A stretch of DNA of 64,000 bases from Raillietiella orientalis (GCA_036172245.1 JAYWIR010000042.1:744001-808000); one strand, 5' to 3'; shown: positions 1 to 64,000, counted from the first letter of the stretch. Notes: generated by a model from the letters alone, not told the origin. Program-made: numbers and translations.

Positions 1-386
1 CAGTAGCGACTCCCACGAGGAGATCGTTACTATTGGCCTAGGACGATGGAAATCCTTGGGTTCTTCTTTTTTCTTCTGCATGCTGTTTTTATTTCAACTT
101 TTTTTTTTGGTTCGCTAAGTACCTCAGAGCCGGTCGCGTGCCTAGCGGCGTACGTGGCTCTTTTTAAACATTAACACACTGTTTTGTTTCCACGCCTCTC
201 CGCCCGCGGCAACCCGCAGGGGGCGTGCAATTCTTCAGGATAGGGGATCCACCCTATGAATCCAGGAAGGGCTCGGAGTCCGTTCCTCTCACGCCAAGGG
301 AGGGATCCCGCCCGGACGGGGGGATCGCACCTCCCACCCTGGTTGTCGCCGAAGGGGTAACCCGAGGGGAATCTTCTTCCTCATTC

Positions 387-550
387 TCTCCGGAGGGACA
401 CCCCCTGGGAGGGGGGTGATCCTCTCCATTTCAACTTCTCCAAAGGGAACCCGGAAAGGATCCGCTAGTAGGAATTCTTCTCCGGAGAGAACCCGCAAGG
501 GAACCGCTCCTGTTCACTCCTCTGAAGAGAACCCCGAAGGGACGCTTCCG
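387..550 (+). repeat. Degenerate ~42-bp tandem repeat
   Basis: gaacccggaaaggatccgct (447), gaacccgcaagggaaccgct (489) and gaaccccgaagggacgct (529), each preceded by tctcc/tctg..aga. Confidence 0.5.
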
Positions 551-2599
551 AAACTTGGAAGGGGCGCTGCAGCTTCCAGCAGGGAATCGCTCTCGCTTGC
601 TTCCTTTTGCACTCTGTGAAGAGTGCGATGACTCGGAGGGTCCCCCCCGCAACAGGGGGTTCCGCTCCTTTGAACAACTGGAGAGGTGCCTATGAAGGCT
701 GCTGCTCCATCTTAAACAAACTGCAGGGGTCCCCCGGTGGGGGGGGTCCGCTCTCCGTTGTACGACTGGAGGGGGAACTCGCCACTCCTTGATTCCTGGG
801 AAGACCCGAAGGTCAATTTCCCATTGTTCTGGCCTTCATCGGGGGCCTCCGGCTTAATCCACCGCCGGTGCCACGCCCGAATGTCTCGGCCAACCAGCGC
901 CATTGCAGGAGAAACTCGGAATCCGAAGACGCAGTGGCGCCAGAATTTCTGCCCAAGTATTAGGAGCCCGCGACACAAGGTGCCACACGCGGAAGCCTTA
1001 ACCACAAGGCCTCCGACCTTTTCTTTTCATGATTACAATTACACACCTCGAAGCCAGGTAAGCCTCTTCTTTTCTACCAGTGTCTTTGAGCTATGATGAT
1101 AGCATACTATCATCATAACTCGACCTAATGTGTTTCGTTTGCAAGGGTGGTTACCTCAATAGGAAGTTTTTGTGTAGAATTTCTCATTCTCTTGAGGATG
1201 GCTCAAAGCTTTGCTTATGAACGCGCATTTCATATGGAAAAAAAGAACAACAGCAGATTAGGGAGAGTGCGTCTGCGTAAAGGTGTGAATTCATAATTGG
1301 AATCTAGGAAATAAAAAGGACAGAAAGTGGTCAAAGGATGCTATTAGAAGCAGTGGTATTTCCACGCATATGAACGAGCATTCCTGCTCCAGAGTCGAAG
1401 GCAATTTTGTCGAATTATTCTCATCGTAGCAAATGATCTCAAGTTGAGGAGGAACAGACATACCAAAAGCAAATGGAAAACGAAACTCACAAATGTGAAG
1501 CCCCATTCTTTCGAACCATAACCGGAATGAGATCCACTGAGCTCCGAGTTGATGTGCTTCTTATGGAGGAAACATCATTGGTGAAGATGGCCGTAGTACG
1601 CCAGTAATTCCGTTCATCGCAGGCTCGTTCCAATGAGAAATGCCCCCTCTACCTCTACTGTACCTCAAAGATCCTACGGTTTCTGTTTTTCTTCCTATCT
1701 GCACTGGAAAGCTGCTGTTTCCATGCTGCTTCCAGAACCTAGGCGATTAATTGAATAGCTCGCTGAACTGATACAAACCAGGACTTCTCTCAAGGTGCCC
1801 TTTTGGATTAGGTTCTTCCTCTCAAGATCAGAGTTTCCTTTGTAGTTCGTTTCTAGGATACCCTGGCAGATAAAGCAGCGCCTGCTAAGACGGGGGGTAT
1901 CTACATAATTCTGGTTCCTGGTTAAGATCAGATTTTTCGAAAGAAAATTTTCCGAGGATGCACTGAAGAAATGTCAGTGTTCCGCAACCAGCTTCAACCA
2001 GTTTCAGGGTTGGCAACGCATTTTCATTTTCGCCGTTCCAAAAAAAAATGGGGGTAGTGGACAATCTTCCATTGTGTATATCTCGGGCAGGTTCTGCAAG
2101 GGCATGAAATATCATCTGGATTCCTTTATTGACAGTTCTACTACTCCTATTACTGAAATCTTCCCAAACAGAGATAATGGATTAAAAAAATGTTCGAAAA
2201 AAAGTGGTGAATTCCATCAAGAATCCATCTTTAGATGACTGAAGACACAAACCTAAGGATACCCAACAACAGCAATACCGGCAGACAAGGAGGAAATCTT
2301 TAATGGCTTCCATAAGTTCCGTTCCGTGCATGTGTGCGGTGAAGATGCAATTCATCATCCCCCACTGAATCTGCGAAAACAATCTACGCGGAGATGAATA
2401 CCCCTGAGTTTTTGCAAACCTTGGACTGTCTCTGCTAAGCCGAAACTAACAGACCTGTTTGTTTACGCGCGTGGATGATTCTTCACGACAGTCCTTCCGT
2501 TTTCCTCTTTGTCTGCTGTCTAGAAATGCGTGGTCCTAAATCTAATAATCTAAGCCCATCGCGAATGCTAAAATGGCAGTAAAACAACTTCATTGTCCA

Positions 2600-3276
2600 T
2601 TTGGGCACTGATGAAGTTCTGAAGCGATGTCAGGCGGAAGGAACCTGAACGGTTTCTTCCACTCGTCAAGTTTGGCGCAAGATGGCCGCTTTTTCAGAGG
2701 ATGTTGATACCTTTGTCGATCTTCGGAAGTGTTTCCCGCATCATTCGGAGACGAAAATCGATGCCAATGCGTTTTCAGCTCTTGCACGGCGTGGAATTCC
2801 GCTGCGTGGTACTTCGCATGCTGACAAATCGATGCTTGAGACTCCGCGTTTCTCACATCGGGTTTCTCGGGGCGTCTGCTCAAAGAAGTGGCACTACAGG
2901 ATGAGGAGCCTGATGAGTCGGTTCGCCGCCTGCTGCACACTGCCACCTGCCTCGAGGCCCACCCACTCGATTCGGCTCTCTTTAGACCGTGCTCCCACCT
3001 TCCGCCGGCTTCCACGTTCACACGGTTTCATTCTTGCCTCGGGCTTGCAACCGCTTGCTTTCTAAAGAGTGTCATCTGGAGCGGGAAGACAAGTCGGCAG
3101 CACCGCGTGCCACTGCCGGATCTGCCAGAGTATCAGACATTATCATCGACACTGCGATGCCGAATATGTGTCGCATCTATGGCAACCACCTCTGTGTGGA
3201 CTCCCGCTTTATGCTACCCGAGCCTGTGAAATCCTCTGGAATTGCTCATTTCTTGAGCGAGACCAAAGCAAGCTAA
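2600..3276 (+). mobile_element. Decayed LINE ORF2 3' portion
   Basis: Fragments LRLRVSHIGFLG, LLHTATCLEAHPLDSAL and IAHFLSETK resemble the post-RT and C-terminal regions of I/Nimb-type LINEs; frameshifted. Confidence 0.35.
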
Positions 3277-5304
3277 GACGCAGAAGGGAAGCTCGGAGAT
3301 CACAAAGCAGCGAAACGTGTAAGCTGAATGCCTGTGCAGAGCCCGAAATGGAATCGCTGCCGAGACCAATCCCCTGCCGTCCTTGAGAACCTGTGAGGTA
3401 AACTAGAAAAGACAGAAGCTCACCGATGCGGACAGTTTGGTCTTTTCGCCGACCTTCCGAGAACGTTGCGTGTGAACGGAGAGCTGGCAGAACACGCGGA
3501 AACGGCAAGAAACCTCCCCTCATCCAGATGAAAGGGAACGCGGCAATCATCTTCAGTAGGTGGCTACTGCAGATGATTGGATCTGAGGATGCGAGCTTGC
3601 AACCATGAAATCACTTCGTGCGTGCCGCACACTGTTCCGCTTTCCCGAATTTCTCTTCTGGTGCTTGCTGCACTCCTCTCAGAGGCGCAGAGCTTTCGTC
3701 CCGGGAGTGCTCCCAGTTCTGCTGGAGCGGCGAACCGCGGACTGTACTCCCTCGGCCGCCTTGTCCAGAGACCAACCTTCCCTTTCCCTCACCTTGGAAT
3801 GGCTCCCGCAGAGACTCCTGGAGTGACGACCGCAATCGCGCGCGCCGCTATCTCCGGATGGGTGTCCCTCACGCGGGGCTGGCGGGAGCAGTTCGCGCCT
3901 ACGCAACTCGCCAGAGCCTCTACCCCAAGAAACGCGGCTGCTTGCGACTACTCCTCCTTCCTGGGACGAAAGAAGAGTCCCTTTATATTTTTAGCAGGAT
4001 GCATGAGTGATCAGCAAGCGATCCAAATCAAACTCCAACTGTCTTCCCTGGAGAGACAGCAGCAGACAAGATCCGATCCTCGAAGAACAGGAAACAAGTG
4101 GGCGATTAGAGATGTCCCCTGCGTACTCGGCTGATGCTGTCGATTGCCGCTCACCTTTTCCCCGTTTGGGCGTCCATCTCTTCCGCTGCTCATATGGAAA
4201 AGCAGCAGAACATTCCCTGAGTATCCCACGGCTCCAGTTTGTCCCATTTCTCGAAGAAGAAAACGAAACGTCAGACGAGAGGGAGAAAGGAGGGAACCTG
4301 CCGCCAATCGCGCCACATCCCTCTGAAACTCTTCTTCCACCTCTTTGGCCATCCCCGTGCTCGTGGCTCTACTCGCATTTCCAAATTTCTTTCGATGGGA
4401 CTCACAATGCGCGAGGATTTCTTCCGAGAAGCCGCATCCTCGGGCTGCATGCTCGCGGAGAAATGCTGTGCGACGCCCTCTAAGCGCACGCAGCCGGAGG
4501 GCTGCCAAGCTGCCGTCCGTCTGGAGGCTACGACCGCGGCATGCCGTGCCCGGCGCGCGCCAGCTGGGCGCGCGTGCAGGTTCCACGAGAACTCGCTAGC
4601 GGCGCTGCCGTAGCAGTGCTCCCGAGCAAAGGGGAGCTCGGAAAACAAAGCCGGGATGAACAAAGGGAGAGAAGCGGTGCGCAAGCGCTTCTGGTGCCAC
4701 TTTGTAATCCATTGTAAAACAAACGTCAAAGTCGACGGCGGTACCGCCTGTCTCGAAGGAGTGCTCAGCCACTTCCGGACCTCAAAGCCCTGCCACGCGC
4801 ATCGTACTCAAGAGGGATGCGTCGAGCTCGTCCGCGCAGAGTGGAACCCTCCTCCTCCACGGAAAATGGGGCCGAAACATCCCAAACCGGATGTGGAGAA
4901 GAGAGGCCTTCGAGGATTTGATCCTCCAAAGTTGATCCTCTGGGCTCATGCGTGGCAGCCTTGTGTTCAGGCGCTCTTTGAAGGCGCACGGACTTCCCGA
5001 CACCGGGTTCGAGGGATGCTGAAGGGAAGAGCTCACCCCGCACGGGATAGCGAATGGCGGGCCAGCGCTTTCCGTGAGGCGTCCAGCCAAGGGAAAGACC
5101 CTTCGGATAACTCCGAATCTGCTACCGTCGATCCGGGTGGGTTGACTTGAACACACGCGGTTCTGGGATGACCCCAGATCTCGTGGTTCGAAGGGAAACC
5201 GAAAAAACCAGGAACCCGCCGAGTGCAAACCGGATCTGAAGAGATGAGGGAGGAAGGAGAAGGGAAGGAACTCTTCTTCCCTTTCTCACTCTGCCGTTTT
5301 CCAG

Positions 5305-5377
5305 CTCGACCTGAACCTGCAGAAGGAAGAGGGCGACATCAGCGGATTCATGGAGAACGGAGAGTGGGACTTGATAG
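5305..5377 (+). CDS. nAChR exon, loop F region ([24 protein letters not shown])
   Basis: ttttccag| acceptor, |gtaag donor, 73 nt, NGEWDL motif. Confidence 0.93.
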
Positions 5378-8300
5378 GTAAGGCGACGGTCCGCACGCGC
5401 AGCACGGGTATCCTCTCTCTTTTCTTCTTCTTGCCGGCTGCAGCTTCCGCTTTCTCTCTGACAGGAACGAAACTCTCCTGCTGCAGCCAAATGTCGCTTC
5501 CCTTCCGATCGAACCGAGTGCCGTGCGAGAGAGAGAGAGCGCGCTTCCAGAAGGGATCCAGGAAGGGAGAACCATAATCCACGGGAGAGGAGATGGTGAA
5601 GGGAGGGGGAGGAAACACAAACACAAAAAAAGAAAAACTCACTTCTCTCGAATCTGGGAGGAGAGAGTCTTGAAAACGTCGCTGCCTTTCAGGACGTTTC
5701 TGGAAACCCGCTTTTATCCCAGACGGCATTTTCTTTCCTCCTTCCTACGCGAGCTAATCTTTGTTGTCGACCAAGCTGCATCTGTTGGGACGCATAGCGA
5801 TCCCGAAGGAAACACCTTTCCCTTGTCCGGAAAGGGGAGGAGGAAGTCGAGAGGAAGAAAGGAGAAGGGTGGATCACGTGTGCGGATCGAATGCTGTCAG
5901 TGGCTTCTTGCCGATCCCTCATGGCTCCTGATTCCTCTCATCTCCCTGGACGTTCGAATGAGATTGCAATGCCAAGAATGGGGTGAGGGAAACCACAAGA
6001 CCAGGAAGAGCACCAGAGGGGCGGAAGCATGCCCTAGGGGAGAGATCGTTTCAGGCCACGCAGTTCGGAGCTGCTGATCGCTGATGTCACCGCGACGACC
6101 GTTCGGCATTGCGGAGCCTCCTGGAGGAATTAGCGGGTGAGAAGCCTCCTCTCAGTTTGCATGGACCCGTCGATCACCTCCTCAGCCCCCTCAGCGTCCT
6201 CTTCCTCCGTGAGCAGGCGCCACCTTTCCGTGTCCTCTTCCTCGTTTTCCGGCACGAACTCGAGCTTGCAGAACGAGCCGACTCAATTGAAGATTCCCCA
6301 AGGCAAGCTGCGTTCTACAGAAGGGGATGAAGACTCGGACAGTCAGAGAAACGAAGACAGGGAAGAACCAAGAGAAGAAGCGAGCGAACGCTCCGACGAA
6401 TCCCGAACTCGAGGTGCCTCGCAGTTAAAAAGACCGCGCGGAACTCGCGCGACTTCCCACGCCCTCCTTCATGCCCTTTGTTGTGGGCAGGCGGGGGATA
6501 GAGGATTGAGGGAGAAGATCCTGACTTTCTGGAGTAACGGTTGGATTCCTCCTGACGAAATTGTCAGCAGTCATGCTTTGGGAGGTGGCAGCAGGAGACC
6601 CATCCAATGATTCCTAGGGGAAACCATCACTAACCCAGAAGAAAGGAGATTTCAAGCAACTGTCATTGAAGGGTGCCACTTCCAGCCCAGGTCCAGCACG
6701 TGAAGAGCAGCTCACATCCGACTCTGAACAGAGCATCTAAGGAAGAAAGATACTCAAACTTACCCCTTCGAATGGAATTCAAGATGCCTTCGAGAGTCCA
6801 CAGTATGAGAAGATCCTCGTCGTCAAGGAGAAGAGACGCACCAAAATTGAATCAGAGGACGTTCCTGAAGATTACCTGGCAGCCAGAAGTTGCATTCGGT
6901 ATATCCAAGAGTGGAGCTTGCCTCTGAAGGCATGCTAAAAGGATAGCTTGTTTTCCTGCCAGAGGAGAAAAGGAAGTGACGCCCTTGGAGTCAGGATGGG
7001 TGCTTCTGAGGCTTTCTTGGTGGGCTAGAGAACGACTAGCTGGGACAGAGCTCCCAACTTTATACAGGAGCAGTAGAGCGACTCCACAGGGGGACGCAAA
7101 GTAGGCAAATCAAGGAGAACAAGCATGTTCAGAACGCAAGGACCACTGTAGCACATCGTGGTCGGACCACGGCAGCATAGGCCCAACCACAAATCCGCTT
7201 GGGCGACGCATCCAGGCGGAAAATGGTCTCACTACGCACTCTGCGAGTACCAAGGCAGACCAACTTTCAAACCGAGTGCGATCTCAGACTGCACTCTTCT
7301 GAGCAGCAGCATTTTCTTCTTGCTTTTTTTCATGCATAGTTACACCTACAGCTGCTGTCAACTTCCACGGCGCAGCTTAGAGTCTTCGATTTCGATTCTT
7401 GGGTGCACATGCCCTCTTGAACGAAAAGAAATTTCTCGTCTTTCACTGGAGAACGAAATTGTTAAGAACCATTCATGAGAGTTTTGGATTTGACTCCATA
7501 TCAGCAGAACCGGTTACTTGGTTCCTTAAAGTCAGGAACTGCTCTCTCATCCCCATTGCTTTCTAATCCAAAAGATCCTTTGCTTCAGTCACAAAAACAT
7601 CTCATCACCATTACTCGAAGTTGCATTTAGAAAAGTGTTTTACCTTATGTAGCAACTGATTTCTCTATGGCACTTTTCGTCGCCGTGGTGGCTTATCGTG
7701 GTGTTGGGATCCAGGATGGAGAAGATGAAGACTAAATCCACGACAAAACTCGGAAATCTCCTTGGAGACCCTGTTGTGATAATGCCCGATTGCTGCCGAC
7801 ATTCAGCTCACAGAAAAGAGCACGGTTCTTACCGCCTTCATCTTAAACAGGACCGCCGGAGCTCCATCTAGCTTGAAGACTGATGGCATCCGAAGCTAAA
7901 TCACAAGCTCTCTTTCCAGAGTTCATTCAGACTTGAAGAAAAGCACGAATTGTGATCTCAAGTTAAGAATTTGAGCTCGCAAGCTAATGACAGCTCCAGC
8001 TTACGACTTCTCTGAGGATTCTCAAGAGACAGGAATCCAAACAGATTCTGGAACGTGCTTTTATCGGCGATCGTCATAACTCTCTTCTCATTGCTTTTAT
8101 AAAGGAAGAGGTTCGAATGCATTCATGCTCAAGAAGTTAGGTGGATTAAAAGTGCTTTAGAGAAGAAGATGAGAGTTTTCGGTGTATACGGAAGGAGGGA
8201 GTAACGGAGTTTGATTTTCTTAAAAGAAGTGTCCCGAAAAGGCATTTGTGCTCCGAATGAGCTTGTACTGATATCCCTTATACATTTATGTATGAAGCAC

Positions 8301-11300
8301 ATGGACGGCTTGTGTTGCCCTAGTAGCTTTTCGATGTGGCCTAGACTTCTGGCTACTATTCCATTGTGAGGAATGTTTTGCTTGCATTACCGATGCACAT
8401 CACGGAGGGCGCCATAAAACACAGGTACGAGTTTCTACCAAGAGAATCCTAATCCATGTGTGGCACTTGAACATGGTCCACCGATTCTGTTGTTGACATG
8501 TGTCTGCATCAATCAGCAGAAGGAAAAAGACAAGTTATGTTCCTGTGAAATGATGTCCCATCAGCTGGGTGGCTCATCAGATTTGACAATGACGTTAAGT
8601 TTCCAAGTTTCTCATTTCTGGAAGTCCTGGAAGATACATCTGATTATGTGAGAAGCTGACGAAAAGAGTCCTCACCTGTTTCCATAGGTGTCTGAAGTTT
8701 AGAAGATGGGTATGAATTCAGCTCAGTGGGAGAATAAAAGATGAAAAGAAGCTGAGTGAACAGCTGCTTAATCATTTCAAAATGGAAAAAAAAAAAAACA
8801 AACAGAGGAATTGGACTCCATTGGCCACGTTGCTCCAAGGCACAAGAAGCTGCCTTACATCTTTGTTGGCAGCGAGATACTTGGCCCGCGTTGCCTCCAA
8901 TTCAAATTGCATTTTCTAGCATCCCAATGGCTTCCCAGAGGATGGATCGTTGCTCACTCTCAAGGTGTCTGCTTCCGTTCTATTGAGATGTTGGTTCGGA
9001 GACATGGAGGCGCGCACAGAGCATGCACTCAAAACGATCACACGATTCCATTCCACAAGAGTGAAGCGGGGCTGTGCACTTGGCCCCGCGAAATTTCGCT
9101 GAAATTCGAATGCAATCGTGACTGATCAACGGAAACAGAAACCCCCCTCAAAAAAAAAAAATGAGAACATTATATCAGGTGCTTGGGATTCGTAGTTCAT
9201 GCTCTTAGTGATGTTTAGGAACCTCTCTCCCATTTTCCGAAAATATGGGCATGTGCTTCATTATCGAAACGCATGACACAAAACGGAAATGATCCCCAGA
9301 AAATCCGTTCGGAAACCCTAAACCAAAAACTCTCAGGATTCGTTCAAAGATCTTACAGTAAACAGGTGACGGACATAGAGAGTGTATAGATGTTGTCTCT
9401 AGTAGTAACCGGTCAAAGAATGGCAGGGCTTCCCTGATCAGCCATTTAGCTTTTACGTGCGTCTCCGCTCCATTAAAAGGATCACTCATTGCCCTTCTTC
9501 ATTCAGCAGTTGGATCTAGAATGCTCAAAGAGCAGCTGCAATGGCGTGCCACACATACATGAGCAGCATTGCTTTTTTTGAACCTGTACAAGTTTGGTTT
9601 GTTTTCATTGGTCTCTTTGTGCTTTGTCAAAAAGAAGCCTCAGAATGAGGAGCGTTGCATATTTCCCTTGCCAGTTTTTGAAGCAATCTCCAGCATCCAT
9701 ATGCTGAACCGTTTCGGATTTCATTCGAAGATGCCATGGAATACATTTTTTTTGAACGCATGACTGTCTAGACTTAATTTCCAACCATTTCCGTTTGCTC
9801 AAGAACGACACTAGCTTTGTTATAACATTTAGCATCAATAACAAAACCTCTCTGCCCCTCTTCTTTACCAGAACAAACGCTTCTTGCAGTTTAGTAGCAA
9901 GGAACCCACTTGCTCATCCGAATCATCTGGCGAAACTTGCGCTTAGCTTTCTCCGTACGTTGAAGTCTCTTGCGCCCGTTCTCCTGATGTTCCGAAAGAT
10001 CTCTGTGAAGTGCTTTCTTCAGAACTTTCCTCTTCAGAACCAATGCGAAGACAGCAGTGCAAGAACAGAGCTTCTCTCGAAGAGGTTTCTCACACTCAAG
10101 TCCGTGAAGTTTTCCTCTTAAGCAAAGCCAAGGTTTTCGACGTGACTGGACTTCACATCAGCTGGTGAAGACATCACCGAACTACACACAGACAGCTGCA
10201 CATCTTCGAGGTTGGGTCGATTCTTGCACGAGACGGCTTCTCAAGTCACGGAACGTTTTCCTTCACGTGATTTTCTTGATTGAACCACAATCACGTCGTC
10301 TCCGAGTCTTTGTTTTTGTTCTTTTTCTATCAGAGCTCCGAAAAGCAAGCCGAAAAACTTCGATCCCACTTCTGATCTCGGAAAATAACTGGAACGTTTA
10401 CACGATTCTCTAAAGTCCACCGAATGTAAGAGAACTGCTCCCACCAGATCCTTTCATCCTTCACTTCTTTGCAGTCATGAGTTTCTTCAAGTACGGCAAT
10501 GAGAGGAACACTCTGTCAGGGGAACAGCAAATGCTTGCTTATCGATCTGTTCTCAGACTCCTTGAAGTACCTTCCTCCACCCCCACACAGCGTCGCTTCC
10601 CTTCACACCCCTATTTCAGGATCTAGAAATATCGGAATCGTTCTTTCGGAATGCTCCAGAAGATTTTTAGCCTTCAAGTCATGCTTCTCCTTCATCGATG
10701 AAGGAAGAGGAGCTCAGAATCTTTTACACGTTCCAACTGAAATACTCGAATCTTTTGGGCTGAGTCTCTTCCGTGTCCCGGAATCAATGGTTGTTTTCCC
10801 CTTGTGCAATCATATTCAGAAACGAAACGGAAAAAGCCTTCAGGGGTTGCCAGGCATGTGCCTACATCACAGCAGAACTCGCTTGGTTCTCCTGACCTCT
10901 TTTGCACAGGCGCAGGGGGCGGACATCAAGCTTTGTTTAAAAAGAGAAAAAAGGAAAGCAAGCAGCAGGCCATGCCCGTCTCCTTGCCCTGCTGGTGCAA
11001 CCACACTGTGGTCATCATGCCCTACTGTGATGAGCACAATCGATTATGCGTTTCAGACGTTTTTAAACCCAGATTCGTAGAGGTTCATTGCAAACGTTGG
11101 TACGCAAACACACATCTCTTGATTCATCGCACCATTTCAAATACCCTCCCATGAAGAGCAGCTGGTCCACTCCAAAACATTCTTGGTATTTGGTCCAGCC
11201 CTAAATGTTTGTGGTTTATAGAAAATGCAAGCATTTAATTTCATAAAATTTTGTTTACGTTATTTCCACTGTAACTCATGCTGAATTTCTGATTTACTTT

Positions 11301-14300
11301 AATCATGGTCCTCCTCTTCATCAGGCTCACTAGCTTTGCTTTTAAGTCGACGAGCAATTGTACACATCGACCTGTTCATTAGATTTATGTTCTTTACATC
11401 TGTTGACAATCTCGGTCACATGTGTTTTTGTCGATATCATTGTGAAATTGGTATTTGAGTATGACCACCAAGAACTTGATGACGGTGATGACTTGTCTGC
11501 CGCTCTGCTGTTCGTCTTCTAACACTTCAGTAAACCTCCAAATGCAAGGGTGAGGGGCGACCATCAGCTTTGGAAATTTTGTGTCACTGTTGTCTGCCTT
11601 GTGATCGCCGTTTAGCACTGATGTATAGACATACCAAGTTTCTTGTGGAAATCTTGGCGCTTTGGGTCTTCTTCTGCTTCTCCCACGCCTTCCATAGTCA
11701 CGCACTCTTTCAACATAGTCCATCCAAATTCTCTTTCCGCATTCTCCACAATGTACGCAAAAATTTCCTTTTCGTCTCACAGAGGAACAAATGGGAGTCA
11801 AAACAAGACGGATACTTATGCGTGTTACTTCCCCTTGTCTTGCACTCGGATTTTGAATCCACTTTTCTCAATGACCCAATATCAAGGATCATTTGCCGGG
11901 GACCAGATGTTGCAGTGAACTTTTTGGACAGAACCAAATTTCAAAGACTTTTTGGTGTAAAACAGCAAAAAGTCCTTGAAATATCTGCTGACCATGTCTT
12001 CACGAAAGTCCATGACTTCCAGGTATTCCAGCCCAGAAAAACATTAAGCATTACGTTTGCTGCCCGGAGAAACCTTACGTGGACGTAACTTTCACCATCC
12101 ACATACGCAGAAGAACGTTATACTACTTCTCGAACTTCATCCTGCCTTGCATCCTTATTTCTTCGATGGCATTACTGGGATTCACACTGCCTCCCGACTG
12201 TGGTGAAAAGTTGGCTCTTGGTAAGTGAGTGTTGCATTTATCCGTTCTTGGAGAGTGATGAGACCTACCCTTGGTCTTCCTTCCCTTCTCGCTTATTATC
12301 TCAGGAGACGTGAGACACGGGCATTCTTAGAATGAGTTCTCGGTGATTCGGAATGATCGAATCTCAACCACGGATCGACCAGATTTTTCACTTGGTTTTT
12401 GCCTCTCCAGTTCTTGGGATGCATTGTGCCAAGACCGACGTGATGAGCTGCATCATGTTAGCAAAGCGGCCTTCACGCTTGCGACATCAGAGAACCGGTG
12501 GGACGAGCGGTGGTCTCAAATGCCTCAACGAGGTTCAGAGACAGAAACTGTTAGCAAGTTTACTCAGCCTCGAGGCTTCGGTTTCCTTTCTGACGTTACT
12601 CGGAAGAATCCTCGAGGGTAAAGTCGAAAGCGCAGAAAGTTTCTGCAATCGTGCACTTCGGTACAAGAGTCGTCGTCAAGTGGTGAGAGATTTCGATCAA
12701 GAGAAGAGCCCAAAGTGACACAGCGAAACTATTAGAATTCACCTGGGGGAATGAAACTGACAAGAGGCAACGCTGGAAGACTTTCTGAGTGACTGGCTGT
12801 AGCCATCGAATACTTAAAATATCCGTGATGGGGGAGAGCACACACACACCTAAAAGCCAAAGCAGTCAAAGCCCAACGGTCGCGTAGTACCAGATCTAAA
12901 AAGCATGTTTCTCTCCAGGGACCCCCACATGGAATGTCATGAGTGCTCCGGAAGCAGTACAAAATAGAAAATCCTAGCATACGCCCTTCTTGTATCAAGG
13001 CTGTGCTCCTCTTATCTGCATTTCCCTGCCGTAACTTTTGTCAGCTGAGAGTTCTACCGTCCGTTCGAGTTTCAAACCCCTTACTTTGAAATGCATGAGA
13101 TTTAAGTAGTCTGATCAGAGATATGCACTCTATTCCCCGGACCACAGCCCATCTCACCGAGGGTCCATCGTCGAGAAACGCATTTCTTAGTCGTCCTGAG
13201 ACTTGCACGAGAACAAAGCGTGTCGCCCTTCACATTCAACACGGAAAGCCGGCGAGCCATTGGCTCTTGATATGAGAAGCTTGGTGAAAGCCGTAAGGCG
13301 GCAGTGCATGGCCACGAATGGGCAGTCACAAAAAGCAAGCTGAGGACACAAAAGCAGATATGGGCTGTGTTCCCAACTTATTCGGTTACATTGGTGAAGT
13401 ACCGGCGACGCGAAATAAAGATAAAAAAGGGAGCAGACACGATTAACCGTCTCCAATTATTTGGCAGTGGGGGCGTTTTTTTCGCTCTCGGAGAAGCGGT
13501 TGCCAATATTTCTCTGATATGCATAGTGCAAGGAGGCAGAGATAGAATGCTGCCTATTCTCGCTGTGATTCCTACCGAACAGGGATAGTATTTCATAAGG
13601 GAACATTCCCGCCGATTAGGTAAGAATGTGAGTATGCTCGGAGTCGCTGCTGTCTTTTCCCAAACAAGAAAGAACGGATCGGTTAAAAGAAATTGTCGGA
13701 AACTTCTTGCTCCACCGCTTGCCTTATGATGGGAATTTTGCAGCATCGGGCGCCTTCAGACAACAGACACATTATAGTCACAACAGTGAAGAAGAAACGA
13801 TGAGTGGACTAAATGGTGATATCCTGCATGATTTCAGTGAGATTTTCAGTGAGATGATCGAACTGTGGGAGATACTGCGAGCTCAGAAGTTGCATTCAAA
13901 GCACCAATTCACAGACATTTAAGCAGACGTTGAGGCGAAATCCATCCTACCATGTCGGTAGAGAAGTGATGGTTTCGGCAGCTTGGGAAAGCGCCGCTTG
14001 AAGGCGCCAATATGTTGGTACAACCTGCAGGGCGGAAAGAGTACACAGAACAGAAACTGCTTTGTGCTGTAAACAGAGACTCATTGGCAAACAGACAAGG
14101 CGTCTCGGCATCCTGTTTCGAGAGAAGCCGCAACAGGTCTCAGTACAAGAACGGAATTCAGATCCTCATTCGAGGATACTAGCACACGAAAAATGCAGCC
14201 TTGAATGGCCGATCTTACCGTTACCAGAGCGGGTGGATCAGAAGCAGCATTCGTGCAAGTCAGCTAGAAAGCAAGGATTCAGTAAACTGTTCCTCAATAT

Positions 14301-17300
14301 GCTGCCGGATAGCCATCGGCATCAACTACTAATCTTCTTGTAAAAGCATTGTATTGAAGAATCGTAAAAAAAAAAAAAAGGTTTTTTACGAAACCGAATC
14401 GCCATGCTGTGGCTTGCGATTCAAGAAGCTACAATTCAAAAGAATTGTAGCTTTTTATATTTGGTACCTCAAAAGAGGTAAATCCCTAGATATTCAAATC
14501 TGATAGATCTTGAAAGTCATCCATACAGTGGCATTTGTATCCTGCTGCGATCATCGAAGGAAACTTGTGATATATGTCCTGCCTTTGAGCAGAGGCACCC
14601 ACAATCAGTAATCTTCAGTGGCATAAAGATGGCGTCGGAATCATTATCACGAAAGGCATTGAAGCTAGCATGAAAGATGGCATCCAGTGAATCATCTGAG
14701 GGATGCGCGGAAGCTGCATTACCCGATTTTATGGGCAGTTTCCAGAGGTACAAGTTTGTGAGCAACGAAATGGATACAGGAACATTTGAAGACAGAGTAG
14801 CTAACTGACATCAAGATTCATCCAGAAACGAAGCGTCTAGCTTAAAGTGAATCTAAAGCTCTCGAAACAGGAAAAGAATGTCGTTTCCGAAGCAGACAGA
14901 CACTAGAACACATTCAGGATTCTAGGTGGCTATCCCATTTGAAATACTGACCACGATTTGTATGCCTGAGAGGCAGCTAATCCAAATAAGCAGAATCGTT
15001 TAGAAAACAAGTATTTCTCATTGCTCTCCTAGAAGAAATATAAACATCTCTTATTAAACTGTGAATGTTTCCTTCTCGATCATTCTTGAAGCTATTAGCA
15101 CCACCGCTGATGAACCAATATTTTTAAAAACATCAATATTATGCGCATTCTAATGAAAGGAAAAGCCGACTGCTTAGAACAGATACCCTCGAGATGAATT
15201 CCTTAACGATGATGAAGTACCAACAGAAAGCACCCTCTAGTCAATAAGTTTCCATAAGCAAGTAACACCATTCGCAAATCGGAAGACTGCAACGGATAAC
15301 TCTTGCTTAATTGATAGCGTCCTCCCGGTTACATTTGCAAGTTTTCAGAGGCATCTCCATTTCAGTTCCCCCCTTTTCACGGGATTAGAGATGGGAACTA
15401 TAGAAATTTTCCTCCAAAGATCCACTACAAATCATTCACTCGGATGTTGCGAGCATAGAGACCTTGAGAATGAAGCAAAATACGACCCGGGCTCCCATGC
15501 AGGTATCGGAAACCCTTCGTCATGACAGGGCTTTCCTTTGATGGTGCTTCCTTTCCGTTGAGCCCTTGAATCTTGAACTGAACTGATCTTTATAAATTTT
15601 CAAAAGAGCTACCGAGTCCAAAGAGAGTTTTCTACTCAGTCTCAGCCAATTCAGTCGGACCATCGCGTTTAGCTTCGAATTCCTCAGGAAGACAGCATTG
15701 ATGTTAATCTGAACAGAATGTACAGAATGAGGCTAAAAGAGTGATGCATTCTGTAAAGGAAGGTGAAAATGTCCATCTGCAATCCAAACGTTTCAACTTC
15801 TTCTTCACGGTTATGAATCACAATTTGGAATTAATGTGTGCCTCTCAAAAGAACTAGGTGGGTGCTCGTAAGCTGCGTGAGCACCTCCATGGCATGCTAC
15901 AGGAAGTGTTCTCATCGTATCCTTGTTGCTGGTGAGGTTGGCTTCGAGTGGAATACCAGCTGGATAATAGATCCTTTCCTCAAACAAAAGCTGGAAGCTC
16001 ACAAGAATGCGAACTGCTGTCAGGAAGCTGGGAGAGAGAACATTGCTGCTATCTTGCTTCCTGTATGAGCTATGTTCACGACTCAGAGTGCATCTTCATG
16101 AAAGATGAAGTACTCGTTATGCATCTGAATCGGTCCAACCAATGAGTAAGGGTTTCTTCCTTTGCTACAAGTGGCAGTGGGAATTCAGAGACTTAGCGGT
16201 AGCGCTGTGTGGCACCATATACGACAGTGGGAAAGCTCCCTGTACCAACCGAGTAGTCATCATGCACCTCAACAGGGTACTGAAAGAGAACACAGTCAAT
16301 TTCTTTTTCGTTCTTTGTCTGTTTGGTGATATGCAGCTTCAGGGAAAAAACGCAACCCCTTGAGAGAGATGGTGACGTAAACTCCAGAGATCTCAGCCGT
16401 CTGAGCACTTCGGCTGAAAGAGTTCTTTCATCCTTTCCACCAGATCCGACCCGACAGGCCCCTCCGTTTGGAATGAAATAGAGCATCAACAGCTGTTCGG
16501 ACTGAGCAACTCTCCAGGAAACCCTAGGGCGACCGCGGGCAAGATGTGCTCAACATAGCAGCTGCAGGCATGTGCATTGAAGCCATCCTCAGTCTGCATA
16601 TTCGCACTCAGAAAAGTGACACAGTTTCGGATCACGGACCCGAGGCCACTTTTGTACTCTGAGCAGCCCCTTGTGGTAGCTTTGGGGAACGTGAGTCCTC
16701 CTGCGCGCGTCGGCCGAGAGAAGATTCGCTTTACCCCAGGACACAAATAGGCAGGGACGCCACAGAACAGAATCCCGGCTAGATCAGCAAAAGAGGTGCA
16801 GCGTTGCGGCACTCCAGAGGCTTATAAGCGGAGGAGTGCAGAGGCATCAGCCCGCCCCATCATGACAACAAGCACTGAATATTGGCTGCATTGGAATTTC
16901 CGCACTTGAATTCTTGTGTCACCAAACAGGAGAAGAGAACCGTTGCATTCCCGTCTCCTCCTTTGCTGATCTTAGACAGAAGAAGGAGTTATTTCGAAAG
17001 AATGAAAAGATCACATCTCGAATCATCCCCTCATTTCATCTGTCACCTCTGCATGATTATTTTCTCCCCTCACCGTACTGATACTCCTTGAGCGGCAAAG
17101 CTGCAGGTACAAGAAGGCAGGAGAAAGAAAGCTGAGGACATCGGCACTGCCGTGATTTTAGCCGAGGAGAGAGAAATCTCCCGGACCACGGCGGTGGCTA
17201 GAGTGTAGACCTCAAGAATGTCCATAAACCCCACCTGCCATCCAGTGGCTTGAAAGAAGTGTGCTCGCCATCCGAAAGGCTTCCTGCAATCGGAGAAGGG

Positions 17301-20300
17301 CAGTCGGGGTCGAAGAGCTCTCCGGAAGGAACAGAGTTTCTGTCTTACCTTCTGGTTCCCGCGTCTGAAAGGGAGATGGAGCTCTGCTCTGGCGGAAGCG
17401 GATGGGATTCGCGCGCACGCGCGGCGCAAAGAAAGGGAGGAGAAGAAAAATCGATGGGGTCCTGCTCGGTACGGGGCTGAACCAGAAAAGAGAAGAAGAA
17501 GGTTTTCAGTCACCATTTCTTATCTTGCGGAAGGCTCGAGAGACTCCGGGAAGCTGCGTTGAAAGGTCAGACGGAGCCTCCGGCTGATGGCAAATCTCCC
17601 CTGTGGTGATGCTCTGTAAAGCTTAGCTCCTGGCCTGATCATTCCCGAGATTTCTCCATGCAGAGAGGGCAAAAAAAATCTCGCGCGCCCGCGTCAGCGG
17701 CTTGGTTCCTCTTCCGTCATGCTCTTCTGATAAAGGGGGTGGGTAATTGGGGAGGGCTGTCTACGAATCAGGCGCAGTAAGGCGTGAAGGCTCTCGGCTA
17801 TTTCGTGCGCGGTTCCTTCGTGGCAGTGCGAAAGACTGCCAGAAGCGGAAATGGGGGGAACAAAACGGGGAGAAGGCAGGGGAGATCTAAGGAAAAACCG
17901 GGAGCGGAAAAGACGAGGCTCGCCTCTTCAGAGGAGCTGGGAAGCGGAGCGGCCACGACGGAGGATCGTGGACGGGAGCTGCGCCTCCTCTCGAGCCGGG
18001 ATCTCCGCACGCGAGGCCGGACCGCGGCCCTCGCCGCCGCCTTGCGCGACATTCCGGGTTCTCGCCTCTTCCCTCCATCTCTCCTGCGAGCTTCTGCGGG
18101 CAGGACCCGCTACCGAAGAGACCGCTGATTGCGAGGGTGCGTGTGGCAGCCCCCACTCTTCCGAGCAGCTAACTCGTTCCCTCCTTCCTTTGTTTTGCAC
18201 CAGGTGTCACTATCTTACTGTCATTGACCGTTTTCATGAATCTGTTCGCTGAGAAGATCCCCGCGTCCTCGGATGCGATTCCGGTGATAGGTAAGCCGGG
18301 AGGAGAAGGGTGGAGGAGGGACGCGCCCCCACCCCCGCTAACAATGGCTCCTTTTCCTTCGCCCTCCTCCTCTGCGCCGCCGTAGCATTTCCAGAGACTC
18401 CTGCTGATCCGTACGGGTCTCTGCGGAGGAGGAGGAGGAGACGGCGGCGTCGAGAGACCCCCTCCCTCCCCCCCCTTCAGGAGCTGCCCATCTTTGTCAC
18501 CTTCCCTCCCTTTCACCTTCCTCTCCTCTTTCCTCTCTCGTTCACCACCAGAACTGCTCTGCAGCAAGCATCAACACCCAACCACTGCTCGACATCTGAC
18601 CGTCGCATGCATTGCATTTCAGAAGTAACCATCCTGCTTTCACTGACCGTCTTCTTCAACTTAGTGGCCGAGACTCTGCCACCAGTGTCCGACGCCATGC
18701 CCTTGCTAGGTATGCTGACCCTCTTGCCCTCGCCGGAGGAACGCGTGCACCGGCCAACAGAGTCCCAGGAAGGACAGCGGAATGCGGGGTAGGGAGGGGA
18801 GGATCCCTCCAGTGCCCCACGCTGCCTCTTCCTTCCTTCTCCTTGCACCCGTCCCACTTACTAACAAGAAGCCTCCTCCAGGATCTGAGCAGCCGTGTCA
18901 GAGCGCCGACAACCTTGCGCTTCGCGCCCCGACGCCTCGGTGCGAACAGCTCCCTACCCTTCCGCAGAGACGCTCTCTCTCTCTCTTCTTGCGTATGCGC
19001 TCCTCGGTTCGGTCCTCGATCGCGAGCCCATCGGTCCATCGCTGGATCACTTGGACTCCGTCCACTCCCCGGTCCGCTTCCTCTCTGCTCCCCTCTTCCG
19101 CTCGCAGCTGCTGACCGGGACGCGCCACTCTCGGCTCTCGCACTCCCTTCCTCCAGAGCGTCGGTGAGGGACACGCATTCGCCTGCGTAGAGGAGCGGCA
19201 GCGCGGAGCGCTGTTACCAGAGGGAGAAGGGTAAAATGCGCGACGCAGAGCGGTCGCAGGAAGGGTAAGGGATGGAAGGAAGTTGCATTCGCCTGCCTCC
19301 CGCCTTAGCTTGCCTTTCGCTGCAGCTCCCCATTTCGCACGAGTAGGATCCAGGACGACGCGCCTTCCCTTCTTGTTTCTGCCCCTTTGAAGACGGATGG
19401 CTTCTCCGGAAGCTGCATCTTCGAAGACGGTGGGATCAGGAGTGGGGAGAGCAAGCGCACGTTTCTGCAGCAGACTGCGCTCCGGCGAGCGCGCCGCGGT
19501 TCCGCGGGCCATCTGACCGACCATTCTTTCTCTCTTCCCCACGAAAACTCCAGCAAGGTACTTCAACTGCATCATGTTCATGGTGGCATCCTCCGTGGTG
19601 GTCACCGTCATCGCGCTCAGCTTCCATCACAGGCTCCCGGAGTCGAGCGAGATGCCCTCATGGGTAAGTGTCAGTCCCCCTACGTCTGGAAGGCGCGCGC
19701 GGCGATCCTTCCCGCCTCTTCTTGACCGAGCTGACAACGCCGTTTCCGTTTCTCTCTCGCTTCTCGCATCATGCGTCGGGGGGAGGCGTTGGATGCCCCG
19801 CTGGCAGTGGCCGACCCACTCTTACATTGTTCGACCCACTGCAGCCGATTAGGGAAGCGGGAAAACTCCAACTGGTGAGGAGAATCATCCAGCATGTGCA
19901 AGGATGCAGAGGGATGCGCTCCCCTCTGTTCTTTTGCCAGCCACTACCGAGGATGCAAACCATCCTGGCAAGACGTTCAGGTTTCAGAAAAGAAACTACG
20001 TACCCACGTGAGGAGGATTGAGAGCGCGGCCGAGGAATCTGAATGAACTTCTTAAACGAGGGAGCTGCCCTTTGAGAGACCTCTGGGAAGTCGGAGCTCT
20101 TGGAAGAAGGAACGGAACAGATGTCAAAAGAAACACTCTGGACTACTTCACTGAAGAATCGAAGCACCATTCGGACAATCATATGAGTTCCTCGAGTCCA
20201 AGTGTGGGATGCTGGAGGCGTGCTGAGAAGGTGTGAGGATGGGGACCATGGATCCACCATGCGGAACAAACATGTGGAAAGTCTTCAGTGGAGGACGATG

Positions 20301-23300
20301 GCCTCCGTACCACCTTTGTGTTGTAGGTGGAGATCATTTCGGCTTGCTGAAATCTAGCCTATGACCCAGTTGTTCGAATCCAGCCGAGGATTTGTTAAGG
20401 GGCCGACGGAAGAACAGAGAGCACAGTTCCCTCGGCTGAAAAATGACAGGAATGTACGGGAGGTGCCACGGTCTCAGTGGGACACAGATATTGCTCGAGG
20501 ACGAAAAGAACGATCTCCTTGCTGGAGGGCTATCAATGGCGGTGTTACCGTTTCTTCTTCCAGGAAAGTGCAGATTCTTCATTTCCGACTATAGGAGGAC
20601 ACGTAGGCAAACTCACGAGGGACGCGCAAGAGGGAGTGGACATTAGGTTTTCTCTGGAAAGTAAGAAGAATCCAGGAGTGGAAGAAAAGCTACTTCTCCG
20701 TTGCCAGAAGCATCGGTTGAGAAAGCGGTTTTGAAAGCACGATCCTTCAAGTATAGGAACTTTTGGAACTTTCAAACGGCAGAAAGGCAAGACATGAAGC
20801 GGCAACTATCCTTGTTTCCATGAGTGGGAAGCGACGCGTAGTTCCTTGATGATTCCTTGCTGCCTTGGCTGGAGACCCACCGTTCTTTGCTGATAGGCTG
20901 CAACTGAGAGACGCAGGGTGGTGAGAGAGTGCTGCCGCGCTCGAGGCACCGTCGATGGTGCTTATTCTGCTAAACGTACAAAACAGCAAGCCACTGAGAG
21001 CTAGCAGCAACCTTGCTCAAGAAGGAGTGCAGATCGCTCTCCAGGAATGCAATATCCTCTTGCTCTCATTCCTTTTGCTTCGAAAGTCCAAACCGCTGAG
21101 AAGGCAGGAGGAGGTGCGTGCTCCGCCGTCGCCACCTCACGTCTCCTGCCGACAGAGTCGAGCTTCAGCCGTCGGCACAGTTTTCCAGTCGCATCCCAAG
21201 TGTTCCCACCTTCGTTCCAAAATGGCCAGCGCTGCGTACTTCCCGGTCCAGTAGTCGTCGCCTGTTGCGGGCTGTCCTCGGTTCACCGCAACTCGCCGGC
21301 CACAGTCAGGGAGTTCTTGCGTCAGCAACAAGAAATTAAAAAAGAAAAGAAAAAAAAAAAAAAAACGGATTCATCCTTGTTTCGACGCGTCTTTGTTTCC
21401 TACGCTGAGTGCCACCAATCAACGAATAAGAAAACTTTTGTTCATCTAGGAGTACTTCCCACAGTAGCAATAAAACTTCAAATCGTAATATCATCCCACG
21501 TGTGCTCTGCTGGCTAAAACGATCTGTTTCCTCTCTCCTCCCGCTGGTCGCTCTTGGTTTTTCCAAGTGCTCCTCGTTGCCTGATACACAAGCAAAATAC
21601 CTATGGGCAGTCTGTTTAATATGAGGACATAACAGCAGGCATTCGATGACACAGAATTCCCATTTCAATCGAGAAGCACGGTAGGGCGTGCGAGAATTCT
21701 GTGTCTTGGTCTGCTCGTAGCAAAGCACCTTCTGTTCGTAATGTGAGACCAGGTACGCTTCTCGTCTTTATTGGCAGAAGACAATCCTTTCCCCAAAAAA
21801 TATTCGTCCGTCCTTTTCTTCTCCTTTTTCTCCGCGTCCTTCATGGATTTGGAAGACTCGTCGAAGGACTTCGTTATCTCCACTCCAGGTCTTCGCTGGT
21901 GGTCACTCTTGCATTGCAGGTGCTCACCATTCTGACCAAATGACAACACTGTGCTGATCTTTGGGCATGACTTCGAGACACCGAGCCTTCTGTGTACAAA
22001 TTGCGCTGCCACAAATGGTACCAACAATACTACCACGCTTGCATACCTACGCAAGCACATGCCGAAGCGCAACAGATCGGCTTTTCCAACGAGGCAGGTC
22101 ACCTCGTGACTTTCAGAGCTGAGTCGCTTCATGGAACCCGCGTTTTTTGGATGATTTTCCTGGCTCCCAGAAACGGAAGCGTCCCCATGCTTACCGCGTT
22201 GCACTCTGTGCTCGTTGCTGTTGGTTATCTTGGACTTCGTGGGCAAAACCATGGCACGGCCCGTGCAAAGTCCCCGCAAGCTCTGCTTTCTTGCCCCACA
22301 AATGCGGATCTTCAAAATCCAAGTGATAAGAGGGTGTTTCCCGGAGCGGTTTCATTGCTGCATACCGATTGGATCCGAGTCAACTAAGAGGGCGCTGCTT
22401 TCCTCCTCCAGCACGCTCTGACCTGGCCTTTTGCTTGAGGGGTGCGCATTCGAAGCTCAGTTTCCTTCGACATTTCTGCTTTTCTGCTTCCTCGCACTTC
22501 CAACGGACACGTCGGGCACTTTGAGTTGAGGAATTTTTTCGTGTTTTCGGTCTAGAAAAACGCCCCTCGTTTTGCAGCCACATTGGATGACTTGGAAAAT
22601 GATTCTAGTTCTTTCGTCCGCGCCTACGAGCCCGCGAGCAAATCACCTTGCGTGAACTCACACTAATCATGTTCGGACTCGAGCCCCATAACTGGTCCTC
22701 ATGCGTTGTCCTGCTGTCTTTGTTAATGGAGAACATTTAGGGTGGGTAAGCACTTCCGGAAGCACCAGGAGTAAGCCAGTGTTGCACACTACTTGTGCAC
22801 AGAGAAAGCGTCCGGACGGACAAGAGCTCGCCAGCAGACCACATAATGAACGGAGCCAACGTGCTCACCGTAGTCCTGCTGGACGCAATTCGAATGTTCG
22901 CTACGGCCCTCTAGAAATTCGGTCTTGTGGCCACAGAGTCAAGAATTCAAATTTCCGTTTGCGTGAAAGTTGCATTTGCATCGTGGTCAACTCTTCTGAG
23001 GCCTGCCAGAGACCCTTTTTTTTGCATTCGTGCGCAGATTTGTTCTTGTTCGGACATCTCCCAACGCTGAATTCATAGACCTCAGTAATGAAACTTTCGC
23101 ACATCGAATCGATTATCTAGTTCATAGATTTGTAATGCTGCAGAAACCTCTTCCATTCGCTTAATTTCAATTATTTCAGCTTCACATTGTGCTGCTTCAG
23201 TGGATGCCATGGATACTGAGAATGTCCCGACCAGGAGTTGAGATTACTCGCAAATCCATTATATTGAAACAAAAGATAAAAGAGCTGGAACTCAAGCAGA

Positions 23301-23650
23301 AGTCTTCCAAGAGTCTCATGGTGAACGTACTGGATATCGATGATAATCTGACTATGAAGAGCAAGAAATGTGACTTGGACTGTCCGAATTCTTGCAACAC
23401 ATTCGGCTCCTCGTGTTCTCAGAAATGCGCGAGCAGGAAACAAGAATGGTCCGAGCTTGCGCTAATTCTGGAAGAATTGAGGTTTATTACGGACAGGTTA
23501 AAAAAGCTTGAAGTCCGGGAACAGATAGTCAATGACTGGAAATTCGCTGCCATGGTCTTAGACAGATTTTGTTTGATTCTTTTCTCGTTGTTTTCTATAG
23601 CCACAATCATCACCATCCTGGTAACGTCTCCGAGAATCATAGCAAGATGA
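5305..23650 (+). CDS. nAChRalpha6: Nicotinic acetylcholine receptor alpha subunit, alpha7 group (insect alpha5/6/7; alpha6-like by its duplicated M2 exon). 5'-partial, spliced.
   Basis: Phase-compatible exons 5305-5377, 12023-12220, 18204-18290 or 18623-18709, 19554-19663 and 23180-23650 encode loop F, loop C with vicinal Cys, M1-M4 and the stop. The 87 and 110 nt exons match vertebrate CHRNA7 exons 8 and 9. Family is secure; alpha6 orthology is an inference. Confidence 0.93.
8000..9500 (-). mobile_element. Decayed LINE reverse transcriptase remnant
   Basis: [16 protein letters not shown]...NGF (9205-9489) resembles the RT pattern YRPISLTS..CK..ER...Q.GF; many stops. Boundaries are approximate. 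Confidence 0.4.
11490..11800 (-). mobile_element. MULE (Mutator-like) transposase C-terminal remnant in an nAChR intron
   Basis: [34 protein letters not shown]...[15 protein letters not shown] resembles the arthropod MULE pattern FP..WNV....TNN..E..H...HP.IW.F...L..EQ. Confidence 0.7.
12023..12220 (+). CDS. nAChR exon 7 equivalent: loop C, M1 and start of M2 ([66 protein letters not shown])
   Basis: ttccag| acceptor, |gtaagt donor, 198 nt. YxCC defines an alpha subunit; GEK is the cation-selectivity motif. Confidence 0.96.
15800..16860 (-). mobile_element. Decayed LINE 5' UTR and ORF1 remnant
   Basis: GC-rich leader followed by broken ORFs with a knuckle-like [10 protein letters not shown]. 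Confidence 0.25.
18204..18290 (+). CDS. nAChR M2 exon, variant A ((G)[28 protein letters not shown])
   Basis: ctaac branch site, pyrimidine tract, cag| acceptor, |gtaag donor, 87 nt, phase 1-1. Confidence 0.93.
18623..18709 (+). CDS. nAChR M2 exon, variant B ((E)[28 protein letters not shown])
   Basis: ctgac branch site, tttcag| acceptor, |gtatg donor, 87 nt, phase 1-1, no stops. Confidence 0.9.
19554..19663 (+). CDS. nAChR M3 exon ((A)[36 protein letters not shown])
   Basis: ctccag| acceptor, |gtaagt donor, 110 nt. [13 protein letters not shown] is typical of the insect alpha5-7 group. Confidence 0.95.
21700..22320 (-). mobile_element. Decayed LINE ORF1 (gag-like) remnant
   Basis: [15 protein letters not shown] and knuckle-like CPK...QCKSDH within the 216-aa ORF; weak resemblance only. 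Confidence 0.25.
23180..23650 (+). CDS. nAChR terminal exon: intracellular loop, MA helix and M4
   Basis: tttcag| acceptor; [28 protein letters not shown] and [14 protein letters not shown] motifs; TGA at 23648-23650. Confidence 0.96.
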   Translation, partial: LHIVLLQWMPWILRMSRPGVEITRKSIILKQKIKELELKQKSSKSLMVNVLDIDDNLTMKSKKCDLDCPNSCNTFGSSCSQKCASRKQEWSELALILEELRFITDRLKKLEVREQIVNDWKFAAMVLDRFCLILFSLFSIATIITILVTSPRIIAR

Positions 23651-24108
23651 CTACTTTTTTCTTCCACATTTAGTTCGGCATAGACAGGGGTTGGTTACGT
23701 TTGAATCATGTTAGTTATATGAGATTTCATTTTATTTGCACTTCTCCAAGGAGCGGGTGGATCCCAAATCCCCCCATTCATTATCCGTGTGGATCGCCGG
23801 AGGTGTTTTTGAATGCTTTCTCTGCGCCAGATTTGAATTTGTTCAGAAGCAAAGCACTGCAGATTAGGAGATGAGAAATGGTTCCAGAACGCCCATGCCC
23901 ACGCGAAAGTGTTCCGCAAAACTGAGGTTAAATTATTACATAATTTATTTTCATGAGACAGTGAGATTCGATTCTCTTAATCATCATCGCCGTGTTCTAA
24001 TGATTTACTCTTTAACTGGAGACTGTGATAAATTTAATATTCTGCTGAAAACGTTGACCATAATTTCTATTTGCTTAACAATTAAATCAGTGTTTTCCCT
24101 TAGCTTCA

Positions 24109-24238
24109 AATAAAATCACGTTGATACCAACTTAGAACATCACGTTCTGTTAAAAAATCCCTCTTACTACTACTCTACCATGAAATAGTGAGAGAGTAAT
24201 ACTGCAGTAAAATTTTATATCTGAATTTTTGCAATAAA
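24109..24238 (+). terminator. Candidate polyadenylation signals of the nAChR gene
   Basis: AATAAA at 24109-24114 and 24233-24238, downstream of the stop. Confidence 0.35.
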
Positions 24239-25254
24239 GGTATACATCCCAGAAAAGTTTTCATTCCATGAAGATGGTTGCATATCTGTGTACATGATTA
24301 GTGGACGCATTGTGTGTTGGAAACAGTTCCAATACTTACATTGAAAATAACTTCCGAATGCCAACTTGCGTAAGTGTATGCAATGTTAAGACCACAGTCA
24401 TCAACAACTAGGAGACGTCATTCGCTGTTGAGAGCACTTTAAAATATCATTAATTCAGGACTTAAGGACATTGGATTTGAATGGCAACAAATTCTCGAAT
24501 GCTTGGAGTCTCTGAAGCAAAGAAAACGTAGAAAGGGAGAAATAAAAAAAGGACTAATGGAAACTTCGTTTTTAAATATTTATAGCTTCGAGCCACTTAC
24601 TAGCTGAAATGTACAAAGCCTCCCTGAATTTGCATTTCTCGCTTAACGACCGAAGAATTTCCAATCTTTACAAGAGCTTAGCTGCTTTCGCAATCGTCTG
24701 AGATTTAATGGTTGCATTTCATTAGCAGCTGAAGCTTGACCGCAGGGTCATTACAAGGTTCCCTCCAATTAGCGTAAGGATTTTTATTCAATTTGGTTTC
24801 CGACACGAGGGAGAAGAATTTGCATGTGGCTTAGGGGACCCTCGGCATTGGCGTTTCCGCCGCCTGTGGCCACGCAAAGTTGTCTTCCACGCTTGCTGGT
24901 CACCACGGAACTCTCCAAGCGCACCGCCGTGCGGGGGCAGCCATGTTGGATCCGCTGCATTCGTTGCTTCTCACAGTAGCCCGAGTTACCGATGGCGGAA
25001 ACGTACGGTGACCTTTCAAAGCAACGAAAGCGTAATTTGCAAGAATGAACGAAAATGTATGTTTCGTGGTTGTAGTCAGTGCCTGCAACGAAGCATCAGC
25101 AAATGATCCTTCTGTTTTACGTGAATCGCTCGCCGTCTTACCAAGGCCTCAGATAGCAGTTTCCATTACGTAAGGCTGGCCCGGTGATGCTTCATTTTCA
25201 GAAATACGCGACGTGTAGAAAATAGAAACATTAATTCCAACAGATAACTTGGAC

Positions 25255-25433
25255 TTTATTCATATACTCCTAAATTCGGCACATTCGAAGTCAATGATCT
25301 TGCAAGTAAACCATACGGAAAAGTCGCTTTGGCATTAAAAACACATACACATATGGTTGACCTTCTAGCACAAAGTACTATAAACAGTCAGGCATGATTT
25401 TTCACCTATTTAAATGAATAAAAAACTTTTATT
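25255..25433 (-). terminator. Candidate polyadenylation signals of CNOT2
   Basis: Minus-strand AATAAA at 25428-25433 and 25255-25260. Confidence 0.4.
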
Positions 25434-25461
25434 TACACTCCTGTGCAATAGATAAGTATAT

Positions 25462-26959
25462 TCAGAGTGGCTGCACTGGTAGTGGCTGTTCTTCAAGTTT
25501 ATTATAATCCAAATGAAATTCTTTGAGGACTTTGCGCCAATTTTGGGCATCAAAGAAATAATAGGTACCACGCTCATAAGTTGCTGTTTTCTCCAGAATG
25601 GCTACACCCGGAGCTCGGGTCATCCACACTCGTTCTTCTTTGTGATACCTCCAGTCTCTTGCATACAATTCAGAGGCGGCAGCAATCTGCAGGAAATCAC
25701 CCACATAGGTATAGAATAGGTAGAACAGGAGGTCATCTGTGTAGCGACTCAGTTTAAGTTCAGCCAGCTTATCTCTAACGGTGGCACATAAGGGACTCCT
25801 GGAAAGCTAGCTTACCTAATGAACACATTGATGATGTACTCAGAGGGGACATGAAAATCAATATCCTGAGGTCTGCAAGGAGAATCAGCCCATGGCCCAC
25901 CAAATGTAGGGTATAAGCTGTCAGATGAGTTCAAGTTCAATCCTAGGGTAGTCAAATCTTGGCCAAAGGCCAAAGTAACCAAATTGGAATCACTTTCTGC
26001 AACCCGGATAAATGTCAACAATCCTATCATGCCAAACTGATCTGTCACCATACCAGGAGGTATGTTGGTAACTTTGCCTGCACCAAAATTGCATGCATGA
26101 GCTGTTGCATGTATGACAATTTTACCTTCATTGGTAATATTAACTCCACGCTTGCTACTCTTGATTTTTTCCTCAGAAGCAGACAAACTTGTTGTGCTAT
26201 CTTCATTAATTTCCCTGTGAACAACATCGTTCTGATCTCCCAAAATATTAGAATCACTGTTAGTTGTGCCTGGCAAAGCAGGAAAATCTTCAGAACTCAT
26301 AGTAAACTCAGGAGTTTCTGACTGTGGCTGCTTGACCATCCCTACTGTAAAAAATGGAAGTACAAGAATAAATAGGGAGGGCAGAAGGGTACCATAGGGA
26401 GCTCTTCCTGTCATCGGGTTGGGCTGTGAAATAGAATCACCATGACCACGACTTGATAAAGATGGGAATTCAGAAAGATCCAAAGCAGGTGGATTATTAC
26501 TGTCCCCAGCTCCCCCAAAGGAGGGAAGATTAGAAAAGGAGGACAAATATTGCCGGGTCTCAGGTCCAAATCCACGACCCTGTGACACAGAAAAGTTGCC
26601 AAAATTGGACAAGGAGCTAAGACATACATCAGATTTTTTTGAAATTGTCAAAAAAAAAAAACCCACCTCAATCCTGGCCTCTTGATCTCTGTGGAAGACC
26701 GCTGACTTAAAAGATTTCGATTTGTAAGAGGGAGAATTCCTCTGACTGGTGAGGAGTTCTGGGAAGAAAGAGAATTTGATAATCCGCTGGGGAATCCAGA
26801 GGAGGAACTAATTTGTCCTGATCCCAGATTTCTGCTGAGAACACCACGTGACGTTTGGGGCAGGTTCAAGCTACCCATTCCTTGGATGTAAGAATCCTTT
26901 GTGATTCTAGATCCTGAACCAAGTACACTATTCTCCCCAGCTACCCCAAGCATACTCAT
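25462..26959 (-). CDS. CNOT2: CCR4-NOT complex subunit 2 (NOT2/Regena), about 436 aa, 5 coding exons
   Basis: Exons 26959-26667, 26616-26393, 26344-26126, 26077-25816 and 25774-25462 sum to 1311 nt. Motifs: LDLSEFPSL, EFTMSSEDFPALPG, DQFGMIGLLTFIR, DLTTLGLNLNS, RPQDIDFHVP and the NOT-box DWRYHKEERVW...YERGTYYFFD. The ATG at 26959 is preceded by an in-frame stop; the true start is less certain. Confidence 0.95.
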
Positions 26960-29900
26960 GCACCTTCAGTCCCTCAAATCAAGATGAACAGCACAGTTAC
27001 CAAGGGAGCCAACAGAAGTTTGGGTACAATGCAGAAGTCAATACAGGACTTGCCGTTATGAGAACACAGTACTTGAATAAAACACTAACACTATAGTGTA
27101 TAAGTACTATTCAATATGGAAAACATGGGGAACATTTACTTTTGTGTCACCAACATTCTGCAGCGTTTAAATAATGGGAAAGCACAAGAAATGACTAATC
27201 ATTAACAGAGTCATAAAATAATAGTTAAAAAAAACTACACTCTTTTTCAGTATAAGCTTATGGAACTCTATGAGTTTTAAATTTTTTGATTCTGGATTCT
27301 GGAAAAACCTCTAAAAAAAAAAACAAAAACAAACATTTCACAATCTATATAAAATAGCCATCATAGGCATACAGTAGTTTCAACTGCAACTGCTTTTAAA
27401 ACATAAGCCAAACAATGCATTATTTGAAATTAAACTCATTGTTCACTGGACTTTCTTTATGACTGCAAATCCATATTTCACCAGTTATAAAAAACTGATT
27501 CATTCCGAGATATATGACCATCAGTGCAACATTACCCAAAAGTCTGATAATTGTGGGCTCAAGATACATGCCAGAATGTACTTACTAACATAAAATTCAT
27601 AATCACTTAGAAAGCATATAAAGAAAGACCTTAACAGATGCTATATGCTGAAAAGAATGCTTGTGTGATACTCAATTATGAAAATTAGCCTTTATCAAAT
27701 CCTGAAATTTAAACATAAAAACAAATATATGAATTGCATTATGAAACACTTAAGCCCTAAACTTTCAGAGCACTGCATGGTTTCCACATACTCGGAAATC
27801 CCTAATCATCTAAAAGGCACAAATTTATTGACATTCGAAACGAGGGTATCAGTATAATTGGAATTTCAAAAGTAAGTGATTAGATTTAAAAGCATTTTTT
27901 TTTTTTTTTTTCTCCAAATGCCAACTAGAATTAATTGCACATGAGCCTTTTGAAAAGACACAGAAACAGAACACGCTGTACTTATTGATAAAACCTGAAT
28001 CTATACCCAAGGTTAAAAAATTGTACTACTGAAAATAATTCAGCAGACACCATGAATAAGTTCATCACATTATGATGACACAATGCTTCACTCACGGAAT
28101 TCTAAAATGACACATTTAATGAACTCGTATACGACCCCATTTGGGAATGAGTTTTTTTTTTTCTGCAATACCATTTGTGCATTTAGTACAAAGCATGTTT
28201 ACATTCTGCAAAATTTTCACCCAACAGAAATACAGTGAAACAACAATACAATCAATTTCAGTCAAAAGTCTGCAAAACTGTACACAACGGATAAACTCGG
28301 GATGAAGCACATTCTACGTTACAATCTTGAGTGTTTTACATCTACTTTCTATTTGAATAAAAAAAATTTCAACTTTCCATTCAAAACACACTTTTTTGTT
28401 TCCTCTCCTCCTTTTTTTGTTTCGTGTTGCCAATTCAGTCTCCCGTCACGGCTTTGGCAAAAAATTCAACAGGCTTTCCAAATAAATCGAAACACTTTTC
28501 GACGGTACACAAACTCTAAAATTCCAATTTCCCGAAAAACACTGATGTTTTACAATCCGGCGCTTCGGTACAGGGAAAAACACGGTGCTCAAGGAATCCC
28601 TGCATCCACAAAACAACGTTTGGAGAACCCAATCAAAAGCAAACTTTCACTTGCAATTTTTTTTTTTTTTGCCCGGTTGCAACGGTCGTTGCGAGCGGTC
28701 CACTTGTGAAGAGGGAAAAACATTTCAAAGATCAAAGGTGTTTGTGACGAATTTGCAAATTAAAATGCTGCGACGGTGAGCACAGTGACGTAAACAAAGT
28801 GCAAAAATGCTCGATGGGGACATTGCGGAGTTCACGAAAGTCCTTACGCGAACGCCGGCTCTTTGGTACATCGGTCGGAAAGTGTACAGTTATTCGGGTT
28901 GCCAGCATCACCGGCATTCAAAGCAGGGGGAGGGGGCATTTTCTCAGACGGAAACTCATTCGGATCCCACGAACGTTAGGGAGTTGACGTGGGCTGATTC
29001 GAACTGCTGTGGAACCTCGCGATCGGTTCGAAGCACCTACAATCCGGAAATCATTTGCGGTTCCCTTCCGAGGTTGTGACCGAATGCTTCTCTCAAAGTG
29101 CATTCACTGCAGGACAATTCGGCTGGAATGCTGGCCGCGCAGCTCTTCCCTGCTACCACAGGAAAACAGAAACGGATGCCTCGGCTTCCGAACTTCCTAC
29201 CTTTCGATTCATCACCGCGAGCAACGTGCATATTGATCCTGTTAGGAGTTGGTCCTCTCCATCAGTCCTGGCTGTGAAAGCAAACTGTACTTTAAACCGG
29301 AAAGGTCCATTCTCCTCTGTTGTCTCATACGGCTCGCTCTGTGCCTTCCTGCCTGTGCCTTTCGTAAGCCGCTTCCTGCTAGATCCAATCTTGAAGGCGT
29401 GATGACTCGAAATTCTCGATTTTTGGCGATTCCTTTTGTTTTTTTTCTTGCAGCAGCGAAACGAAGTGCTGTGCTTCTGGCGATTGTTGGTGGCATTGTT
29501 GTTGAAGAAGAGTGTCTTCCTTCGGGTGTTCCACCGTCAGGTTCCACGTAGACCCATGGTGTACGCAAGGCGGCGCACTCCACCTTCGTCCGTGGCCCTC
29601 TGGAAAGTCGTTGGCCATTGGGAGGCCAACCATCCGATGGCACACTTCTCTTTCTTCAGCCCCTCCCGGCGAAGACTTCCCAACAGTCGTCCGATTCCCT
29701 TCCACGCACAGCCTCGGTTCGTTTGAAAAAGCTTTATTCGCGATTCTTACACAACAACTGGCCATTTGTGCAACATTGATTTCAGCAGACATTCGTGCTA
29801 TTTGCCATCGTAATTTCCGTGGTATTCCTGCAGTTAACTTTGGTGTCTGTACTTATTGTGTGTGTGTGTCGGGGGGGGGGGGGGGGAGGGAAGATTAACT

Positions 29901-30449
29901 TGAGGCAGGTTTCCAAACTAAACAAATCTTTAGTTCTAATTAGGTATGCTCCATATAATGAAACTTGCCTGCCTCACTAAAAGCAGCCTGGTTGTTTCTG
30001 CAAACTGAATTTGCCTGATATCTTGTCATTCCGAACAGCATGAACTTAATTGTGATGCACCCACTTGGAAACTTGGAAAGAGAACGACCATTAGACCTCT
30101 GAAGAACTTTCTGAAAGAACACCAAAGAGTTTTGGGGACGCATTTCTTGCCGAACTCAAAAGAACCGATCGAGCATTTCGTCGAAGCGGAGAAAAAGGTG
30201 AGCAACGATGCACAACGTACATACTCTATTAACCATTATATCCATATTTATTACATTATGAATGAATGAATGCCTTTGTATTCTTCGTTTTGATATTATG
30301 TGGAAGAAATGCATTGGAAATTTAAGGCAACGTAGTTATACATTCCCAACATTGATCTACATCACATAATGATGTTTATAACAACACGAATTATTGTATT
30401 CTTTATTGTATCCCTGTTACTGAGCAAGGTGTGCAGAAAAGAAAAACTT

Positions 30450-33400
30450 TGGTCACCAGCCATTTGCCTGTCCTTGGGTAACTTTTTCAACTCTGAGTGC
30501 TTGCTTCACGTGAATTATTATAGTGCACTTTAGTGGATCACCATAACTAGAAAGGCCTGATAATTCCGTGACAGCCCTATAAGATAATTGGATTTCTTCA
30601 ATCCGAGGCTTGAACTCTTTGTGATTCATCATTGTGATGGCTCAGATGATTTGAAAGCCAAATTCGAGATGTACTTTTATTTCCTGAGCTCGCAGATGGA
30701 GCAGCTGTGATCCAAACTCAACAGCATCAGAAGCTTAATCCTACGACACCAATAGAAGGTAAATGCATCTTTCCCTGATTGAATCACAAATTTACATGAA
30801 TTTGCGATGAAACGTTGAATCTAAAGAGAGCTGCATTTTCCATTCTAGTTCCACAAGCCTCAAGCAAAAGTACTTTCTTTATACTAGTGGTTTATGAAAG
30901 GAGAAGCAAAAACGTTCAGGATATCTTCAGGAAATCAGCAAGTATGGTGACTTCATTAAGATACCTATTCCAAAACAAATATTATCTTTTTCACTATGCC
31001 AACCACCAATTTAAATGTACTTTTCGTTAAATGATCTAAGTGCATTCTTGACAAATTTTCTTTGCCTTCCGTGTAGCGTAAAGAAGCTCAGAGGATCACT
31101 TGGAAAGACATTTTCCCTATGCAATACGAAAAAACATAAATGCTAATACTCTATGAATTTCTCAAGGAAGCTAACCAGCTGGCTCTTCAAGAACGCTTGG
31201 ATATCCCGGAGTACCAAATCAATTGAGAAAACAGCTAAGAGCCGCCATATTCCATCCAGATAAAGCGGAAAATCATTTCCCATTGTCGATGATGGAAAGG
31301 ATACTGTTTGGAATTTCAGGCAGAAGTTTAGCACCATTTTCTCCATGAAAGTGCTTCGAGGGAATTACGAGATTTCCTGCTGATCTTCTGATATTATAGA
31401 AGCTTCTGGTATTTCATGGTATGGGGACAGATCCTTCACGTTCCCCTTCAAGGCGAAAACGGACAATGACTTCGACAGATCATATAAGGATCCTACGAGA
31501 ACTCGAATTTCGCTTCCTTTGGACAGCAGGTTCTCTTTTCTCCAGAGTTGTAAGATCATTCTTTATTTGCCTCCTTTGACTTTGCCCCTTTTCTTCCTGA
31601 TTCGTCTTCCACACCACTTCCTAAACAAGGTCTTTTCAGTCTTGGAAACTGTCTGCCACTGTGCTCAATAAATCTCAAGTTCCCTTATATAACTCAAGTT
31701 TTGTTTTCCTCTCAATAATGGAAGACCTCGCTCAACTGCCGGGATTTCCTTTCTCATCCAGCCGTGATCCTCCATTCAGATCTGAAAAAGCTCCAGCCTG
31801 AAAAGCAGCTGCACCTCGCTCCGTCTGAAGAGATTCGAAGTTCCCTGACGGCGTCCTCAATCTCTTGAGAACTTGAACCCGGTCGTAGCAAACCGCAACT
31901 TCTTCCCGAACCGCAAGGTGGCATGGAGGAAACCAATTCCCTCGCATCTTCTACTCTCATTGCCCACGAGTTTCTTGGAGTCTGCCGCTGGTATCCGGAT
32001 CTCATCCAAATCAGCCTCCGCCTGTTTTCACTGCTGCTTCGTGATGCCTTGTGCTCCTTCAGGACGCAACGGGCTCGACTCTTGGAGCGACGCAGAACCA
32101 CGCTTCTCAGCGCCTTGGCCGGCTCTTTCCTGGTACTCGGGTCGACACGTTCAGAATGTCCTTGCAGCGCCTCGTTCCTATGCGTGCACGCGCCACCGTC
32201 CACGCCTTGGCGCGGATGCAGGGGGGCGCGCACATCGCCATCACGTTCCCTTCTTCCGAGCCATCCAAGTGCATCTTGCAATCTCGTGGGATATCGCCCT
32301 CTCCCGTTTCCCTCCGTGCAACTCGTTCTGCAGATGACTGTGGCTTCTGTGTAAGCGGAAGCCAAACTCTGCATCTCGTAGAGGTTCTCCAGAAGCTCGC
32401 AATGGTAAGCTGCTGGCGACCGTCTCCTGACTGCCTGCTCCCGGAGGTGAGACGATGGCTGTTGCCGTGGAGCCTTCAAGTTTTGCAGTAATCGCCGCCC
32501 TCAGGAATGTGTGCCAATTTTTCATCTCATGCAAACTGAAGATACTTTACTTTGTCATCCACGGGTGTTCAAGAAATGTGGTTTGTATGAGTTGTGCTGG
32601 AAAGTGAGAAGACAGGCTTCATTTGTGTCAGCCTTTAAAATTGTCAGAATTGCGAACAACTTTGCCCGGTTTCCTATGAATGAGTGGCTTGCATGCTCAT
32701 CCTTAATACTTCTAGAGTAATAAGCGAATGTTACCGGAAAAATCCTCTCAAAAGTTACTCTTTAAAGCTCTTTTCAGGAATCATATAAAGCATAATTATG
32801 AATGTAATGCTGCTCTTCTACCCTCTGGGATCTTGTATTCCTGTGTACTTGCATCCCTTTCGACTTTTATCCTGTTCTTTTCTACGCGGAAGCGATCTGA
32901 TTATAAACTCTGTAGACTTCAGAGATTCGATAATAATCCAAGTTCGAGTCGAATTTCTCTTAAAATTGGCAGTTTTGATTGTGATTCTTTGGACCTAGAT
33001 AGTGCTTTCAGAATAATAGTAAGGTGAGGGAATGCGTAGGCTGGGATGAGAATAGAGTAACTTGAATTTAAAGGGTGTGAATTGACCCCTACCAGTTCCG
33101 TCGGTGAGCTCCATGTTGTGTGCACAGTATTGCTGTAGGCATCTTACTGAGCTTGGCACGGAATTTTTGAGACGAGAAAGTTGTGTTGTTCTCCAATGTC
33201 AATTCTCAACTCTTTTTGAAAAGCGGTCAAGATGCAGTCTTAAGGATGGAGATGGATTATCAGTAATAGATTTTCGTACATGTACTCTTCGGCTGTGCAT
33301 GTACTCGTACATACTTCTGGTTCATGTCTTAATACGCTCATTTGGGGCGACTGAGTCGTTTATTTGACTCCTGCTTCATCTCCTAACTAATTGATCCAAA

Positions 33401-35400
33401 GAAGTGTATCGAAGATTCGGATGCAGAAGGTTGGCAGGGAGGAACCAGTTCCTCAAATCCATTGAAGTCACAAAGTTTATGTAAGGTGACTGAAGTTTGA
33501 TGGATCCCAACAGCTGTGGTGATTGACATTGGGTGTGCTGTATCCTGGAAACTTGTTAGGAAGAAGAGAGTAAGGAAAACAAGTTTTCGAGTGTTTTACA
33601 TGAAGTTCTCGCAAGTTCAACACTTAAAGCACTCTCATTTATTACTTTATCATTTATTAAATTTGCATTGCAAACTTCTAGAGTCCGTGTAGTTCACACA
33701 ATACATAACGTGGTAAATACAATGAGAAAATCAACTTACTAAATGTTATATCTGAAGTCATTTTCCCTTGGCTCATCTTCCTAAGGCGAGCACTCGCCTT
33801 CTTTTCAAATTCGTCTCTGACTCAATGCACTGGTCACTCCAAGGCTCACTGTTTTCTATTGCTATTCCTTTGCTTGACTTTCCACACCACCCTCGCCAAC
33901 ACAGAAGCTCTTGGATGACTTTCTCTTGTAGGTCTCCAAGGAGACGAGGGATCATCTCCAAAGCCCAATTTTTCCAAATCCTTCAACATGGTTGTAAAAA
34001 AGCCTTCATCTCTTATACAAAACATCTTTGTACTCTGTATCACTTTTTCGTCTTATTTTATTTCCGGGATGCAATGCATAGCTAAGACGATTCCTTGGAG
34101 TTCATCTTCGCTCTGTAATGCTGAGTAGCCTCTTCATTCTGCCATGAAACTCAATCACTTTTTTGCTCATTGGCTAGATTATTTCTACTTTTTGCATTCC
34201 GTAGACAAGCCTGATCTCTCGGTTCCATGTTTTTTCCTAAGCAGTTTGATGATTGCCTTCCTAGACACTTTTCCGGGGGCTCCTACGGCGCACCAGTTAT
34301 ATGTCTGAGCTCTTCGAACTACGTGGTGCTCTGCAGTTCATCTTCAATTTTGACGAGTTAATTGCGTCTATTTTCCTTTGTGCATTTTCATAGCCAACCC
34401 GGACTTTCGAGGCATTGGGAACGTGCAAACCAGATGTAGCTGCTCATCACATTTGTCACAGGTGCCTTCTGAAGGTCAACCTGTGGCCGAACTCTCTGCA
34501 ATTCCTAATTCAGCTCGCATCGATGTGCAGCTTGAACTCAGGAAACCAGCTTCTCAGCCTGTATGCACTTGAGAATAAAGAACTTGAATGAAGATCTCCG
34601 ACTACACTGATGCACGTCGCATTTTCAGCTTCATGCCGAAACGCTCACGAAATCGCATTACCACCGCAAGTCTTCAAAAACTGTCTCCACTAGCCACTTT
34701 TCACAAGAATGTATTCGGAGTTTGCCACTAGAAAGGTGGCCAAGGGTGGGAGAGCAGCACAAGCAGAGGATCCACAAGTAGCGCAAGGAGTCCCCTAAAT
34801 AACAACCACAACATCAGCTCTGCAAACGAAGCCATCTTTTCTCAAAAAGGGAAAGCAAAACGGGCCGCAGGTCTAGCAGACGAGAATGCGTGCACGAGGT
34901 CAGCCCTCGGATGCACACAAAACGCGAATTCGAATTCCCGAGGACAGTTCTCCCTTGCGTCCGTTCGTCCTTTCTGTCCTTCTCCCACGTGTCTCCATCG
35001 GTGCACCAATCGAACGGGTGGTGTGGCTCGGGCGGTCTCCAAGGAATGCAAAGAGGAGCACTTCATTCACGAAACAGGAGGGAGAACTCTTGCGGAGTGA
35101 CAGGTCAAAGGTTAGAAGGGGAACTCGGCACTCCGTCACATTTCTCGATCGAATCGGAAGCAGTCTTCCCGAATTCCCGTGCTCGCGCCTGGCTTCTCGA
35201 TTAGACCGGACACGTGACTCGTGCTCGGATAGAAAGTCGCAACGGTCTATCTGCGAAACGATTCCACGAAGCATAGCAACGTCATCGATCTGCTCCGGGA
35301 CATTCTTCACCTCTCTCCTGTATGACCCATACGCCAATACAGTGCTCCTGCAGCCGAAGGGAGGAGAATGCCGAACTGAATGCTCCTCATTATGGACGAT
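30450..35400 (-). mobile_element. Decayed RNase H-type LINE body
   Basis: Motif remnants in the expected order on the minus strand: ORF1-like VPLLTF and CATCG (35300-34750), endonuclease-like LVGVNSHPL (~33090), RT-like KGNVKDLSPY (~31440), RNase H-like SCSICEL (~30690). All are highly degenerate. Confidence 0.4.
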
Positions 35401-36820
35401 TCCAGATGCGTCCTCCTGAGATTTCCGTGCTTGCCTCGACCTCGTGCGGGCATCTTTGATAGCCGGACAGGATTGCGAGTCGAAGGGGTTGCCAAGAGCT
35501 TCACTTGGGCGTGTTCCCCTGCTTTTGCAACGTGCGACGGTGCCTTCTTCTGAGGGGAAACCGCTCGCACCGGTAGGCGGTTGCGCACATTTGGGAACGA
35601 CACTTTTCTACGGGAACGCAGGGACATTTCACGTGGTAGAGAGATGCGAATGGCCGTTCTGCGCCGATCGATGGTGGCTCAAGCTGAGAAGAGTGAAACG
35701 GTGACACCGTGGATCGCGGGGGATCGGTTTGAACGCGGTTGATGTTTTGTTTCCAAGGCAACGGTGTCGGACGTGGACGGGAAGCTGCTTTGCTGCGCAC
35801 GATCCAGGTGTCGTGAACTAAGTGGTGGAAATGAAAAGGTCTCTCCCATTTTAGGCACCGGACTGCACCATTCCTGACCGCAGACAACTTCCGTCTTCTG
35901 GGAGTTCCAGAAACAACGCTTTAGCATTTCACTTTTGCTGAGCCGCTCGACTGGACATGGGAAGAAGACTCGCATCCTGCCTCGAGTTCCGATCAAAATG
36001 GCGCGCCCGGAGGGCGGCGACGACCGCGATGTTGCATGAAATCTTCCACTCGGTTACCACGGTTCATTTTGGAGGGCAGAGGGCGCAAGGACGCTGCTGA
36101 TGCATGGTGCAGTGGCAGAACCGTCGACCACGATTCTCTCTTTCGGCGATGCCATCAGGAGACTGCGTGCGTTCGCGGAAGTGCATCTGCGTTCGGGATG
36201 TACGCGTTTTCCGCGTGCCAATGCTCCCTTCATTTCTCTGGATAAGTGTTTTCCTCGGACCGCAATGAACGCGCGTGCTTTTGTACGTTGCTGTAATAAG
36301 AATTGGCGAGCGAGTTGTATTTGTGAGGTGGTTCGCCTCATCAGGAGCCGATCGGAAGAAATGAAAATGGTAGCACCTCTCTGGTGCAACCTCGATGGAA
36401 TGCGCCGTCGTCTCGTCTCTTCTTCCGGTTGCAGTGCTACCGCTCATAGAGACCCTTCGAGCAAATCGATCTCGTCAGATATTATGGTGGTCTTCAAATC
36501 CCAAAGGTATCAATCCTCTCAGGACATCTTGCTGGAGACCTACTGAAAAGTGTTCATCTCGGGTTTGCAAGGTACTTATCGATGCCAACCTACTAGCTTC
36601 TTTCTTCTACAAGCAGCAATGGTAGCAAGAATGCGAGTGGAGTATCACTGCCATTAGTCTTTTATTGTAAGGTTTTTTTCCTGAGCTTTCACAGGAAGTG
36701 CGACGTGAAATGAACTCCACAAAGCCTTCTTGATTGCATCTTCATTCAGTAGAATTTGCAAAGATCACTGTTTCTGGTTCCTAGAAATTCTTCCCAATGG
36801 TCTCGTTCCTTCTCGGAGCA

Positions 36821-37521
36821 CTTCGAGGATCCTGGTGAGACCCCAGACCAGAACTTTGGAAGCACAGCACTTTCACGTGCCACCTTCCGCTCGAGTCTTT
36901 TCTTAAGAACAACCGAACCGCGCTCCACGCCTCCTTCCTGCGGATGCTTCATTCATGGCATTTGCTGCAACCACCGGGCAATCGATGCTCTCGGCCTGTC
37001 CCGTGCCGACGTTCTTCCAGACGTCCATTCACCGGCCTGCGCGATGACGTCACGAAGGACTTTTTGCCGTCCTCTCGAGAGACGGCTTCCGCAGCACGAC
37101 TCGCGGGGGCGGACCGCCCTCGTACGAGAAGGCGCACACGTCGTGCTTGCAGCGCTCCCACGCGCCAGCATAGGAGCGCCGGCACAGTAAGTGCGAGGCC
37201 ATCGAGAGCCAGCCTACGCCTTGCTGTCGCGCCAGCTGGCGTGCGAGGCCACGCGCAACGCGGGTGTCTCTCCACGCACCGCGTGCCTGACGGTGGGCGC
37301 CGAACTTGGCTCGTGTCCCTGCGTCACGTCGAAACGCGCCTGCGCAGCTCTCTTTCGGCCGGTGGCTCTGCTCCAGAGAATGGATGACCGACGCTTCGGT
37401 GCCGGCAGAAGGTGGACCGTGGGTCTCAGCTGCCCGCGAGGCGTGTGGGTAGTCGCCGAGTAGCAAGACGCCCCACCTAGGGTGGGTTCCCGTGAATACT
37501 TGAGGTACCGCGGCTGCTCAT
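36821..37521. repeat. 700-bp GC-rich dispersed repeat, copy 1
   Basis: Direct repeat of 59466-60158. Visible differences are one ~8-nt indel and about two substitutions. Confidence 0.95.
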
Positions 37522-40500
37522 GTCAGAGCACGTATTTTTTTTCAAAGTTCAAACTAAATGCGTATCTTCTCTAGATGCTGCTTGTGGAAGTTACGTATGT
37601 ACATATGCATGCACAGAATAAGAGTTAGGGATGTCCGAAACGTATTTTTTGCACCCTTTTGTGAATTCTAGGTTCGCAGTTGTGGGCTTTGCACAGAAAG
37701 TGATGCAGTTGCACGTTCGCGCCAGTTTCCGAATTCCATGTGTGCAATGAGACACATGGCATCGTGTATGGCATTCTCAGGCGGATGATATTCGTCCACG
37801 TTAAAGATGTCTATGACTTGAAGTGTTCAAAGAGTACTACCTTGAGAATGTGCTAGGGTAAATGCAAAGATTCAGTTGGAAATGGATGCGGTGATAAGCT
37901 ATTAAAGGATTCCAGAAAACTGTTAAACTGTGATTTTTCTCTCCGTTGCACTCTACAGAGTAGCTGTTGGCTAGGGACAACATCCGACGAGAGCCAAATC
38001 CAAGGTGAATAATCCAACTGGGTTATTCAAAGCCTGTCGAGAAGTCTGTTGCAATATCTCGCTGTTCTCGCAATTCGAAGCTAACTGTACAGTGTTGAGG
38101 CTTAAGTTCCATGAAACGGATCAATAAACTTTAAGAGGCTGCTGAATCTGAGATGCACCGGAAACGAAGACTGGTTCTGAAGCATGAGATTGAGGGCTTA
38201 TGAGACGTGAGATTCACCTATGTCTTTTAGAGCTATGTTTCTGTACGTTGGGTCATGACATCGAGAGTTTCATTGTCTTTCTTCAAAGATAGTGAGTGTG
38301 GTCTTCGTGACAGAGGCAGATGTCACCATAATGGAGTTATTCATGAAAAAGCAGCTGTTAATACACTGACTTCTCCATCAGGAAATTGCTATTTTTTTAA
38401 AACATTTCTGAGAGCTCTTCGTCTGCCGGCTTACCGACTCAGTGTACGTGTTCGAAACAACTTTTCAGGGGCAAAGTAAAAACCATTTGTCTGTACAGCA
38501 AGCGTATAGACTACAGATGAATGATGTTTTCCTGATTTACATGGTTTCAATTGGGACAGCGTCTGAAGGAAGGAGGGAATCAGGATGTCGGGCTTCTTTG
38601 TCTCGAGTATTTACGTCAAAATCCATTAGCGTTTTTCGTCGTTAACATCTTTTAATTAATTTCCGTGAGTTTTTTTTTTTTTTTTACCTGAAATCTTCGA
38701 TTTTCAACTTCTCTCAAGCCATAACATTTTCCTTTATTCCATTCTTTTTTTCCGGTCTTTGTGGGAACGTTTTTCTCAGAAGGTGATTCAAATTGTTGGA
38801 TTCTCCGACTCCAAGATGATGTAATACCATGAGCTGTAGGAACTAAAGACTTCCACCATTAGAGGTGCGCTCAACAGTGGAGTGTGGATATGTGATTTTT
38901 ATCAAAAGATGGGACCAGAAGCAGGTCATCCGATGGGCAATTTAAGGTCAAGTCGGAAGAGAAGACAGATAATTTTCTGGAAGAACAGCACTTCTATCGG
39001 GAGGGGGGTACCTGCTCTCCGAGGGTCGCTCGAAGGTTTATTGCAGGAATCGATGGTTTCGCGAAAAAGACGGGATCCCAGAAATGCTTTCTTCTATGGT
39101 CCCAACGAAGAAGCCTCCAAGCAAGCATTTTTCACGGCCTGCACCGTGAAAGCTCAGAGAAGTGCTGCAGCTGCACCTCTTGGCAAATGCTCGAATGGAG
39201 CTCCCCCCAGACACCTGGATTGGCAGATGGCAAGTAAGTTGCCAGTTCTCTCAGTTTTCTGTTCAGGGAACCAAGTATATAATAATTCATGGCAGCGCTC
39301 TTTCGAGCAAGATGGAGCCACCAACGAGCAAGTTTGAAAACCAGCTTGTTCTTTGCCCTGTTGTGAAACACCTCATCGCAATACATGCCATGCCTTCTTC
39401 TGAATCGAAGGATGGAGCCCAGAGAGATCTTCTGTTTAACCAGACGGTTCGCTGAGGACTGTGGCTGAAATGCCACCGTGGCTGCGAACACAACAAAATT
39501 TTTCCTATCCTAGAACCCGTGGACACCGAATTCCCTGCATTTTCATGACAACACGCATACTATTTTTCACTCAGTCGTGGAGTTTTCAATTTCTCGTGTT
39601 TGCTGGGTTGCTACGAGACGCACTTGGTGATTTGCTGGCTGAGATGCGTTTGCGTGAGAGGTCAAGCTTGATGAGGGCCTCCGGGAAGCTTCGGTTGCCA
39701 TGGCATCCGCAGTATGTGAAAGAGGCATCTGATTGTGTACAACTGTTTTAGGCAACCGCACAATTAGGCACAGTTGTTGAATGATTATTGCCATTCTCCG
39801 AATATGATTGGATGCTGCCTTCGTTTTCGTGGTACCTATTAATTGTTTCAATAGATGGAGTGGTTGACTCCTCGTGTTCGGAACATAGAAAATGTTCTCA
39901 GCAAAAGGTTCCCAGCATTTGCCAACGAAAGTTTCAATAGGCGTTTTTTTTTTTTTTTTTTTTTCTTTTCCAGTTATTCCCTGAACGACGAAATCAGTTT
40001 GCCCTTTGAAAACTCGGGTTTCCGCTGCATTTTCAAACGCCTTCTGAACTCAGTGAATGATACATAGAAAGGGAGGAGTAAAGGGTCTTATTAAGATAAG
40101 CTGTACATGATGAGAAAACAAAAGAAAGCAGCAAAAATGGCAAACATAAATTCAAATGAAAGGATAGGTACGCGATTTCGAGGAAACCGGTCCAGACCTT
40201 GGAGCCCGACCAGCTGGAAAAATCCGGTAACACTGCAGTTTAAGGATGGGGTGATCCTTCCCAGGGAGCATTTTGAAAGATAATCAAACAGGCATTCAGA
40301 AGACGAAAAGACTAGGTTGGCTTTTTTTTTTCTTCCTTGCATCGGAGCCACTACTTCCACGAAAGTACACATTTCGTACGCACTCCTGCGACAGGTATTT
40401 AGCACTGCTATACATTTTTAACCAGGAATCACTTTACCTGATCGTAGCTGAGCTGATCAAATCCAAGAACTTCTGTACGGCAAAATTTCTATCCAATTAT

Positions 40501-41808
40501 CGCATTCTCACAGCTAGGAAGTTATAAGCACGCGGAGAGCTTTTCCCTATTGAAGACACCGCCGATTTCGAATCGCTGAGGAAGATTTATTCCAGAGGTT
40601 CAAACGATCGCATAGACGTTAGCGTGCAAAGGAACGATGCCGTAGAAACGAGGTGGCAACGAGATGAAATCACGTGGAATCCTAACGAGATTAAAACGCG
40701 GATCCGAGATGAACTCTGAACTTTGGAGTGAAGGAGTTCCTTTGACATCCTGGTGCGGTCACCAGGATGACCTACCGAGTTGTATAATACTGGTTCGCTT
40801 AATGTAGTAGTGCCAAGCTAGAGCAGCCTGTATTTAAAATCGTATGAAGTTGCTTTCGGTTCATCTGTTCGATTCATCTTCCTTAGCAGCAACCCTTCTT
40901 TAGGGACAACTACTTTGAGGTTATCATCACCTTAAGCCTCGTTTCGGAAACGTTTGATGATTGACAGTGTGGAGGTGATCCGGAATCGAAACGGGCCGCA
41001 CCCCTCTTACGGTCAGGATAACTACCTGTGTTTTCCCGGAAACCGCGATGACAGGAACGAATGAGTTCGTTGAATCCAAACTCTGGAAGGGTTTTCCAAG
41101 GACGTCACCCTTTCGGAACGGCTTTCGATTCTTCGGCACGATCTTCCCATGCATTACTTCCACCGTGGATCCCTTTAAATGAAAATGAGCTATCGAGCTC
41201 AAGCCCCTCCCCAAAATAGACGTGGATTCCTCAATCATCCTTTGACCCGTCGCAGAGGCCTGTGGCTACATGCCACACGAATCGCTTTCTAGGCTGTTGC
41301 CACCCCATTAGAAACGTCATTTCATCATCGTGACTGTGGGGATTCTGCTCTGTGGACCAGATTGCACGGCATAACGGAAAGAAACCTGCGTGAGAACCGT
41401 CCACTTTGAATTTCCTTGTGAAACTTGGTGGGTTCAGGGCGACGGGTGGGGTGGGCGGATAGGTTCCCGAATGCAAGGGGGAGACGGGGGAAAAGGGGAG
41501 GGAGAGAAGGGGTGCAAGAACCCATATGGCGCACGCACACGCACGCTCTTTCTGCAGGATGCCCCCAAAGCGACCACGTGGTGGCGCTCGCATGTCTTGG
41601 ACACGGAAGCGCCCTCCGACATGGCCAGAGGCTCCGCGGGTAGGCGCCGAAAAAGCAGAAAGACTTCGCCATCAACAATGGAGGGATCCAACAATGCCCG
41701 GCGGAATAATGGAAGTCCGAAGTCGGGTGGTCGGCCGCAGTTTTCCACGCTTCTCTCAGAAGGAACTGCAAAACGCTGATAGCCACACAGCCGCGGCGCC
41801 GGAGCAGG

Positions 41809-44800
41809 ATGACCTCGTTTTGGAACTCGGACCTCGCGAATCTACTGGAACAGACATTTGACCTCAAGGCAGAAGTGATAAAAACCGCGAGCCTGGAAAC
41901 CATCTTTGAATTCATCAAATTATGGGAGACCCTGGAAGTGCAAATGGTCGCGGACTTCCTGCAGGAAGAAGAGCTCCAAGTCAAGCAAGCCGATGAAAAA
42001 TTGGAGGAAATAAGACGAATTCTATTGAAAGATAAGGACATACGGGAAGACGTGCTGCAAAATTTGCTAAAGTCCATCCGTCAGCATTTTTCGGATAGAA
42101 AGACAGCTTCCCATACAGGAAACGAAGGTGATTTGCAGAAGAGAGGCAAATGCCAAGTCAGTAACCAAGAAATATTTTGCAAACTTTCACTGGAATCGGA
42201 AAATTTGGATGTTTGTGAAGAAAAAACGTGAGAAGTTTTCCTTTTTTCCATTTTTTATTTCAAATATGGCATTTTCACCACATCTCTGACTTGCGTAATC
42301 TGTTCCATGAATTATTCCAAATTTTAAGTTTGATAAAAATCAAAAGCTCTTGCTAGTCGCAGATAGAAGTCAGTCCAGCCTAAAGAATCTCCTGATTTTG
42401 GAGATAAATCAATAAATGTATCCACCGAGCTGTCATCCTGCTATAAATGTTTCGAGGCTGACTTTCGTTTGCTATTTCATAGAAGCCTTTATAACAAGTT
42501 CGCCTTGTGTATTGAGATTATCTTCGAACTTTTTAGAGATGAAGAGCTTACTGTTTTACTAGTGAGTTTACAGGAATCAGACAAAAACAGGATATTGCAT
42601 TCGATATTTCCTGATGAAAACTTGAGCCCTTTGTCTTCTGCTGAAAATAATGCTGGAGGATTTCACTTTTACAAGGGCAGATGGCAAAAGGAAGAGACGA
42701 ATCCAATGGTAAATATCCGTTCCTCATGATGCTACATGATGATGAGATGCGATGTAACATGAGTTCTTGCGATTTGGAATACATTATTTTCCCCCGGCAT
42801 ATTCTTTTGATGAATTGCAAACCGATGAAACCAGTGCAAAAGATGTATGAAGAAACTGAAACACACACACACACACACATACACAGACTCCTTCAGATAA
42901 TAAATGAAATGTTTGCTGCTCTTCAAACTAAACTGCGAATTAGATATTCGTTTGGATTAGCAGTCCCTGGCCTTTCGTTCTTCCCATGCATGCTAATACA
43001 CTGCTTAACATCTGAGCACAGATCTGAAAAGTTTGCATCGTCGAGTGAAAGAGGATGCCTCCATTTGACATCGGTTACCCTTAGGACAGAGCTTCTCTCG
43101 TATGAATGGCACTCGCTAAGCAACGGAAGCAGACTCTGAAAATAACCCATGCATGCAGCTGGATGCGACGCACTGGGAACGCGACTGGGACATGGAGATT
43201 TTCCCGCAGGTCCTGCATCCTCTCACTGTACTGGTGTCGTCTTTTCCAGGTGAAACTCGTCAGCGTTCCCCCGCTGTCGAAGGTCCATGACGAGAAGGAG
43301 TTTCTTGATTTCGTGGAGAACTTGAAGATGCTCCAAACGATGCATTGTCTGATTCTTGTCGTCAACATTGACACAGATCCCGACTGGGAAGAGGTGAGTA
43401 CCAGCCCTTGCAGCTGCTGTCGTGAAATCCGATTCAGGGAGTTTTCGATATGCTGAAAATAATCAGCAGTTTGTTCGGGCTGGAATTCTTAGAGGAATTC
43501 ATTGTGGTATTCATTGATTTGCTGGGCGGTTCGGGAGCAAAAGAGGCGGACAACCAAAGAGTAAACAATAAAATAATCAATCACACGAATTCAATAAACA
43601 GCATGAGGAAGTAAGTCAGTTCTCGAAACATTGATTTGTGCGAACGCGGAGGACTTGAGCAGAGACCTTCTCAAAATCTCCGAAGAGCCGAATTTGAATT
43701 TCTTCCTCGTGTCCAACCTCGACCAGAGACAAATGAGCGAAGACCTGGAACGCATCGTGCCGCTGCTGCGCAAATCTCACCAATTTTTCATTTTGAGTAA
43801 GGGACGCGCGTTAGTGGAATTGAAGGTAAATGGATTTCAATCTGTACTCCGAAGTTCAGTTGCGGTTCCCCCTAGGGGTTGACTGTGAGCTTGGAATGCA
43901 TACTGAAGATAATCAAGCATTTCATGAGCACGGGGAACCACGATCGTCTCTATGATAACTGTTTCGACGTCACCAAGACGTGCCCAAAGTTGCTCCATCT
44001 GCTGGAAGAATACAAAGCCATCTATAATACTTTAATAAAGGACTTGGGAGATTTAGATTTTAAAGCAATACTTGACTGGCTGGAAGTGGAGAAGCCAATG
44101 TCCATTAAATCCTTCGACTTCCCGGAGTCCAAGCATCTGGAAGAGATCTTGGACGTTCTCTCCCGATGCCGCAGAATCCTTTGTAGCATTCGGGCCAGTT
44201 CGGAAGGTTTCGCGATCTTTTTCCATTTCGAGCAGCTTCTAAACAAGATGGATGAGATATTTCAGAACGACGAGTTTCACGAGGCTCGCGTGTGTCCATG
44301 TTTTTTCGAGTACTTTAATCGCGACGAATTGAGCAAACTGGCCAAGTTCCCTTTCGGGACGGACTGGTGCCGGTTTTCTCAGAATAAGCACACGGGCACG
44401 AACGATCCCCTGTACGAAGTGAAATTCAGTGAAGCCTGAGCTGTTTCCCGATCACCTCACCGTACCAAGATGCTTCATTCAGAAATCACGTTTCTATGGA
44501 ACTGAGCGACGATAAATTTTGGATGCTCGAGGACGTAGAAGGAAGTGCCCTTTGCTGGACTCCTGTTTATCAGTACATGTGGGATGCACCTGAGGAGTGG
44601 ACCTCTCTTCCTGGAAAATCTGCTCTTACTCCGGACGAAAAGAAGATCTTCAGCGAAAGAAGTGAAAGTCAGAAAGCATTTTACACCCCCTCGCTACCCA
44701 AATGTACGTTGAGAATCTTTCAGCTTGATTCTGATGCCGTTTCACATATTCATTATGTATGTGGCATGTGGATTATCGATAATAAAAGCTTTCCTATCTT

Positions 44801-44822
44801 TGCATGCGGAAAACATTCTTGA
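41809..44822 (+). CDS. Uncharacterised spliced gene (~690 aa): CARD-like fold, degenerate AIG1/GIMAP-type GTPase fold, second CARD-like fold, unknown C-terminal domain
   Basis: Phase-compatible exons 41809-42156, 42367-42708, 43250-43393, 43438-43610, 43663-43825, 43876-44428 and 44470-44822 with GT-AG introns of 210, 541, 44, 52, 50 and 41 nt. The first and last junctions are the weakest. Domain calls were made by eye. Confidence 0.7.
42861..42884. repeat. (AC)n microsatellite
   Basis: acacacacacacacacacatacac. Confidence 0.9.
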
Positions 44823-45201
44823 CCTCTGAGCTAGAAGAGTTCTTCTCATTGGTCGTGAAGATCCTTTCAGCGCGGGCGGTGTGAAAGCAGGGAGTCCTAA
44901 ACGCAAAATCAGGAAAATAAAATTGCTACATTCTGCCCAGATGTAGTGACTTCCATGCATTGGGTGTATCAGTAGGTTTGTTCCAGACTTCCGTTCCCTC
45001 TTTCAGCTACGCGAGCGACTGCATGCATTCCATGTGTCCTTATTCAGAACCGGTAAATCAAGAAAGCATCGAAATTCGAACGGCCATCCATCAGAAGACA
45101 AAATTCCTGGAATCTGAAAGGAAGATGAGTTAGCTGAAAGCGCATTCTGCAATAATTCACGTAAGTCACACGCGACCGCGAGTGCGAACAAAATGGTACG
45201 T

Positions 45202-45226
45202 TTCTTCTTCTTCTTCTTCTTCTTCT
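45202..45226. repeat. (TTC)n microsatellite
   Basis: About 8 TTC units. Confidence 0.9.
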
Positions 45227-48200
45227 CCTTCCACTGAAGCGATGAGAAAGCAACAGCTCAAGAATAAACCTTTCCTCCTTGCTTGCACGGAACTTTCTAA
45301 CGTTGTCGGTCCTAAAGAAGCATGCGTTTGGCTAATTTTCAAGTATCTTTGCTCTGCTCGTAGGAAGAGATTCTAAAAAAAAAAGAAAAAAATGAATGCT
45401 GGATATCAAGTAAACTGGCTTTTCATAATTACCATGCTAAACACAAGAGGTAAGCATTTCCTGAGGAACGAACGACGAATGGATGGTTTGCCCTTGGTCC
45501 CTCTCTCATATGAAAAGTGCTGCGTTAGACTTGGTTTCGGAAGACTAATGGAAAATTCTCTAAGAAGAGCGGGAACAGTTTGAATATACATACATGCACT
45601 GTTGGGAGAGTTCTAGCTTTTAAACAAGACGTTAAACAAAAGATGCTAGCCAACTTTGTCAGTTAAGAAAATGCACGCATCAACATTTTTGTGCACTCTG
45701 AATTCTTGTTCTCTTCCAAGAAAGACATTTTTTGAAAAAATATTTCAAAGAACAGGAATGATGTTTTGCAATACATGAAACACCATTGACAAACGGCCTC
45801 CAAACAGAGCTGCAGTCATTAGCCATCAAAAAATGGTATACAATGAATACATATCAAAAATGCTGACGGAGGAAGACAAGCCCACAAGAAACAGCCACTG
45901 TATCTCTTTCGAAAATCAACTCCTTCACGATGGAAGAAAAGGAGGTTTTCCGTCCTCTCGTCTAAATGGACCAATTCTCTGTTTCCGTTTACAAGCAAGA
46001 AGCCTCATATAAAATATACTTCCAGCTTTCTAAGGCTCAAGACAACCACTAATAGTGAGCTCCACAGATCGAAATTTTTCAATAGCAATCTACCTGCAAT
46101 AAACTGTGAAGAAAATCATGCTTTCTTTGCTGAACATATAAGAAACTGCCATGTAGACTTCAGGGTATTCCTTTTTGGGTTTCAGATGTGGTTTCATATT
46201 TTAGAAACGATTGCGGCAAACCTTTAAAACGCGATACCCGCAATGGATTCGATCTTTATAGGGCCACATAGGATTGACGCACAAGATCAACTTTGACAGA
46301 TCGGAAATGGAAAATTCCAAATAACGACAAAATGTTACCTTGAGGCTGCTCTTTGACCTCCCTAATGGCAAGGTAGTACAGTGCTGAGAGGGATGGCAAA
46401 CATAAGCAGGAAGGCTGCAAATCCGGGAGCAATCCAAGGAAAACGATGCTTATTCATTTGTTCCTAAAGATTATGCTGATTTCGTCCTGCTGTAGATGAA
46501 CGTCCTCATTTGCCAGCAGTGTGACGAGTGCCAGCAGTCTCCAAGTCTTCACTGTGAAGTTTTGAAGTGACCATCGCGCGCGCGCTTCCACTCGAGCGTT
46601 TGCGCACGGCGCTGGAGGGAAGATTTAACAGCATCAGCGATCCAGCTGAAGGGTACGTACCTATTCCAGCATTGAATCACAAAAAGTCACAGAACTGCAG
46701 AAAAAGGCGCGTCGCTGTGGGACGTCACGCTAGGTAGGTCATTTACACTGTCCCAAGAACCCGAAACCTAGAGGTTGAAAAGTTTGGGATTAATTTCTCG
46801 AAAAAGGGAAGCCGAAGGCACTTTGCAGACGTAATGGAAAATTTTCACAGTCTGACATGACGAAGAGAGGACTCTAACCGGCAAAATTTAATTTCTAAAG
46901 CAGGGAAAGGAGCGCGGAGAGAGCGAGAAGAACGAAGACGGGGAAAAATATGAAGAAATGCAATTTCGGAAGTTTGCACGACTTTGAAAGAAGGTGGGGG
47001 GATCCTTAAATCACTCCTGCCGGAATTCTTGGTTGCTGTGAAGGACGCAAGACCAGAGTGTTCCGTTTCGTGTGCACCAGAGGAGCATCCGAGTTTGCAG
47101 CTCATCACTTCCAGGTTTCGATTACGCAGCAATCATTTTACCCAAATGTGACCACCGGCAACTACGTCTGAGTAAAGGTGAAATGAGCCCTTAAACTGAG
47201 TACCATCCTTTCTACATGTGAGGTGAAAAGGACTTCCTTTTATCTGCCTCAGTTTCATTGGCTAAAGAATCATCAATTCTTCGTAGTGTCAGTCCGACTG
47301 TCCTGAATTTCTAAAAGTTCTGCTTCGAGGCTCTTGGCGGCTCGAACGAGAGAAGAAAATCAAAACGATGAAAGACTGAAAGATCTGAAATCATCTGAAA
47401 GATCTTTAATCGAGCTCGTAGCGATTCCTGGAAGCAGCCTTTGGCAAAGAATCTTGACCTCATGGTTCATACACAGGTCCATACATCTTTCTTTGGTTCC
47501 CTTGATCGCGTAAAAGTAGCCGAATGGAGATTGTGCTGACGTCATACCAATGGAATTTTGAAGCTTTCTAAATTCATTCCCAGATTATATGGAAACCTTG
47601 GAGACGAGTATTCTAACGAAGAAGAATACTCAAAAAATAAGACAAAAGAAGCCGAACACAGAACGTTTCGTGCACGATTTCAAAGTTTCTGTGCTCCATC
47701 CATTAAAAGAAATTTCCTGTGGTTTTTTTCTTTTATTGTCATGGCAGTATGGAAAAATGTGATGCTTTACTTTTGAAATTCGCAATAACGTAAGTTCAGA
47801 TTTCATGGCATCGCTGAAGGGCACACAATTCGTGGAACGCGACGTTCCTGTGCTCGGGAGCGGCCGCAAACTGATGACACATGAGTGGAAGTGACCCTCA
47901 CATTCAGATATCATGATTTTGACAATTCGCACCTCGGATGCTTCGTCAGGACAATTTGGTGGAACAGATATGCAATATCGGCATCAAGAACCAACTAAGG
48001 CTGTGAATTATTGACTGTGCTTTAGCCCGAATCAGCCATCAATAGAAACTTGCGCAGGAGAGAAGCCATTTCTTTCCGGTGGTCGCGAAAGGATTCACGA
48101 TGAAGAAGGACAACGTCATTCGAACACCAGTTTTTGGGATTCCAACTATATTTTTATTTGGTTAGCTTCAAAATTCTCCCTTGGCGGGATGATGTGAAAT

Positions 48201-48590
48201 GTGCCTCGTGGGAAGAAGTGATATGAACTGAATTGCACGACTGCATCGATAGTGGTGGACGTAAGACCATCGAGCGTTCAAGAACGGATTTTACGAAAAG
48301 AGCTCTCTTAAATGCCAAGAGATTGTGTTGAAATGAGATGAATCTGGTCTTTCATAATATCACTGGATAGGACGAAACTGTAGTCATAAAAACAAAGCAC
48401 GCTCTTGAAATGCAGTTTCGAGATGTCAGTGCAGATGAAATATGGACATCCGTGACAAAGAAGATTCAACAGGAAGATGCTAGAAGATTGATGTCCACCG
48501 CTCATGTGTGGTTTTTGTAATCATGTAGAAATAAGCAGTTTCTTTCAGGAAGTGACATTGCAATGGAAGACTGGAACACGAAATATTCTA

Positions 48591-49523
48591 CGAGGCTCAT
48601 TTCAAAAGTAAGAGCCGACCGGATATAAAGATAGAACGAATAAGAGAAAAAAAAAATGCATTGGCAGTTCCAAGCTCATACAGCCTCCATCCCATTTTTC
48701 TAAGTAGTCATCATTTCCTTTTCAAACACTTTTGATACAGCGGAAGAAGCTTCTTGAAACCGTCTGCAGCAAATTCCGCCGCCTGGGAGCTGAGCCACGT
48801 CAGCAGCACCGCAGCTTTCAGCTCCTCCCTTTCCCCCCTCGAGTCGTTGAGCCACTCCTGGAGGAGCAGGAAGACGTGGTAGTCACTGGTCAGGACTGTG
48901 TGGTGGGTGATCAAAAAGTTCCCATTTGAATTTCTGAATTGTCTGGAGTGAGCGGACAGCATGCGTTGCCAAGGCGCGCGTTGTCATGAAGGAGAAGAAC
49001 GATTCCTGATCTCAACAACATTCCACGTCGTCGGTTCTGCTCAATGGCACGCCGCAGTGTTGAGAGTGTTTCGACACAGTAGACTTGCAAAGCGATGGTT
49101 GTTCCAGACTCCATAAGGTCCACCTAAAGAACATCTTTTTAGTCCCACACGCTGCTGTCTGCACATTCCAGACAATTCGGAAATTCAAATGGGAACTTTT
49201 TGATCACCCACCACACAGTCCTGACCAGTGACTACCACGTCTTCCTGCTCCTCCAGGAGTGGCTCAGCGATTCGAGGGGGGGAAGGGAGGAGTCTAAAGC
49301 TGCGGTGCTGCTGACCTGGCTCAGCTCCCAGGCGGCGGAATTTGCTGCAGACGGTTTCAAGAAGCTTCTTCCGCTGTATCAAGAGTGTTTGGAAAAAAAA
49401 TGATGACTACGTAGAAAAATGGCATGGAGGTGTATGAGCTTAGGACTAGGGCAATGCCTTTTTTTTTCTCTTACTCGTTCTTTCTTTATATCCGATCGGC
49501 TCTTACTTTTGAGGCGCCCCTCG
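48591..49523. mobile_element. Non-autonomous mariner derivative with ~370-bp inverted arms
   Basis: Left end TA|cgaggctcatttcaaaagtaagagc mirrors right end gctcttacttttgaggcgcccctcg|CA. Decayed transposase motifs: LRRAI-QNRRRGML, LLHDNAR, SDYHVF, WLSSQAAEF, KKL-PLYQKCL. Confidence 0.9.
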
Positions 49524-49848
49524 CATTATGTGATGAGGGACGAAGGCCAACGCATTTTTCATGGGATCAGGATTCTTAGGAAGCCGTTTAATCCACAATG
49601 CAGCGAAGGTCAGGTAGTTAGAAAAATTAGCTGTAAAACCAGTGTTCTGAAGGCATGGGTCTTAAAATACAAATGCAGTAGTTACGAATTACTCCTCAAC
49701 TAAATCACGCACTGATACATTGAATGAGTACTCTATACAGATGTAAAGATGAGAGATGGCAATGGCAAACAGTGTTGTGAGGCTTCGGCTTTAGAAAGTT
49801 ATTCGACAGGAAGTACGTAGGTTGTCAATGATGTTTTGTGCTTTCGTA

Positions 49849-50184
49849 TTAGCGAACTCTCTCGGTGAGTTTTCTAAGTTGGAACTGTGTGGATTTGCAA
49901 AGTAGTTTAATTGAATTCATGGAACGCTCTCTTTCAACAAGGGCCTTTTCCAGGCTGAATCTTTGGTACGGCTGTTCATTAATCAGTAACTCCCTGCTTG
50001 ATACTATGAAAACATTCTTTAGTTTAAGCCTAAAGTGCTGCGAAGAATGCTGGACCTCAATTTCAAACAATTTCCGGATGACTGATCTGAAAATGGTGAG
50101 AAGTGTATGCCAAGTAGACAGAAGGTGTATAGCAAACAAACTCTTGCTGTTTCCATGTCCAGTAATCACTATGAACTTGCTCAA
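49849..50184 (-). mobile_element. LINE ORF1 N-terminal remnant
   Basis: SKFIVI...IRKLFEIEV...RSMNSIK resembles the I/Nimb ORF1 N-terminus. Confidence 0.3.
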
Positions 50185-52499
50185 TTCAGATCAACGGCTT
50201 AGGAAACGACGATTATAATCAGATTTTTCCCTCTAAACAAGGTGGTACAGCCCCAAAGTGTGGCAGGCGCGGCAAAAGGAAAACCTTGCCGGGCCTGCTT
50301 TCGGAATGTGTTGCCCTCCGTTGTGTACAGGGACTCTTGACCACGTTCCTGAACTCCCCAGAAGACCACCCTAGGATCTTTTTCAGACGCCGTCTCACAC
50401 GTGGCAGGATGTCGCCTGCCGCGACGATCGCAGTTTTGTCCTGCGTCCGCGGAATCTCGGCGATTGGAAGCTCCGACTCCAGAGGCCGGAACAGAGAAGC
50501 CATCTTTGTCTTCTCGTTCCTAAGGATCGCAGAGAGATGTCCTCACCGGAGGCACAACCAAAAGGAACTTGCCGGCATCCTTGAGATAATGCCGGGTGAC
50601 ACCAAGGATCAACCTGTGCTCCCTTCTTTCATCCCTCCAAAACGTTTTCGTACTTTTTTGTTTCACATTTTTTAATTTCTTGTTTATTTCCCTGCCTCCT
50701 AATGTCCCTGCGCGGACCTTTTCCAGCGGCTGTTTTCGAGCCGGGAATCCTCCGGAACATGCGGAAGTCGTGGCATTGTGCTACCGCAACAGAAAGACCG
50801 GAAGATTTATCGATGAAAGATGCATCTTTTACAATAAACGCCACGGAGTGACCAGGTGAAAGTACAAGATGGTACACTCTAGTGAAGAGAAAGCTATGGA
50901 CTCGGAAGTTTTGAGTTCTGGAGAGAATAATTTCGGATTCTCTTGCGTTCTCTTTCTTTCTCTTGCGTTCTTGTTGGAAAAGACAAAAAAAAATGCGCAG
51001 ATTTACTTGGAATCGAGTGAGCTCAGGTCATGGATGCTGCTTCTAGGAGATTTTGCTCTGTGGATGCTATCAGACTTTGGTCGCGCAAGATGCTTCTGCT
51101 TGAAATCTTCGTGCTGTAAAGCTGCTGCAGGACTCCAGAGAACTCAACCGACTCCAGGATGCAGAGACTTGGCTCTGCAAAACTGGCTATGCAGTTTGAA
51201 GAAAGACTGTAAGCAATAGAATTTTCCTTTCTTCACGAAATCACGAATCTTTTATGCTTCCTTTCTCCAGAATCATATCATATTCGACTATAGCTGTGAT
51301 GCACTGTTCTGCCGAAGAAGGCGTGAATCTCAGTTCTTGCTCACAAAGATGTGTGCTGCAAGGATTTTCTTTGAGGTGAAGATCACCTTGAGAACCCACC
51401 AATGAGGAGGTGGAAGCCAGCTTCAAGATGCCTGAAGAACACTGTTCCAATGGGGGGCATTCTTCTTCTCTGCACTTGTCCCATTGTCTTACCATTCCAT
51501 CCCGAAATTAACATATGTTATGCGAATTATTGCTTAAGCGTGCCTTATAGTCTTATTTCTTCCTCCAATGACCTCTGTGAACCTCTGGAGCTCTGATTCC
51601 AAGAGAGATTAGAACGCCTACCTCTTCAAACCCATCACCACATCTTACAAAAAGCCTATGCTTGTCTGAGGAAAACTCTGATCAAGCAGATGGATCCTGA
51701 TAAAATTGAGGAAGTTTTTCTGTCAAGTTTAATCTATTCGAAGCTGCATTTTACTCTTACTGCATGGAAGTTGCTTCGGAACTTCAAAGGGCAACGTTCG
51801 ATGGAGAAGGATAACGGAGGAACATTTGTTCATATCAATCTTTTTGTTCCTCACAAGATGCAACACAGTGCTTTTTGTTTCCACAGCCGTTAAAAATAAG
51901 CGAAAATTACCATGAATAAAGCCTTCTATTCTGTTTGGTTCCCTTTCGATGCTTATTTCTTTCAGTTGTGACGTTTGCGCTGTGGATTCTTTGGCAAGTG
52001 TTCTTCATGTTTGCAGATTGAAAATCAGGAGGAAGATCCGGACTGACACTGCACCTCATTGAATGCTTCCCTTTGCGCTACACGGCAAAAGCCCCAAGTG
52101 ATGTTTCATCCACAAGGCTTAATGTGGGAGGGGGAGGGATCCCGACTCCAGAGAGTACTGGTATCTCGAGAAGCTCTTCGAGCATGAATTCTTCCAGTCC
52201 GATCCAACAACAGTAAAGAAACCATCGCCTAAACGGAAGTCCTCATGGGTGGCTTGCCATTCGTTTGGCAACATCTCCGCTCCCTAGAGTCCCTTTTTTT
52301 TTTCTTCAGGACTGGTCCATCCTCAGAGACCGGTTCTTTTGACTAAGGATGGCTGATCCATCATCCGCGCACGAGTAAGATACCAGGCGGAGGAAGATCT
52401 CAGCCTCCCTTCGAGGGAGATAGGATTTAACTGTAAGTTTATTTGAGAAAGGCAGATTGAATGTAATGATCATTGAATACAAATCGCCCAGAATCGAAC

Positions 52500-54710
52500 A
52501 ATTTCCTCTATGAAAAAGCAGAATGCTGCTTTGATGAGCCTGGAAGACGAGGAGGACACGCTCAGCATCCACGGCCTTTTGAAGCTACTGACGTGGAACG
52601 AGGTTCAGTCCCACGGTGTGCAGGAGAATCGTCCAGGAATCACTCGCAGAGGAAGACTCAGCAGATCTCTGCGACAGCCAGGGCAAGTTTACGAGATCTA
52701 CCGGACGCATGCGGAGCATCTGGACGACCTGGAAAAGTCTCTTCGCAAATGCAAGCGCTCTGGGTCTTCGAAGAGAACCAGCCGATTCTCGTCATCGGTG
52801 ATTTCACGTTCGAGCGCCATTCCAGGGAAGAAGGTTTACCTCCAGCATCAGCCCAGCAAACAAGAGCAGGGTGTGGATTTTTCTCGCTGGTAACCACACT
52901 CATCAGGGAAAAACCATGCAGTGCGCTGCCTTGTACAGCGTCGAACTATTTTCTATTACCTGAAAAACGTCTATAGCACTCAGACTTGTGGTTTGATGTC
53001 TTCATCACCCTGCTACTTACCAGAGGTAGACCACACACACATAGGCACGGCAGCAAACCTCGAAAGGTGTCAAGAAAGCAGAAGACAACCAGTAAGCACT
53101 CATCCGAAAACCAACCCATCCGAGGAGTGGACTTATCTGGGCATCTGGACGATCTTCGAAAGGCGACAGATCCACGTCGTGCAAGGTTGTTGCGTCAGAT
53201 GCATTCGCTCGATCGAGAGAAGAGAAAAGAGCATCTACAGGGCTATCCGCCTTTTCAGCAACAGTGACAGAGATGAGCCACTTTCTGAGGATTCGTTTCC
53301 GTCTTGAAGAAATTTTGTATCCCTAGTTGTGGCTAACAGATCACATGGGTGGGAGAATCAGGGTCTTGCTCCCAGCAGACGCTCAAGCTAGTGGTCTGTT
53401 GGATCATCCGATGAAACCGAAACATTTACGGAACCCGCAGTCTGTGTCATCTTCCAGATGAGCGCCCGCTCCAGGGCTGAAGACTTTAATGGAAGCGCAT
53501 TTTTCGAGGCAGCAAGGAAAGAGGAGTCTCTTGCATCACCATCGGCCTGTAAGTGAACCGTACTCCTCTCTTGGAGTTAGAATCCGCTGGATCAGTAACT
53601 TCCTCACCCATGTGATCTTCCCCTGCAGCCGGAATAAATGATCTTTTCGAATCTGAATTTTTAGACAAGTGTCCATGTTCTCATACTGAGGATCACTGAT
53701 CTCCAGCCTTCTACAAGAATTGGAAAGTGTTTCCAAAGGACGAATAGCGGCTTCCACAGTTCTTATTTTTCGCCCTCCAGGGAAACCTCAGTTCCATTTC
53801 TTGAGGAAACTTCTTAAGAAGATTTCCGCTGGGCACATTTTTTCAGTCTCAGAGGGAATCAGTGGAAAAATACCTCGAAGACAAATCTCTGATGGATTCA
53901 GCCAGAGAGGTTGGACACAGGAACGCTCTTGTCCACGGAGACAGATGGAGTTTTCTTGAATACGAAAACGTTTGTCTGATTTCGAGCATCTTTGTCAAGG
54001 GAAGCTGCGAAATTGCACATTGATCCCGGAAGGCAGTTTGACCATCGCCCGAGGGGGGAGGAGGGGAAAACAGTTGTTGTTTTCTGCCTTAGTAGATGGA
54101 ATCCAATGATTTAAGCACGGTCGCTTATGTTTTCGCCTCAGCACTTGCTCTACACAAAATTTTACCAGTTCGTGAGCAAAGAAGACACTGATTCACGGAC
54201 AACTCTTTGGCGATGCATGGAAACATGAGGAAAAGGTAGAGTAAGAGGGAAGAGGAAACATCCATTACGGATTTCCTAGGTTCTGGAGACTATGCTCATT
54301 TCCCGTGGTTCGGTGCCACTCACTCCATCGGAAAAAGAAGGAGGCAAGACATCTACACCCTGTACTGATCTATCTGTCCTGCTTATGAGCCTTCATTTAG
54401 CTTCAGCAGTCTTCCTTTGTTACGTCCGCTCCATTTAATTTTTGCCTGTCCAAAAGTGCGCTCCAGAAAACCACTGGATTTCCATTTACGTCATGCAGAC
54501 AGTATGGCAGGAGCGAAAGATGAATGGAAAACACATGGACCTCATGGTGGGCACGATGAGTGAGCATGTATGCACTCGCCGCGACTTCAAAGCATCATCC
54601 AGCGAGCTGCTGATCCACGGCTTGATCAAGTGTGAGCGCCCGGTAGATCTCAGCCGACCAGAGCGCATGTCCAAGGGAGCCTGCCTCCTCCTGAACGCTG
54701 GAAAATAGCC
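52500..54710 (+). mobile_element. Decayed LINE ORF2 (APE endonuclease and RT remnants)
   Basis: LLTWN, VQE, VYEIYR, PILVIGDF and VDHTHI fall in endonuclease motif order, followed by VLIFRPPGKP (RT entry); frameshifted. Confidence 0.55.
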
Positions 54711-54947
54711 GAAAAGTTGGACTGCTTAATTTCAAATTCCTCTGTCCGCAAGCTGGTGATGTGTTTAGGACAGTTCGCAGCATCCACGGCAGCTTAAAAA
54801 TGCATGCCATTTCCTGATGCTGCATCCAGAAGGAGACGGAAGCGTGTCGAAGCACGGTTGAAGCAGGTACGTTTCCTTTGCCCTTCCGATTTCCGAATTC
54901 GCTCACCATGTGCCCTAGATAGCGTGCTGTGGAACTTTGCCCGCACC

Positions 54948-57900
54948 ATGGCCAAAACCGGGCTGCTCATGCTCTTCTCCGTGCTGTACTTGCGCTCAGG
55001 TTTGTACATGGTTTGAGTTTTCACGAGATGGGATGTCCCTCGGCCGTGCGCTCTCTTACGTGGGCTCACGAGTTCGCATTCCATGTTTGACGACTCGTTG
55101 CACCAGCAGTGGTGTACCCCATTATCCCAAAGTTCCCCTCTCGATTGCTGGAGGATCGAGGGGTGCCCCACACCCGTGAATTACTCGGCGACCCGAGAGT
55201 TTGGAGGTCGCATTTCAGAACGCGGGAAGCCGCGCTCCTGCCGGAATCCGAGGTGTACGGATGAATGAATTCGTCCCTAAGCGCTAACTTACCCCGCGCG
55301 CATGGTGTATGTACACCCTGAGCTTTCATAATCGCGCTGCTCTGCTCACGAGGAAAGTTGATTTATGAGGAGACAAGGAAAACCATACCACCCGAGAAAG
55401 AAATAGGCGTTCCGTCGCTTCCACGAGTTACCGCTAATTAGAAAAATTCTGTAGCGCAGCTTCCAATTACGGACGAGTTCTTCTGAATCTTTGCATGCAA
55501 AGTTCAGAGTCGCTTCAGAATCAAAACTTTGCAAATTTATAATGGAGTCATGCGAGAAAAAAGAAAAAGTCTGTACGTTGCGCTTGTTCCAGCTTCCCGC
55601 TGAAGGAGCAACATTTCCAAATTTTCTGATGGGTTCTGTAAGAGTGCGATGACGTCACTGCAACTAAGCTCATGGCGCCTTTTCGGGATTTGCCTGTTTC
55701 GAAGACTCTTGGAATAAGGGCAGTCCGGAAAGATGCCTCCGCAGATGCTTTTGAGTCAAGTTTTGCAAATTTGGATCTGCTTGTTGCCATTCCGCAAAGG
55801 TGGTTTCTCAGCAACGCGCTCAGAGGTCGTGGAAGAGGATTCTCGCCTTTCAGGGAGAATGAAGATTGAGGAAGACGCAGCTGCTCAGAAAAGGAACGAA
55901 TGTCGCATTCGGGATCCGGAGCGGGTGGAGATGGAGGGTTACTATGAAACCAAAGTAATCTGGCAGCTCAGGTACAGGATTTGTCGAGCTGGAGTGGCAA
56001 CCTGAAAGTTGCTCCAGGAAGGAAAAAGAGGGTTTAGGTCATGTAGTGCTTCGAGGAAAGAAAACCGATGTGCAACGGTTAGCTTTAGGTTTGTCCAGTG
56101 AGGTCCAAGTGAATCCGCAATGATGTACAAGGGCGGTCCTTCACCAGATGGATTTTTTATTTGCGGATGCATTACTTTATGATCAGTAATTTTTCTTTCT
56201 TTGAATGAAGATGGAGCTGGGCAACTGATCTCTTATTTTCAAATGAAGCTTGTGTTTCCAATTTGCATGTGTTTTAAGGTGGAAAAGAGAAATTTCGCAT
56301 TATTATGGTGCATGAATACCACTAATGAACGGAATTAAAAATGACGAAAATGTAGCAAAAGAACACTCCATAGAGAGCACCATTTGACAGCCTGGAAGTC
56401 ACCTTACTCGTAAATTCTGTTTTGTTTGGCATCTAGTGCAAAGTAGTTCCAGAGAAATACCGCATTTCTACTCAACAGAAAGGAACTGGTTACCCAGGGT
56501 TGTTGCCGTCGAGATGGAAAGATCGAATCCTAGGAACAGAGACGTGGCGTTTTCGAGCACTGACCTGAAAGTTGCAAGTTGGTCCATTAAAAAAGAAAAC
56601 TCTAAAATGGTCGGATGTGCGATGGAGCGCCAGTTTTCATCTTTCATTTTGAAGGTTATAAGGAGAAATTCATGGTTTCCTAACTTCATAACTAGTCGAC
56701 GGAAAAATTCCTGTTTGTAGAAGTTCGGGATGAGCTTTGGATCGCGAAGCTGAAATGTTCAAAGTTGCAGCCACCATCGCGTGGGTGCAACTTTGAATTT
56801 GCTCTCATAGCCACTCGCTTTACATTCTCAATGCGGATGTCGAAATATGAGCATCCTCTTCAAAACAATGCATCGATAACGAGTGAGGAAACTGGAAGCT
56901 GTCTATCAGAGATCATGAAGCGGGTGAAGAGGTGATGAGCATTCTGCACAGAAGCAGATTCATTCAGATTCATTCAGGGCCTCAGGATGAAACCCATGCT
57001 CGAAAAGAGGCTAGGACTACAAAATATCCTTCATTTCACGAGTTTCGCGAGCTGGCGAAGAGCACGTCCACAGTCTTTCTGCATGACACGTGCGAAAGAC
57101 GGGACACCCACTCTACAAAGCTCTCATCAGCCGCTCACTCATCAAGAAAGATCACTGCTGCAGCTTCATTAGCTGGAGATCACGAGGCTGAGACCTGAAA
57201 ACTGCATCTCTCAGGAACTATGATTCCACCTGTCCCTTTTTATGCGAGGACATGCGCGCATTTTCTCCTCGAAGGCTGCAGAGACGCACCTTTTACAGCA
57301 CCCCATTCCTTCACTCCCGCTTTTCTCAGAAAAAATGCCTTCTTGCCGGATGAAGGTTCTTATAATCTCTTCATGTTTTCTCCGTGCTCCAAGGGATCTG
57401 TCGGGACGGCTCGCGGATTGCTCATCCGTGGGATGCTCATGGGTTTGAGCATTGCACAAAAGGGAAAGTGGACGGAGAGAACGAGAGGCCAGAAAGTATT
57501 TTGCTTATGCTCCGCTCTCATTTCTTTCCACGGAAGCTGTAGTTTTCCAATGCGCGAGACCAGCACAAGGAGACAGTGGCTGCTAAGCAGAGACGTCCCT
57601 CTGCTAGACGAGGACTCAGGATGAGGCTAATGAGCTAGCTAAGGAGCAGCAGTCTTTCCGGCTAGGATCTCACACACTTTTTAGAAGGTACCGTGACAGG
57701 TGACAAATGGGCCGCTCATCTATTGGCCCACTGCTCCTCGAGCTTTGCTGAAATGGCTTCTGATGCCAGGTCTTGATATCTCGGTGGAGGCTCCATGACT
57801 GCAAGCGGGAAAGATTCGGGCAGCGTACTCCTGGGAGGCTTTCAGCTATTAAAGCGGCATGATCTAGGTAGGAAAGCGATGAAATTTCCGTTGGTGATAT

Positions 57901-60900
57901 ATGGAAACATGCGAAACTGTCTGAGATTTCGGGCTCGAAGATGAAAGATGAATGATGATAAGAACTGTCTTGACAGTCTTGACTTCGGATAAAAAAGTTA
58001 GTAAAGTGACTGATGCTTTGCATCTCATAGAAACTGGAAGTGGAAAAAGGAAAAATCCCCTTGCATGGGTGGATCCTTTGGCGTTTCCCTCGAGATATCT
58101 GCTCATCTTCGGAAGTTGATCCAATAATGGCCATCGTTTAGTACTATCGGGAGGAACCGAAGGTTGCAGCAGGAATTTGAAGAAGGCCTCTAACGCGGAA
58201 TCAAGCCAGTGAACCGGCTGTAAAAGAGGAACCCAAAGAAAAAGAGGACCGTGAGAAGTGTCGTAAGCTTCCTAGTTCGCTGTCCGTGGTCCCTACCTGA
58301 CGATCTTCTCCCCTGGAGATTCCACTTGCCGAGTCGCATGATTCCTTTCACACGAATGATGTGAACCCCTTCATTTTACCTCCACCCAAAAAGCAAACGA
58401 TAAATATTTCAAACTGCAGTTCATGCACTTTGAAAAATATTTAACGGGCAACACTGTGCAGAAGTCATCTCCGGAATACACCTGCACTGCACTCAATAAT
58501 TTACGGCTCAACTTACCGCTCCAAAAAGCATGTGAATCTCAAGATTCAGCAGCTGGCCTTCGAGAGTGATGCAAAAGTCGCATCTCACGAACTGCTCTCG
58601 GCTGCAAGAATTCAAGACCTCACAAGCTCTGAAGCTAACACCCTTCTGTACTCTTGACAATCACATCTCTGGGAAAGGTCAACTTGAGGAAGCGAGTCAT
58701 CTCAGCAGCATTTCTTTTCACCAAGTTCACCGTGACCCCTTCCTGAGCTGGGAAGATGGAATTTCATGGATCCGTGCAAGCTCGCCATGAGACCATTGTG
58801 ACATCGGAGTATGGATTCCTCAACGTCCTGCTGACACTGCCTTTGTCTTTTTCTTGCTTCCTGTCCGAAACCGAAACAGCAGGAATTCTGGTTGAATTTA
58901 CCACAGATGGCGTCCGTCCGAGCACAGCACCATCATGATAAAGAGTTTTTGGACCGTCTTGCCCTATTCTCCTCGGATGCCTGTTTCTTCAGCACAAAAA
59001 TTCTCCGAATGAATCAAAACGAGGTCGCCTCTTTTAGCTTGCTTTAAAATGCTTCAAAAATGGCAAATTCTTGTTTCTGCCATCCAAAACTCAGAGCACA
59101 CAGAAGACCATCAAAATCGACCTGGACTGTCTACCATTTTCACAGGTATTCCTTTGCGATGGCCATTAAATAAAACGCCTTGAAACGAGTGAAATCTCTG
59201 CCAACAACCAGGAATGGATTTGAGATGAGAAGATCGCCCGCGTCGTAAAAGGAATCACTCACGCAGAGGGAAAATCAATTTGGAAAGATCTCCAAAGAAT
59301 CGGGTGCGCTTGATCTCCTGGTACATTACATTCTCTACCGCTTTTATTGTGAAGAGCGGCAGCAAATGACCAACGGCTAATCTGTGAATGATTGGCACCC
59401 CAGTGATATGCATCAGCAAAGAAACTCTCAAGTGCACAAACAAGTGCTCATCTCTTCTCAGAGTCCTTCGAGGATCCTGGTGAGACCCCAGACCAGAACT
59501 TTGGAAGCACAGCACTTTCACGTGCCACCTTCCGCTCGAGTCTTTTCTTAAGAACAACCGAACCGCGCTCCACGCCTCCTTCCTGCGGATGCTTCATTCA
59601 TGGCATTTGCTGCAACCACCGGGCAATCGATGCTCTCGGCCTGTCCCGTGCCGACGTTCTTCCAGACGTCCATTCACCGGCCTGCGCGATGACGTCACGA
59701 AGGACTTTTTGCCGTCCTCTCGAGAGACGGCTTCCGCAGCACGACTCGCGGGGGCGGACCGCCCTCGTACGAGAAGGCGCACACGTCGTGCTTGCAGCGC
59801 TCCCACGCGCCAGCATAGGAGCGCCGGCACAGTAAGTGCGAGGCCATCGAGAGCCAGCCTACGCCTTGCTGTCGCGCCAGCTGGCGTGCGAGGCCACGCG
59901 CAACGCGGGTGTCTCTCCACGCACCGCGTGCCTGCCGGTGGGCGCCGAACTTGGCTCGTGTCCCTGCGTCACGTCGAAACGCGCCTCTCTTTCGGCCGGT
60001 GGCTCTGCTCCAGAGAATGGATGACCGACGCTTCGGTGCCGGCAGAAGGTGGACCGTGGGTCTCAGCTGCCCGCGAGGCGTGTGGGTAGTCGCCGAGTAG
60101 CAAGACGCCCCACCTAGGGTGGGTTCCCGTGAATACTTGAGGTACCGTGGCTGCTCATTTCAACTTAGGTCTGGGTTTTGTTTCTTCTCGCGGAAGGATT
60201 GTGTATTTTCTGAGCACACTTGGTCCACGAGCTCCTATACTTCATTCTTCTAACTCGCTCCTCATGACTTTGCAGCCTACTTCCTTCCGCAGCTGATCGG
60301 TTACAATGAAAACCAGACTACATTTGTGGGAAGATCCTTGGCTTTTTCCTGCGTGGTGGAAGATTTGGCTCCTTACAAGGTAAAAGCAAAGCGCCAAGTC
60401 TTTTCATGTCTTCTGTGTACCTTGACGTTCTGACCTTTTCGTGGATGAGGACACACTAGGTTTGGCCACTTTTCGGGGTCCTTCTATGCACGAATAACTT
60501 CTTTCCTGAGAGGCGTGTGAGCAAAGGGAACCGCCTCAGCTGGGATGCAACCGTCGCAGCTGTCCGAAGTAGCATCTGCCAAAGTTTTGAGAGCGATCTT
60601 CCGCGAGACGGCGGTTGGAACGTCATAGGATGGATTTCCTTTGTTCCCCAGAATCTATTGTACATCCGTGAAAATGCTTTGTGCTTCTTCACTGCATCCG
60701 TAGTTTTGCCATGGAAACGAAGAACGAGAGCGCGTAACTCACAACGATCGTTGCTGGGTCCTTTGGCTTTTTTTTTCTTTTTGAAGTTATTCCCCATCCT
60801 TTGCTTCGCGTGGCACATGGATCGGCAGTCCACGAAAGTTGTTCAGAATGATTCGGATCGAGACGATCCTGTTCCACGTAACACCTCCTAAGAGGAGTGG

Positions 60901-63361
60901 CACACCCATCCCGGACTTTCTAGAACACAATCAGATGCGACCAATAATGGAGAGGCTGTTCTGGCTTCCGAAGACCTGATACGAGGCATCACCTTTCGGA
61001 TTATGGAACTTTCCGGAAATGGAAACACTGATCATGGCGGAGGATAGCTGAAGCCCTTCTCTCATTCCAGATGTACAAGGTTTTGTAATTCTACAACGAA
61101 ACCGTCGTCCTTTCTTTCACTGAAGAGTATCATGCGAATGAGCAGGATGGTTAAGGGAGGGACACAGGGTCAATCCATTCTTTCCCACCATCTTCAGAAC
61201 ATCAAATCCCTCAGTTTTCCTACAATCCCTTCGTCCCAGATCCAACAATCCCTTCGAGCATCATGTGGAGGGTGCTCCACATGGGGCTCGAAACAGCCAT
61301 CAGTACAGAACATCAGTGGAGAAGGATGCATTGCATATCGTGAGGCTCAGAGCCTGGTTGCCGGGGTAAACAAGAGCCTTCTTTTCGTGCGTTTCAGGAT
61401 GTTTCAGGACCTGAGCGTGATGTCCTCGGATGCGGTCAGGCTTCATGGAGCTCCAGTTCTCCGATATGCTTCTGTAATTCGACTCCATAACGTCGCCATC
61501 CAACTGAATGCTAATAATTGATGTGCATCTTCATCTTTTTCCACAGGGAGCAGAAGCCATCTAGCTGATCTTGCCCTAACGAATTTGACCGTTATTTCAG
61601 AGATCTTCCATCTGATCGTACCTGACCCTGCTCTGTGATGAGCGGCACACTGAGTAGGCTAAGGCGCATGGGATTCGATGGACGCAGCTAAACCCCGATC
61701 TTATCCCGAAAACTGCAATTATATCCCATCCAGAGTCCTAAAACTCCTGTACCCTGACACCACGGGTGGGATTGCCTCATTCTCAAGAGATTCAGCAGTG
61801 TGTGAACCGATGTTCTTCTAGCCAACTGACCTCTTGAGGGGACCTGAAGCATTCAAGTCGCCTCTAGACATCAGTTGCACAGGATGTGAAACAACAAGAC
61901 ACGTGTAGCCATCCTGCCCCTGGCAGGGCACGCAACCTGCGTTGCCAGAAGGCTTGGATAGGCGACCGCCTGGGAAAGCCCGGGTGGCTGTAAACTTTCC
62001 TGTGGGTGAAGCAGCAGTCTTCTTCTGGTTCGTTTCTCGCAGATCGCTTGGTACCACGTCGATTCTGGGACCGTGCTCAGCGTCAACAACCACTTGCTCA
62101 CCCAGGATCCGCGGATCCGCATCCATCACGATAAGCGCCGCACCTGGACCCTGGAGATCACCAACGTGAGCCTTCAGGACAATGGGGAATACATGTGTCA
62201 ACTGAACACTCCAGCGGCTGAAAGCCAGTATGCATACGTGAAGGTGGTAGGTAAGAACGGAGTGCTCGCTTTGTCCCTGATTCTTTGGGAATCCTGATTT
62301 CCTATGCCCGGAGCCTGTGCTTTCGCGCACCCATGAAACGCAACAAATCGAGCGCGTGTTCTCTGAGAATGAAGTTTTTATTATTTAGATTTACAATTAG
62401 ATGGCATATTACAGGGGAGGCTCTTGACAATCTTCCGGAATTCCTACTCTGTTAATCTGGGGAGCTCGTCGCCCCTCAGCATGTCGCTTCATCGCCTTCG
62501 TGTTTTTCGTCTTGCTAGAGTTGACCGCTGGGGTTCTGCTGCATCTGTTTGTGGGTACTTCGTGTGACGTGGGCAGCATATAAGTCGCTGGAGTACCGGA
62601 TGCACAAAGTCACCATCCGGTATCATCGCCCCAGAGTGTTTTTCTGAAATTCCAAGGTCCTGTAGTACTTCCTCGTTACCTGGATCCCCGGCTTCCAGAG
62701 TGCTAATGATGAAAGCATGCATCCTGCACTGCTTTTTCCCCTCTCTGCCTGACAGGAGGGCTACCTAGTATTTTTCCTGTTTGTTCTTCTGGTTGCGCTG
62801 AACGCCTATCTTCCACCCTCTTACTGGCAGCAGATGACCAGCACTATCAACCAGTTTCCTTTTTCCATCATTAAGTTCAATCTTAGTAGTTCGTAGGGGT
62901 AGTTCGTTCCTGGAGCTCTCTGGATTGTGGTCGCTAGGGTCTACTTTGGTTCACCACTGCGGCCTTGATGATCATCTCTTGAATCGCGTCGTGCCGCACA
63001 ATGGATAGGTGAAAGTTTCTCCTGCATCTGTTCAGTACGTGAGATAACGTTTCGTGTTCTGTCCGGAAGCACCGACAGGCGCGTTCTTCTGCTTTCATCC
63101 TGAAGCTGCTTCTCTACATGCTCGTTCTCACAAGAGACGTGCATGCTCCCATCATTTCCTGGTCAAATAACGCTCAAACCGTCTTCTTCACTGACTCTGC
63201 AGATCCTCCGGATATTGTGGACCGCAAATCCAGCTCAGAGGTCGTCGCTCAGGAGAACGGGAGTGCCAGATTGTTCTGCCGAGCTAGAGGTCACCCGGAA
63301 CCTGTTCTTCATTGGAAGAGAGAGGACGGCAATCAAATCAGGATCAACAGGTCCCATGCAG
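54948..63361 (+). CDS. DIP/lachesin-like (IgLON-type) Ig cell-adhesion protein, 3'-partial
   Basis: Exons: 54948-54999 (gcaccATGg; signal peptide MAKTGLLMLFSVLYLRS; least certain), 60276-60379 (FVGRSLAFSCVVEDLAPYK), 62043-62250 (IAWYHVD...WTLEITNVSLQDNGEYMCQLNT) and 63203-63361 (PPDIVD...LFCRARGHPEPVLHWKREDG). All splice phases are compatible. Confidence 0.88.
57450..59460 (-). mobile_element. Decayed LINE body adjoining repeat copy 2
   Basis: GNAKGS (~58080, GVPQGS-like) and HWKTTASVERNE (~57540, RNase H-like); weak. Confidence 0.25.
59466..60158. repeat. 700-bp GC-rich dispersed repeat, copy 2 (inside the first intron of the DIP-like CDS)
   Basis: Near-identical to 36821-37521; both copies give the same ORF translations in the track. 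Confidence 0.95.
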
Positions 63362-64000
63362 GTGAGGACCACCAGCACCCCTGGAGCCCCGAAGCTGATA
63401 ACTGCGAGGTCCATTCTCGCAACTTCTTGAGTGGAAGGAAGGTTGCTTCGATAACGACCTTCTTTTTCTCTCGACGGGACATGGGTAGCAAAGTGCAGAG
63501 GGAGTGCAGGGGATCAGGGGAGATACAAAAAAAGTATGCGTGGAGGTATGGGGGACTTCTGTTGAATTGACCAGGAATTCTTGCCGGGAACGCGAGGTGC
63601 CTCTATACTGCTGTTGCCTGTTGCCCACCGCAACCTCTCACGTGAACACCCAATCCTTTCCGCAGCTCGAGTATTCAGGAGTGCATTCGACCTTCTACGT
63701 TCGTCAGTCGTCAGACTCTCCAGGGAAGAAGATTCCCACTATCCTCAAAGAGACGGGGCAAAGGGAAGTGAAAGAAGAGAGAAAAGAAGGATGGGATACT
63801 CTTTCCTATGAGGAAGAAGACAGATAAAAAAGGAAAGGTTCTCCGGATATCCTCATCCTTGCAGCATCCGTCTACTATACCAGTATACCTCCGGCGACTA
63901 AGACAGCTGTCCAACATGAGGATCACTGCATACTCCTCCCTTCGTGAGGGACGAAAGGAAACCCTATCAGGGTACATTTGTTTGCTATCGGCAACCTGAC

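Follow-up and report, generated by a model that had tools for sequence, protein, structure and literature searches.

Tandem M2 exons of putative 8a and 8b type in an insect-alpha6-type nicotinic receptor gene of a distant non-insect, arthropod-type genome

A nicotinic acetylcholine receptor (nAChR) gene in the 64-kb stretch of DNA analysed here, called the window in what follows, carries two M2 exons in tandem, exon A and exon B. Insect alpha6 genes have the mutually exclusive exons 8a, 8b and 8c according to the excerpted text of Jin et al. (PMC1919356), as the preliminary description of the locus had stated. This raises the question whether the pair in the window belongs to the same system or arose by a duplication of its own, whether A and B are used one at a time, and which properties of the receptor the choice between them would change.

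The pair had been described as two intact 87-nt phase 1-1 exons lying 332 nt apart, and coordinates, splice sites and flanking exons all agreed with this (Table 1). Both exons were preceded by a CAG acceptor (...TTGCACCAG 5' of exon A, ...GCATTTCAG 5' of exon B) and followed by the donors GTAAGC and GTATGC, respectively. The M1 exon ended in ...CTT G before a GTAAGT at 12220, and its last base opened a split 4' codon that read G+GT (Gly) with exon A and G+AA (Glu) with exon B. At the other end, both exons closed on a G which, completed by the CA of the M3 exon, gave GCA (Ala) either way. Taken alone, each 30-residue translation matched the M2 segment of alpha7 chains, human, among the PDB structures (E = 3e-6 for A, 1e-4 for B), and we therefore take the exon pair to be real and beyond chance.

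Table 1. Features of the receptor gene in the 64-kb window.
Feature	Position	Strand	Remarks
Ligand-binding-domain exon	5305-5377	+	tblastn with arthropod homologues; CAG acceptor, GTAAGG donor; 24 residues
Loop C (YVCC) and M1 exon	12023-12220	+	198 nt; single copy; last base is the G that opens the split 4' codon
Exon A (8A; 8a-type M2 and M2-M3 loop)	18204-18290	+	87 nt; (G) + 28 residues
A-B intron	18291-18622	+	332 nt
Exon B (8B; 8b-type M2 and M2-M3 loop)	18623-18709	+	87 nt; (E) + 28 residues
M3 exon	19554-19663	+	110 nt; tblastn; first two bases CA finish the junction codon
Last exon: M3-M4 loop, M4, stop codon	23180-23650	+	Pfam Neur_chan_memb (PF02932), E 5.5e-13

The two exons were identical at 53 of 87 nucleotides. 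Of their full codons, 18 out of 28 encoded the same residue and only 5 were the same codon; within the 10-residue core common to both, 6 codons differed synonymously, so that the earlier observation of a core shared in protein and diverged in codons was confirmed. Nei-Gojobori (NG86) estimates gave a dN of 0.24 with saturated dS. These values supported the view, already put forward from the sequence, of an old tandem duplication with each copy under purifying selection.

Pfam, PDB and protein matches pointed to an alpha7-like, insect-alpha6-type nAChR gene as the holder of the pair. The first part of the M1 exon encoded the vicinal cysteines of loop C, hallmark of an alpha subunit. This exon was 75-78% identical to arthropod alpha6/alpha7-like proteins, and its Pfam match to Neur_chan_memb (E 4.2e-6, 27.6 bits) fell just below the 28.1-bit cut-off. 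The last exon found its best matches in insect alpha6 proteins, at 48% identity. The transmembrane region M1-M4 was thus covered by PF02932 on the last exon, by the matches of M2 to the alpha7 PDB chains and by tblastn matches for M1 and M3, and the two tandem M2 exons, equal in length and phase, stood between a single M1 and a single M3 exon. A tblastn search of the 64-kb window revealed no third M2 copy and no second M1 or M3 exon, and with two 8c-carrying proteins as queries (P0233, P0076) it returned only A and B and no 8c-like exon. The N-terminal part of the receptor was represented by the ligand-binding-domain exon alone; no exon 5' of it was found within positions 1-5304, and the earlier receptor exons must lie beyond the window start.

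Without exon 8, the encoded protein was 52-60% identical to 32 full-length arthropod proteins and 43% identical to one partial krill model. In a gene tree of 33 rows, from which the partial krill model was left out and in which named alpha5 and alpha7 references were absent, the window gene sat on a branch of 0.8 beside an ostracod gene, Cyprideis torosa P0231, outside the hexapod alpha6 clade (79/88, weak). We consider the assignment to an alpha7-like, insect-alpha6-type subunit on a long branch to be supported by these comparisons, and the placement beside the ostracod gene to be weakly indicated. By its distance (52-60% identity, long branch) the host appears to be a non-insect of arthropod type.

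Assignment of the two exons to the insect types started from one 29-residue M2 peptide that occurred unchanged in 66 to 69 retrieved proteins, depending on the motif used. According to the excerpt of Jin et al. (PMC1919356), 8b orthologues do not differ in amino-acid sequence between insect orders, and the recurrent peptide, here called the 8b form, fits this invariance. An M2 form with ...AESMPTTSDAVPLI was found in a Lucilia protein whose name, '3b8a', identifies it as 8a. Exon B agreed with the insect 8b form at 25/29 residues and with the second M2 exon of the Cyprideis gene at 26/29 (27/30 by tblastn), with agreement also in the starting Glu and the ETLPPVSDA motif. Exon A was nearest to a beetle 8a form, ...AEKIPTTSDAVPLI (23/29), and to the leading M2 exon in each of two further genes, that of the springtail Orchesella and that of Cyprideis (22/29 for the latter). 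Among the retrieved proteins and transcripts there was no A-like exon above 23/29, and a search of the protein collection with exon A and its own flanks (44 aa) gave 29 candidates and 7 matches, none of them nearer to A than those already known. The type-specific signatures were both present, AETLPxVSDAxPLL for 8b and AE[SK][MI]Px[TS]SDAxPxI for 8a. Tandem M2 copies, at least two of them, were found in 22 database models; in 15 of these, a-like and b-like copies occurred together, the a-like copy coming first in every case, as it does in the window. From these resemblances we assign B to the 8b type and place A with the 8a-type exons. The preliminary description had considered the variants to differ from the insect ones, a statement that we have to revise, B being of 8b type (25/29), A grouping with 8a-type exons and the insect genomic order being kept. 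Both M2 exons were more constrained than the rest of the protein (25/29 for B and up to 23/29 for A, against 52-60% elsewhere), which favours their homology to the insect exons.

Exon trees pointed in the same direction. With 37 rows, A and B stood apart and B fell within the 8b-like clade (89/78); with 55 rows, the b-like clade was split from the rest with a support of 94/98, and B had the second Cyprideis M2 exon as its sister (95/78). Exon A was found among the a-type exons with Lys at 21', together with the first exons of Cyprideis and Orchesella and the beetle 8a exon (80/80, 90/81, 96/78). Forcing A and B to be sisters cost 13.1 log-likelihood units in the 37-row set (AU test, p = 0.002) and 14.8 units in the 55-row set (p = 0.115); trees and tests rest on 29 columns and the test is unstable. 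End branches were longer for A (0.25-0.28) than for B (0.08-0.09), and A had a Phe at 18' that was unique among the rows compared, as well as an unusual Val at 31'. Between the two origins left open previously, a deep homologue or an independent duplication, the former is favoured by the 94/98 split and the shared order, and the latter is disfavoured, with one of the two AU tests not rejecting it. Since the p values diverge in this way on 29 columns, we call the deep homologue favoured and not proven.

What the choice between A and B would change was read from the residues that differ, counting the Lys of GEK as 0'. Differences occurred at 4', 15', 18', 21', 22' (I/L), 24', 25', 29', 31' and 32'. 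Those listed before, G/E at 4', M/F at 15', F/V at 18' and K/T at 21', were all correct, and the divergence across the M2-M3 loop was found as A/P at 24', S/V at 25', I/M at 29', V/L at 31' and I/L at 32'. The residues at 6', 9', 13', 16', 17' and 20' were the same in A and B, and 2' lay within the shared M1 exon. All of the classical pore-facing positions in the exons (6', 9', 13', 16', 20') were unchanged between A and B, so the pore lining itself is not switched; the characterization of the pair as alternative pore-lining M2 exons is right in that both encode M2, and falls short in that these pore-facing residues do not differ. Alignment to the alpha7 chains equated 15' with residue 253 and 22' with residue 260, and the earlier identification of 15' with M253 of human alpha7 is borne out by the PDB match. 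As given in the excerpt of PMC3205184, M253L and M260L are TM2 mutations that cut allosteric potentiation, M253 being situated in an intrasubunit cavity and M253L lowering potentiation by PNU-120596 and NS1738. The choice would likely be felt in gating and in allosteric modulation, and not in ion selectivity, with a possible exception at 21', which adjoins the outer charge ring. Across arthropods, a-type and b-type exons differed consistently at 21' (S/K vs T), at 22' (M/I vs L), at 24'-25' (TT/ST/AS vs QV/PV) and at 32' (I vs L). The M/F difference at 15', judged from the sequences compared, is particular to the lineage of the window.

Indirect evidence on exon use came from relatives. In insects, RT-PCR and cDNA clones revealed alternative use with the frequency 8b > 8a > 8c, according to the excerpt of Jin et al. 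(PMC1919356). Among our matches were RefSeq isoform pairs that differed in just the M2 exon (Adelges X1/X2, Melanaphis X1/X2). Metagenome contigs, scanned with the last exon as query, yielded 54 loci, five of which were intron-less, cDNA-like contigs spanning M1 to M3 (L001, L006, L007, L024 and L027). All five of these arthropod-type contigs contained one M2 exon, as a matching segment of 84-87 nt. By analogy with these relatives, one exon per mature mRNA is the most likely mode of use in the window gene.

The same scan also illustrated how variable the exon number may be in such genes. Two genomic loci with related alpha7-like genes, L047 (1149-6159) and L004 (268-4146), each contained six intact tandem M2 exons followed by one M3 exon; the six copies had AG/GT sites and the same phase, copy 3 being a-like and copy 4 b-like. 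L013 (6674-7141) had two M1 exons in tandem, and L014 (2049-5325) four M3 exons. Two M1 segments were present in protein models of decapods, termites, grasshoppers and stick insects, and models of the stick insect Timema had up to four M2 segments. In L008, L009, L026 and L030, the C-terminal portion (MA-M4) of the last exon was matched twice in tandem, with a spacing of about 100 nt; these matches may be alternative M4 exons.

We consider it quite probable that A and B are the 8a and 8b members of an alpha6-type exon-8 cluster which hexapods, ostracods and the lineage of the window owe to a common ancestor, and that they are used one at a time to give two subunits. The cluster would have been passed down from that common ancestor, and each mature mRNA would take either A or B. 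The two resulting subunits would have the same pore-facing residues and would be distinguished on the back of the M2 helix, at 15', 18' and 22', where the equivalents of alpha7 M253 and M260 border the intrasubunit allosteric cavity. They would further differ beside the outer charge ring (Lys or Thr at 21'), at 4' (Gly or Glu) and in the M2-M3 linker, through which agonist binding is transmitted to the gate. As a consequence, the two forms would be expected to differ in gating or in allosteric behaviour.

Given its long branch and the Phe at 18', exon A may be one that is seldom used, or its constraint may have been relaxed. A stronger version of this idea, in which only exon B is used and A is a skipped relic or negligibly included, seems unlikely to us. 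The longer end branch of A, its odd residues at 18' (F) and 31' (V) and the database search that gave no closer A-like exon would all suit a relic, and in the excerpt of Jin et al. (PMC1919356) insect 8a is used less than 8b and is missing in Anopheles and Bombyx. Exon A nevertheless has an open frame in the right phase, a polypyrimidine tract stronger than that of exon B (0.85 vs 0.65) and a GTAAGC donor. Moreover, synonymous sites between A and B are saturated, and still A retains 23/29 residues of the beetle 8a-type exon, where other parts of the protein reach 52-60%. After a time long enough for saturation, decay of an unused exon would be expected. A duplication inside the lineage of the window, with convergence accounting for the likeness to 8a and 8b, is in our opinion very unlikely. 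It is true that the AU test on the larger set, with its 29 columns, did not reject it (p = 0.115), and that M2, M1 and M3 exon clusters expand independently, as in the loci with six M2 (L047, L004), two M1 (L013) or four M3 exons (L014). However, trees with A and B together were 13-15 log-likelihood units worse, the split that separates them had a support of 94/98, and each exon paired with its type-matched counterpart in the ostracod gene, which was also the nearest whole gene (79/88). The a-then-b order is shared with other models, and A and B have only 5 identical codons.

Least credible of all is that both exons are joined as a rule, producing a subunit with two M2 segments. Double inclusion of A and B would keep the frame (A ends with G, B starts with AA), and 22 database proteins contain tandem M2 segments; a double-M2 form among our matches was the 'variant type V' protein of Drosophila Dalpha6 (P0198). 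Several of these tandem models, though, are just 'hypothetical' or 'unnamed protein product', others being RefSeq isoforms, and the cDNA-like contigs of relatives had one M2 in 5 out of 5 cases. A fifth membrane helix would also not fit into the Cys-loop fold, as the orientation of M3 and M4 would be inverted and the four-helix topology broken. In a different part of the gene, a tick alpha6 form that included the two exon 3 copies together gave no functional receptor in oocytes, according to the excerpt of PMC13578988. Inherited 8a and 8b exons, used alternatively, remain our preferred reading of the pair.

How exclusive use might be achieved was considered from the surrounding intron sequence. 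The length of 87 nt is a multiple of three, which rules out policing by frameshift. Steric hindrance is unlikely, the 332-nt intron being long enough and a branch-point-like CTGAC lying 27 nt 5' of exon B. Incompatibility between U12-type and other sites was discarded as well, since neither donor (GTAAGC, GTATGC) fits, by eye, the U12-type donor consensus. As to competing RNA structures, 20 low-complexity inverted repeats of GGAGG/CCTCC flank the exons, yet there was no excess of folding: the region 18150-18900 (751 nt) was not more stable than its shuffles (z = -0.71, 3/20 shuffles as good), which leaves competing structures unsupported. The A-B intron contained purine-rich GGAGG tracts at 18297-18320 and 18423-18441 and a CU-rich tract at 18459-18546. 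On the plus strand of the 64 kb, the sole 60-nt stretch with at least 90% pyrimidines was at 18484-18546, 77-139 nt 5' of exon B, and a second CU tract followed 3' of exon B at 18820-18850. The unique CU-rich tract 5' of exon B suggests a PTB-type repressor acting on this exon as a candidate mechanism.

The insect alpha6 gene (Dalpha6) and the window gene have in common the exon slot, flanked by the M1 and M3 exons, as well as the 8a and 8b signatures and the order a then b. The window gene differs in having two copies and no 8c-like exon, in carrying M (A) or F (B) at 15' where insects have L, in the Glu at 4' with which exon B starts, and in Ala as the junction residue instead of Gly. The exon 8/9 junction codon, GCA (Ala) in the window gene, is G275 in thrips alpha6, a spinosad-resistance site (excerpt of PMC3644170). 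The Cyprideis gene, the nearest whole gene to that of the window (79/88), likewise has a first M2 exon of the a-type with Lys at 21' and a second one that starts with Glu; it is, however, an unnamed automatic model that reads both M2 exons in tandem, and with 57% overall identity it is not close. M2 and the M2-M3 loop of human and vertebrate alpha7 (CHRNA7) align without gaps to A and B, and the Met at the M253 position is kept in exon A. Human alpha7 chains presumably have an Ala after PLI, as at the junction codon of the window gene. In vertebrate alpha7, the M2 exon is 87 nt long, the next exon 110 nt, and the M2 exon is single and constitutive; an alternative M2 exon is not known to occur there.

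Among the papers searched, we found no description of exon-8 variants outside insects. The excerpt of a tick study (PMC13578988) dealt with the exon 3a and 3b forms of alpha6 only, and a paper on mite nAChRs named alternative splicing as still to be studied. Automatic gene models in the databases already show an a+b pair in a springtail and an ostracod. As far as the sequence goes, the pair in the window is the insect alpha6 exon-8 system in its minimal a+b form, without 8c, in a distant non-insect, arthropod-type genome, and in this sense largely ordinary. A further-reaching proposition, whose chances we see as evenly balanced, is that the 8a/8b choice was already present in the ancestor which the lineage of the window shares with hexapods and ostracods, or still earlier. 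The type differences at 21', 22', 24', 25' and 32' would have been kept since then with the pore-facing residues fixed, making the exon pair a two-state module for gating and allosteric behaviour, perhaps for an endogenous modulator of the transmembrane site, to which the M/F difference at 15' would have been added later. If true, the 8a/8b choice would not be an insect invention, and a type-matched pair in a distant non-insect lineage would date the duplication well before the approximately 300 million years argued from insects alone. The matter is of practical interest: spinosyn insecticides act on alpha6, whose exon-8 variants adjoin the resistance site G275, and the positions kept different in the pair are candidates for effects on gating, on allosteric pharmacology and on the sensitivity of non-target arthropods.

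Other features were observed in the window beside the receptor gene. On the minus strand, an open frame at 25465-25806 encoded a NOT2/NOT3/NOT5 C-terminal domain (Pfam E 1.6e-31), which suggests a gene for a CCR4-NOT subunit converging on the 3' end of the receptor gene; compared with all representative proteins, this exon reached 75% identity at best, the top-scoring match having 74%. An open frame on the plus strand at 63043-63567 encoded an immunoglobulin domain (Ig_3, E 4e-8). Finally, a 717-bp direct repeat at 36809-37525 and 59454-60162, with 98% identity between copies 22 kb apart, is probably a dispersed repeat element.
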